Part shown: in pieces, positions 1-64,000 of the stretch | How positions within the stretch are numbered: position 1 is the stretch's first letter | Layout of the letters: the number at the start of each line of letters is the position of its first letter | Assembly (NCBI GenBank): GCA_000708835.1 | Contig: DF237073.1 | Span: forward strand, 62,001 to 126,000 | Source of the DNA: Klebsormidium nitens | Lineage: Eukaryota; Plantae; Klebsormidiophyceae | Direction: 5' to 3' | DNA length: 64,000 nt | Translations under genes and position numbers: made by a program | Notes under the pieces: generated by a model | Seen by the model: only the letters and a program-made list of their open reading frames with translations | Told to the model about the DNA's origin: nothing | The model's database searches: none

Positions 1-551
1 AAACAATATCGGGTGATCGGCAGAAGGAGATTCACTGCCACATTTCACTGAATCGGGCCTTTCAAAATCTACGTAAATGATGCAAGGCTAATCTGTTTTG
101 CATCGACGTAGATCTCACGTAGCGCGAATCTGCGTCTTCGCATGCATAGAAACTCTGCAGAGCAAACGGCTGTTTGTTTCCCCTTTTGACTCATTAAACC
201 TCCAGTCCTAAGCTACTGCAAGCTGAGATCGACTCGGCTTTCGAACTTCTAGAGAAAGTAATTGTGTCCCACCATTGCATCCGACTCTTATTCAAATGCA
301 AAAGAGCGACTCCATAAGCTCCAGCAAGTCTCAGAACAGCTCCCACATCTCATTCAAGAAGGCGACCACTCCCCGCTTTCCTCGACTGACCCACTCCCTC
401 TCCCCGCATCCATTCTCAGCATCCCGACGGTGTGTTGTGAATCTTCTTTGTAAGGGCGATAGTTTCCCGTTGACACCAGGTTCTCTCTCTTTTTACGCAA
501 CGGCGACCAAAAGCCAGCATTTGAACTTACCACATCCTCTTTCCCGCAGGC

Positions 552-2336
552 ATGGTCGCCATCCCGACGGTGCTCATCGGCGGCGGCCTGCTGCTGCTGT
601 TCAGCCCGGTGCTGCTCGGCATCGCGGCCATCACGAGCCCCATCTGGGGCCCGATCGCCGCGCTCGCGCTCGCGGCGCCGCCCGTCCTCGGCGGCCTCAC
701 GCTCGCGGCCGTCCTCTTCGGGCTGTCCGTCTACTGGTTCTGGAACTTCATCAGGTGGGTCAGCTGCAGGGTTTACATAACCAGTGTCTGGTTTCTGTGA
801 ATGGATGTCCTCATTGAATTACTGGCCGTCCGCTTCGGGCTGTCCGTCTACTGGTTCTGGAACTTCATCAGGTGGGTTTGCTCGCGCGTTAACAAAACCA
901 GTGTCGTGTTTCTGCTTGTCTGGGGATTGCTCGTGGCTGGACCGCTGTCGTTTTTGGGCTGTCCGTCTTTTGGTTCTGGAACTTCATCAGGTGGGTTTGA
1001 TCGCGGGTTAGCGTGACCAGGGTCTTGTTTGCTAATTGCTTGGGGATTGCCCGTGGGTGTGCTTGACTGGGGCGTGATCCCCGGCAGTCGTTTTCGGGCT
1101 GTCCGTCTAGTGCTTTTGAAACTTCATCAGGTGGGTTTGTGGTTCGTGGCTTTGATCTGGATTTGCCAGTTTTTGTTTGCATCGGCGGGTTAGTGTCACG
1201 AGTTTCTGGCTTGGGTGACTGCTTTGGGGGTCTGCTAGCGTACTCGTGGGTGTGCTTGACGTGGGAATTGTTACCCGCCATCGTCTTCTTGCTGTCAGTC
1301 TACTGGGTCTGAAAAATCATCAAGTGGGTTTGCTTTGGGTTTGCCGATTTGGATGCCGAAATTACGGGTTGGAAAAGGATCGTTCGTTTATTTCTGATCA
1401 TCGGCTCAAGCTTTCGCAAAATGTTTCTGTACCAAATATATATCGAGTTTCGCAAAACAGTGTGTACAAGGAGTAACTCAAAACAAAGCCCGTTGCATTC
1501 TCTTTGGATGAGAATGAGCAGATGGGCGCGATTTGTTGAAGGGTTTCGAAGCAGTTTCGTAGTGGTGTAGTTGAATCAAAGGCGGTAAAACGTCAAGACA
1601 ATCCCTCTTGTTCCACTCTCTTGTAATAAGGTCTGATTCTTAGGGTTTCTCAATTGTTTATCTGATTGGAAGTGGTCACGAATTGTGGTTTCTCGACGGC
1701 CAGCTATATCAGGGCAGTCGATCGCTGACAAAGCATTCGGAGACGGAGGTTCAATTCATTCGGCCTTCGAGTGACCGGGTCTTTCAGATACAATCGAGCT
1801 CTGACATCTGGTCTTCTTTACAATCGGCCGTAGGCCCCTGAAAGACCAAGAAGGTGTCAGGTCGGTCAACAGTTGCCCACTTAAAGAATCTAAACCTCGG
1901 TTGACCAACTTTTTGATGAAAGTTCATGACGGAACAGAACGCACCCCGCATTTGCGGCCCGCTTCAGATCTCACCAGCTTTTCGCAACCACTAACCAGAT
2001 GGGCAAAAAACCCCGCTGCCGATCTTCCAGGACCAAGAACGCGCCGGCAGCGGAACATACCCCGAACACTCCAGATCTTCGCCGGATGCTCGTAACAAAA
2101 GTTCAGAATCTGGCAAACCTTGCTGCAGGTCTTCCAAGACCAAGAAGGCGCCGGTCGACCTGTACGAGGGCGCCAAGGAGGCGACGCAGAGGATCCCGTA
2201 CGTCACGCGCGATATCACACAGAAGGGGCGCGAGGCAACGGAATACGCGCAGAGGAAGGCGCGCGAGGCGGGGCAGCGCGCGGGGGAGGGGATGGAGAAG
2301 ACCGGGGAGGAAATCAAGCAGACCTCGCAGAAGTGA
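552..2336 (+). CDS. Oleosin-like lipid-droplet protein (2 exons: 552-754, 2129-2336; 136 aa; an upstream exon cannot be excluded)
   Basis: 67 consecutive uncharged residues (MVAIP...YWFWNFI) with FSPVL and TSPIWGP motifs; phase-2 splice AG|gtgggt...ctgcag|G joins an amphipathic tail (PVDLYEGAKEATQRI...AREAGQRAGEGMEKTGEEIKQTSQK*) typical of oleosin C-termini. Confidence 0.7.
716..1330 (+). repeat. Five decaying tandem copies of the exon-1 3' end plus splice donor (GT at 755, 872, 991, 1131, ~1324)
   Basis: 45-nt core cttcgggctgtccgtctactggttctggaacttcatcaggtgggt is identical at 716-760 and 833-877; more diverged copies at ~956-996, ~1096-1136 and ~1289-1329; spacings 117, 119, 140, ~193 nt. 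Confidence 0.95.
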
Positions 2337-4442
2337 AGCAGTGCCCGGGTTGAAGGGCCGGGAGGAGTGGGTGGTTAGGGGATCGGTTAATCAGACCTTC
2401 GCAGAAGTGGTGACGTGCCCGTGGCAAAGGGGCGGGGAGAGTCGGTGGTTAGGGGATTGGTTAAGCAAGCCTAGTAAACGTGAAGAGGTGCTTGGGGTAA
2501 ACGGCCGGGATGAGTGGCTCGTCAGGGAGTCGCTGAGCGGAAGGTGGAGGGTTTGGACTTGGCGTGAGCTGGAGTAGGTGGGCTGCAGAATGGGCGGGAG
2601 ATGAAAAGGATCTGTGTTCGAGTGGCTTGAGTGCAGCTTCAACGGTAGGAGGATTCTGTATAGCAATCTGGCGAAGTGTCTGTAGTGCAATCGAAGAAAC
2701 GGAACTCAAATATCTGTGTACAAAGAGTCTCAAAGAGCACCTAGAGCAGGAATATGCCTCAGCATTTGTACAGACTTGACAAAGGGTCGATCGATGGCGA
2801 TAGAACCAGTGAGAGAATTTGTATGGCGTGTAGAGTAGGTGGATTGGGTGGGGCCCCACCAAAGATTTTGCAGGTGTAAGCCAGTTGTTTGAAGGGGAAC
2901 TTGCATCGCTAAATTGTAGATAGTTAACTGAGACCTGAGATTACTTCTGGTGCAACTACACCTGAAGACCTTCCAAACTCACAATCTGTGGTTGCACGAG
3001 CGGGAGTCCGATGCCGTGCCGTGCATGCCACCATATGTCCAATCGCAATACCAGTGTTCGTTATGCAAACTCTGACGATGATACGTAGGATTGGTTTCAG
3101 CATAACTTTTGGCTCCACGGCCTTTCGAAGACGATCAGAATCATATATCTCGGTGATCGAAACACCGTGACGGTAAGCAGTGGAGAGCTTGCATACGCAC
3201 TGCTTCCAATACAGTCGCATTCTCCTTGCCTCGTAGATTGAACCTGCAGCTCACTTTCCTAGTGTGCATGTTGCAATTATAAGCTTGAAGCACGATGCAG
3301 ATTGGCGAAATTTCGACTTGAAGCAACACTTTCACATGCGTGAATTGAGAGTCGACCTAGTGCGTTTCTGCCCATGCATGGGATCCTATCGTAAGAGCAT
3401 GCCATCGGTCGTGTCATATACAGCAATGTTCAAAGCACAGAGATCATTGCTTTGCTGATTGTGATCGAAGTCTATGCTTCAACCAAATAGCTTAATGTCC
3501 ATGTATGATGACGATATTGACATGCGTGCCGTGCAAGCAATTTGTATTGCTTAATGTGTAAGTTCATATTGCCTCTAACGAACGACCATTGAATACTGCC
3601 ACAACGTTGCATGCACCCAAGCCTGACCCCCGCGCCGGAGGGTCATGAAAAAACCTGTCAGCCATCCGCTTTGGACAAGGCAGGCCCAAATCATGAAATT
3701 CTCGACATGGGGGCACGATCAAACGGTCGTCCTTGCGAATTGAGCACTCCACGCAACTCGAGCAGTCCAAACGACGCGTGAATCAATAGCGGCATGGGAG
3801 GGAGACTTCCGGTTGCCGGTTGCAGTCAGTATGCACGAGCTGAACTTCAGACAAAAAGGGGAAGCGTCATGCGAGATAATGCAAATTCGTCCAGGATTTG
3901 AAGTAACAGACAAGGAGCAATTTGAGACCGACTCTCGCAAATCTGAGCCATCTGTTACCGCAGAAAATTAACGACGCTCTGCATGAAGAATGGTCTACTA
4001 CCTCCTACCCGAATACACTCTTGATTTATACATCTGCTTTCGATCAACCTAACACTACCTGTTTGTACAAGTATTTACACAGTCCTTGAGGAGCTCAGAT
4101 CATCACGTTGGCTACCCTATTTCGCCACAACCAAACAATAACGGCCTGCTGACTTGCGCCCTTGAACTTTGTCAGCAACTTGGCTGATGCTCTCAAGCAG
4201 AGCCACAGAAATGCGCCTTTGCTTCCCCAAGAACTCCACCCCTGCCGCTGTGACAGTCACCTAAATCCAGGCGATCCTACTGTGGCAAGTACTCCCTCAA
4301 ACGAAGGGCTCCATCCGATTTCAGCCTGTGGCTGCACAACGAGTGCTGCTGACCCGACTCTATTGGCGCAGCAGCTTCGCAAAAGGGGACGTCGCCAACA
4401 TGCAGAACACCTCCTCTTAAGCCGCGACCCTTCTGCCCCCGC

Positions 4443-6576
4443 CTAAGCGACCCTGAGCCCCACCCGCGGTTTGTCCTCACCCCCTCTGTCCGCCGCCTCT
4501 CTCTTCTGCTGCCGCTTTGCTCGCCGCCCCGTCCCTTCCTTGCCCGTACCCCCAGCCAATGCCCCACTTTCCTCCCCCACTTTCTCCTTCCCTTTCCCAG
4601 ACGGCCCCGCCCCCGCGCCCCCAACCTTCTCCTTGCCCTTGCCCCTCGCCACTGAGGACGAGGGCGCCGCTTTGGGGGGCACCACGCGCGCCTCCTTACG
4701 GCCCCCCCTCACGAAACCGTCAGACCCCCAGCGCCGATTGCCAATGCGCAGCGTGGGCCGGCCCCCGTACTCATAGTATTCATCTCCGTCCTCCTCATAG
4801 TCGTCATAGTAGGACTCTTCTTGAGCCTCCCGGTAGTCGCTCTCGGCCTGCCAGGTGTCAGCGGCGCGGACGTACCAGGTGGCGCGCAACAGGAGGCACA
4901 CGCTCTCCTCAAGCATGACGTCACTCAGGCTACAGACAAGTAGAGACAGGGGGGTAAGCAGGTGAAACTTTCACCTGCCGAAGTGAAGTGAATGTTAGCG
5001 AAGAGTTTGACACGCGGTTAGGAGAATCTGGAACTCATATCTGCTTACAATGCACGCGGTCTCAAGGGTAGTACTCAAGATAGACAAGAGGTGCTACTAA
5101 TGAGGACGAACAAATTGCGGGAGACAATCCAACAAAAGTCAAGAGAGCAGAGATGCAACAGAGTCTCCAGGTTTTCGCGAAGGTTTGTTCCATTCACTTG
5201 TTCGCAACTTGCTGACTAGACATGTTGGAAGGAGAAGCAGGTAATCACAGGACTGATATCTATTTGCAGCACTGCAATCTTAGTAGGTCCGACCAACCAG
5301 ACTTTTCTTTTAAGCGCCAAACTTCAGAGTCCAGAAAATGACGCACCTGCCATCCAGGGTCTTGTATGTATAGAGCTTGGTGAAGGGCAGGCGGCATTGG
5401 GGACACCACGGAGTGGTATGGAACGTGGCCCAGCGCAGGATACAGTTTATGCTGCACAGGGCAAGGAGGATTGCAAAATGAGAAAATTTTATGAGCGATG
5501 ACGAAGAATGGATGCAGCTGAAGTTGCAAAGAAAGCAAGTGGAGCGAACTCAGTTTGAGTGCTCAGGACAAGCTGGACAACATGGGCCAGAAGATTGTGA
5601 TTTGCTCCACCAAGACAAGAAGTAGAATGCAAAAGGATTGAATTAACAAAGAGGACTCCGCAAAAAGCACAATCTAGGCAGCTTCTCTACAGCTTTACGG
5701 AGCACAATCTGGCCTCCAAAACGTACACAAATGGAAACGGCTTCGTTCCTGGCCAACATTCAGCATCTGCATTCCTGCAGGTCATGAAAGGAAAGCCCCC
5801 CTGCCCCATAAACCAGCCTGGCACTGCATTCAGCCTACAAAGTGGTCTCAGCACAGACGCAATGCTCACCAGTAGGCGTGCTCGCAACCTTTGACCTGTG
5901 CTGTGCTGGCGGCAGCAATGACATCGCGGCAGATGGCGCAAATCCAATCGTCGCCCTCAGCCAGAAACGAGGCAGCAAAATCTGCAGTCGCTACTGCTAG
6001 ACCTGCGGCGCCCGCGTGCTGGTGGCCCTCTCCGCATGCATGGTTGCTTGACTGGAGTGCCGGTTGAGCAGTGTCAATTGTTGCCGAATGCTGGAACGAG
6101 CACCAAGTAGAGACAGGGAATGAGCCACAGAAGCTAAGGTCAGACAACCTTGACCCAACTGTAAATGAGGGCGGCGTCTGGACCTCGCAAGCTTTTTTTG
6201 TAAACCGTCTTCTTGAAGCAGACGCAAGACTCTGCTCTCTTTGCTGAAGCACACACATGTATGAATCTTCGGACACCTAGAGTTGTGAGAGGCTTTCATA
6301 CCCATTCATCAGCAAGATGCATGTAAAAGAGAAGCAGGAACATGGATTGCAGGCAAACATCCTGGCAAATGCGTGCAGGTACGACAAAAAACCTCTGCTC
6401 AGAAGCACAAATCTTGCCGCTCTGAACCAGGACAGTCAGAAGATGCACAAGAAAGAATAAGCACTCTTGTTTCTCACCAGTGACTGGGCCTGTGCCGCCC
6501 CTGCTTGCTCCAGAGCAAAGAGAATCTCAGGTTCCTGCAGGTCCTCCACAAATCTCTCCCAGTCTGAGCCCTCCAT
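4443..6576 (-). CDS. RING-HC (C3HC4) E3 ubiquitin ligase, plant type (exons 6478-6576, 5870-6090, 5347-5451, 4443-4929; 303 aa)
   Basis: Spliced RING CAICRDVIAAASTAQVKGCEHAYC-INCILRWATFHTTPWCPQC followed by the plant motif TLDGSLSDVMLEESVCLLLRATWY and an acidic Tyr/Asp/Glu tract; all introns GT-AG and phase-consistent. First exon is less certain. Confidence 0.85.
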
Positions 6577-7266
6577 GGGTCCCCAATATTCCAAAGGCCG
6601 CCGACCAACAACCAGCTCTTTAGAACCAGCTACTCTTCGGACCGCTCTGTACTTTTCCGCCCAACTTCTCCTAGCTACCCTACCTACTGACCAGAAAAAC
6701 AAGGCACGTCAGCCTCAGCGGTGCCGCAGAACCCTGACTCCTCCTTGGATTAAGAACAGACCAGGAACAGCCCTAGGCAATTCAAAGAATGAATAACGTT
6801 CAACAATATGCAATTATATAATTTGAAAAGCTAATCGACTGGACAGCGGCGTGCTGTCACGGTACTTTTTAGCACAGATCCCTGGCACTCAAACCCTAAG
6901 CCTGGTCCCCGAGACGCCTTGGATGCAGGCCGACTGCCCTATTGAACAGAAGCGATCCCAAACTACGGTGGCCCAGGTATGTGCCAGGTCACCTAACCCA
7001 ACGCCCCTGAATCTGTTACGAACAGGCGCCCTAACCAGCGCCTTCCTCCTTCCTACAGCCTATACAGATAGCTAGCGACGTTCTGAGCCACACAGAGAGA
7101 AGCTCCCCAGATTCAAAACGCAACGTTGAGGATGGTTCAATTTCTCGTCGAAAGCTTGCATCAAGGCCACGTGTGACCGCTTAGCTTCAGATTCAAATCG
7201 AAGATTCGACGGGATCCCCTCGACATCGCAGCAACGGCCAGCGTAACGCGTTGCACTTCTTTCAAA

Positions 7267-7304
7267 TTAGGGTTTGCAGTACCTGCTTGTGCGCCAAACC
7301 CTAA
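7267..7304. promoter_or_regulatory. Inverted pair of telo-box motifs (ttagggtttg ... caaaccctaa) in a divergent intergenic region; another AAACCCTA near 6892
   Basis: Perfect 10-bp inverted repeat at 7267-7276 and 7295-7304; AAACCCTA is the known plant telo-box. Function not shown. Confidence 0.35.
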
Positions 7305-7308
7305 GCTT

Positions 7309-8025
7309 GTGCTTGATTTCCAACTCATGCTTTGTGTGTGTTTGCAGCATTGCGCAGGTTCCACTTCCAACAGCAGTTTGCAGGCTTTGGGGGCTGGCCC
7401 CTGCTCCTTGCAATCGCGTCAAGGTGCAGGAATGCATCTCGACGGCAGCAACACTGACGAGATCGCGAAGACGAGGCCTGCCTCGCCGCAGAGCTCTCGT
7501 GCCCTTGCTGATCTCACCTTTGTGCAGAACAAGTCCATTTTGCGGTGGTTGCGGGCAGTCAAGGAGGACATAGCAGATTTGGAGACTGTGTCAGGAGCTG
7601 CACTTCTGTGCGATGAGAGAGTCGAGGACCTGAGGAAAGCCAATGCACTCTTGGCAGAACTAGAGGTGAAGGTGGCTGCAATGCCAGCGGAGGAATTCGC
7701 GACAGCAAACGTGGCTCTGAAATCACATTGCCCTCCCGTGCAGCAAAAGAACGAAAACGTAGTGTATAGGAGGGAGGGCCCACCAAGCCCTGCCGTGATC
7801 AGGCGTTCGCAGACCGCCGCTGTGCTGGGAATGAAGAGACACTGCGAGAGGAACATTGCATACTTGCTGGAAAGGACTGTTCGGTCTGAAGAAGAGGAGG
7901 ACGAGCTGAAGGTTGAGAGAGAATTGCTGGCTCAAGTGGAGGCTGAGATTGCAGCGACACCAGCAGAAGACCTTGCTGATGTAGAAGCCCGGATTGCGGA
8001 GCGTCAGAAGATAAGGAGGACTTGA
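7309..8025 (+). CDS. Hypothetical helical protein with an internal repeat (up to 238 aa; true start uncertain)
   Basis: Long open frame with Glu/Ala/Leu/Arg-rich helical composition; repeats RVEDLRKANALLAELEVKVAAMPAEEFA and EEDELKVERELLAQVEAEIAATPAEDLA. Confidence 0.6.
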   Translation: MLDFQLMLCVCLQHCAGSTSNSSLQALGAGPCSLQSRQGAGMHLDGSNTDEIAKTRPASPQSSRALADLTFVQNKSILRWLRAVKEDIADLETVSGAALLCDERVEDLRKANALLAELEVKVAAMPAEEFATANVALKSHCPPVQQKNENVVYRREGPPSPAVIRRSQTAAVLGMKRHCERNIAYLLERTVRSEEEEDELKVERELLAQVEAEIAATPAEDLADVEARIAERQKIRRT

Positions 8026-8334
8026 CCAGCAGGATCGTGTTCTTCACCAACACGCGTGTCCCCTCCTGAAGTGTCTAACATTGTTTAGAAGGTCAATTGG
8101 TGGTACTAGGATACAAACGAAGGCAATCTTGTGTCTGTGGCATACTGAATGTAGCGGGGCTGTGTGCCCCTCCTGCGCTAGGTCAAGCAGGTCGAACCAG
8201 GGACAAGAAGTTTCTAGGAGAAGGTCTGCACTCGGTCCCTGTCCATGAACGAAAACATTGGCTTTAGTATAGAATTTGAGTCTGACACAAAAGCATTCCT
8301 AAACAGCAGTGCCCCTGAACAAGCCTCAACTAGT

Positions 8335-11300
8335 ATGATGGCTAAGCCGCTCAGATCTCGGCCCCAGGGATCAAACAGTCACCTAGCTGGGGCTGCCAAG
8401 TTCTTCGTTGGGATCACCGTAGTCTCTGTCCTTATGGTCGTTCTGGGCCCTAGGCTGTCTTTGGGTGCCCGGCGCCTCACAGAGGAGATCATCAGGTGAG
8501 ATCACATTCCCAACGAAGCACAGAGTTCAAAGTCGTCTTTGCGCTTCAGCAAGCTGCTACACAGTACAACTGCTCGATTACGTAATGGCTCCATATGTGA
8601 GAAGCTGCTGAAAGCTCTGACACCAACCTAGTTTGGGCCCTGTCTCCTGGTTAGGACCAATCTCCTGGCCGCAAGTAGCGAGGCCTTCTCATCGGACATC
8701 TGTCAACCAGTGGCGTTGATTCGTTTGTGCAGCTACCAAGAGGTGCTATCGTCCCTTGACGCCCAATCCCAATCAGAGGGGGACCCCGTTCACACCACTT
8801 CCCACCACTCCTCCCATCAAGGTGTGAATGCGATTACGGAAGAAGGCAAGGAAGGAGATGGAGTTGTAAAGAAGGAAGCAACCAACGGATGGGGAAACAG
8901 TAAAGACGAGTTGGACGAACAGCCTGCTAGAAAGAAGACGGCTGGGGCGGGGGCCACCGAGGGGGGCAGCATCCACGTGATTGTGACGAGCAACGGCTCT
9001 CCCTACCTCAACTGGCAGACCCGGATCATGTACCACAGCTTCAAGAAGGTTCGCTCAAAGGATGTTCTCTCGTCATTCCAATTCAACTGGGCGTTGGAAG
9101 CAGTCAATCTTAAAACGAGCCTCCAATTAGACAAGGACGTCGACAAAGGTTGGGTTTGGTTGTCCACACTTCGAACTTTTGCTGTGATGGCATCTGTCGA
9201 TTCTGAGTACTTGTGGCGACTCTGCTTTTGATTGCACTGATTGGTCTGTTCCTGACACTTGTCACTCAATTGTCACCCAGCGTTAACCTGCCAAAAGCAA
9301 CATCACCTGGTGCTCGAATCCACGGACTGACATCCTTACATCCCATCTGAAACGTACAGTTGTGAGGTATGTTGTCCACGAAGAGGGGAAGTCTGAACGC
9401 CAACCGAAACAATGGAAGAGACAATTCATGCTTTCGGCAAGAACACCTTCACACCAAACCTTCCTGTTTCATCCAGGTGGCAAGCACGCCGGGCAGTGCC
9501 ATGCACCACTTCACGCGCGTGTTGCACCGCTCCTCGGACGACGTCCTCATGGGGGAAATTCCCACCGTTCGAGTGGAGCCCCTGGACCCGTCCTGCGACG
9601 TGTGGTGTGAATACCCCGTGGCCAGCCGACCGTCCGCCATCCTGCAGTGGCTCGAGTCGGGGGACCCCAAGGGGGACTGGGTGCTCATGGCCGAGACGGA
9701 CCACTTGTTTGTCAAGTGAGGATCTCTTTTCCTGATGACAAACTTCATCAACGGGTCAAAGGGCTCTCCGCTCTCCTTGAAGTTATCCCATTGTCAGGAA
9801 GGTTGCGAAAAGGATTCACTCGAGTAGATAAGGTTCCGGGAAGAAGAGAGTCTGGGCAAAACTCAGAGTTTCTGACCAAGTGGGACGGGGCAAGGGCTCT
9901 TGTCAGGGTACTCTGCCTCGACTCTTTGCTTTCCTGCACTTGACTCTCGCCCTTTCGCTCGTTTCTCGCTTCGATCTCAAGGCCGTGAAACCCCGGGAGT
10001 GCGCTAGCTATGGGCGCCTTACGAGCTTCTGAACACTCTGTCTCGGTTGAGACCGCTTCGGCACAACGAATGGGTGAGCTGCGGTTTGTGTTGCGAGGCG
10101 TATCCAGGTTTGACATCGGACGAATCTGTCGAGTATTGACTTTCTGTTAACGGTTCCTAAAACGGTTCCTACAGGCCATTTGCCGTTCCGGCGTCCGGCC
10201 GGAATGTGGGCTTTCCGTTCAGCTACATGGCGCCTCAGGCAGGAGAGCTACGGAGCTACATGAAGAGGTGAACCAGATGCTCAAAACATGTGTGAAAATT
10301 GCACTTCAGAGAAGCACCGTTTGAGGTTTCTGGCGGCCATGCTCCTTTGCTGCAATTAAGAGATGAGATTGTTGAGATCTGCTGAAGCTGAAGAGACGTA
10401 CTTTGCATGCCGGTTCTGAAGCGATCCACTAGATCCTGTCCACTTTCAGGACAGCGGAGTCTCAAGTCGATCGATGTTTGACGATTGCTTTTGTAGTATA
10501 TCAAGCGCTCTTTCAAGTCAACAGGAACCTTTTTTTAGCTTCTACAGTGGACAGCGGCATTCTTCTAGCGTCCTGGAGTCAACGATCATTCTGTTTTCCT
10601 TTGGTGCACCACGTTGCTTATTGGGCGGCAACTCGAGCTCACTTGGTTTGCCGCTCACCAAAATGTACGTTCGTTGTGTGCAGGTTGTACGACTGTGCTG
10701 ACTGCTCCGTGAGCGACATCCCTCCAACCGGCAACGCGCCGCTCCTCATGAAGATCGAGGACATGAGGTAATATTCTCTCCTCGGTCTTATTATTCTTTG
10801 CGGCTACGGGTGATGCATTCCTCAAGGTGCGACATTCACAGCACTCGGGCCGTGCCTGGACGTCAGGCCGGTTAGGAAAGCTCTGTATATCAGAATCATT
10901 AGCTTCATCCAGAACTCTTCGGAAAGTCTTTCTTTCTCTTTCGTCAAATGCCGAAGCAACGCTTTCAGGCCGAGTCTGAGGGCCGCCGCTTGCCCTCTGC
11001 AATCGTCTCTGTCAAGTGGCTTTTTTGCGAAGACGACCAACGAAGACCTTCTTCTTTGCAGGAAGGTCATCCCTTTGTGGGTTGACGTCACAGCGCAGAT
11101 AGAGGAAGACGAGGACGCAAAGAAGAAGCTGGGGTGAGCGAGCGGCCTCTTGCATCCTTTTCAAAATCTGCTCTTTGCAGGTTCCCAAGCATCTTCCGAC
11201 TTGGCAAGTTCTCTTCAGATCCTTTCACCAACGAAGTTGACTCTCAGTCACTTCGCAATCTACCTAGCTTTTCTATCTAGGCTTCGAACGGTCGATGGTC

Positions 11301-13624
11301 TCGAAGGAGTCTCCAACTCATCGGGAAAATCAAGACGTTTTGGTGCTGCCTTCCTATGAGATTGTGAGAGATCCTAGATTTCTGATTGCCGGCACTCCTG
11401 AGACCCCCCAAACTCCGATCTAGAACCGGTATTCGTGCTCTCTGGTGCAGCTGGGTGCGGGAGATGTACGCGTTCTCAATAGCGGTGGCCAAGGCGAAGG
11501 TGGACCTGGACCTGCCCAAGAATCCTCGGGGGATCATGGTGCAGGTTAGCCCACCAATCGTCTACAGGACATCGTCAGCTTGTTGCGATGACGGATTGAT
11601 CAGCCACAAGTGCATGTTTACGATCTGGCTCTGGAAGCAGGAAGGGTGGGTAAGCAAGTGTTTGGGTAAGAAGACGGCTCTTTTCAATGGGCTGAAAGCA
11701 GGTAGTGCAAACAACATTAAGGGCATATTTCGAAAGCAATTTGTGACCATCTGATCAACATGAAGGAAGCTCTCGAAGTCAACTTGTGCAGGTTTCTGAT
11801 GATCTTGTCGCTGATGATCGAAGCACTCTCTACATCCTTATTTCCGTTTGTTTTATATCTTTTCTGTTTTTTCCTCTGCTAAGGTCACCACAGACAGGAG
11901 TTGGTCTGAGCTGATCGCAGATGCCTTAATCGCAGGAAACGAGCTCTTGTAAGTCAACAACTGCACGATCTGGTCTGTCCCCCTGTTCTACTCTTGCTGC
12001 GAACCTTGTCTTCTCTTAAACGTTTGCAATCAAGACTTGTAGAAGGTTAAGGAACGATCTTTGACGGCTTTACTTCTCCCTGTGGCAGCCTCCAGAGGAC
12101 GAAGTGTTGGGCGAAGCCAGGATTATACACTACACGTGGGGCAACTTTATCAAGGTTAGTCCCACTTTCTGCAACTTTCCCGAGGCGCCGTGAAAAACTC
12201 GTTATCTCCCGTGCAAATAGTAAATACAAGGTCAAGGCTCTGGGCACCTTCACAGCGAGGCAGCCTTAGCGCTAGCGGAAGCAAGTAGAGCCTGGCAAAG
12301 TGCGGAGCGCTCTCGATCCGCGGTGTTTGTATGCTTAGCGAGGCGATTACTGCGAATGAATAATGGAGCACAGCTTGCGCGTGTGTCGGTTTCAGCTTGG
12401 AGAAACCAGGTATTTTAAAAAACTGAGCTCTTTGATACTGCCAGCATGGCCACTTCGGGGCATCCCCGACGGTTCGAGAAGTGGTAACGCGTTCAGATTG
12501 CCATCGAAATTGCACGTTTCAAGGGTATCAGTATCGCAATGGCGGTAACCGTCATTGCTGCTTAATCAACCAGCTACGGTCAACAGTTGCTTGCAGGATG
12601 ATTCCTTTTTATCAAAGCCGTCGATGTTGCACGGAAGCCACAGCGGTATGCTTTTTGCGCCGAACCCGCGCCCAGTTCGAATGTTTCGATAGTGAAACCC
12701 TAGCGTTTCCGTTGCAGTTTTCCTTCATTCAACGGCTTGGTTTCCGCGTTCATCATGAGATCACCGTCATCAGGCTGGGCTTGACGCTTCTTCAAACTTG
12801 GGTCAGAAGGCCGCTCTCATTCCTACGATAGGCTAGGTTCTACGAACGTTGTGAATTCGGTCTTTGCCGTTCGACGCGGGCTGCTTACATGTGCGCCATC
12901 GCCCCGCAGGACGAGCGAGGGAACGACGTGTGGAGCTGGGACAAGCGGGACTTCGTCGCCCCGGGACTGCCCCCGCGGATCAAGGAGCCCCCGGCAGATC
13001 TGGTAACTAAACCTGCCCAATCTTACCCTGTATCTCCTTTGGTCGACTAAGGATTGATTGTATGCGGATCCGTCCATCTTTCAGAGGTTACGAGACTCAC
13101 CGCTGTCAGTAGATTCGAGTGCGTGTCCGCTATTCCAACTTGCTTCTTGATTCTCCAGCTAGTCTCGTGTTTGCTACCGCCCTGGCTTTCCATCAGGCTT
13201 TCCGGACTTTGCATGCGCTTTTGTGCCGCACTGACAAAATGGCAATCTGCTCTGCAGTATTCCCTCAAAAATGGTCGTCTGACGGGGCTCGTTCGGTTCG
13301 AGGCAGGCTTGCCCTCCAACTTTTGAAGAGCCTTTTAGTGCTCTGCTAATCTCTGCTACTGTGGTTTTTGAAAGGCATCTGTTTTGATCTAGTAGGTGCC
13401 TCGCGGCTGCACTCTTTGCGCCGCCGCAATGCAGCGAGATGTGCCCGTCTAATGGATACACGCTTTGCTGTTTCCAGGCTACGGAAGTGCAGTCCGCCTG
13501 GATTGCTACCATGAACGAGGCCATCGACTCGATCCCCCGGTACTGTCAAGGAGAGCTTGACGCGATGAGCCCTGAAGAACGGGCAGCGGCGGAAGAGGCT
13601 GGGGGAAGGGTCGGGGTTACATGA
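8335..13624 (+). CDS. HPAT: Hydroxyproline O-arabinosyltransferase (GT95), type II membrane protein; exons 8335-8495, 8733-9048, 9477-9715, 10175-10267, 10684-10767, 11062-11133, 11451-11544, 12089-12154, 12910-13002, 13478-13624
   Basis: N-terminal TM segment; motifs SNGSPYLNWQTRIMYHSF, FTRVLH, YPVASRP, VLMAETDHLFVKP, GFPFSYM, PTGNAP, GWVREMYAFS, IIHYTWG, WSWDKR; all splice phases consistent. Confidence 0.92.
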
Positions 13625-14315
13625 GTATGCTCGAGGAGGGGAAGAGGCAACGTGAATGATTGCGTGAAGCGATCAATTGCATGGCATACCCACTCCGGGC
13701 ATGATGCATATATTGACTAAAAACTCGTATCAAACGGTGCCTTTTGGATTGATGCAACCTGCATCCACAAGCATTTGCCCTAGTTTCGGTTGCAGAGCCG
13801 CATGCGGACGTACAGACTGCGCTTGTCATATTTTGGTGCACATTATTGGGTTGGATTGCCGCGCATGAATGCAACTCATTGGTGCGGCCTGTTGCCTTGC
13901 GCATGTAACTAGCTTTAGGATTCGCCGCGGGAGCTTAATCATCGCATAAAGCACGCATACGCCTTTTGAATTCGGGAATCGCCGACATTGATTGCTCGAT
14001 CTTGCATGCAATCATACCCGGTGCTTCTATGCGGCCAGCGAATATATACGTGCACGAGGCAATCACCTATATTGATGCCGCACCGTGACCGGGTCCAAGG
14101 AACAATTGCATGGACGCGAGCAAGCTTTGCACATATGAATAGGATCCTTTTCTCGTCTCGTTGATCGATCCATGTTACGGGCCTGCTCGCGGCATGCCAG
14201 TTTGATCTTTACGCAGGGATGCTGACATTGCTCCGTCGAACTCAGCGAAACTGCATATGTTGGCTATTAGAATTCTGGTCGCTGAGTGGCCGCCTCTCGA
14301 GATGTCATGACCTAC

Positions 14316-14500
14316 TAGGTGCTTGATCAGCATTCTTGGCTGCTAAGTTCTAAATCCGAACGTGCTCATATGTACATGCTCTTTTCGTTGGGCGGCTGGC
14401 AGACTACCGATCTCGACGCCTCGACACCATGCTTGATGAGCGTTCTTGGCCTCCAACATCTACATCCGCACGTGATCATGTACACATGCTCTCTCTTTGG
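14316..14500. repeat. Degenerate 110-nt tandem duplication
   Basis: gcttgatcagcattcttggc...tgtacatgctc at 14321 versus gcttgatgagcgttcttggc...tacacatgctc at 14431. Confidence 0.75.
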
Positions 14501-14536
14501 GCAGCTGGGAGCAAATCGAGCTCGACGCTTCACCAA

Positions 14537-17500
14537 CTACCTCTTGTCAACAATCATATGTACCCTTCCTTCCAAACCAAGTATGAAGGCCCTTCGTAGG
14601 ACACCATCGTCGAGCAGGCGACGGTCCTTCACGGCGCTCGCCACTCGGTCCGCTTCGCTCTCCCGCCATGGAAAGACTTTGAGCACGGCGGCCAGGCATG
14701 CTACAAAAACAACTGCGCTGTTGCTGTCAAGCATAACTTTCGACAATAGCCGGTCACAGAGGCCGATGATTTTGAAAAAGTCTCACAATGTTGATGGAAC
14801 TTTGCAAATAAACCGCGAGGAGGAATCGAGCACAGTGGTACAGAAAGCAAAGAGAGCGACCGCAACACCCGCAACAATCACAGAACCTCGAGTCTTATCT
14901 CTGCGTCAAGACCGGGGTCCCTGAGGGCCGCTTTCGCACTTTCTTGCGCAGTCGAGTCCTCACTTGCCTGGCAGCCTCGCTGACATCAAGTACCGTACAA
15001 GCAGAAGGGCCCACAAAATCTCGACTCTATACTGTTCGAAACAAGTGGATGAGGAATTTTTCATTTTGCCACTAGGTTCAGCAGGCTAGGTACCGCTCTG
15101 AAAGCAGCGCAGGTTTAAGAAGCGAGTCGCAAGTTCCGCACTACATAGATCCAAGCAGGTGACGTGCGGTCAGCAGCGTGGAGACCTACCTTTTGTCAAG
15201 TCCGTAGCTTCGGAGTACGCGCCGGAAGATGCAACTGCGGGAAGCAAGTATGAGCACGTCCGCAGATGACAAGAAAATTTAAGTTGCGTTCGATCTCTAG
15301 GAGTGAAATGTCGGTCCATGCCAAAATCGGGTAGCAGAATAAGCAGTTTCAAAAAGAAAGGCATCCAAGGTGGACAAGATTAGAAACAAAAGTGCCATTG
15401 TAAGCTGATTCACGGGCGCACGCTTTTCAAGGATAAGCTTGACTGCTCAAAGGATCTTATCCATCACAGAAACGCCCCGGGACAATTGGTTTTCGTACAG
15501 GCTTCAAGATGATTCCAGATTGTGTTCGTGAGTCGGCGGTACAGGTTAGATTACTGTAACTGGTACTTCCAATCCATACTTGATTCCTCAAAAACATTGA
15601 GACCGACGAACATCACCTCTCGCAGGCCCAAGACTCTGGCCCAATTTTTGTGATATCCAACGCCGCTACATGTACTCAACAGCCCATCACCATCATAGCA
15701 ACCTACTATTGACAACTTGTTAAAGTAAAGAGAAAAAGGGGAAGGTCTCTGAAGAACCCAATCGCCCACCTGAAGGCCCCTCCAGGATCTTGAGCGCCGC
15801 GTTAAACGAGGACTGCGCGGATACAGAGTCGGGTTTGTGTTTCGATCAGATACCTACGCTTTCCTCGCTAGGCTTTCTTGCTTCCTGACGATTCTCGCTC
15901 GGTTATTTGGACTTCAGTCTAGACGCGATTGACGGAACCTTTCTAAACAAGGGCAGAGAGGCGATGGCGAAGGGCCAACGCCAGAATGCGGCAAAAGGTT
16001 GTGAAGAGGTTTGTCGCTATCGAAAACGCGCTCCCCAGAGCTTGCGACTACGTTTGCCAAACGCAGCTTTTCCTGAAGAAGCTGCCGTTTGTGAGAATCC
16101 GTGAAACTGACCATGTCAGGGCCTTCTGTGCCCAGCCGCGGACGTGATGACCTACCGACAAGCGTCTTTGACACCACCAAATCAGAAGTCCCGGATCCTT
16201 TTATCAAGGGTGTAGACCCGGGGTGAAAGTGCAACGCCCGAAAACTCCATTACAAGCTGGTGGAGGTTTGAACAACCGGGCGATACCAGAGGGTTTAGGG
16301 CTGAACCACGAACCTCAGCCAGTAGCGCCGCACTTTCAGCGTGGTCCGCGAGCTTCGCAAAGACGCGGCCCAACAGGATAAGAACGAGGGCCATGCGCGG
16401 GTGTTTGTCGCCTGGGAGAGGGCCACGTGGCGAGATCAGTTCATCCAACGGTCTAGAGCAGAAGTGCCGTAGAAGCTTCCGTGATTTGGCCCCGTGTCCG
16501 ACCCACGGAAGAAGGGTGTCATTCCCGCATTTGGCCTAACCAGTCTCTGTACGACGATGATGCTGCTTTTCAGGAAAGGGACCGAAGGAGGACGGATGTT
16601 CCATCCATAAAAGAGACTGATGTCAATCAGCAACTGGCCTTACAAACTCTTTATGTGACAATCATGCTGCTTATAACGAAAGGGGACGGAGCAAGAGGAA
16701 CGGTCGACTCACCGGTGATAGCACTCGCTTTCTTGATCTGCGATCCCAACCGTCTCATGGCGACGTCCTCCAGGAAGTTCCTGTCCACGAAGCGATCGGA
16801 GTGTTGCCAAATGGACAGCTGACTTCATCTTTGGCTTTGTAAACTAGGAACCAACTAGACTTTTCCGTGCGCGAATTGCCTTCGTTGCCACGATTTCGGG
16901 CCTTGAACTACGTGGCTGGCCTTGCAGGAGCCTCGCAACATGACCGCTCATGGCCACTCAGTCCACAGCGTAACAATTTCAAAGTGCAAGGCTTCTGGCC
17001 GAACGCGATCGAGAAAGGGACGTGGTCGACTTAGAGACATTCACAAAATTGAAAAGGCATTTTCAATGCTCTGACGTCTTCTATACTCACTCGTTCGCGC
17101 CAGGCGAAAACAGGGAAACCCTCACTTTTCGTCCGTGTCTGATCCTCCTCGTTCAGTCCAGAACGTCTCGTACGTGATTGTCCGGAGCGCCTCTGAGAGC
17201 TCCGCTTCGCGCACCTCGACGAAGGGGCCCGCGGCGCAATGACCGAACGCCTCTGCCAGGACTTGACTCTGGCCCGATTTGACGATTGTGTCGGCTGCAG
17301 GAGAGGCAGAGGACCCAAGAGTCATATCAAGTAAAGAGACTCGAAAAAAAGTCATGCAAAACATTAATAGTAGCAGAAGGAAAACAAACCCAATTAGTCG
17401 GAGATAGTGATGCTTCCCATCAACGCAGTGTACCTTCATTTCTTACATCGACGTCCCGACATGGCTCAATGACATTCGCAGCTAGAGAGTAACGCAAGCA

Positions 17501-20500
17501 GGTTTCCAGCTCGATATTCACGTGAGACACAGTATGCGTAGACGGTACTCCATTGTACATTGGCAAACTCCATTTGCAGATTTCGGCTGAGGAGCTCCAT
17601 TCAATCCGCTCATTCCGGCAGTCCGGGTCACAACGATGCTTCGAGCTTTCAACAAATCGGAACGCCCCAGAGAGGGGAACCTCCACCACTGCAAACTGCC
17701 GAATTACAGTCCCCTTCGACTCAGCACCGCTGCTTGAACCCAGTTCTTGTTGCCTTTTCCCCTCGTTCTAGTTCCTGACACACCGCACTCAGGCTCTTAC
17801 CCGGCGTTTCTTCCCCGGCCGCTGCTGCCAGTGCCGCATCCAGTCCCGTACGCTCAAAGAGTTCCTTTCGAGATGGACATGCTTTGACTGCGCTGTTCAC
17901 CATTTCCTTCGCCTCTTCATCCTGCCGACAGAGACTTCGCAAGTTGGGCTCTTCGCTTAGCACAAAAGCTTGCACGGCATACGAACTCTGGCCCAAAGTG
18001 GATAGGACGTCTCTTGCAGCCGTTAGAGAGCGTGTCAGACAAACAGATGCCGTTTGCCAAAGGTTCTACAGAGGCATTCGGAAAGCTCAACCAGTCCAGC
18101 ATGTGTTGCTACGTGTCTGAGACTGTCGACAGAGTCAACCGGCTCGGAGGCACGGTGCAAAAGTCCTATCGAACATCTTTGAAACTCTGAGCTTCGAGGT
18201 GACGAACTTCGTACGAGAAAGCATTAAGAGCACTCAGTCACACTTATTGCTGCTTCAAAAAGAAGGATAAGTGAGAGAATCGAACTATAGGAAATCAAAC
18301 TTTTGCATCGAACATAGTTTCGAAGTGTTACCTCGTGTCCAAGTTCCGAGAGCAAACGATGAAAACATCTAGCATTGCAAGTCATTTCTCAACACTCGAG
18401 CTTCGATTCTTCAGACCGCAAGTGGCACAGCTGTACAATGAAACTTGCAATCCTTGCCGCGCGTTTCGAACCGTGTGATCGGGTTTGATTTGCACTCGCG
18501 TGTTGTTGCACGGTCCTAATCCATGTAAATGGCATTTTTGAGGGCATCCAGAGGTGGCGAATTCCGCACAGTTAGCTGGTAACCTTCGCAAGCCAAAGAT
18601 GCGAAGGAAAAGGATGTCTTTCGTCACCTTATTTAGCGTCAGCATGATGTAAACTGCTGCGTGTAGAGAAGCATCTGCAGGTTGCGGACAAGACTTGAGA
18701 CAGCATTTAGTGCGGAAACGAAAGAACTTTGGTTGAGCAGCAACACATTGACATCTAAAAAGAAGCCGTGCTGTCCCATAAGCTCGACAGCAGCGGGGAT
18801 TCTAGTTCTTAAGAACCCATTCTTGCCATCTACAATTTCTCATCTCGTTCTCAGAAGCATAAACGTTGATTGGACTGTGTCAGACAGCGGGTCGGAGGGA
18901 ACGCCTCACCTGTTATGTGCCGGAGTCTGTCGTCAGAGTGATTCGTTGCAAGATCTGGGAAGTTTGGCCAAAGGGTGTCCACAGCTGCCCCGTATTCACA
19001 CCTGAGAGGGCAGGCTATTGGGTTATCCTGGCGCCTCTAAGGGCTGTCAGAAGCACCCGTCAGGAAGCAGTTGTACTCTTGTTGCTGAACATTTTTCAGA
19101 TTCAGAAGCAGAATTTCCCGGTGCCTACACAAGATAGAGGAACACTTCCTGTTATCATCAACATCGGGGATCCACTCTCCAAGGTTGTAAATAATTGTTC
19201 TGCATATCAATTGACAAAAATGTGTCCAACAGGAGAAATGCAACTGATTCAATTGCAGTGTCAGAAAAAGGTGCAGTCAACTTCCAGCAATGTGAGGCGA
19301 TGTGAAACTTTTAATTATCATTCAAGCAGAGGTAGGCCCCTCGAAACGGAGAAGGGAAGCCAATGGTGAGTACCTGTCGCACTGAACGGCTGCTTTTGCG
19401 AGTTGGATTCGGCCGAGGGCTTCTTTTTGAGGAAAGCCAGATGCTTGAGACGCGGCCTGCTCTGCAGTCTCCAGGATTCGAAGTGCCTCTACATATGAGC
19501 CTGTCCGCAGAAATTCTCAAGTATCAGAATCAGAGTTTGCTTCAATCTGACAGTTGATTGGGCTCGAGGCATTCAAAGATGGAACTATAGAAGTATCTTT
19601 CATTCTGACAGAACATTAGGCTGGAGGCATCTCAAAACGAAGCTTTAGGGGGAAGGCCGATCATAGTCACAACATTGAGCCCCTTGAACATGATAGGGCA
19701 GCGTTTCAATATTTCACAAACTGGGAGCCACCGGAATCAAGCTCTGAAGCCCTTGCAGATTTTGCAGCTCAACCACAATCGAGTGTAGCCTCTCTTGCAG
19801 GAGCTACCTACCTCTTGATCTGCAAGTGTTGCAGTACTCAATCATCTCGTTCACAATGTTTGAGATGCCAGACTGGCCGTCCACTTCAGCGCCAGCTGCA
19901 GCTGGAGAAGCGTGGATGCTCCGCTGCCCGTTGCATGCATGGCTTTGAGAAAAAGGTGTCAGCTCCTCCCTGCAAAGTCCACCACCAAACTGCGGTCCCA
20001 AAGGTTGGACCCCTGTCACAGCATTGCCTACCAGGCTGGCTGTGGGAACTTTCAATGAGTGTTTGCTGCTGCTGAAAGTGCCAATGAAATTATTCTGGCT
20101 AAGTGAACCGATCGGTGGTCCCACCTTCGACACTGCTGGTGCATCTGCGATCCTACCGCTGTCATTGATACTGCTGGAAGACAACCAATGCATGGCAGCC
20201 GCTTGCAATCGAATTGATGAACCATTCACCAGGTTGTGTCCATTTTGAGGCCCCCCCACGCGATCAGAAAGGAAGTACTGCGCCACCACACAGTGGCGCT
20301 CCAGAAAAGTCTGGGAGAGCAGGTAGCGTTGCACCCTGCTCCAGCACCCGGGGAACAGCTCCATTGTTGTGCTTGGCAAGCGCTAGCTGGGGGCTAGCTC
20401 AGGCTGCTTGTCTGCATTTAAAATTATAGATCTGCATTCTGAACTTCTGAGTCAAAATTGTGGAACAAAGTTTTTCAGCAAGTCGAGTATTTCTGCAAAC

Positions 20501-20751
20501 AGAATTTCACCATTTGCAACTGTTAACAGGATTTGTTGCAAAAAGTCATCATCCCAACTTTGTAAAGCGTGCTCCTTCGCTGGTACTCTAGTTGGAAGAA
20601 GGTGCCGCTTTCTCAACATGAAAAGTGCGTGTCGGGCTGTTAAAAAAACCTTCCGGTGCGATATTCTCCCTTCGTATTGGCACCCCTCTCTTGTACAGAT
20701 CTGATCAATCACAACGTAATGGCAGGATGCGCTGACTGAGCGCCTCCTCAT
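14537..20751 (-). CDS. Multi-exon hypothetical gene of unknown family; ends unresolved
   Basis: Phase-consistent chain of four GT-AG exons 18910-19001, 18628-18674, 17801-18065, 17126-17294 (CEYGAAVDTLWPNFPDLATNHSDDRLRHITD-ASLHAAVYIMLTLNK-NLWQTASVCL...-DTIVKSGQSQVLAEAFG...). Further splice-bounded exons at 16713-16818 and 15190-15234; open frames at 14537-14746, 19804-20379, 20452-20751. No family recognised. Confidence 0.5.
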
Positions 20752-20847
20752 CCATGCTGCTGCCTGCCAAGTTTTTCAAACGACGAGCAGCAAGTGCAAT
20801 GCCAGCAGTGGGATCTCAGAAGCTTCACGAAAAGACTACAGTTTGTG

Positions 20848-23800
20848 ATGTCTCTTGCTGCTGCAGCCAGCTGCAAGACGACAAGTCTACGAGTCGGAGC
20901 AAGCATCTACAATGCCGTCCAAGCAGGGCCACACAGGAGGTCACTTACACCTGGCCTTACCAGACAAAGCTGGCTGTGTCCACTGCTAATCGAACTGCGC
21001 CAATTGAACACCTCCATGCCACAAAATTTCTATCTCCCAACCTCGCAACCCCCTGCTAGTAAAATCCTGGAAGCACATCTGACCAGTGGGACCCCTTCCC
21101 GCTCAAGCTCCCCAGCTGCAGTTCCAATGAGCAACAATGAAGGGGGCAGCCAGACCAGTGCCCCCGAAAAAGAGGTGTCGCTCATGGCCCACCCCAAGGA
21201 GACGCCGCTCACTGCCCCTCAGCTTCCTCAGGAGAATCCGTCCGTCAAGCATTTCCACAGCATTGCTCTGGGGGGCACCTTCGACCGCCTGCACGCTGGC
21301 CACGAGCTGCTGCTGGACGCTGCGCTGCGAGTTCTCAGCCCCGGCGGCCAGCTCATCATTGGAGTTACCACTGAGGAACTCCTGACAAACAAAGTGCTGG
21401 CAGAGGTGAGCAGAAGCTTCTGGCTTCTGGCTGGTGTTGGCGCCTCGGTTTCTGCTGGTTCCGCTTGGCTGCTGGCCTTGCTTGATTCTGTGCTGGTCCT
21501 CAGGAGAACAGCGTCTGATTCAGCCCATCTCCCTTCTATGTGTAGAGTGTGTTCTTCTTCTATTTTTGATCCAGACCATTCTCCTGAGTGACACGAAGAA
21601 TCCCGCCTCGATAGCCTCACAACTGATGCCCGGCTCAGCTCTTGTTTCATTTGCGCCTGTCTCCGATTGACTGACATGTCCCTTTACCCGAGTGTTCTCC
21701 CCGGCAAGTCACTTTCGTCATCCTTCTCCTGACCAATCATCACAGTACCTCATTTTGGGCTCAATTTATTCGTCCCCTGATCAGCCTCTTTTCCCCCCAG
21801 CTCATCGAGCCCTACTCCTTCCGGGTCTCGCAACTCACCGCCTACCTCCACTCCCGCTCCCCAAACCTCAACCTCAAGATCGTCCCCCTCATCGAAGCAG
21901 ACCCCCGACGGCAGCCTGTTGTAGACAATGCGACACTCGAATGCATCGTCGTCAGCAGAGAAACCGAGGCCGCTGCGACGGCAATCAACGAGGTGCGGCG
22001 GCAAAAAGGTCTGAGGGGTTTAGAAGTCGTGGCAGTGAACCTGGTGGCAGAGGGCTCGGCGTATGGGAAGCTCAGCTCGACGGAGATGCGGGAGAGGGAC
22101 CTGGGACGGTTGTTGACGGACAGGTGATTGGCCTTGGTGGTTGGCTGGTCGCCTGAACTTTGCCAAACAAGATTGGCAGTTCGACCCAGCTCATTGCCCT
22201 CGAACTTTTTCCAGACGTTGTCATCTTCTCCTGATGATCTGCGTCCCGATGTTCATAGCAATCAACCTTTTCTAAAAGATGGGAGGCAGTTCTTGGGGCC
22301 TTCTGTGAAAGGCTCGTTGTTCAAACGTCAACATGTTCAGATGCCTTATGGGTCCAATTGTGACAGCTGCAGCTGCAACAATCTCAACAGATGGCTACCT
22401 GTCCTCCAACGTTGCACTTTATCTGACTACTGGTCTCTACGTTCTGTCGTAAGGCACAGTCACCCGGAAGGGCGGGACAGTGGAGACCCTGAATCTTTCG
22501 GCAAATTACCAAATCGACAAATGCGTTCTGCTGCTACTGACCTCTTCGAATGAACCTACGTGGGGCCTTTTACCTGCAGGCCGTACTTCGTCCGTGGCCC
22601 CCGCCTTTCCCACAAGGCCCGGCTGGCGGCCGCCCACCCATACATGATCGGTCTGACAGGTGGCATCGCCAGCGGGAAGTCATCCGTCCGGCAAATGATA
22701 GAGGACATGCGGAAGGGGGGCCTTGTTACGGAAACAATTGACTGTGACGCGCTCGGGCACCTGTCGTACCTGCCGGGGACCCCGTCATACAGCGAAATTG
22801 CTCGGGCGTTTGGGGAAGGGGTTGTAAGAGAAGGTGAGGGCTGAGGAGTCGCGGCTGTCAAGTAGGTCGAAAGGGTTCAACGAATTGCCAGTAACAGCGA
22901 AGACCAATGGCAATCTCTTGTCAAACTCGGTGCAGTTTTTGTTTAGCAGAAACACAAAAATCTCTAGTTACTTAAGCGAAATGAAGGTTGCCAACGGTCA
23001 CTCCATCAATGCACTCCAACTTGTCGTCCGCCAGGCTGCACATACCTGCCCATCGGTCGACCTCGCCTTGGAACATGCTCAGCAGTCTACGTCAGCAAAC
23101 CGCAGCGCCTCAACTTTTCCCTACATACGTGCGCTTCAGATACTCTCAGCAAGACGTAGAGCTCTCTCCGTTGCAAAGCCTCCTCTAAAATCTTCTCTGT
23201 CGCCAATCCCTCACTCGAACCAACCCCACCATGCGGTCAACAACTTTGATTTAGCAGACGGCACGATCTACCGCTCCGCCCTCAGAGCCACTGTTTTTGG
23301 CGAACCCGCCCGAGTAAGACGGCTCACAAAGTCGCCTTTTCCCCCTTCTTTTCGCAGACGGCACGATCAACCGTCCGGCCCTTGGAGCCATCGTCTTCGG
23401 CGACCCCGCCCAGATGACACGGCTCACATCCATCGTGTGGCCCGCGGTGCGGCGACTCGTCGCCGAGAAGCGCGAGGAGATGGCGGAGCGCGGGGTCCAA
23501 CTCTGCGTCGCAGAAGCCGCGCTCATCTTGGAGTCCGGGTTTGAGACGCAGATGGACGAGGTGTGGGTGGTGTTCGTGCCCCGGGGGGTGGCGCGGGAGC
23601 GGCTGATGGCGAGAAACCGGCTGAGCGGGGAGGAGGCGGACAAGCGGCTGGACTCGCAGGTGGGCGCTGGGGGGTCTGCGCAATTGAAAGCCGATTGTCT
23701 TCCTTGTAATGGGTTTGGAAGGCAGGTTTTAGAGATGGTCAGAATCCATGACATTGATTTTGAGCAAACAGCGAAATCAGCGGTTGATGCATCGCTCGAA

Positions 23801-25819
23801 GCTCTTCGCTTTCTCAGTCGCTCGGATGTTGGCTGCAGCCGCGTCAGGATTGCAGAGCCTAGATACCGCCACGCAACACTCCTCTCCAGTATTTGATGTT
23901 CTCTCCGGCTTGTGCGCTTCGTCAATCTTCGAGCTCTCGACTTCGGGGTAAAACCTTGGTACGTTGTTGGGGACCTTGTATCGCTCTCCATCCTTTTTCT
24001 TTTCTCGACAACTGACGCTCGAAGCCACGTGCCCGCAGATGAGCTCCGCCGCCCGCGTCTCCCGTGCTGACGTGGCAATCAGCAACACTGGCTCCATTGA
24101 AGACACCGCTCGCCAGCTAGATCTCGCGTGGCGACTCCTCGGGGAGCGCTTTCACACCTCCCCGGCGGGGCAGAGCTCCGGAAGTGTGAATGCGCCCATG
24201 TGGGCCCGGTGGTCGGGGCTGATGGACCGGCTAGAAGTCGGGCCGAGCGTGGCGGAGAAATGGTGGGCGGTAGTCCGGGAGAAGTACTCGGAGGAAGGCA
24301 GGTTCTACCACACCATGGAGCACGTGCGAGAGCTCTACCGCCTGTGTCACACGTGAGTAGAGCCTCTAGTCCGCTTTGTGAAGGCGAACGGGTGAACCTG
24401 TTTTGAGTGTACGGCAGCTGGCTCAGGGGTCGACCGTTGAAGCCCCGACTGAGGAAGCTTACATGACGGGCAAAAGGGGTGTCCGGGGTAGGAAGGTGCC
24501 GTGCTAGTCTAGAAACAGACTATCAGGACGCATCATGCTGAGAGCGCCACGGACGTCACAGTTGCCAGTACGTGCGCACTTGATTCAGCCAGAGGGACCT
24601 ATCTTTTGTCTCGTCACCCTTCAGTAAAGCAAACTTAAGAATGCGGACCTGGAACATCGAACTGAACGACCAAAGAAATTCTGCTGCTAATTCCAGCCAG
24701 ATCGTTCCCGTTGTACCTTTCGGCTCGACCAGGTTCTACCCCCAGTAAAGACGCGTCCGTCACCAGGCCCCTTCGGCGTAAAGGAAGTGTGCACACCACT
24801 CTGGTAGTCGCTGTTTTCGGTGTTACGTACCCGTTCCCGCAATCACAGCGGCGCTGCTCCTGCTACCTGTCAGTCGCGGCAAAGCTCTTTCTTCGACGCC
24901 CTCTTCAGGCTGCCGGAGCGGACCTTTTTCTTTTCAAATTTCAGCCGCCGCTGAGCTTTCGACACTGCAGCCCTCGACTCCCACTCTAGTTCTTTCATCC
25001 CTCCAGGTACGCCCACTTCCTTGCCGACCTGCCCGCCGTCCACCTGGCCATCTTCTTCCATGACGTCATCTACGACCCGCGGTGCGCGCGCAAGGGCGGC
25101 AACGAGGCCGACAGCGCGGCGCTCTTCCTGGAGTTCGCGCGCGAGGCGGGCCTTGCTCAGGAGTTGGTCGACAAAGTGGAGGACTTTATCCTAGCTACCG
25201 CGAGTCACCTGGCGGGCGACGCCGCCGGGGACAAGGCCTGGTTCCTGGACTTTGACCTGGCGGTGCTGGGAGCGGAGGAGGGGGCGTACATAAGATACGC
25301 GGACAACATTTGGAAGGTGAGAGTCATTTCAGCCCTCCCCATTGTGCGAGTATGAGTCTGAATGTTGTCGTATGGGGGCGGAGGACTACGCTTAATAGAA
25401 CGTTCACGCTTCGTTTATGGAATAAAGCGTCCAAGATCGTTCAAGTGCTTCGGTCAGAAGGCTTACTGAAGAAGTCGAATGAAGTCGACGCCTTTTGGCA
25501 GAGTCGTACTTGCAATCCACTGAGTTTCCCACAAGACTTCACATCTGGACGTTGTGAGGTTTGCTGATACTCACCGCTCTGGCCGAAAGTGGCGGTGAAC
25601 AGAAGCCTGAAGGATTTAAGTGGGGCGCTTTTGCAGGAGTACCGGCATGTCCCGGAGGAGCAGTACAGACAAGGGCGGACGGCAGTGTTGCGGTCGTTTC
25701 TAGACAGCGGCAATCTTTTCAGGACGGATGCATTGAAAGAGGCTTTGCAGAATCAAGCAGAGCGGAATATCACTGCAGAGATCGTGGGTCTAAGGACTAC
25801 TAACGTCAACTTGACGTGA
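20848..25819 (+). CDS. COASY: CoA synthase (PPAT + dephospho-CoA kinase) fused to a C-terminal HD-superfamily phosphohydrolase; exons 20848-21405, 21801-22123, 22580-22833, 23358-23659, 24039-24352, 25007-25316, 25637-25819; ~747 aa
   Basis: PPAT: GGTFDRLHAGH, CIVVSRET, KLSST. DPCK: IGLTGGIASGKS, IDCDALGH, DGTINRPALGAIVF, EAALILESG, RLDSQM. HD domain: RFYHTMEH, AIFFHDVIYDP, NEADSA, DFDLAVLG, EYRHVP, GRTAVL, AERNI. All 6 introns GT-AG and in phase. Confidence 0.92.
23251..23330 (+). repeat. Intronic copy of the acceptor and first ~75 nt of COASY exon 4, exactly 100 nt upstream
   Basis: 23251-23330 versus 23351-23430: 61/80 identical, no indels (manual alignment). Confidence 0.95.
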
Positions 25820-26993
25820 GCTGCACTTCGAGTTCCATACAGAGACAAATTAGCATTTTTCTAATGATGGCTACTTTTCGTAGACCCAAGCTGAAGCTGC
25901 CCTGTCGTCAGCAACCCAAAGGAGTACGCATCAGGACTGGCGCACTCTAATTATTGTATACGCTTGCCATCCTTGTGCAAGGGCGCTCTCTTCGTCTTGG
26001 TTGCTTGAGGTCAATCAATGCAGATGTTCGGGATCAAAAGGCTAGCGTGCTCCAAGTCAGAAGCATCTTAGCACATCAAAGTATTACGCGTAGCGTTGTT
26101 CAGCTCATCGATGAAAATGCGCCGCCCGACCGACAGCACACTATGCTACCCTGACAACATCTTGGACGTCCAAATGGGCTGGTCAGTCAGACACCTAAAC
26201 GATCACAATGGTGATGGGCCTGTGCGCATGGATATCCGATGAACGTTACGCTCTGGAAACCATCGGGACCGTGCAATTGATCGACATCATGGCCTGTAGA
26301 TTGATGGGCTTGTGGCGGATGCAGATTGGATCCGAGTCATGCGTGTACTATGATGCAAAGAGAAAGCTGCAACCGCGCGGTCACTGCCGTTGGTTTTCAT
26401 AATCAAGCAAGAACAGACTATCTAATTGCATGCGTCGCTTCCAGAGGCCGCTTATATATGCTCAGTGCGCATGCATAGGCTCTCTTCTGCTACATAATGC
26501 GATCCTTTGCATGAGCTGGCAACTGACAACACGAATTCTGCTTCCTGCAAAGACAACAGAACCTAATCAGCACAAATTGTGGCCGGTACAACGAAGCAAA
26601 GCACTTCACATGGAACACGTTGTTTTGGTGACAGGATGATCCCGAATATTCGAGAAAGCACGTCGAAACTCTTTGATACATTGGTATTGGCGTCTCTGTT
26701 TGTAGAGACTGTTCCTTTCTCAGTGCCACGTCAGAATAATGAGATGCAATCAGAAAGCTTGAAAGGCAAGGCTTCGTATGGGAGGCTCAACCTCTATAGA
26801 GGGAAGCGATCAAGTAGTAAGCTGCCAAAGAAGGAATATAAGATCGACCGTCACCAGAGACGGAAATCAGCTCCGACCAAAAGGCTTTTGATTGGGCTCC
26901 CGTTGAATGAGACGTCAACTTCAGCTTTTCAAAGATCATGAAAGACCTTGAATGATTCAACAGGACAGGTTACCTGCGTCCAGGGATGCCGTT

Positions 26994-28689
26994 TCAGTGG
27001 CATAGCTCTCTGTGGCTTTCTCTCCATGCCCGCCTCTGACAATCTGCAAGTGAAAATCAAAGTTCGAATGCATCGTTTGCTCTTTTCAGGTGCTATTTCG
27101 GTGCAGACGGAGGGGTTTCATTTGTTCGACCTTAGGCGGCACAAGCAGAGAGTCTTAGTATAGTCGTGATTGATCATGGACGTGAGAATTTCGGACTTCG
27201 AATTGTTTACAGATTCAAGTTTGTCTCAAATCAATGGCAGATGGTTAAAACTCGATTCAAATAACTTCTTCGATTAGCGTTGCATCCAACAGTCCCAAGT
27301 GATCTGAGACCAGCACCGATCACATGCTTACTCGAGCGCTTGCAGAGAATCTTGAAAGCGTTGCATGAGTTGACGCATTGTGCCAACCCTCTCACCTTTG
27401 CTGCAGTAGACGGCGATCCTGCACTTTGAACAAACCTGGAACGTTCCCCCTTCCGACTCAACGTTGCGACAACTCGCTTCAGAGCACTTTCGACTTTCCA
27501 GTCGTGGCCTCAGCAACAAGTTTGAGCACCATGGGTGCCCCTTGGCAGCCTCTGATGTGTCTCTCAGCCCTGCGGTCTGCTTCTTCTTCGGCTCCTCGAC
27601 GTACTTGAAGCCGCAGACATCCTCGGACAGCGCTGAGAACATCCTGCGCAGCTGGACCGCCCTGCGTACTGCAGCCTCGTCAGCTTTGAAGAGGCTGTAT
27701 ATCACGTCCACCGCGGGCGCTTCCGGGTCGTACTCAAACTCTTTCACCTGCTTCAAGCATCGGAGCACCATGAAGAAGGCTTGACAGCGGATCCACTCTT
27801 CTATTTCTCGACCACAGGTAGCCAATGCGAGGAGGGTTGACCAGATGGAAGGGTATTCTGAGAGAAATTTGTGATCCGGGTCTATGTCAAAGGTCAGAAA
27901 TAGGATCCTGGCTGCGAGCACTATCTGCTTCTTAGTCTTGGAGTCAGCCATGGCGTGCTCCACAAGCTCGTAAAGACTAGTGCTTCTCAAAGCACTCAAA
28001 TCCGCTCTCGTAGTCTGCACGGCGTTGCTGATGATCAAGAGGGAAGTAAAGGATGCCTCAATTTCTGCTATTTCAACCTCGTCTCTGATACTGAGAGCAA
28101 ATTGCAGCACCTCCTTCAGGAATTTAGTATCTTCTGCGAGTCTACCAAGGCAGCCCTGGGACCAGGGGACGAATGCTCCAAATAATCTCAGCACTGCCAT
28201 CCTCGTATCCTTCTTGAATCCTGGGGAGCGATGCCCTAAACCGGCTGGATTTGCAAAAAACAGAGCTCTGAAAACGGTCTCTATGTCTGGAAACTCCCTG
28301 AGAATGAAGGCCACGCAGCGGGCATCCCGGGCGAGGAAAGCTAAGCAGTCAGCATAGATTTTGGCTTTGTTGATCGTGTTCTTTTTCTTTGTTGTGGAGC
28401 TGAAAGAAATGTCTTTCTCAGGTGCAGTACATGCCCACTTCCCTGCAGCTACTTCTCTCATGCCCAAAGCGATTTCCTTTATAATTCCGTGTTCCAGCGA
28501 GTAGGCGACGCGGTTCTTCAAAGCGTGATCGTCGTTCCGGCAGAATAGGAGGCATTCTCTGAGGCGGTTGATCGCAATCGCCCTTTTATTTGCATCAACG
28601 GAAGTTGCTGATTTGAGTATGTCGTTTAACAAGCCGCAGGAGTCCGGCTCCATGATTCCTGCGCTTTCCAGGATCCTGGCAAAACGCAT
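26994..28689 (-). CDS. MYND zinc-finger protein with a helical (ARM-like) N-terminal region; exons 27396-28689 and 26994-27043; 447 aa
   Basis: Spliced C-terminus CSEASC...FQVCSKCRIAVYCSK|DCQRRAWRESHRELCH* matches the MYND consensus; donor AAAG|gtgaga, acceptor cttgcag|. Confidence 0.88.
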
Positions 28690-30149
28690 CTCGCTGGCCT
28701 TTTACTTCCTTTGACGATGGTTTTGCTGATGAAGCCATCTTTGACGTCACCACCAGGACATGGCTTCTAAGTTGGCTTCCCATTCTGCTTTTGCAACGTC
28801 CTTCCGATTTCTGCCGCTCTTCACAAGCCACTTCAAGCTTCCTCCTACAGATCTCGCTCTCACTTTTCCTTCACTGCATCGCTTTCACGGGCTTTCGCTG
28901 CAGACGCAAGCCTTCTCTACTGCAGACGCAAGCCTTCTTCAAATATGCTTTTGCAAGTCTAAAGCGAAGCAGCCGTGACGTGAGTAGCTTGTGATGAAAC
29001 AGAAAATTGCGTTTCGGGCAAGAGTCGAGGATGTTTTTTGATCAGGACTCGGGTTCCTTGCAGCTGTCAAATCAGAGGGTACCGTTTTGAACAAGAGTCT
29101 TAGCTAAGCTTTTTCGGTACCAATACCCACCAATACCTTAACAAATACGCTTCAGGCACAGTAGTTCCCGCGTACGCGCTTACGTCCCCCTCTATGTGTT
29201 GCAACTTCCGATCCGTACAGGCCTAGGTGGCTGATTGACAGGTGTTCCTATCCATGATCGACCGTCGGGAAGTTTGAACTTGCTCTGCCTCCGCGCTTCG
29301 TCAAGGCATGCACGAGGATGGAGATTTCGAAGCCGCATGAGAGCGAAACTGCTCAGGCCTGATTGAACGAAGCTGGGCTATGTAGTTAGTTTATGACCGG
29401 TTTGAAAAGTCGCTGTCAATGTCGTGTTTGATAGCAACAGGGGACCCATAAGTCCTTATAAATCTGACCGAGCTAACACGTGCTCTCTCACACCATCTGT
29501 CGTATAGCCGTCTCTTGCTTTTGCAAAGGGCACGGGCCACTACAGCAGATAACATCTGCCTTATGATGATCGATGTTCAAGCGCTGCAGCTCAAAGTGCT
29601 GCGGGCCTCAGTACCTATGACGGAGTCTTTGAAGGTACATGCATAACATGGCTAGATATCCAATCGACCTCTTGCGTTGCATAAGTAAATATATGCAAGA
29701 GGTTGGGATGAGCTCGCCTTATCTGCCAGAACACGATAAAGATGAGTCTCATTCAAGTCCGACTAAACCTTCGTTTATTGAATCGCACAAGCGATGCATC
29801 TACACATTAGCTGAGCTCTTCAACGTCCGCCTCTCGAGTACCGGCTCACACATCACCTAGCTCAATAATTGCGAAGGCTAGGTCGGCTTGAACCCCATAC
29901 GATGCACATGTTTTGAGCTATAACTGAGGACATCTTTGTCTTGGCTGATTGACGATGACGATGCAATGAACAACTGCAGGCCTGAGGCGTGCTTCAGCCT
30001 CAGCAAGTACTGGTATGCTGAACATCCAAAGAGAAGGCCTGTAGCTCGAGCTCATCAAACACACGGATCAACATTTAGTGCCGTGCGGACGGAATCTATG
30101 CAGAACGTGCATGTCAGTAGGAGGGGATTAAAAACTATGCAGTCCTCCT

Positions 30150-32710
30150 TTAGTCCATTTTGTCAATCTCGGCCATCCGCTCGATAATTGCCTGCATTGA
30201 AAAGGGACTCGTCTCAAATCGCCAAAGCAGACGTCAGAAAGAGAGGTTTGATCCAAACAAATGCATATCCCTGAAAGGAGCAGAGCTGAACCTCAAAAAA
30301 CCATGGCCTAAAAACCACTCAAGGCTGCAGGACAATCTACGGAGGACAGCTGACTGTGAGCCGCTCAACCTGGACATACTTACACATTGACATAGGTATG
30401 ACAATTCAGCAGATGGGAGCGCCGCTCTCCAAATTGGGAGACCTAAGGCTACAAGATCGATACAACAAAAGGGATCAAGGGTGACTGTCACCTTTTTACT
30501 TGTTTCTTGCAGCTCGCCCGCCAGAACAAATTCGTCCAGAATCAAATACACCTGCAATCGGACAGCAGTCGAGCTTCACAGATCAACTGAGATCGCATCA
30601 GCAAGGAGGCAATCCTCATCGCTCAGCGTGAACTCGTTCACCGTTCATTCGAGACCAACAGAACAACATCTGGAAAATGTTTGTTAAGGCATCGCCAAAG
30701 AAATTTGAATACGAGACCCCCCTGGTCTTGTCATCCTCAATGGCCAATATACCACCAGAGTACACGATTCGACGTTTGTTGGTCGTCTACGTCACCCTCG
30801 CAGCGGACCGCGTGCATTCGCTGTTGGCTTTCGTACCGCGCCCCAACCGAAAGCATGGCAGATTTTGTGGATAAAGTTGCACGACCTAGAGGGGTCGAGC
30901 TTCGTGGTCTCTTTTCCAAGCTGTTCCAGCCTTCATTTCTGCCTCCGTGTATGCCTTTTCAGCAGCCACAAGCAGTTTAAAAAGCACGTATTAAGTAGAG
31001 CACTCATTAACCTTCTCGCCTGTTGGCTTCCCTCCAATAAACTTTTGTCGTAAAGCAGTGGACTGTGTGGACCATGCTCGAAGGCAAAGGCCTTCCAGCT
31101 TCAGCTTCTCAAGTTCAAGATACGCGAGAAGAACCTTTTCAAGGGCTAAGGATCACGAGAGACATCCCAATCAAACGTCCGAATGAGGCAAGGACCAAAA
31201 AAGTACAAGAGCTGCAATGCTTTGGTGTACCTTGTGGAAGTTGAAGACAAGGTCCAGCTCGCAGACGTTGCTGAAGAAGTGGTCCAGAATCTCGACAAAC
31301 AGATGTATGCTCTCCAGATACGCCAGCTCGTTGTCCGTCACGTCCACGCACATTGAGAAGAACAGGCCCGCATACCGCCGGTAGATCACCTTGTGCGTCC
31401 GAAACTGCGTGATGTAGTGCGAAACTCTGTGACAGCACTCAATGCGACGACACAAAACCAAGGACCAACGTGGTCCCCTTCTGCCCTAAGTTGTGAAGAG
31501 GGGATGGATGGCCCCTCCACAAGGACTATGGGGTCCTGAACTACAGACTGGAAACAGCACCAATAGATGATCTCAAGGACTAACACAATGGCAAAGAAAT
31601 CCAGAAGCTCGTGGTGCCTCTCGCTCTAGTATTTTCCCAGCCAGGATCAGCGACCATGAAAGAAACCAGGCAAAGGCAACTCCACCATCATCCCCAGAGC
31701 ATGGGGGGGTGCCAAATGGAAACTGCTAAAGGAAGTCAACCTCAAAACACAACCCAAATTCATGTAGGAGGACGCCTTGCACCAGAAGAAGACAATGACA
31801 TTGGCCGCCCATGCAGTGCCCCAGGACAGTCCTGGAGAGAACAGATTTGAAACAGTGTACTTCTGATAATGAAAGATGCTCAGCTAGGGCCGTGCAAGTA
31901 AGTGCCCCCTGAAAAAATCTTGACGACTTATGCTCTCCTTCTCAAGAACCTGCCACTCACCACCATCATAACAAACAACCAGCTGGTGCTGACGCATAAG
32001 TTCCCAATGCTTGATCAAAAACAAGGGATAAGGAGACTTGCCTCCAGAAAGTTGGTGTGCTTTGGGTCCCTGTTTACAACCAGCCTATGAACCTGCAGGT
32101 AAACAGAGAATCTCTCAACCTCCATGCCCTTAGCTGCTTCGAAAAGATCACCGGAAGATAACCCACTCTTAAATTCAACAGCCATCAACAATTCCTTGTG
32201 TGGCGTGCTTGTCAGAGCCCTGGTTCGCGTACAAAGCTTTTGAAGTTCCTGCAGCGATCGCCCACACTGAATTCCTCATACTTTGCCTTTTGGTTCTGGA
32301 GAAGCAGACTTCTTGAAGGCTCGATTCACAAACTGCTTGGCTCCATTGTGACAGGAAGCACTTACTTCTTTTTTACAGACAGTGACAGTTGCTGCAAGAC
32401 ACTGACCTCAAACTCCAGCTTGTGCTTCTCCTCGGTCTCCAGGGGCACATAGTATTTTGCCAGCCTGGTCTTACCCTGGCGGTTCTGAAGTAAAAGGAAC
32501 CGAATCTGGAAAAAGAACACCGAGTCAACAATCACAGTGCCTCCCTACTTTCACTTTAGCCCTGGGAAACAATCACATGGCATTTGTTTTGTAATTTAGA
32601 TGCGTTCAAAGCAAACAAGCAATCAAGATATACAATGAGGGCAATCGTGCAATTGATCTGGCAAAGTATTGCAAGAAGGAGGGAGCCATGAAAGGGTCAA
32701 TCCGCACCAT
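30150..32710 (-). CDS. AP2S1: AP-2 complex sigma subunit; exons 32708-32710, 32407-32505, 32042-32092, 31231-31404, 30492-30551, 30150-30191; 142 aa; GC-AG third intron
   Basis: [20 protein letters not shown]...[33 protein letters not shown]...[26 protein letters not shown]; length matches known sigma-2 subunits. Confidence 0.95.
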
Positions 32711-33632
32711 TCTGGCTGCTTCAGCTGCCCCCAAACTCTTTGTTCACCTGCTATTAGGGTTTGCAACGGCCTCTGTGCTTCTGTAACGGCCTTTGTGCTG
32801 CTCTGATGGGGGCCCACACTTTTGCAGACCTACTGATGAGATGGATGGGAGCCCTCAAATAGCCTGCAGCTCCCTACCGACCCTTGATTGGAGTCCGCCT
32901 GTTTTGATCCTTCCCCTGCTGCTGCTCTCGCACTTCTGATCCAGCATATCATCCTGCATGAGCTATTACTAAGACTTGTGTGTGTGTGTTAGGACGCTGT
33001 GCAAGCGCTGTGCGCGCTGGCTGCGCGCACCTTATTAACAACAAGTTCTCGCATGAGATATACGGTAGGCAGACTTTGGTAGGATTTATCTAGAAGTCTA
33101 GTATGAATTAAAGTATGGTTGAGCTATCGGTTTAATACATGGTTATTCGTGACAAAGAGACACCGGTGACCGGAGTACGCGAACCTCCGGTTCCCAACGG
33201 TTGGTAATACTGGTAGGTACCTATATGTAAGGATATTAAGTTACTGTCAGTAACGGCCGGGTCAGTACACCGGGCAACCTTATGATCTACCGAGTCCTAG
33301 AATTAAGGTGTTGTTAACTTGCATCAGGATACTTGTAAGTTGTAACCATACTAGAATCGTATACTTGAAATAATATATTGCGACAGACCGTGCAAGTTTT
33401 TGGACGCCACGCTCACAGTCAGGCTGGCGCTGCAGTGGGCTGCACTGCATTTGGCGGGAGGGGTGCATCATGCCAATGGCGGATCTTCTCAGACCTGTGT
33501 GACGTTGTTGAGCACGGTGATTAGCTTCGAGCTGGCATTGGGTTTTTGCTTCCTCGAATGCTGAACTGCGCATGGTTGACAAGCAGGTGTACGCGTATCT
33601 TATAGGTTGTGTGTGGGAAGCTTCTAGGCACA
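32711..33632. promoter_or_regulatory. Likely bidirectional promoter between AP2S (-) and DCD-Kelch (+)
   Basis: Head-to-head start codons ~920 nt apart with an AT-richer core at ~33050-33400; inferred from gene orientation only. Confidence 0.5.
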
Positions 33633-36600
33633 ATGGGGGCTGGCAGAAAGACGCAGACCACAACATATGATTCAGCAAATCGCCAAGGGGGCCGGGGCCC
33701 TCCTCCGCAGTACAAGAAGCTGGACAAAGATGAGCTGGGAGGGGTCATCTTTGGGGCGACGAAGGACACCATCAATGAGTGCCTGACAAAAAACATCTTC
33801 GGTGAGTTGAACTCTCAGCTTCTAAGGTATTGTCAAGTGTAGCTCTCTCTTATGTTTATAGATGGTGAACAGTGGCGTAGTCTGGAAAGGACAGAGGCTT
33901 CTAGGCCTGCATCTGTTGCATACGAATGCGCAAGTTTGCTTACAAAAAGGTGGTGGAGAGGCCAATCAAGTTCGTGTGTCCTTCCATCTGTGTGTTATCT
34001 AGGTTCACACCAGACAGAAAATGTTTTGTTGCTTGGGATATTGCAAATCAACGGCAGTTGCCTTGGCAATGGTTGAAAGGCATTCTCTTGTTGCACGAAG
34101 AAACCCCTGAGTTTTCGATTGACGGAAGTTTTCACCTGCTTCAGTTCTCAATTCACCATTTTGACAAGAAAGGGTCCCATAGACAATGGGCTTCCGGGTA
34201 CTGCACGACCAACGCTTTCTTGAGCTCATTGCTGCTCGGAAACGCCTAGGTGTTGAGCAGGATTGCCTGCTTGCTTCATAGGAGTTGGATTGTGTGACCA
34301 ATTGTGAGTTGCTGGTTGCTTGTGCCGCTGGACAAAGCTGAACTTTTAACATACCCAATGTCAATAAACCTTTTCAAAGTTGTACAAGCTTCACAATGGG
34401 TCGCAAGGTTCTTTGGCAGTCAAGATCAAGGGCTGCTGCATTGAGATACAACCCAATTTGCACATGTGTCATGTTATGTGGCTCTTATGCCTTCTGGCGG
34501 TGAACAATCTGCTCGTTCAGTGCTGACAAAAATAACCTGATTTGAAGATTGCTTGATGTAAACCATTTCGAGATTTGTTGGATGTATGTAATACATGCTT
34601 GATGTATCAATGGCCGAGGAAATTTGAAGCCCTTGACTGTATTCCAAGCTTTGGCAGAGCTCCCATGGTCCAGAGGACTTCGGAAGCACGCACCAAGCAG
34701 ATCTGCAGCGTCAATGTTCGTTCTGTGAGCTCCTCATCTGTACTGGCCTGTACTTTCCTCATCATTTCTCACATTTTGTGCCTTTCCCCAGTCTTTTAAT
34801 CCTTTCCCCATCTTAACAGATTCTTGACCACCTCAGACGCTCTTCTTCTCTATCCAGGGCTGCCGTACAACCACATCAGCTATGTCCAGAACATTGTTCC
34901 CGGCATGCCCCTCTTCCTCTTCAATTATTCTGACCGCAAGCTGCACGGCATCTTTGAGGCCACCTCTGAGGGGGAGCTGCACATCGACCCCAACGCCTGG
35001 AGCCGGGATGGCAAGACCGAGACGAGCTATCCTGCGCAGGCGAAGATCTTGTTCAAACACTGTCTTCTACGAGCTTATTTGACTCCACTTGAGAAATTAT
35101 TGTTTAGGGCGCCAGGCATGCCAAGGAACTTTGTGTTGACACTTATAATACTGGACCGCTTTCCTACTTGCAAGGAGCGAGCTATTGCATGTCGGAAAGT
35201 TCATGTTGGTGCCATGAGCAAGTTGATGGATTCAGGATGTCGAAGGTTGAGTCTCGAGTACCTTAAAAGCGACTTTGTGCTTCTGAAAGTCGAACAATTG
35301 AGGATAAGTCGGCACTCGAGCGGTGGGTCCCTCCTCTGCGATCCTCCTGCTTGCCTGGGGCCTGGGATCCATCATTGGCCCGGTCGTGGGCGGATGTTTG
35401 CCCGCCCGCGCGACACGTGGAACCTGGGGGACACGTGTCCTCCTCTCCTCCGTCGATGCCCATACCTGCTCCCGTGCACATTAGGCAGCGCGGTCTCCTT
35501 GTTCGCCAGCACTGACCCTAGCGAATCGGTCTAACTTTGGTTTCACTCCCAAAGAGCCAAAAGGCCAGCCCACATCTCACTAAAAGACTGATTCTTGAGT
35601 CAGGACGACAAAGTAAATCTGCCTCGCAGAAGAAGTTCGCCTTCAACAGACAAGGCCCTACTAATTGGGGTCTTAACGAGTTGGGCAAAAGCAAGGGGCG
35701 CTTTGTGGTGAATCCCCTGATGATGGTTAAGACTTGTCTCCGGACCAACACCTTCTTGTGCCTCCCACTAGAGTTCGTTGCTTTCCATCACTCTTTGTCA
35801 GATGCCTACCAAGGTCTTCCCTAATGGTCAAACTGAGTCTACCTTTACGCCGTGTCTTTCTCCATCAGCGGCGCAATTACACAAAGCAGCAAGCCTGACC
35901 AGACACACTGGCCCCACACTCAAGGGCACACAGGAAGTAATGGAACACCCCATGTCCTTTGGGCAATCTCTAAGAATCTCTCAATCGTTCAACTTTATCC
36001 TTCCAATAGGTGCGCGTGAGGTACCGGGAGAAGTCTCAGCCGCTGCATGAGGCCGTCTTTGGCCCCGTCATCGAGGAGAACTACTACAGCAACGTGCACT
36101 TCATGTTCGAGCTCACGCAGGACCAGGCCGCCACCCTCTGCTCCCTCTTCACCGCGCGCAACCCCTCCCGCCCCGCCACCGCGCCCGTCCCCCAGGTTCG
36201 GCTAGTTCTTCTCGTCGCTGCTAACGCCATGATTCCCCTAATCTGTTCTCCACTTTGGCTCGAGTGTTCTGTCTCGCCTGTGCTTCCGATCTTGAATCGG
36301 CTAATATTCGATCTCTCGCGTTTGCCAGGTCTGCAGCGTGGAATCCTGCTTCATGTGAAAGGTTCCCTCTTGAGTCTCATGGTGTTAAGCAACTTTGACG
36401 GCGTCTCGTGGACAATCACAAGCAGCAGGAGGCCGAGGTCTTACCGGTTTTTCTCCTGTCCTCCGCCTGCAGCAAACCGTTGCCTCCGGCCACGCCGCCG
36501 CCTGGGCCGGCGCTTCCGGCCAGGGCGACAGCGCCTGGGGAACCGGGCCCCCCGCGAACGCCTGGGGCGCAGCGCCCCCGCCCAGCCGACCTGACACAGC

Positions 36601-39600
36601 ATCGTCATCCAAGCCCCCCCTGCCGGCGTGGCAAAGCGGGCCGGCGGGGCCGTCGAGCAACGGGGGGAGCAGCGCATCAACGTCGAGCGGGCTGCCAGCC
36701 GACGGGGGCGCTGCAGCGGAAGCGGAACGGCGGCGGCAGCAGAGCGAGCGGGACCGGGAGGCGGCGCGGGTGAGGGAGGAGGAGGCGCGGGCGGCGGCGG
36801 AACGGCAGGCGCGGGCGGAGGCGAAGATGCGGGCGGCAGCGGCGGAGGAAGAAGGTGAGGGGGGAGTGTGCGGTGGCATCTGCTACCGTTCAGCGGAAGA
36901 GTACTAGCGAATCTCGTTGTTGACAGGATCAATTTCACGGATCCTGAGGCTGAGATGTACCATTCAAACATTCACAAAGGAGGTAGTTTCAGTTCACTGC
37001 TGTGAACGGGGTTATTGTGTTCCTACTGGACTTCTACCTTGCTGCAGCAAATATGAGTCCGATAAGCAGGCGCTCGTGCTCTGCGTGGAAAACAGACCGA
37101 ATACCTGCTTTGCAGGTCTTCTTTGCTCGTGCATCTGTTCTGAAGAGTCGGCAACGGGGATGCTGGATTGCAATTTCGTAGTTGGAGAAACGACATGCAG
37201 AATGAGACAGGACCTTTTTTCAAAGGCGTCATCTGCGATCAAAACCTGGACCTGTTGGGTCCTCGCGTTTTCATGTTGTCCTTTTCAAGCCGTTCGGTGA
37301 AAGTCCGCCAATCCTCTCGAAACGACGGTGCCTGAGCGGCGAGCTATTATCGATTCGTGCTTGTGCCGATTGTAGAAAACATTTGATTACCCATCTTTAT
37401 TTGTCGATTTTTACAGAGCGTCGGAGGCTGGAGGAGGCCGCGGTCGAGCGGCGCCGGGCCGAGGAGCGCGCGGAGCGGGAGCGCCAGGTCCTGGAGAAGC
37501 TCAAGAAGGTCAGTGTGAACGGGCCCTCGGCGAACGGCGCCTCCGAGCCGAGCTCTTCGAGCGGTGTGAACGGACCGAAGAGCGCGGAATGGGAGCGCGA
37601 GGCGAATGCGCGCGCGGAAACGGAGCAGGCACAGCTGAAGGAGGAGCGCATGCGGCTGTTCGACGGGAGCCGGCCGCTCGAGGTGGCGGTCAAGGAGACG
37701 GTGCAGAAGAACCTGGAGCTGTGCGCGGCGGCCATCAGTCATGTGAGTAATGGCGGAGGGGTTGGTAGATTGAATCTCCCGTTGACTTTCTACTTGTTTC
37801 GAGTGCGCTTAGGAAGAGACGAGAGGTCTTTGTGGGGCCGGTTATAGTCCTTCTTGTAGTCGTAGCATTCAGGCTACGAGTGAACGTGCTGACCGGATGA
37901 CTGCTGTGTGGGAGTCCGGTTCTGCTGATCAGTACCCTCAGGGCGTCGTAGAGCCTTCATAAAAGGTGTATCGATTTGTGGAGATTCTTTGACTTGTTTA
38001 GAATAAGAACAGGTTGATCAAAGCCGCTGCCCTGTTCTCAACAGCATACCGTATCACCACTTTCTTAAAAATTGTATCCGATGATTCTCTGAGTGAACCT
38101 GGTACTGTGGTGCAGATGCGGCAGGAGGCGCTGAAGAGCAAGAAGCTGGCGGAGGAGATGACGTCAGGTGACGCGCAGATGCAAGAGCTGAAGGAGGTCC
38201 GAGCGGAGAACCAGCGGTTGGCGCGGTCGCAGGTAAGCCACCTGGGGTGCGGTTTACCTTAAGACTCGGATCGGAGCTTCGGAAGGATGCGAAACCTGCG
38301 AATCTGTGGGTTGGGCGTTCCATGACCGCTTCAATTTGATTGATCTGACTAAACTTCGCGGCTGTTCGAAGGCGGCGATGAGCACTGATCTTAACTGGTC
38401 TTCTTGCCTGACCAGTCCTCTTTGTTCGTTGACCAGCTCATCACCGTCGAGGTCATCCTTGGAAACGGACAGTCGAAAGTCTCTGTTCTGACATGCGCAC
38501 CTCGCACCGCCGCGAGAACTCACATCCTTATCCGCTTCTCCGCCTGGCGCAGACGGTCATGCAGCGGCGAATGGACGAGCTCCAGGCGCAGATGGACACC
38601 CTGCGGCAGAGCGTCGTGGACCTCCTCTCCGGCGGCCACGTGGCAGGCAGCCCCGCGCCGTCCCCCGTGCGCCCGCGCCCGCAGGAGGTGTATCTCATGG
38701 GCGGTTTCAACGGCACGGAGTGGTTGGGTTCGGTGGACCGTTACCGGCCGTCCCGGGACGAGTGGGAGGTGGTCGCGCCGATGTCCGCGAAGCGCTCGTA
38801 CGCGGCGTCGGCGGTGCTCGACGGGATGGTGTACGTGTTCGGAGGCGGGGAGGGCCAGCTGTGGTACGACACGGGTGAGGGTCGGAGGACTTCTTTTGGG
38901 CCTTGTTGCGAAGTGCAGCATATGGAATAGGGGGTTTCTTGCTTTTGTTTCGGCAAAGCGGAAAGAGAGTACCGTCGTCTGGCGAAGTGAGATGCGTATA
39001 CTCAGAATGAAAGTACGATCCCGAAGGGAAGCTGAGATTGTTCCAAAAATCGAAGTTGCTGCGCCGCTTCAAGGACCCCATTCACTGTCTCTACGTCAAG
39101 CAGACCCCAAACTTTCCATCTCAAAATTAACGGTTTTGAGATACACGTTACTTTTTGAGAGCACCTCTCATCGCCCAGTGTTTCGTGTGAGCCTGCAAAC
39201 TCCGCTACAATTGCAGCGATTCATACCCTCTCTGGCACCGTTCAAGCTGGTAATCTTTCTCTTCAAACCCACCAAGACCCGGTTACCAGATTCGCGGATC
39301 TTAATGTGCTGCTCCACTGCAGTTGAACGGTACGACCGTGCCAGCAACTCGTGGGCGACCCTCTCGAAGATGAAGATCAAGCGGGGCAGCCTTGGGGGCG
39401 CCGCCGTGCAGGGCAAGATCTACGCTGTCGGGGGGGGCAACGGTGTCAACAACTTTGCTGACGTGGAAATGTACGACCCCGGCGCTGACAAGTGGCTCTC
39501 CGCGCCCCCCATGCTCGACAAGGTGCGTGACCAGCGGTCGCTTTTGCGTTTCCGAAGAGTGCTGGTTGCGAAGAGGAGAACGTGGGCTCGGAAGCCCTCC

Positions 39601-42030
39601 CCCTTGCTCAGCGCCCCTTCGATTCACGGTCGACAGTTTCTATTCGACCCACTGTTCTGGGAAAGGAGAACGTGGGCTTTTGAAAAGCCTCCCACTGTTC
39701 TCAGTGCCCGTTCAATCGGGAGCTGAGCTTGGGGAATCGTTGCAGGCGTGTAGATGCCGTGGACGGTAGCTACTACTGGTTCCATAAGACCGAGTCTTTC
39801 CTCCCCGGCTTTTTCAAGTTACTCTTCTACTGCATCCGCCTCGAGGGTGACATCTGGAGAGCACGAAGAGCTACCCTTTTGCCGGATGTTCGTGAACATG
39901 AACGGACAGTCTGCCTTATAATCTCTACCATTTTGCGTGTGTCGCATTGCATATCCAAGTGACGTGGTTGCACGGTCTGCTTGCAGCGCTTCTGTGTGGC
40001 GGCCGCGGAGATGCACAACTCGCTGTACGCGCTCGGAGGCTTCGACGGGCAGCAATACCTCCCGTAAGGCGCCTGCAGCTTGTGCTCGTAAATCCGATTG
40101 TACAATCTTAGCGCCTCGTTTCTGTCAGTTTCGTGGCCGCCTTAGCTGTCTCCCGCGTGCCGAGTCCTGCGCCGCAGCCATTGTTCTACTTGAGTAATTC
40201 CGAACAGTTTTGGCCGTTGTCTGTGTGAGACACTTTCTAGGCTAGCTGCGTAGGAAAGACCTCCTTAGTACTAAGCTTGATCATTTTTGACGCGCTGTGT
40301 TACGCTGGCTACTTGATTGCTTCGCATGTTCGGTTGTATTAATCTTCGTTCACAACCCTCCACCCTCGAGCGGCTATATTCCTGAGACGTCGAGTATTTT
40401 AATGTTTCTCGTGTAAGCACGTCTTTCAACGTTTACTATCCTCTTCGCAGGACCATGGAGCGGTTCGATCCTCGCGAGGGCTACTGGGTGCGCGCTCCGT
40501 CCATGTCGACCAAGCGGGGGAGCCTGTCCGCTGCAGTGTACAACAACAGCCTGTAAGCTGCGCGCTCCCTCTTTCTGCTGCAATTGCGAGGTTTCCACGA
40601 ACTGACGCCTGACAAACTTTCCGGGTGCTGGTGCTCCTGGTGGTCCTCTCTCTGCTCTTTTCTGGAGCAGAATTGGTTCAAGTTTCGTTGTTGCGTTTCG
40701 TCATGCGATCGCCAGAAGTGATCACTTAGTGTGGACTTTTGAGCGGTTCACTCAGCGGATCTGGTTGCTGTCTTCGACAGGTTCGCCTTGGGAGGCTTCG
40801 ACGGGAACGTGTTCTTGAATACTGTGGAGACGTACGAGCCGCGCATGAACAAGTGGAAGCTGGTGAGTGGCCAAGGGTATATTGTCTTTACAACGTCGAG
40901 GGAGACGACTCAGATCAGATTAGTTCTTTCGATGCACTGGCGGTAGGCAGCCGAAGCTTTGACAGCCCTCTTGATTACATGGTGTGTCCTCTTCGTTCAA
41001 CATCAATCTGTCCCCGGGACTAGCTTCCCGCTTCATCGTCCGTCTCTTTTCTGTTTGCTTTTTAAAGAGGATCCGTTCGCTTTCTCATTGATTCAAAAGA
41101 GTGCCCAGCGGTTTCATGTCGCGAAACTGGATGCTTACGGACTTGACGACTCGACTTCTGGGTCCACTTCTTCCAATTGACTGTTACGATAATATTGGCT
41201 GATGCTGAGAGGCGATTGGCTGATCCTAAAGCAGACGTCCGGGAAGCAGCTCCTGTACTCGTGTGGGTAGTCATAGACGGAAGGAGGGGAGACTGCTTGA
41301 CAACAGAACTTCGTGTCGGAGGGAGGGTGGATCTTTGAGGAGCTTCCATCTTCGACCTAGTGGTTCCTTGTAAGGTATTTCAATAACCGTTAAGGAAATC
41401 GCAGCGAATCTATAGGAACTTCTTTAAACCGTTCGAGTCTTGGCACTAGGCTGGCCCACTCACTTGTTGCAAGAACTGGAGGCTTCCGACCGGTGCTGAC
41501 ACCAGTCGCCACTCCTTTTCGCTCCTTCAGGTCCCTCCTATGCACACGCAGCGTGCCTACGGCGCGTCGATGGTCGTCGACAACGCGCTCTACTTCATCG
41601 GCGGCCTCGACGGAGCACTGCACGTGGATTCGGTAAGCGCTCGCCGCTAATTACGTTCCACATGCTTCTCCGGGTACACATCCTCACCAACGGTCTTTTG
41701 GTCGGTTCTTTCGACTTGCTGGTGTGGACTACAAACCAAATTTTTGTTCTGCCGTTTGTGCCACAGAAGCTTTGTTCCTGTCTGCGTGCCGCCTGGCGCC
41801 GCTCTTTGCTGTCACTCACTCTTTACGCCGTTTTCCGAGATTTTTCGGAAGCCGTTTGATTCATTTTCAAGGCGGATAACCATTTGTGGCGATGCACTGC
41901 TTGCATTTGATCAATTTGTCCGTTCTTCTTGCCACAGGTGGAGCGGTATACGCCCGAGGCGGGGTGGCAAGTTGTGAAGACGCGGAGCAACTCCAGCAAA
42001 CGAAGCTTCCTGGCCGTCGCCGTCTTGTAG
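33633..42030 (+). CDS. DCD (development and cell death) domain + coiled coil + six Kelch repeats; exons begin at 33633, 34858, 36010, 36473, 37417, 38116, 38553, ~39324, ~39987, ~40451, ~40781, ~41532, ~41939
   Basis: DCD motifs LGGVIFG...ECL...FGLP, GMPLFLFNYSDRKLHGIFEA, YPAQVRV, FELT; Kelch units VYLMGGFNG, VYVFGGG, IYAVGGG, LYALGGFDG, FALGGFDG, LYFIGGLDG with ERYD/W motifs; phases consistent with one GC-AG intron at 35040. Confidence 0.93.
35323..35515 (+). pseudogene. Frameshifted fragment of a ZIF/ZIFL-like MFS transporter inside DCD-Kelch intron 2
   Basis: SAILLLAWGLGSIIGPVVGG, then a 1-nt shift near 35393, then MFARPRDTWNLG...LLRRCPYLLPCTLGSAVSLFA; matches the AWGxGxIIGPxxGGxxAxP...PYxLPC signature of this MFS family; GC-rich island within the intron. 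Confidence 0.75.
39572..39715. repeat. Two-copy ~90-nt intronic tandem repeat
   Basis: aggagaacgtgggctcggaagccctccccttgctcagcgcccc versus aggagaacgtgggcttttgaaaagcctcccactgttctcagtgccc. Confidence 0.75.
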
Positions 42031-43302
42031 ACCGTTGCTAGAGCTCTCTGATACATGTTCGAACGCGCTGTTCGGGAATGGTGTATGAGTCCAAAGATAC
42101 GAAGAATATCTCTTGTAACTCGTCCACGTAGGTAGGGTGTTTCTGGAACAGAGCTGCTTTGCGCTAAAGTGGCACCGCCTTGTTGAACCCGAAACTCCAC
42201 CTGGTGTTTGTGCGTGTAGATGCCGGATGTTGAATGCACGAGAATGATCATTGTGTCTGTGTGGCAGCTCGATGGACTGCCTTGATTCCAGTGGCTCGCG
42301 ATTTCCTCCTGATGTACCTCACTTTCGGCTCGTCCTGCGAAGCTGCGCCTTATTGCAGACATGAGGTGGATTGCAGTGCCAGCTTCACTTGTCGACTGCC
42401 TTAAATTTGGATGAGGGCGCCGCCGCTTAGAAGCGTTACATCTGTCGAATGATTGTGTTCGAGATGAACGCCGCATCTATTTATCCTGTGCATTTGACCG
42501 CACGGTCCTGATTCACTTCGATCAAGCTAGAAGCTATATGCGAGCTCTCCGAAACGAGTTTCGTCATGGACAAGGTGCATGTCGGCAAGCTTTTCAAGCG
42601 TTTGCACCACCATTATATTCATGCAAACCTAAAATCCTGCAGCGATCATGCACAATGTTGATTCGATATTGCATGCAGATAAAAAGCTGTTCTAACAGCT
42701 ATACCCCGACCAGCACGTTGCAATATCATGCTGTTGCAATGCGATATGAGCGGGACCACCTGCGATAAAGTACTCATCGAATACATATACACCTGGGCAA
42801 ATATCTGGTCAGGCTCTGCGTACACCTTGTGATATAGCAACCCAGCTCCTCATGCCTGGCGATCTACGTTCGCGAAGGCCGGGATGATTCAGTGCGTTGA
42901 TGGCCTTTCGTTCTTCGAAGCACACACAGGCGCACTTGATGATTACGCCCTGATCAACAGGCGCGCAGCACTTTGAGTATTGACGTTCCGGTGATTGACA
43001 TCGCTTACGGATGTGGGTCGCGCCTGTGAGACTATACGACGACTCACAGACTTCGACTCTAGACATTACTGGGCACCTCCGCTAGGTAGCCCGCTACCGC
43101 TGAATGCTGAATTCAGCTAAAGTCTCGCTCCTGGTGACATAAAGAAGGTTCGACCGCGGGGCCAGAGATCGTTTTGCTCCACATGCTTGTTGCTGCTCAC
43201 AGCGGAACCCTAGAGAAAACAGCAGCGCACTTGCTCTTCTCAGCCCTGAACACGTACCGGTTGTTATTCTTGTCGCTCTCAACGCAGAAGGGGCGCCAAA
43301 GC

Positions 43303-45074
43303 ATGGGGTCCTCAGATGTAGCGCCCGCGGAAGGAGAAGCCAGCATGCCGAAGGACTTGTCGCTGGCAATCTCCGTGCAGCAGAATCTCAAGCTGTGTGC
43401 CGCAGCAGTTGGTCAGGTGCGCGTACAGCTCTCTGAGGCGCGAAGCACAGGATGATACAAAGAGGAACCTTTTGCAGCGGAGCTGGGTCTCCGTAGCTTG
43501 CCTCTCTGTTCCCTTACACCTTTCAATGGATCTCAGGCACGGTCGCAGATTGAAGACCGTTGTGCGCATGAGAGCTGAAAAGATCAACCGCGTTGTCCTT
43601 TTGAAACTCAGATTGGATTTGGCTCTCACCTCTGTTCAAAATGCAGATGTCTCTGTCCTATTTTAGCGCTTTGATACTGGTGTTAAAAGAATCTGCGAGG
43701 GACAGAAGATGGACTTGTATCATTTCTGAAACAGGATCATGCTTGACATGAGACTTGTGTTCTAAGGAATTCTGACCAGAGCATCCTCGTGCATGCCACA
43801 TCTTACAAAGGAGGAGTTGTCCAAGCGTGCCAAATGCATAATCAGCGGCAGTAAAAGCAAACGGATCTGGGGCACTATTGCCTGGAACGACATAAAACTG
43901 ACTCTGTATATGAAGAGAAGTTGCTTCTTGGAACCAGGCTGAATCGCAATCTTGAATGGTGTGCGCCTAATTGGTTGAAGGGCATACTCTTCAACCCTAA
44001 TCAAGAGTTCTCCTAGCAGACCTCGTTCCTTGTATAAACCACGTTACTGCTTTCAACCACGCTCAATCACTTGGAAATCTCAACGAAGGTGTGCGCTTAA
44101 TGACAGGGCTCAGTCTTGACAAGGGCTTCGTCCTGCGCATCTTTTGCAGATGCGGCAGGAGGCGATCGCGCACCGCAAGCTGGCGGACGGGATGCCCTCG
44201 CGAGCGCACGAGCTGCGCGAGGCTCAGGCGGAAAACGAGCGGCTTAAGAGGATACATGTGAGAACACAGTTCTGAGTGCCCTTCAGAAGCCCAGACTATC
44301 TTGACTCAGAAACTGAGTCCAGGATGGACGTGGGCGCTTTTCCCGATCCGGGAAGCCACTCAAAAGAGACGATGAACCAGAGTCACCGTAGTGCTTGCCG
44401 AGAAGCGTTGAGCAGGTTCGGCACTTCTTCATGATTTGTGGGCTCGAACCATGAATCATCTCATCTTTTGAGGAAACCGTCGGAACAGCTCAATCTCTGA
44501 CAGCGCGTCATTCGGAACTTTGAGACCTCAGATTTACGACAGTTACAGCACTTGGAGACCTCAGATTTACGAAGTTACAGCGATTGAGTGGCAATGCTCA
44601 AGAAATCGCTCGTGAGGCGCATGAAGAACACGATGATCGTAGCTTGACCGAGCAGAGCAAGCACCTCTCTTCATTGTCGCTGACGTTGAATCCATGTCGC
44701 AGAGATCCCAACGGCTACATTTAACGCCTGACCTGCTGTCTCCTATATTGACAGCCTTTTCCAGAAGTTCGCCCTGAAGCTCGTCTCTGCTGGTAGAACT
44801 CGCGTACGAGTTGCTCTCCAGACGTTTGCGCTGCGCACACTGGCTCTCCAACAGGACGGTAGCAGTATGGTTCGATTCTGACCTGACAACCGAAACAGAA
44901 TATTCTGCTCTGATTGTGCAGTAAGGTCGTCCGTCGTCTTGACAACCCGTTGTCTTCTTGCAGGACGCGACGCGTTGCCGGTTGCAGACGATGCAGGAGG
45001 AGATGGAGGAGCTTCAGCAGTTGACTCGGCTCCTGATCGCCTCGCGAACTGGCCAGGCGGGAGCAGAGTACTAG
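43303..45074 (+). CDS. Truncated coiled-coil-only paralog of the upstream DCD-Kelch gene; exons 43303-43416, 44150-44257, 44964-45074; 110 aa
   Basis: SVQQNLKLCAAAVGQ|MRQEAIAHRKLADGM...AENERLKRIH|DATRCRLQTMQEEMEELQQL aligns to TVQKNLELCAAAISH|MRQEALKSKKLAEEM...AENQRLARSQ|TVMQRRMDELQAQMDTLRQ; both phase-0 introns conserved; no stops or frameshifts. Confidence 0.75.
44517..44581. repeat. 33-nt tandem duplication in an intron
   Basis: actttgagacctcagatttacgacagttacagc followed by acttggagacctcagatttacgaagttacagc. Confidence 0.9.
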
Positions 45075-45619
45075 AGGACTGTTGAAATTAGCAGTCCAAG
45101 GAGCCTCATCCTTTATCCTTTGGGCCTGTACGTGCTCTTTGAAACGACAGCCATCTCACTCGATCAACCGTAAGTGGTCGGACGCAGGTGCTCTAAGGTC
45201 ATGATCGTTGCACTCAACCGGACCGCGTATAATCAAAGCTGGACGCAAGCTAACAGATGCGGACCACGCCATGCGTAATATATATACGCAACAACCGCGG
45301 GTTGTTTAAGCATTTTGATCCGGATTTGTGGATATACGAGCCAGTGTGGCATATGCGCGAGGACGCCACGGCATCATTTGTCCATACCCCATAGCCTACG
45401 CGCAAGTTCCCATTCCGATTCCACAAGATATTTTTCGTGCATGAGCGGCATGCATAAGGATATTTCCAAAGGTGCGAGCGAATACTAAGAGCAAGCATTT
45501 GACAAGCAAAGTGCGTGGGCAGTCGCAAATTTGCGTGCAGTCGCTTGCATCCTAGTCATTCACGGACCAGACCAGTTTTAAGCAAAAAGTCAACTCTCTA
45601 CTTGCGCGTTCACAGACAA

Positions 45620-47945
45620 TCAGAGTTCCCTGGTGTCTAGCTGTTCTTGCGTTCTCAGATCTTCCGGACAGACTGTATCCCAGGGGTACGGAAAACTCAG
45701 GGTCGCCGCGTCATGAGGGGTGTCCCACGTATCGTAGATGTACCTGCAAACAAGGAAAAAAAGGTGACGTCAGGCTGGCCTGCTTTTGCAGAAGGCACGA
45801 ACGTAGTTCGGTCCCATACTAACGTGAACATTCTTCAAACGAGCGCTGCACTACAGCCCTGTGCAGATTCGCAGCCGAAGGCCCCTTTCTGCTGTCCAAC
45901 TCGGCAATCGTTCGGGCGACCGTGCTCCATGCATAGGCTTTCAAGCGCCTAGTCGACGGCGCGAAGCCAAGAGAACACAGTTTTATGCAAGCACTTCAAC
46001 CACTGAAGATTCTGAAGCACTCACACTCTGATGGGCGGCTTGGATATGATGACAAGCACCGTCAAAGCCTCAGTCGGATGCAGATTCCGCACCTGCAGAA
46101 CATGAGTTGAATTAGCCTTGGCCAGATCATGAATAATTTCGGGGAATCTGGAATTTTCAGTCAACTCATGTGCAACCTGGCTTCATACATTGTCCAAAAC
46201 TCCTGAGAAGTGAAACAGACAGAAATAAGCGTCGCTTTCAACGGTTCTCGTGTCACTGGAGTGGTTTGCTTTTGATGGTTCAAAGCGATTCACAATAGCA
46301 ATCGCCATACCTTTGGGGATGGAGTTGCTGGAGTTTCGATGATGGAAAGACTTCTAAACGGTTGGGAACAAGCGGGGTGGCTTGACACGAGCTTCGCTAG
46401 GTGGATTGAAAACCAGCGGTTCTTCAGCGTTTCTTAGATGCAGTTTCTTAACAGAAGAAGCTCGAACAATCGGTTGTCCCAATTCAGGCTTTGCAGACTC
46501 GGCATTCCGTGGACGATACCAACGGAGTCGCTGCACTTGTGGTGCCCAGCAACCAAAAGCTCACCGTCTCCCTCCGAAAACCAGAAACCTGAGCAACTTT
46601 TCGAGTGGACGCCTTCCCTCTGATCGGAAGCAAAGCACGGGATCCGCAATAAAAGCGCGAGGAGCCCACATATAAGCTCTGGTACCCACCTGATGAACCG
46701 CATTGAGGGGGATCCGAAAGGTACTGTTGGCGGCCGCCCGGCTCCCAACCCGCGGCCCCGGCCTACCGCTCTCCTTTTCCCCGTCTACCTCCGCACGAAG
46801 GTACGCGGCTTCGCCTGCCTGGACGATAAAGACTTCCTCGCAGTCGTGGCGATGGATGGGCGTTCCCGACCCGGGTGCAAAAGTTTGCAGCCAGACTTCC
46901 AACTGCGCCGAGGGGTGAACATCTTAGGTTAAGGCCATAGAATGGTTGACGCCATGGGTTTGAGGGCGGAGTAGTGTCGCCATGGGTCTGAAGGTGATCG
47001 TTAGAGCACCCATGCTAGCGTTAATTTATAGTCAGCCGTCCGCCCATCCCTGACAATACCCTCTAGACGCTTATCCAGGAAAAGTCTGGGGGGCAAAGAT
47101 AATGAATGGTCTGACCGGAACAAACGCAGTATTCTGCAAGCTGCCCTAAGGTAAGACTTTGTGCCCGCACAATCTGGAGCAGGTTTGCGTCAGCTCTGGA
47201 CTCGTGTTGGAAAACAATTTTAAATACGGAAAGCCACTAAGTCCCGGATTGCATGTAGATTTCTCAGCTTGGCTGTCCATCTCTTGGCCTGGCTGGTCCA
47301 TTTCCTGCTATTAAAACTTCTCGTTTCATGTACCTGTCGATCGGCAGGGCTAGACCCAAAACAACCATAATAGTGAGGCACACCTCTTTCATGCTGTGAT
47401 GCTTCGCCCCCCATATCGTCATGTGCGAGAGGCCGGGCCGCCCGTAGTTGTGCTGAGGCATCTCCCCCAACTTCTGAACGTGGGGCGCTGTAAAGAAGGG
47501 GTACAGTGAGAGACTCGATCAGATGTTTCAACTGGGACTTGACGGTCAACTCCAGCATGGGGGAAAGTACATAGCGGGGAGAAAGAAATGCTTTGCAGTG
47601 CTGTATACAATGTTCTGATGAATAGTAGTATGAGGCGGGGCGCGTAAAAATGAAGCCTCATAGAAAAAGGTTTGAAACCTAGCAAAGCAATGCTAGGAAA
47701 AGCGCAAACCGGATGAAAACTTCGCAGAGGCTCGTTTTGTCCAAAATGGTGACACCAAGAGGGCATAAACCGATTTGAAGCGTCCGTGGCAACCTCATAC
47801 CACTTGCAAATCACTCACTTGCCCCTGCATCAGCGCACTCCTCCCAAGCATGGCTGTAAGACGACGCAGCCAAAAGCCAGGCTAGCAGCGCACATCTCCT
47901 GCTCCAATGTAACCCAATGCTACCGTGCCCTGCTGAAATTGGCAT
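45620..47945 (-). CDS. ABP1: Auxin-binding protein 1 (cupin); exons 47819-47945, 47384-47487, 46690-46902, 46025-46092, 45620-45743; 211 aa
   Basis: Signal-peptide-like exon 1 with Cys; PQHNYGRPGLSHMT, EVWLQTFAPGSGTPIHRHDCEEVF, NSTFRIPLNAVHQV, VIISKPP, FPYPWDTVC; C-terminus DTREL*. Confidence 0.95.
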
Positions 47946-48157
47946 CTTCCAGGCCCAATGTACTACTTTTCAGTGATTCGGAGCTCTCGCAACCCTTGAT
48001 TACCCCGCTCTACTTGCAGCATTATGGCGAACTAAAGTCCCCGCGGGTTGGCAATGCGCTGTGGACACTGCCCTTGCGACTTGAACTTTGAAAAATCTAT
48101 CGGCGCTTCCTATGCCTCCCTATGCTGCTACCATGAGTGTCACAAATGGTCGTAGCG

Positions 48158-48769
48158 CTACTCTTCTTTGATAACCCGTTCGACCGCCGACTGCCGGAGC
48201 TTTGCCTGCTGCTGCTCGTACTTGTGCTTTTCCCACAGGAGGGACCCCATGATGACCACGAATAAAGTGGTGCCGACGGCAGCAACCTGCAAACAAAGCT
48301 TAGAAACGCTGGAGTAATCAGATTGTGCATTAATCTCAAGTTTTTCCGTCTCCAAAATCTGAGGTCCGATTAATGTAGAAGTAGGTAAGTTCAACTGAAA
48401 GTGGTGCCAAATACGAGATAGCAACTGAGGAACATAATGAGGACGATGAAGCACTCGAGCACTTCCGCCACATGTCCAATCACAACAAGTATCCAAACAG
48501 CGCAGGAGTATTGCAAGTTGGGTACACATAGGGGATTGCTCATTCCTCTACAACCAACAGTAGTGCAGTCCTCTGGCGAAATGAGTAGATTTGGCGCAGG
48601 GCTCTGAGGGAAATGTGAAAAGCTGCGACCAAATAGGAGACCCATATGAAAATTCTGGAAGCAGTCAATGCCGCACCATCATGTTTGGCTTCATATGGAG
48701 CTCCGGGTTCATCATTTTGAAGATGGGAGAGTTGCGCCGCCCCTGCGGATCATCTCTTGGGTTCCACAT
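48158..48769 (-). CDS. SMIM8: SMIM8/DUF4500-like small single-pass membrane protein; exons 48677-48769 and 48158-48286; 73 aa
   Basis: Spliced product MWNPRDDPQGRRNSPIFKMMNPELHMKPNMM|VAAVGTTLFVVIMGSLLWEKHKYEQQQAKLRQ...; the F-x3-NPEL-x2-KPN motif directly before a TM helix matches SMIM8 as recalled; phase-0 GT-AG intron. Confidence 0.7.
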
Positions 48770-49524
48770 CGTTGCTTGCCCCTTTTCCGAAGCTATAACG
48801 TGCTCTAAGCTTTATTTATCTTATCTCAAGAAAGACGGATCACCAAGTCCTGAAAAATGAAAGAAGTAATCACAATACAGTCAATCCATGTGCTTGCAGG
48901 CGCAATGCCCAGAAACCACCCTGGCTTATGCAATCGGTTTCTACAAAATCGGCATTGGGCATGGCGAACAGGGAGAGGAGAGAGAAAGGGAAAGAAGAGT
49001 CTGAAGCCGAGAAGTAAACTTGACTGTACAATACGCACTTTTAGCTTAACAGTACTAGGTAATACATATAGTAATATAATAATATAATATGTAATATAGT
49101 AATACATTACTATTACCGTACGAGACCCTATACCGGCTCACCTTAATTTCTGAGCGCTTATGTGCAATGCTGGGGCAAATATGGACCATTTCAGAAGCGG
49201 TTTTCTGCACATATCCTGTCTTACTGAACCCCATCGAAGGCAGCAGTCGCATTTTGATTTGGATCCGAGGAGGTCCTTGCAGCCCTGAAAACCTTCGATT
49301 TTGGCCAAAAAGAGCAAGAAAACTTGATGGATCGGCGATCGGCGTAGACTGGAACAGGATAACAAATAAACCAATCCACTTCTAGCTCGGCCCGATCCAC
49401 TTCTGGACCCAATTCGGTTCTGGGGCTCGTACTGTAAGCTAAAAGTGCGTATTCGACCGTGCCAGCTTGGTAATGCTCCCTGCACTTTCCCGCGAAAACC
49501 TGACAGCTTGACACCATTAGCGTC

Positions 49525-49580
49525 TGACGTGGGGCCGCGTGGCAGCACGCAGGAGCTTTTGAAGCACGTGGTCCACATGG
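49525..49580. promoter_or_regulatory. Cluster of G-box/ABRE-like elements (TGACGTGG 49525, CCGCGTGGC 49535, CACGTG 49565)
   Basis: Three ACGT/GCGT-core motifs within 50 nt, ~800 nt upstream of the HOL start codon; function not shown. Confidence 0.35.
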
Positions 49581-50362
49581 TCAATTGCTTCAGCCAATCA
49601 TATTCCTCCCGGGTGAATCTTCCGGACAGAGGTGTGACGTCTTCCGACCTGGCATGACGACGGCACGGCGGCAGCCATGGCGGGGGCCTCTTTTGAAGAG
49701 TGACGCGTCCAGGAATGTCCTGACAGTGAAAGACTTTCTTCCAAGTTCCAAGCTTCCAAGCTTTCGTCTTAGAAGCTTGCGCGTCACTGAATCATATCAA
49801 TTGGCCGGTATGCGGCATTGTAACGAAAGTTCTCAACAGTGCTGCATTTGAGAAGAAGATGACCTATGCATCCAGCACCGTTGGTTACACACTACTCAGA
49901 GTAGTGTAATTGCAGCCATTCATGTTTCCAAGGCAATTCCAGAGAGATTATATTAGTCGTTGATTGTTGCCTTTGATGTCATTCAAGCTCGCATTCCTCG
50001 CCGGTCCAGCTTTGAAAAGCAGCGCCAGAGCAGCCTCGACAGTGAGCGCAAATTGGAGGTCACTTCCATCTCTTTACGCTAGGTGCCGCGCATTGTCGCA
50101 GCACTCGCTCATCAACCCTGCCATTCTGTGCATGGCCCTTGAAGTTACTCACTTCTACAGCGTACATTCTTCTGAACTGTTCAACTGCAACAGGCCTTCT
50201 CTGTTGATCCAAAGCCAATTCGACCCGCTCTTCCGTTGCTCAGCTCAACCCAGGATTGGACACAGACCAATCTCCACAGAGACAAGGCTTGCAAACAGAT
50301 CACATCAGGTGCTGTCCAAGCCTCCAACAAGTGGACGACCCTTTACAGCAAGTGCTGATAAC

Positions 50363-53300
50363 ATGGGTGCCTCCCAAGATGCCGCCCTTGCTCCCAGTTC
50401 TGGCGTGAAAGACGCAGTGGCAAAGCTGCGGGAATTCATCGGGACAAACGAGAAGACGGACCCAGGTGTGCTTTCAGCAAAAATGTGAATTGCGTGCTCA
50501 ATCACAGTTCATCCATCTTTTGGCTTTTATATACTCGAAGTGCCTCCGTACACGCACTAAAGTTGGTTGCTTGATAAACGTTAGACAAAGGCATGGCTCT
50601 GTTTGTATGAGCAAGCCCATTGGGGCTAAAACAGCCTGTGAAGCGCTTGTAAGGCAGATTCTGGCAGCATTGATATGAAGGGATTCAAGGACTAGCAGTT
50701 GCATAGCCAAATGAGCCCCCACACAAGCTTGTGTGCTGTTTGTCAACAAAAGCTTCTCAATGCAACCATCGCTTGGAGTAAATGCTTCGCGCCTCTCCGT
50801 GACCCGTACTCTAATCCAGGCCACCAAGCACCTTCCAGTTTCCTTGACATTTTCTTCCCCCTTTCCTTTCCTGGTTTCCTCTCTTCTTTGCTTCTGCAGG
50901 CGCCCATGGCGCCAGCTGGGTGACAGCGTCCGCAGCCGTTGGCTCCATTCTAGTTCTTCTCTTGGCTGCCCGCTTGGCAGGCCTGGCCGGTCGAAACTTG
51001 ACCCCAGCCCCTGGTACAGATACAAGAACTTTGTACCAGTGATAAGGTCTTACAGCGTCGAGGCACTCGAGAGGCCAGATTGAGCTAGTTTGGGGGTTAG
51101 GGTGGTCTGAGATGCGGAGCATGTCATGATGTTTGTTGAGGTTCAAGTGTCCGTTTACGAGGAGATTCTGCTTTGTCGATTGTGCTAAAGGGTATGGCTA
51201 TCTGGTGCAGGGAGCGGGTGGGAGAAATCGTGGCAGGCGGGGACAACGCCCTGGGACATGGGTGATGTCACGCCCGTGCTGGCGCAGATGATCGCCAAGG
51301 GAGAGGTGCCCACCGGGCGCGCGCTTGTACCAGGCTGCGGTTCGGTGAGTCGCTTGCTTTGTCTTGTCGATTTGAGAATGGTCTTTTGTTCTTTCGCTTT
51401 GGCATGGTTGGGCAATGTCGAATGGGCTTTCATTTGTTCCACTTATGGGGATTGGGCGAGGGCAAGGGTGGCGTGAACTTGGGAATGGGAAGCTTAGAAC
51501 GATCGTCAAGTTTGGAGGAACCAGCTGGAAATCTGGTTATGTATGATATGAAACTTGATTGCAAGCTTGTTCCTGATGCTGTAGATCCAGGACAAGGCTT
51601 TCATATGTCAGTAGGTATAAATAAGCCCGACAGACATCACCGTTGGTCCCTGCCGATGGTTCCATTGTTGACAGTTCCGCTTCGAAATCTCTATCCCTCA
51701 ATCGCCTTCGGTTAAAACGTGTGAGGTTGTTGAAGTCCACCGGGCAGCCACCCGACTGTTGTTTTTGCATTTGATATCTGTGTAGATGTGCTGGGTCATG
51801 TAGGGGGATCCCCCCGTATCAGGTCCTTTTAGAACGATGAAAATTTTCCCATCACAATCTGCATATCCTGGCGCTTGCTGGGCCAGAACGTCATCTGGTG
51901 AAAGCGAATGGCCAAAGCCTAAATAGTTCTCGACGAGGATGTAGTCACCACTGAGCTTTGCTTGCTCTCCCAAAACCGCAGGGCTACGACGTTCTGGCGC
52001 TAGCGAGCCCCGAGCGTCACGTGGTCGGTCTCGACATCTCCCGCACTGCGAATGAGAAAGCAAAGCGGCACCAAGAGGCCCAGCAGGTTCCTGCATCGCA
52101 GGCAGAGTTTGTTGTTGCGGACTTCTTCACGTGGGAGCCGGAAGCGCCATTTGACGTCATCTTCGATTACACGTGAGGGAAAGCATTCTCTGAAACGTCT
52201 GGCTGGGTCGAGCATCGTTTGTTTTTCGCTTCTGAAGAATGACCCTAGATTCTTTCGCTTGAGTCGCGGTGTGCAGAGTTTGTGACACCGGATTCGACGT
52301 TGAGGTTTAGATTGTCAATCGTATCTCCTTGGGCACGCACGTTTACCAACCAGCAGATTATTTCATCCCGGTAGTGGTGGAGCCCGATCTCGATAACATT
52401 GCTTGAATCGATACGTTGACGTGAGTACTTTTGGAAGTCACCTCATCATGCCTTTCGGATGCCGTCTTTGCCTTTCGATCCACAGGCCACGCGTTCGATG
52501 TTCAAAGTCACCGCATTGATGTTCGCCCTTAATTCCATCTCCCTATTGATTGAGGATACCATCATCTATTCGCCGCCCTTCCTACTTGCGGCCCTTCTTA
52601 AAACCCCGCCCGAAAGTCCTCCCGAACGATTCCGCAAACGTCCCCCTTCCCCGTGCTTTCGAACCGTCCAGGACTCTATATCTCTGATAGATTTCCTCAT
52701 CTGTTGCCCGAGTCTGAACCCCCTCCTCTGTTTATGTCACAGCTTCTTTTGCGCCTTGGAGCCTGACCTCCGCCAGGCCTGGGCGCAACGCATGGCGCAG
52801 CTCCTCGCGCCGGCGGGTCAGCTAATTACGCTCGTCTTTCCGGTGAGTCTGCTGACGCTGAAAGTCCTCAATTAACAAAAGTGTAGCATTTGCGTACAAA
52901 GCCATGCACGGGGACGGCTGTGGTTGGGGTGGGCCTGGGGTTGGTTCAGTCACTGCAAACTTGTTACATTCTTATCTACACGGGAGGGTTTAGTGTAAGC
53001 TCGCTCTTTCGCCGCAACGATACCTATCTCAAGATCCTGAACAACCTCCCGTCTTTCAGTCCCCTCTGAGTGCTGAGTGCTGATGGAAGACAGACACTAT
53101 GCATCCGCTGGCGAATCTCGCTAATTTGCCCCTGCTTCTCTTTTCGTCATGTGCTGCTGCCGATATTTGTGTGCTGCTCTGCTCTGCTCCAACATATCAG
53201 TGGTGCTGCCTCAGTTGAACCTTATCTCTCTGATGACGATCTGCAAAGACTTTTACTTGTGAGTGTTTTGGACCGCAAACAACGTCGGTTTACAAGTACG

Positions 53301-54228
53301 ACAGAATCGGCTAGACCCGGCTAGAACCGGCCTGCCTTGCCTCGGCCTAATTTTTGACTCTTTGCTGCAGATTGACGACCACTCAGGAGGGCCCCCCTTC
53401 GCTGTTAACATGGATATGTAAGCCGCAAGCCGCACTTCACGCAAGCGTTCTGAACCGCAGTTTGATTGGTCCGTTCCTCTTCCGCACATTGCCTGGCAAG
53501 ATCGGGGAAACTCAAAAGGCAGGGACGATTGCAAGTCTCCTCAAGCAAGACGAAAAAAGGAGTCCATCGTTCTCTCGTCAAGGCGTACGTGTGACTTTAC
53601 CATCGGCGGTCCTCCCAAACCTTCTCGAGCCCTGCGAGATGTGACGAGACTTTATTGTTTGGCTGCTTTTTCCGCAAATCCTGCACTGGATTGTTTTCAC
53701 TGGATTGTTTTCACTAGGTTTTGGTTGTCCTGCAGTTATAAGAAAATGCTGGTGCCCGCTGGCTTCGTGTTGACCCGCGAAGAGGAGGTGACAAACAGCG
53801 TACGAGGGAGACAGGTGAGACGAAAGCAAATTCAACTTTCAATCCAGGCCGTTCGACGACTGTGATGCAACTTAAGGACGGCCCAGATGCGGCCAGGCTC
53901 TGAACCTAGAACGAACACGGATCAGGCGGCCCGGGTACGTAGGAGCCGCTTGTCGTCGCGAGCTCGAGACATCAACCGTTTGTCGTTCTAGTTGCTCATG
54001 CGTCCGTTGCTCCAGAAGCATACCACGTGATGGATAACTTCTGAGGAACACGTGCTGACCACTTCTGCAAACAGCGCCGCCTGCGTTGCTGTTCCTAGGT
54101 TGGAAACAGATAATGAATGGTTAAAGCTCCGGGAGAGGAATGATGTTTACGAAGATTCCCGTGCTGATCTTTTGCAGGGCAAGGAGCGTCTGGCCATCTG
54201 GGAGAAGAAGGCGTCAGGCAAGATGTGA
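50363..54228 (+). CDS. HOL: SAM-dependent halide/thiocyanate (thiol) methyltransferase; exons 50363-50465, 51211-51344, 51982-52172, 52743-52842, 53371-53417, 53736-53814, 54178-54228; 234 aa
   Basis: GWEKSWQAGTTPWDMG, RALVPGCGSGYDV, VVGLDIS, ADFFTW, FDVIFDYTFFCALEP, WAQRMAQLL, GQLITLVFPIDDHSGGPPF, GKERLAIW; all phases consistent. Confidence 0.95.
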
Positions 54229-55110
54229 TTTTCAGTGACCAAGGTCTGCAAGGTCTCTTCTTAAGTACATTGATAAAAGTAGGATATCAACGTAGAACTC
54301 CTGCAAGTCATGAGCGCATGGACGTTTTGCAAGGCAGAAAGTAGGTTATCATCTCACGTTGCTGATAGGATCTTGAGGACGGAGGCGTTGCTCATCAACC
54401 GTTGCTAGGTATACTTGGCAGACTTTCTTGTGGGGTATAATCACACATAACAACTTGTCAACTTGAAGTCGTGCAACACACTGCCGTTGACGCGCCATCT
54501 TGGTCCAATTCACTGAGTATATACAGTAATCGAATTCACCGCAGCATACAATATTTGTACGATCGACCCACCAGCATGACTGATTGAGATTTGCTGGCAG
54601 CAGACGTATGCACTGCTATGTGCTTCCGTGTGCCTGCATGTGGCTCAGTGGCCTTCTGAAGCTAGCGCGTGTACAGTTCACACTTTTGAAGTGACATGGT
54701 ATTATATAGAAGCAATTTAATACGTTCAGTGGACGTGCAAATGGCCCAACACACCTGATCGACTACACATGCATGCATACAGCTGTCAACCCGCTGACAT
54801 GATACGCTTGCATGTGCCACCTACTGTAGGAAGTGGTAATCAGCTTATATATGGAGTTGCATGGGCCGAGTCCAATCCACTGCCGATTGCAAAGTCGGCC
54901 ACACTGCATGGAGTCGCAGCGCCAAACCCCTTGCAACAGATTCTCCATGAAGCACAGCTCAATTCAAGTTTTGAAGCACACCTTCTTGGATAAACCTGAT
55001 TCACGAAACCACTTGCTGACGCAATCACCATCATCAGCAGGGTCACTTGTATTCAATATCAATGATCACATCCAAAGTCCGCCCAAGAGCCCGTCCTTCC
55101 GAAACTTCTT

Positions 55111-57513
55111 CTATGACAACTTAACCTGAACGTCGACCCCTGCCGGCAGGTTTAACTGCATGAGCGCGTCAACGGCCTGTGCGGTCGGGTTGATCAGCTC
55201 TATAAGCCGTCTGTGCGTCCGCAGCTCAAACTGCTCCCGTGCATCCTTGTTGACGTGAGGTGACGTCAACACCGTCCACCGCCGACGCCGCGTTGGCAAC
55301 CGGATGGGTCCCGCGGCCTTGGTCTCGGTGCTCTTAGCGGCCTCCATGATCTGGTTGGTTGCCTCCTCAATACGGGGCACCCAGTACGAGCGCAGCTTGA
55401 TCTTAATCTTCTGCTCGTTCTTCCGGGGCTGGCGGGGCCGCTTCCCGTCCGTCTCCTGAAATCAGAATACGTTGCTCAATGACAGGTTTGGGGTAAGATT
55501 TACGAAGAGGAAGCGGCAAACCACTGACCGAGACAGCGACAAGAAACGGATAAGCACCACCATTGCTCGATGTTTTGCTGGCGAACAGTGTCCAGGATGA
55601 TGATCAGGGACGTTCTTTACAGTCGTCCAAAGACAACACACACCAGATTCCGCAAGGATCTGCCAATATGGCAGTGATGTTGTGCTTCAAAGCTGGCATC
55701 ACAAACAAAAGTGTGTCTCGTTCCCCCTTCCCACGGCATTGCCTTGATCCACACCAATCAAGCTTGAATACGACAGGCCTACGAAGCAAGCCACTCACCG
55801 GGAACATCGTGGGGATCTCGCCAACCCACTCCTCGTCCCCTGCCAACTCGTCCGCAACCGACCTCACTGCGTCCTCATCCTCGGCAACTTCTGCAACGGC
55901 CCGCACTGGGCCGGCGACCCGAGGCAACTGCCGCCGAGAGGGGAGCTTTGCTGCGCTCCTCAGGACATTTGCGGTGCAAGAAGGCCTCACCAACTGCAGA
56001 CAAGGTTGGATTGGGCTCGTTCTTCTGGGGGTATTCTGGTGAGGTGCGTTGCAGAAGCTGTTAGTGCAATGAAAGTGCAAAGAAGAGCCTTCAGAGTGGT
56101 GACATTTATGCGTACGGTTCGGCAAAGAAGAGCCTTCAGGGTGGTGAAGTTTATGCGTACGGTTCGGATGCTTTAGGCAGCCCCGTGCCTCTGCTTACCC
56201 TCTACACTAGTTGCTTGAATCAATGTGTTGCTTGTATGTCAGGCACCCTACGATGATTTTAATCTGGTGCTTCTTCATCGAGTTTGCAAGAACAAAAAGT
56301 AAACAAAACTTGAGGCCTAATACCTCCTCAGAAGGATATGATACTCTGCACAGAGTCCCCATCAAATGTGCACAATCCAGATGCAAAAATTGGAGAAAAT
56401 CCCTTCACTTCAGGGACAACTTTTGTCACTCAACAGCTTATTGCAGATGGTGTTGAATAACACGCTCTGCAAGCTGCTAAGTCCAGCACACCACTTCCTA
56501 TCGGGGCTTCTCATGCTTGTGGAACGTCCTCTCAGACAAATGCCTCGGTTGACATCTGCGCCACCGGCCTTGCGACCAGTGGCTGGCCCCAAACCACCAT
56601 CAGGATCCCAGCACAGAGCAGAACGCTCGATGCCAGGGCTGACCGCAGCCGGAGCCAGCTTTAGCTCAGTCTCGTCATCGTGGTCATCATTGAGGGTTTC
56701 CATGACCTTGTCTTAACGACCTTTCTTCAGAAGCATTGTCTCAAATCGGCGGAGTCTTCATGAGAGCAAAAGAAAATCAACGTACAGCAATGCTCATGCA
56801 CTTGGTCAAAGGATGCTCTTGCCCAATGGGGCCTGCATTTTCCAAGCTCAAGTGCTGGATACGTCCCTCGTAAAACCCAAGAAAGTGCTCAAATACCATC
56901 GGTGATGGTAAGATTATCCGTACATCTCATTCGCATCCAGATTTTGCAGCGCTTCCACCCCTTGAGCAATCTCTGATGAGCATTGTGACAGCTGAACACG
57001 CAGCAAGTACAAATTAACACCCCGTTGCAGATATAGTTCACACCATTACCAAAAGGTTCTCTGCAGGTTCCTTATCAGCCCTTGACGTTGCTTGAACTCT
57101 TGCTAGAGGAGGTCATCCTTACCGTAGATGGCCAAAGGTAGCCAACCGTATGCATCAGGAATTTAGAATGCGGGGCTTCACGAGCTTACACGCTCGTGAG
57201 CACTGAAAATGTGTCACACGCTTGTCACACGCTTGTCACACGCTCAAGATAATGCCCGTGTCTATCACAATAAGGACGATCGGAAAAGTCTTGCAGTGAC
57301 AGCCATTGTACACGGCGCGACAAACCCGTCTTTTCCTGCTTTCCTTTGGCAACCCTAAATGCCAAAAGAGCAGAAGATGCAGACACTCCTCACCTGGCGA
57401 GGGACAAAGCTTGAAGCTGGGCCCTTCTGCCCACTCTGGCAAGGCCTTGTGTCCATAGTCCTCACCGAGCAGCGGACAGCCTGCACGGCCCCAGCGCATG
57501 CCGTTGAAGCCAT
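55111..57513 (-). CDS. PRPS10: Plastid 30S ribosomal protein S10 precursor (uS10c); exons 57394-57513, 55799-55993, 55111-55455; 219 aa
   Basis: MASTACAGAVQAVRCS... transit peptide; QKIKIKLRSYWVP, GPIRLPTRRRRWTVLTSPHVNKDAREQFELRTHRRLI, LMQLNLPAGVDVQVKL. Confidence 0.93.
56077..56166. repeat. 45-nt tandem duplication in RPS10 intron 1 (also an 11-nt x3 repeat at 57212-57244)
   Basis: gcaaagaagagccttcagagtggtgacatttatgcgtacggttcg x2 with 3 mismatches; (tgtcacacgct)x3. Confidence 0.9.
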
Positions 57514-58274
57514 TTTTCAAGAGCTATCCTACTCGCTTGTTTGCCAGGTGCAAAACTTCGTACAATCTGTCCCTCAGGATCTTTTACACCATTCGAAGCC
57601 ACTCGCCCATCCCAGTATTACCAAACGCTAGGTCACGCTGGCAATCGCCCCAATGCGCCCTCCTCGCGCCCTGCACAATTGCAGCCACCTTCTCTGCGTA
57701 GAGTCGGTAGACTTGAACTAGCTGCAAGACTTCAAGTTCTAGCAGCCTTCGCCCCATTGTGCAACTAGGCCGAGGCAGCAAAATTGTAATGCGCACGTAA
57801 AGTAATGCGCTTTATGATCATATTATGTAGTCCTAATGCTGTATCCACCGTCCGCTTGATATCATGGACGGCTCTATGACAGCCACTTGTCAACGTCAAC
57901 TTAGCAATAGCAGCCGTTGATTCAACCTACATCGCCATCGGAGTGTCGATGTGCAAAGCATGTAGGTAGCGCCACTCTCTGAACAGAGGAGTTGCCACTT
58001 GTGCTCGCTTCGATTCTGAGACTGAAGACCTTTCTGAATCTTCTGAATCTGAGAAACTCTCACAATTGGACCAGCAAAGGGGAGCTCTCATTGTTGCCCA
58101 TCTAGCTAGGGCCCGGGGAGGTCATACTAATAGGGAGCATGTCCTAACTTGGCGTGCCTTGAATCCAGAATGCTTCCGTGTAAGGGTTGTTTCATCGTAA
58201 TGCAAGGTTTCTAGGGACCCAAGCATTCTCCACCAGCTTTTCACCAGAATCAATTCCGGTTGCAAGGTGAGACT
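57514..58274. promoter_or_regulatory. Likely bidirectional promoter between PRPS10 (-) and the Ca2+-ATPase (+)
   Basis: Divergent start codons 761 nt apart; inferred from orientation. Confidence 0.5.
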
Positions 58275-61200
58275 ATGGCAATGTCAGCGACATGTTCGCT
58301 CTTTGATGTCTTCAGGGGGGCTCAATGCTTTCACAATGGGGGCTACTCTCAGCAGCAATGGCGGCAGAGGAAACCAGAAACTAAGCAGCATTCAATCAGT
58401 GCAGGTTTGCAACTCAATGATGTCTCCTCAAGGATAGGGCAGAAAAGATTTCTAGCAGGAAGTGTTAGCTTGGAGGGTGTGGGAAGGCCAAGATCTGGTC
58501 CGCTTCTTCTGAAGAAGGTGAGTGTGACCTGTCTTCAGCACATTCTTGAAATTCTACGCCCCTTCCGTTTCTTTAAGAATCAAGGGCATTGTCAAGTGAT
58601 TGCACAGTCTCAAGTCCGACCAGAGCTGTTGGCAGACCTGCGGTCGCTGGAGTTATCAATGAATCATCGTAGCCAAACATTTTCTTGATTTTAGTTGCGT
58701 GTGGGACACAAGAAACCAGAGAAGACAGGAATAGAATATCCAGCAGGAACAGGGGTGAAAATAAAATGCTTTGCTCTTTCATTCCATCACCAACTTTCTA
58801 GATTTTGGTGCCAGTCCGAGCGGTTGCTTTCCTCCTCATTCGTGCAGCGGTCAGCAATAGCAGCCAGTGGCCCGGACCAAACCAGCAGCCCCACACAGGT
58901 CATCGAACCAGAGCTCACAGTCCCCTCCACTGCGCCTCCCTCAACGCAACCTGTCCCTCCTGAAAATGGCAGCCCCAACTCCGTCCCTCCAGACAATTTC
59001 CCTGCTTGGGCGCGCACCGTCGACGAGTGCGCGGAACACTTCTGTGTTGACCTGAAACGTGGCCTGACAACCGGGCAGGTCGAGACGTACCGCTCCGCCT
59101 ATGGCTGGAATGAGCTTGAGAAAGAGCCAGGAACGCCGTTCTGGCAACTAGTTGCGGAGCAGTTTGATGACGCACTGGTGAAGATCCTGCTGGGGGCGGC
59201 TGGAGTGTCGGGGGCGCTTGCGGTGTGGGACGCTGCTGAGGCGGGGGAGCCGGTCGGTGCGGAGGACTTTTTGGAGACGTTTGTAATCTTGCTGATCATC
59301 GTGTTGAACGCAGTGATCGGGGTGTGGCAGGAGAGCAAGGCAGAGAGCACGCTTGCGGCACTCAAGGAGATGCAGAGCGAGACAGCTCGGGTCGTGCGAG
59401 ATGGAAAAGAGGTGAGAGTGACAATCTTGCGCAGGGACTTCTCTTTGCTGACAGTGTTTGCTTAGGAGAAATTGCACAGCGACTTGGACTTTTACCCAAG
59501 AAGGTCCTTGATAGCCTCTGCGGATCCGTTAATGTTCACTCAAATGGACAATCCTCTGGCGAAAGCAGATCAAGGGCAAGCGTGACAGGGAAGGAACCCC
59601 GTTATCAACCAGCCGTAGCTCTTCCATATGCTACTGCCCTGTTGTTGACTGTTCAAGTTCAAAGTTGTGCCACTCCGACAAAAAGGATGTCAGTATCGAT
59701 CAGAGGGCCTTCTACACAGAATTAGGGCCCTGCATGACCAGAATCCAATAACGAAGGTGCGGTTCTGACACCCTGCTTTCAAACACATACAAACGGAATA
59801 CTCCCTTTTTAGACAATTGCTTCGCCCGTCCTCTGAGACCTCTTCCCGGGGCCCTGCAGATCCCGGACCTACCGGCGCGCGAGCTCGTCCCAGGGGATCT
59901 CGTCGAGCTGCGGGTCGGAGACAAGGCCCCGGCCGACATCCGCTTGGTCGAGCTGCGCTCCGCCACGCTGCGCGCCCAGCAGTCCAGCCTCACTGGCGAG
60001 AGCCAGCCAGTGTCGAAAGACACCCACGTGGTTCCGCAAGAGGATATTGAGCTTCAAGGAAAGGAGTGCATGGTATTTGCGGGGTCGGGGATCAGTAACG
60101 GCACGGCGATTGGGGTGGTGGTCCATACCGGGATGAGGACGGAGATCGGGAAGATCCAGGCGCAGATCCAGCAGGCCAGCCAGGAGGGGTACGACACGCC
60201 GTTGACGAGGTAAGTGAAGGAGAGAACGGGGTCGAAGCGTTTGGAATTTGCAGGCTAGGGGAGCGCCAAAGACTACTATAGTGTGGGTGTCGTTTTCCGC
60301 CTTCGTGAGAATGATTGGAAGGCGGCCATTGTGACCGGAGCCCGAAAAGATCTCTTGGCGCGCCTGTAAGGAGTTCTGTACCGCGGGCTCGTCAGAAGAT
60401 TGCAGAGACGGGGACTTCAAGAGGTGCTTCAAGCTCTTCTTCTTGACGCCAGTGTCGAGCTTTCCAATCCCAACTTGTTCGTCCTCTGTGTGTGGATGTT
60501 CCATCAAGTGTCGCCTTGATGCAGATTCTGACACAATGCCTTCCTCTTTTGAAGTGCCTTCGCGTGCCAACAAGTCCTACGGACTCCAGTGGTCGAATTC
60601 AAAGGCCGTTCTGGACTCAATAGTACGTCCCTAACCATTTACATGCTCGGCCGCACTCTGGTCTCAGAACGGACGACTTCCGTTTGAAACCTGAACAGCG
60701 TCGCACCTCCACACTTCGACTCAACACTTTTCTTTCACTCCCTCCGTAGAAAGCTGGACGACTTTGCGGACCTGCTCACGAAGGTCGTCGGCGCCGTGTG
60801 CGTGCTCGTGTGGGTGATCAACTACAAGTACTTCCTTTCCTTCGACCCCGCTGCGCCGTTCCCCTCCAACATCCAGTTCGACTTCCAGCAGTGCGCGTAC
60901 TACTTCAAGGTGGCGGTCGCGCTGGCGGTGGCGGCGATCCCCGAGGGCCTGCCAGCTGTCATCACCACGTGCCTCGCGCTCGGGACCAAGCGCATGGCGG
61001 AGGTGCGGCTTCACTTTGGTGCTACTTCAGAATTGTGCCTACGGTGCTTGGGATGACGACAAGATCTGAAGAGCAGAGCTGGCAGTGGAGCGCTCGGGTG
61101 GTCCCTTGTCCTCCTCGGCGAAGTTGTCCTAGTAACTTTGCATTGTCTTGTTCATCGTCTTCGTTTCGTGCGAACACGAAATCATATTCAGATCCCCCTT

Positions 61201-64000
61201 TGACCGTGCTGTCATCCCGCCATGCACCACCAATTGCAGCCAGCCTTTTCGTCCTCGAATCCGCAAAGCGGGTCAAAGAAGCCCCACTCATCGCTCGACA
61301 GGAGCTCTTACCATCTTATAAACTAGAACTGTCGCAAACAACTCTTCATCATTCCTTGCCTCTCCCTGTTACTTCGTCTCACTTACCCAATTCTTCAACT
61401 CCGCAGGAGAACGCGATTGTGCGGCGGCTGCCGAGCGTCGAGACCCTGGGCTGCACCAGCGTCATCTGTTCGGACAAGACCGGCACGCTGACCACCAACC
61501 AGATGTCCGTTGTCCGGCTCGTGTCCGTCGGCTTCACTCCGGGGGAGCTCCGCGAGTTTGTGGTCGAGGGCACGACCTATAATCCTGCGGACGGGGGGGT
61601 GGTAGGCCTGCCAATTGAAGGGGGGGGCTTGGACAAGAGCCTGGAGGCGATTGCGGAGATCTCGGCAGTGTGCAACGATGCGGGGCTGGCGTACAAGAAG
61701 GGCGCGTACGGAGCGACGGGAATGCCGACCGAGGCGGCGCTCAAGGTGCGAACAAGCAGTCAACTCATTCTCGCCGCATCTTTTTTCCCGGCCTAGCCTC
61801 TTCAACTGGCTGTCATTCCTGCTTCTCTCAGTCTGCCGTCTGATCATGCTTTTTGGCCTTCCATTTGCATCGCCCATATCATTCTGCAAGCTGTTCTTCC
61901 TTCTGTTTTTGAATCTGCATGTCCAATCGCGCCCGCGATCTAGTTGCTTGTAAACCCTAGCTCTGCACTAGCCGTCTTCAAGTAGTATCCGGCGTGTCTT
62001 TCATTCGTGCGTCGTGCTGACGTCGCCGTGTCGAACCCGGCAGGTACTGGTGGAGAAGCTGGGTGTACCGGACAAGGATCGGACGCAGGCCTTGCGAGAA
62101 GCACGGGCCGCCGACGCTGAGAATGCGGCTCTAGGTAAGCGCCACTGCTTGCAGAAACGGAAGCATGGCAAGATAATGTGATTCACTGGTTGTCTTTGAG
62201 TGTGGGTCAGGAACGAACCAGCTTTTGTATGGGCTGTTCACAGGGACCGTACAGCGTTTTGCACAGTGGACAGTTTCAAGCTGATCTAAGAGGATACGGA
62301 AACACTTCTCTGACTACCATATTTTCTGGGTTTCCGAACGTCCTCCGCCTAAGCTTTGTGTCCCGGAACGAGGCTTTGCACCGCATCGTGCCAACGATCC
62401 CACTCGATTGCATCGGAGGCTTCATAAGTCAATTGTCACATGCGTCGGCCTCTTAGTGTACCCCAACGCCCTGAATCATCACACTCAGGCTCCGAAAACC
62501 GGACCACAATTTGCCGCCCGTTTCGCAGGGGCGTGCCAAGATTACAAGGACGGGACGGCCCGGCTGGCGACGCTGGAGTTCGACCGTAATCGCAAGTCCA
62601 TGAGCGTCGTGTGCACCTCCAGTGCGCTGTTCGGTCTTGGGGGAAACAGGCTGCTCGTCAAGGTGAGCCGTCGTGCGTCAACCTTCGAGTTGTTTCGTGC
62701 GGCATCCCCATTGAGGCTGCAGACTGTCTTGTTTTTTAGGTTTTAGGGGTTTAGGGTTTCAGGCATTTGAGGTGGTAGGGTCATAGGAGAGTTTAAGCCG
62801 GCCCCAGCGCTTCAGCAGACGAGGAGATGCGAGGCTCGTTGAGCATGCATAAGGGTTGAGTATCTGATGTCAGCGTTTATGAATAGCCGCTGAACACAAC
62901 CTTACAAGCACAGTAGCAGTATATGACGCCCTACGTGAGAAGCCTAAGCTTTTTCAATACATCCAGGCCGCGGACGAGCTGCGTAGCGTTGCTGCTGAAG
63001 TGAACGCTCCTTCACTGGCAGAACCCAATCTTCATGTCAAGCAACCACATGTCACGATCATCGGCACTCATGTTTTGAAGGCCACGTTCTCATTTCGTCC
63101 TTTCAGGGCGCGGCGGAGTGCGTCCTGGCGCGGTGCAGCAAGGTGCTGCTCAGCTCCGGTCTCACGGTGCCCCTCGGAGACGACGTCCGGCCGCAAATCT
63201 TGGCCGCGGTTGACCGCATCACCTCGCGCGGCCTGCGCTGCCTCGCGTTCGGCGTCAAGACAAATTTGGGTGAGCGAACGGGTCCTTGTCGATAGTGCAG
63301 CGTGGGGTTAGGGCTGCGTAACCAGGTGCTAACAGCTTTTGTACGCCCCTAACCACGCTGCAAAAGATTCCGTGAAGCCGCTGGACAGTCAGAGTGAAGA
63401 ATCCAGGAGCAGCTCTCTTTTGGAAGCTTACCTCGGTCACCTTCTTAATAAGCAAAGTGAGGACGTCGAATGGAATCGACCGAGATCAAGGGAAGCATCG
63501 GCCCTTCTTTACAATTTGGCCGCTTGCTTGCTTTCGAAACTTCGAGTCCGTCGCCCAGTCCTTCATGCTTCTGTGATTGATGCTTTTGAGCCCTGCCTTT
63601 CTCCTTGATGTGCCTAGCAGTGGGGCGCCGTCGCAAACAGTTTGCATGCCGTAAGAGGAGCTGTGAAATTGAAGCAATCCGAAAAGTGCAGGCAAGGTCG
63701 AAGCTCGTGATTGCAAACCTCCGCTTGTACCCCGGAGATGTGAGCGAAGACATAGATTCTTTGAATACTTACGCTTTCGCTTCGTCGCAGGCGATCTGTC
63801 AAGTTACGATGGGAGCGAGGACCACCCGGGGCAGGCGCTGCTGCGGGACTCAGAAAATTACGCAGACGTTGAGAGCGACCTCACGTTCGTGGGCCTGGCG
63901 GGGCTGCAAGTAAGGAGCTTTCGCGGGATCGCACGTCAGAGCGCATCTCGGCGTTGAGCCACTTTGTACGTAGTCCAGGTTGGAAGAGGGGCACCTGGAA
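58275..64000 (+). CDS. ECA: P2A-type (ECA/SERCA) Ca2+-ATPase, 3'-truncated by the window edge; exons 58275-58517, 58815-59411, 59860-60209, 60750-61002, 61407-61745, 62044-62134, 62529-62662, 63107-63269, 63791-63909
   Basis: [121 protein letters not shown]; phases consistent. Confidence 0.95.
62734..62763 (+). repeat. Short interstitial telomere-like tract in an ECA intron
   Basis: TTTTAGG TTTTAGGGG TTTAGGG TTTCAGG, resembling plant/algal T3-4AG3 telomere units. Confidence 0.6.

What the first reader, a model, noticed from the sequence alone, without database searches (positions are those of the whole stretch)
20848..25819. Trifunctional PPAT-DPCK-HD fusion: CoA synthase carrying a putative phosphohydrolase
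Seen: one in-phase spliced ORF has PPAT (HxGH, KLSST), DPCK (Walker A GGIASGKS) and a complete HD module (YH..EH, FHDVIYD, DFDLAVLG, EY..VP, GR..VL). The DPCK-HD junction lies inside a single exon (24039-24352: ...DLAWRLLGERF...WARWSGLM...RFYHTMEH), so it is not a gene-model merge. Known: the HD motifs fit the uncharacterised COG4339-type family, and related HD enzymes such as MESH1 remove ribose phosphates from nucleotide cofactors. Inference (Rosetta-stone): this HD family acts in CoA metabolism, e.g. as a CoA 3'-phosphatase opposing DPCK or by proofreading aberrant CoA/dephospho-CoA analogues. That would be a self-contained synthesis and turnover system I do not know to be described.
Basis: partly seen in the sequence, partly recalled or inferred. 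Interest (0 to 1): 0.85.

Follow-up and report, generated by a model that had tools for sequence, protein, structure and literature searches.

The report
CoA synthase with extra HD hydrolase
A real, expressed gene joins the last two enzymes of coenzyme A synthesis to a third, uncharacterised metal-dependent phosphohydrolase domain; the same pairing has arisen several times in unrelated microbes, which points to an unrecognised enzyme of coenzyme A turnover.

Summary
Seven GT-AG exons (20848-25819, +) splice in frame to a 747-aa protein. It has a PPAT domain, a DPCK domain, a short linker and a complete 215-aa HD-superfamily domain. Spliced transcript contigs from four studies show all six introns, and one contig spans all seven exons. 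Exon 5 carries both the end of DPCK and the start of HD.

The same three-domain protein occurs in zygnematophyte algae, Picozoa, a choanoflagellate, diplonemids and intron-free protist contigs. The HD family is large (3270 clusters), usually stand-alone at about 210 aa, and has no Pfam or NCBIfam model and no functional name. It is also fused, in other orders, to bacterial-type CoaD, to archaeal/eukaryotic-type PPAT, to DPCK alone and to GNAT acetyltransferases. At least 18 of the top 150 representatives are fused to PPAT or DPCK.

Its predicted fold is closest to class I cyclic-nucleotide phosphodiesterases (Z about 15.7). MESH1 is much further away (Z 6.2). In 80 bacterial loci no coaD or coaE lies within 4 kb.

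The function is inferred, not shown. The most likely reading is a CoA-directed phosphohydrolase, probably a 3'-phosphatase that yields dephospho-CoA. MESH1, another HD enzyme, was shown to do this in 2026. I found no paper describing this architecture. It is a new variant of a known kind.

The parts
20848..21405 (+). Exon 1. Encodes a roughly 130-aa N-terminal extension of low complexity, followed by the start of PPAT (GGTFDRLHAGH at residues 142-152).
   Evidence: The equivalent N-terminus of the Spirogloea orthologue is modelled as disordered.
21801..22123 (+). Exon 2. Encodes the rest of PPAT, including KLSSTEMR.
   Evidence: NF001985 55 bits. Intron 1 joint found in 4 runs.
22580..22833 (+). 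Exon 3. Encodes the DPCK N-terminus with the P-loop GGIASGKS.
   Evidence: PF01121 E 5e-10. Joints.
23358..23659 (+). Exon 4. Encodes the DPCK core.
   Evidence: PF01121 E 4.6e-16, profile positions 61-158. Joints.
24039..24352 (+). Exon 5, the junction exon. Encodes the DPCK C-terminus (to about 24116), a linker (24117-24185) and the HD N-terminus with RFYHTMEH (from 24186).
   Evidence: One open frame, 23964-24356. COASY homology runs to residue 526. The HD profile starts at residue 529.
25007..25316 (+). Exon 6. Encodes the HD core: FFHDVIYD, NEADSA, ILATASH and FLDFDLAVLG.
   Evidence: Used as query, it found 3270 family representatives. Family alignments. The 24352>25007 joint appears in 4 runs.
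25637..25819 (+). Exon 7. Encodes the HD C-terminal helices (EYRHVP, GRTAVL, AERN) and the stop codon.
   Evidence: Joint.
24353..25006 (+). Intron 5. It is partly retained in transcripts, and retention puts a stop codon directly after exon 5.
   Evidence: Low-depth contigs cover it in all 4 runs. The read-through gives a stop at codon 585.
23258..23313 (+). A decayed tandem copy of the start of exon 4, lying inside intron 3. It has its own AG acceptor and a GTAAGA donor.
   Evidence: 82% identity to exon 4. Including it would shift the frame to a stop. No joint to it was seen in any run.

Best explanation
This is a single expressed gene for a COASY-type coenzyme A synthase. PPAT converts 4'-phosphopantetheine plus ATP to dephospho-CoA. 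DPCK converts dephospho-CoA plus ATP to CoA. A flexible linker then carries a third catalytic domain at the C-terminus. That domain belongs to a large, uncharacterised HD-superfamily family of metal-dependent phosphohydrolases with a phosphodiesterase-like fold.

Shown: the gene structure, the transcript, the conserved three-domain architecture, and the recurrent independent fusions of this HD family to PPAT and DPCK.

Inferred: the HD domain acts on a nucleotide of the CoA pathway. Dephospho-CoA is the one pathway intermediate that PPAT and DPCK share, and the HD enzyme MESH1 is known to make it from CoA. The reaction I judge most likely is therefore hydrolysis of the ribose 3'-phosphate of CoA or acyl-CoA to give dephospho-CoA. 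That would pair a kinase with an opposing phosphatase at the last step. Together with the reversible PPAT, it would let one polypeptide move the pool between CoA, dephospho-CoA and 4'-phosphopantetheine.

My odds: the architecture is real, about 0.97. The HD domain works on a CoA-pathway compound, about 0.7. It is specifically a 3'-phosphatase, about 0.35-0.4.
For: - Gene model and transcripts.
- PPAT and DPCK assignments. The two domains are 37-41% identical to animal COASY over about 400 residues.
- Colinear alignment: window residues 124-740 align in one piece to three-domain proteins of Mesotaenium (48%), Spirogloea (43%), Diplonema, Namystynia, Bicosta, Picozoa and metagenomic protists.
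- Uninterrupted ORFs: two of these proteins are single ORFs on intron-free contigs.
- Conservation: 84 of 89 columns invariant among 12 three-domain homologues are kept in the window protein, including every motif residue of all three domains.
- The HD domain covers profile positions 5-210 of 213, at 245.7 bits.
- Other fusions of the HD family: bacterial CoaD-HD (TIGR01510, 132.7 bits); HD-CoaD in dinoflagellates and a haptophyte; archaeal/eukaryotic PPAT-HD; DPCK-HD; HD-GNAT.
- The quick tree places these fusion types in separate groups.
- Fold: AlphaFold2 model with pLDDT 92. Class I phosphodiesterases come first at Z 15-15.7, aligned over 211-227 of 236 residues. The YHxxxH spacing is shared with PDE8A.
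- Precedent: MESH1, an HD enzyme, converts CoA to dephospho-CoA (PMC13221220).
Against: - No enzyme assay exists for any member of this HD family.
- MESH1 is only a distant structural relative (Z 6.2), so the precedent is by analogy and not by homology.
- Most fusions involve PPAT, and several have no DPCK. That fits a product which feeds PPAT at least as well as it fits a 3'-phosphatase.
- None of 80 bacterial loci has coaD or coaE within 4 kb of the stand-alone gene.
- The full-length model has a disordered DPCK-HD linker and pTM 0.55, so nothing supports a fixed arrangement or substrate channelling.
- A kinase joined to an opposing phosphatase would be a futile cycle unless it is regulated.
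Confidence: 0.4

Rival explanations
1. The HD domain is a phosphodiesterase or diphosphatase that releases 4'-phosphopantetheine. The source could be holo-carrier proteins (as AcpH does) or CoA, dephospho-CoA or oxidised CoA. The product would be handed to PPAT and then DPCK, so the protein would be a three-step salvage line for the phosphopantetheine moiety.
For: - The fold is closest to true phosphodiesterases, and the YHxxxH motif has the same spacing.
- PPAT is the commonest fusion partner. It appears in both domain orders and with both PPAT types, often without DPCK. The product of such a reaction would be PPAT's own substrate.
- AcpH is itself a non-canonical HD phosphodiesterase (PMC8557913).
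- From my own impression of the taxa, and not tested: stand-alone genes are common in lineages rich in polyketide and non-ribosomal peptide carrier proteins, such as Nostocales, Chitinophaga, Catenulispora and fungi, and fused genes occur in dinoflagellates.
Against: - Profile comparison with E. coli AcpH finds nothing (probability 0.1).
- The DPCK-HD and GNAT-HD fusions are harder to explain on this reading.
- No 4'-phosphopantetheinyl transferase (ACPS) recurs near the gene in 80 loci.
Confidence: 0.25
2. The HD domain performs damage control or proofreading for the two synthetic domains. It would remove aberrant products such as the 2'-phospho isomer of CoA, oxidised intermediates or dinucleoside polyphosphates. 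This parallels the DUF89 phosphatase fused to pantothenate kinase in PANK4.
For: - A phosphatase fused to a CoA-pathway kinase already exists. PANK4's DUF89 domain dephosphorylates 4'-phosphopantetheine and its oxidised forms (PMC9352595).
- Another HD hydrolase, YqeK, appears among the weaker fold matches (Z 6.8). From memory, YqeK cleaves Ap4A and pairs with the adenylyltransferase NadD.
- All catalytic residues are conserved in both fused and free forms, so the domain is a working enzyme.
Against: - None of these aberrant compounds is documented in the organisms concerned.
- The wide occurrence of the stand-alone form argues for a general substrate.
Confidence: 0.15
3. The HD domain has a job unrelated to CoA chemistry. 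It could be, for example, a cyclic-nucleotide or other nucleotide phosphodiesterase or pyrophosphohydrolase, and the fusion would reflect only regulation or chance.
For: - The best fold matches are cAMP/cGMP phosphodiesterases.
- The nearest solved sequences are BH2835 and YedJ (E 5e-4 and 2e-3). The nucleotide pyrophosphohydrolase YpgQ scores Z 10.2.
- Distant relatives in Bacteroidota are fused to the Pycsar effector domain PycTM.
- There is no gene-neighbourhood link to coa genes in bacteria.
Against: - The fusions to PPAT and DPCK arose independently in at least three or four architectures and account for at least 18 of the top 150 representatives. Chance is unlikely to produce this.
- No member hits Pfam PDEase_I.
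- The class I PDE signature after the HD dyad is not met, because the fifth position is Tyr and not His.
Confidence: 0.15
4. The three-domain protein is an artefact. Two neighbouring genes would have been merged, or the HD exons would belong to a separate transcript.
For: - In three of four runs the main contig stops at the exon 5/intron 5 boundary.
- An intron-5-retaining form would end the protein before the HD core.
Against: - A single 2596-nt contig spans all seven exons, and the 24352>25007 joint is present in all four runs.
- Exon 5 encodes parts of both domains in one frame.
- Homologues have the same architecture as uninterrupted ORFs.
Confidence: 0.02

Closest known systems
Animal bifunctional coenzyme A synthase (COASY)
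   Same: PPAT followed by DPCK in one chain. Identity is 37-41% over about 400 residues, with the same motifs.
   Different: COASY ends after DPCK: query coverage is about 53% and its alignment stops at window residue 526. It has no HD domain. Molluscs and other invertebrates carry the HD protein as a separate gene.
MESH1 (HDDC3), an HD-domain CoA 3'-phosphatase and NADPH phosphatase
   Same: It belongs to the HD superfamily and is metal dependent. It has been shown to convert CoA to dephospho-CoA (PMC13221220), which is the reaction proposed here.
   Different: It is a different HD family (Z only 6.2). It is a stand-alone enzyme and is not fused to CoA synthesis enzymes.
Class I cyclic-nucleotide phosphodiesterases (PDE1-PDE9)
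   Same: Best structural match: Z 15-15.7 with 211-227 residues aligned. The YHxxxH, HD and D metal and acid-residue pattern is shared.
   Different: There is no Pfam PDEase_I hit. The PDE signature after the HD dyad is not met. The domain is about 110 residues shorter, and sequence identity is 10-18%.
PANK4 (pantothenate kinase fused to a DUF89 phosphatase)
   Same: A CoA-pathway kinase is joined to a metal-dependent phosphatase that acts on a pathway intermediate and restrains CoA synthesis (PMC9352595).
   Different: The pathway step is different, and the phosphatase fold is unrelated (DUF89, not HD).
AcpH, the acyl carrier protein phosphodiesterase of E. coli
   Same: It is an HD-type phosphodiesterase whose product, 4'-phosphopantetheine, is the substrate of PPAT (PMC8557913).
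   Different: No sequence relationship is detectable by profile comparison.
YpgQ / YedJ / BH2835 HD hydrolases
   Same: These are the nearest solved proteins by sequence (E 5e-4 and 2e-3). By fold they score Z 9.5-10.2.
   Different: The similarity is weak and partial. They lack the YHxxxH motif with its preceding Arg, and they are not linked to CoA genes.

Membership tests
Bifunctional CoA synthase (COASY type) | PPAT domain with the HxGH and SSTxxR nucleotidyltransferase motifs | tested here: met
   HAGH at 149-152 and KLSSTEMR at 276-283. NF001985 and PF01467 hits.
Bifunctional CoA synthase (COASY type) | DPCK (CoaE) domain with a P-loop, placed C-terminal to PPAT in the same chain | tested here: met
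   GGIASGKS at 321-328. PF01121/TIGR00152 on exons 3-4. Colinear with animal COASY. Confirmed as one transcript.
Bifunctional CoA synthase (COASY type) | PPAT and DPCK enzyme activities | not testable with these tools
   Only the conservation of motif residues is shown.
HD superfamily of metal-dependent phosphohydrolases | H...HD...D metal-binding pattern in an all-helical fold | tested here: met
   H574, H602-D603 and D665/D667 are invariant across the family. 29 of 59 members hit PF01966 below threshold. The model is all-helical, and HD-superfamily proteins fill most of the top fold matches.
COG4339-type HD family | Assignment to the COG4339 profile | not testable with these tools
   No COG library was available. 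IMG names members 'predicted metal-dependent HD superfamily phosphohydrolase'. The window domain is a full-length member of that family at 245.7 bits.
Class I cyclic-nucleotide phosphodiesterase | Fold of the PDE catalytic domain | tested here: met
   Z 15-15.7, rmsd 3.6-4.0 over 211-227 residues. Sixteen PDE entries rank first.
Class I cyclic-nucleotide phosphodiesterase | PDEase_I profile and the HD-x-x-H-x-[AG] signature | tested here: not met
   No PF00233 hit in 59 members. The family has HDvvYDp, with Tyr where PDEs have His. The signature itself is recalled from memory.
MESH1 / SpoT-type hydrolase | Close structural or sequence similarity to the RelA/SpoT hydrolase domain | tested here: not met
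   MESH1 Z 6.2, SpoT 7.4, small alarmone hydrolases 7-8.4, all far below the PDEs. No sequence hit in the PDB.
AcpH (ACP phosphodiesterase) | Sequence-profile similarity to AcpH | tested here: not met
   hhalign probability 0.1, E 0.58. The AcpH side of the comparison was a single sequence, so sensitivity was limited.

The most novel reading that the evidence does not exclude
The roughly 210-aa HD family (thousands of clusters in bacteria, fungi, invertebrates, algae and protists, with no assigned function) would be a dedicated enzyme of CoA turnover that acts directly on CoA, dephospho-CoA or protein-bound phosphopantetheine. In the three-domain proteins, the last steps of CoA synthesis and their reversal or salvage would then sit in one polypeptide. 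This would be a self-contained controller of the CoA / dephospho-CoA / 4'-phosphopantetheine pool, outside the known Nudix and MESH1 routes.
Probability: 0.5. Interest if true: 0.75.

Novelty: new variant of a known kind. Interest (0 to 1): 0.62.

Why it matters
CoA synthesis is well mapped. CoA degradation and pool control are not. Outside animals, which use Nudix hydrolases and, since 2026, MESH1, almost nothing is known.

This finding offers a strong guilt-by-association lead. The fusions are recurrent and independent, so the lead assigns a large, widespread and unnamed HD family to CoA metabolism. The family's fold suggests phosphodiesterase-like chemistry.

The idea can be tested directly with one recombinant domain and a small substrate panel. 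If it holds, it would annotate thousands of hypothetical proteins. It would also reveal a built-in opposing or salvage activity in the CoA synthase of several eukaryotic lineages.

Tried and rejected
- Family scans of exons 5-7: Pfam and NCBIfam gave no family, and the neighbouring ORFs also gave none.
- PDB sequence search with exon 6 alone returned only chance hits.
- Profile comparison with AcpH was negative.
- Bacterial genome scans: alignments A2 and A3 were too diverse for the scan. The CoaD-HD fusion P0107 had no close relative in reference genomes. The cyanobacterial alignment A4 gave 80 loci.
- In those 80 loci, no coaD, coaE or ACPS lies within 4 kb, and the recurrent neighbours reflect only lineage-specific synteny. 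An ACPS gene 5 kb from the Chitinophaga copy was therefore treated as coincidence.
- The full-length AlphaFold2 model was made to look for a fixed DPCK-HD arrangement. The linker is disordered and pTM is 0.55, so it was uninformative.
- The protein atlas was busy for the window exon. For a homologue it returned only generic names.
- Literature searches for COG4339, for PPAT or DPCK together with 'HD domain', and for 'metal-dependent phosphohydrolase' found nothing relevant.
- The careful phylogeny did not finish, so only the quick tree is used.
- The window's own spliced protein could not be given to the large searches by reference. Single exons and the Spirogloea orthologue (43% identical overall, 55% in exon 6) served as proxies, including for the structure model.


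Full report
**Observation.**
The region 20848-25819 (+) has seven open segments bounded by GT..AG. Joined together they give 2244 nt in frame and a 747-aa product. Scanned exon by exon, exons 1-2 match the archaeal/eukaryotic pantetheine-phosphate adenylyltransferase model NF001985 and PF01467. Exons 3-4 match dephospho-CoA kinase (PF01121, TIGR00152). Exons 5-7 match no curated family.

**Transcript evidence.**
Public transcriptome assemblies hold this stretch. I laid four runs from four studies on 20700-26000. All six introns appear as exact GT..AG skips in every run. One 2596-nt contig (X12, record 5) runs from the 5' leader through all seven exons into the 3' UTR. The contigs carrying the HD exons have the same depth as those carrying the PPAT and DPCK exons (48.5 against 47.4, 27.8 against 28.8-32, 20.6 against 21.2, 24.7 against 24.7). 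The runs are labelled RNA only by guess, but spliced contigs can come only from RNA.

**The junction exon.**
Exon 5 (residues 480-584) sits within one open frame. Animal COASY aligns as far as residue 526. The HD profile begins at residue 529. The DPCK-HD junction therefore lies inside a single exon.

**Identity of the third domain.**
I searched exon 6 against 1.84 billion cluster representatives. It found 3270 proteins at E<=1e-3, mostly 200-230 aa long. The window's HD domain (residues 529-743) covers positions 5-210 of a 213-position family profile at 245.7 bits. It keeps the invariant residues (numbering of P0002:470-705): R46, Y48, H49, H53, H81, D82, Y85, E96, S99, T127, D145 and D147. 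The one visible departure is Trp in place of the common Arg in the IR.EY motif.

Members occur in cyanobacteria, Bacteroidota, Verrucomicrobiota, Chloroflexota, Actinomycetota, fungi, molluscs, an echinoderm, a hemichordate, brown algae and many protists. Their names are only generic, such as 'predicted metal-dependent HD superfamily phosphohydrolase' or 'HD domain-containing protein'. Half of the members hit PF01966 (HD) below threshold, and none hits any other family consistently. No member has a solved structure. The nearest solved sequences are BH2835 (E 5e-4) and YedJ (E 2e-3).

**Fold.**
I modelled the HD part of the Spirogloea orthologue with AlphaFold2, using a 59-sequence alignment. 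The model is all-helical with pLDDT 92. In an exhaustive structural search, sixteen class I cyclic-nucleotide phosphodiesterase entries rank first (Z 13.6-15.7, 211-227 of 236 residues aligned). The other HD families score well below them:

| Protein | Z |
|---|---|
| Class I PDEs (16 entries) | 13.6-15.7 |
| An uncharacterised Thermotogales HD protein | 13.1 |
| YpgQ | 10.2 |
| YedJ | 9.5 |
| Small alarmone hydrolases | 7-8.4 |
| SpoT | 7.4 |
| YqeK | 6.8 |
| MESH1 | 6.2 |

(All.) Helical proteins do tend to give inflated Z scores. Even so, the ranking, the coverage and the shared YHxxxH spacing (aligned to PDE8A) all point the same way. The family is still not a class I PDE. It has no PDEase_I hit, and after the HD dyad it has Tyr where PDEs have His.

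**The architecture is conserved.**
Eight of the nine longest hits are PPAT-DPCK-HD proteins. Named sources are Spirogloea and Mesotaenium (Zygnematophyceae), Bicosta (choanoflagellate), Diplonema and Namystynia (diplonemids) and Picozoa. Further examples are uninterrupted ORFs on protist-like metagenomic contigs. The window protein aligns to all of them in one colinear piece, at 36-48% identity. It retains 84 of 89 columns that are invariant among twelve of them. In a quick tree it groups with the streptophyte and related sequences (SH-aLRT 94).

Animal COASY shares 37-41% identity over the PPAT-DPCK part but lacks the HD domain.

**Rosetta-stone evidence.**
The same HD family is fused in several other ways:
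- after a bacterial-type CoaD (P0107, TIGR01510 132.7 bits, on a prokaryote-like contig);
- before a bacterial-type CoaD, in Alexandrium, Polykrikos and Diacronema;
- after an archaeal/eukaryotic-type PPAT (P0112, P0133);
- after DPCK alone (P0089, a complete ORF);
- to GNAT acetyltransferases (Nitzschia, P0099).

At least 18 of the top 150 representatives are fused to PPAT and/or DPCK. The HD domains of the main fusion types fall in different parts of the tree, so several independent fusion events are needed to explain them.

Against this, the stand-alone gene has no coaD, coaE or ACPS within 4 kb in 80 bacterial loci. The genomic link therefore rests on fusion only.

**Mechanism.**
Shown: the architecture, its expression, its conservation, and the fusion pattern.

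Inferred: the substrate. PPAT and DPCK share one pathway metabolite, dephospho-CoA. GNAT domains bind CoA thioesters. HD enzymes cleave phosphoesters using a metal-bound hydroxide. From memory of PDE chemistry, the first His of the YHxxxH motif protonates a ribose O3' leaving group in PDEs. In 2026 the HD enzyme MESH1 was shown to convert CoA and acyl-CoAs to dephospho-CoA, with a Km of 170 uM (PMC13221220).

I therefore favour a CoA 3'-phosphatase, at about 0.35-0.4. The main rival is a diesterase or diphosphatase that releases 4'-phosphopantetheine for PPAT, in the manner of AcpH. It fits the PPAT-only fusions well, but it has no sequence support. Damage control in the manner of PANK4's DUF89 domain (PMC9352595) remains possible, as does an unrelated nucleotide phosphodiesterase role.

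The full-length model shows a disordered linker and gives no evidence for channelling.

**Novelty.**
No paper in the searchable library mentions this architecture or this family together with CoA enzymes. That is not proof of absence, and domain databases could not be queried. I class the finding as a new variant of a known kind: COASY with an added, uncharacterised HD hydrolase.

**Limits.**
The organism is coded. Its nearest homologues are streptophyte algae. Other readers' notes on the same window mention plant-like genes, which I did not check.

The spliced window protein could not be passed to the large searches by reference, so single exons and the Spirogloea orthologue served as proxies.

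Noticed in passing
window 24353-25006: Intron 5 is covered by low-depth transcript contigs in all four runs (depth 3.8-8.6, against 21-48 for the exons and 0-5 for the other introns). Retention places a TGA right after exon 5 and gives a 584-aa PPAT-DPCK protein that lacks the HD core. This could be a regulated two-domain isoform, or it could simply be unspliced precursor.
   Followed up: partly
window 23258-23313: A decayed tandem copy (82% identical) of the first 56 nt of exon 4 lies inside intron 3. It has its own AG acceptor and a GTAAGA donor. Including it would shift the frame to a stop at codon 417, making it a potential poison exon. No splice joint to it was seen in four runs.
   Followed up: partly
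window 20700-20848: The transcribed 5' leader extends upstream of 20700. It carries an out-of-frame ATG at 20754 that opens a 101-codon ORF overlapping the main start codon at 20848. The true start, and any upstream-ORF control, are untested. Residues 1-130 are of low complexity and may be a targeting sequence.
   Followed up: no
L054:3839-5158, L065:3932-5161, L070:3950-5176, L073:3890-5125 (also L076, L083, L084, L086): Bacteroidota (Aquimarina, Polaribacter, Cyclobacteriaceae, Chitinophagales) encode proteins of about 410 aa. Each joins a distant HD domain of this kind (24-35% identity, PF01966 hit) to a C-terminal PycTM domain, the membrane effector domain of the Pycsar cyclic-pyrimidine defence system.
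   Followed up: partly
P0192, P0193 (Nitzschia inconspicua), P0099; P0194; P0197; P0105; P0044: The HD family is also fused to other partners: GNAT acetyltransferases in a diatom, a dimethylargininase, a TetR regulator, DUF218, and a DUF3267 zincin-like domain.
   Followed up: no
P0003 (Mesotaenium endlicherianum, 1219 aa): This gene model carries an NAD-dependent epimerase domain in front of PPAT-DPCK-HD. It is probably a merge of two neighbouring genes in that annotation.
   Followed up: no
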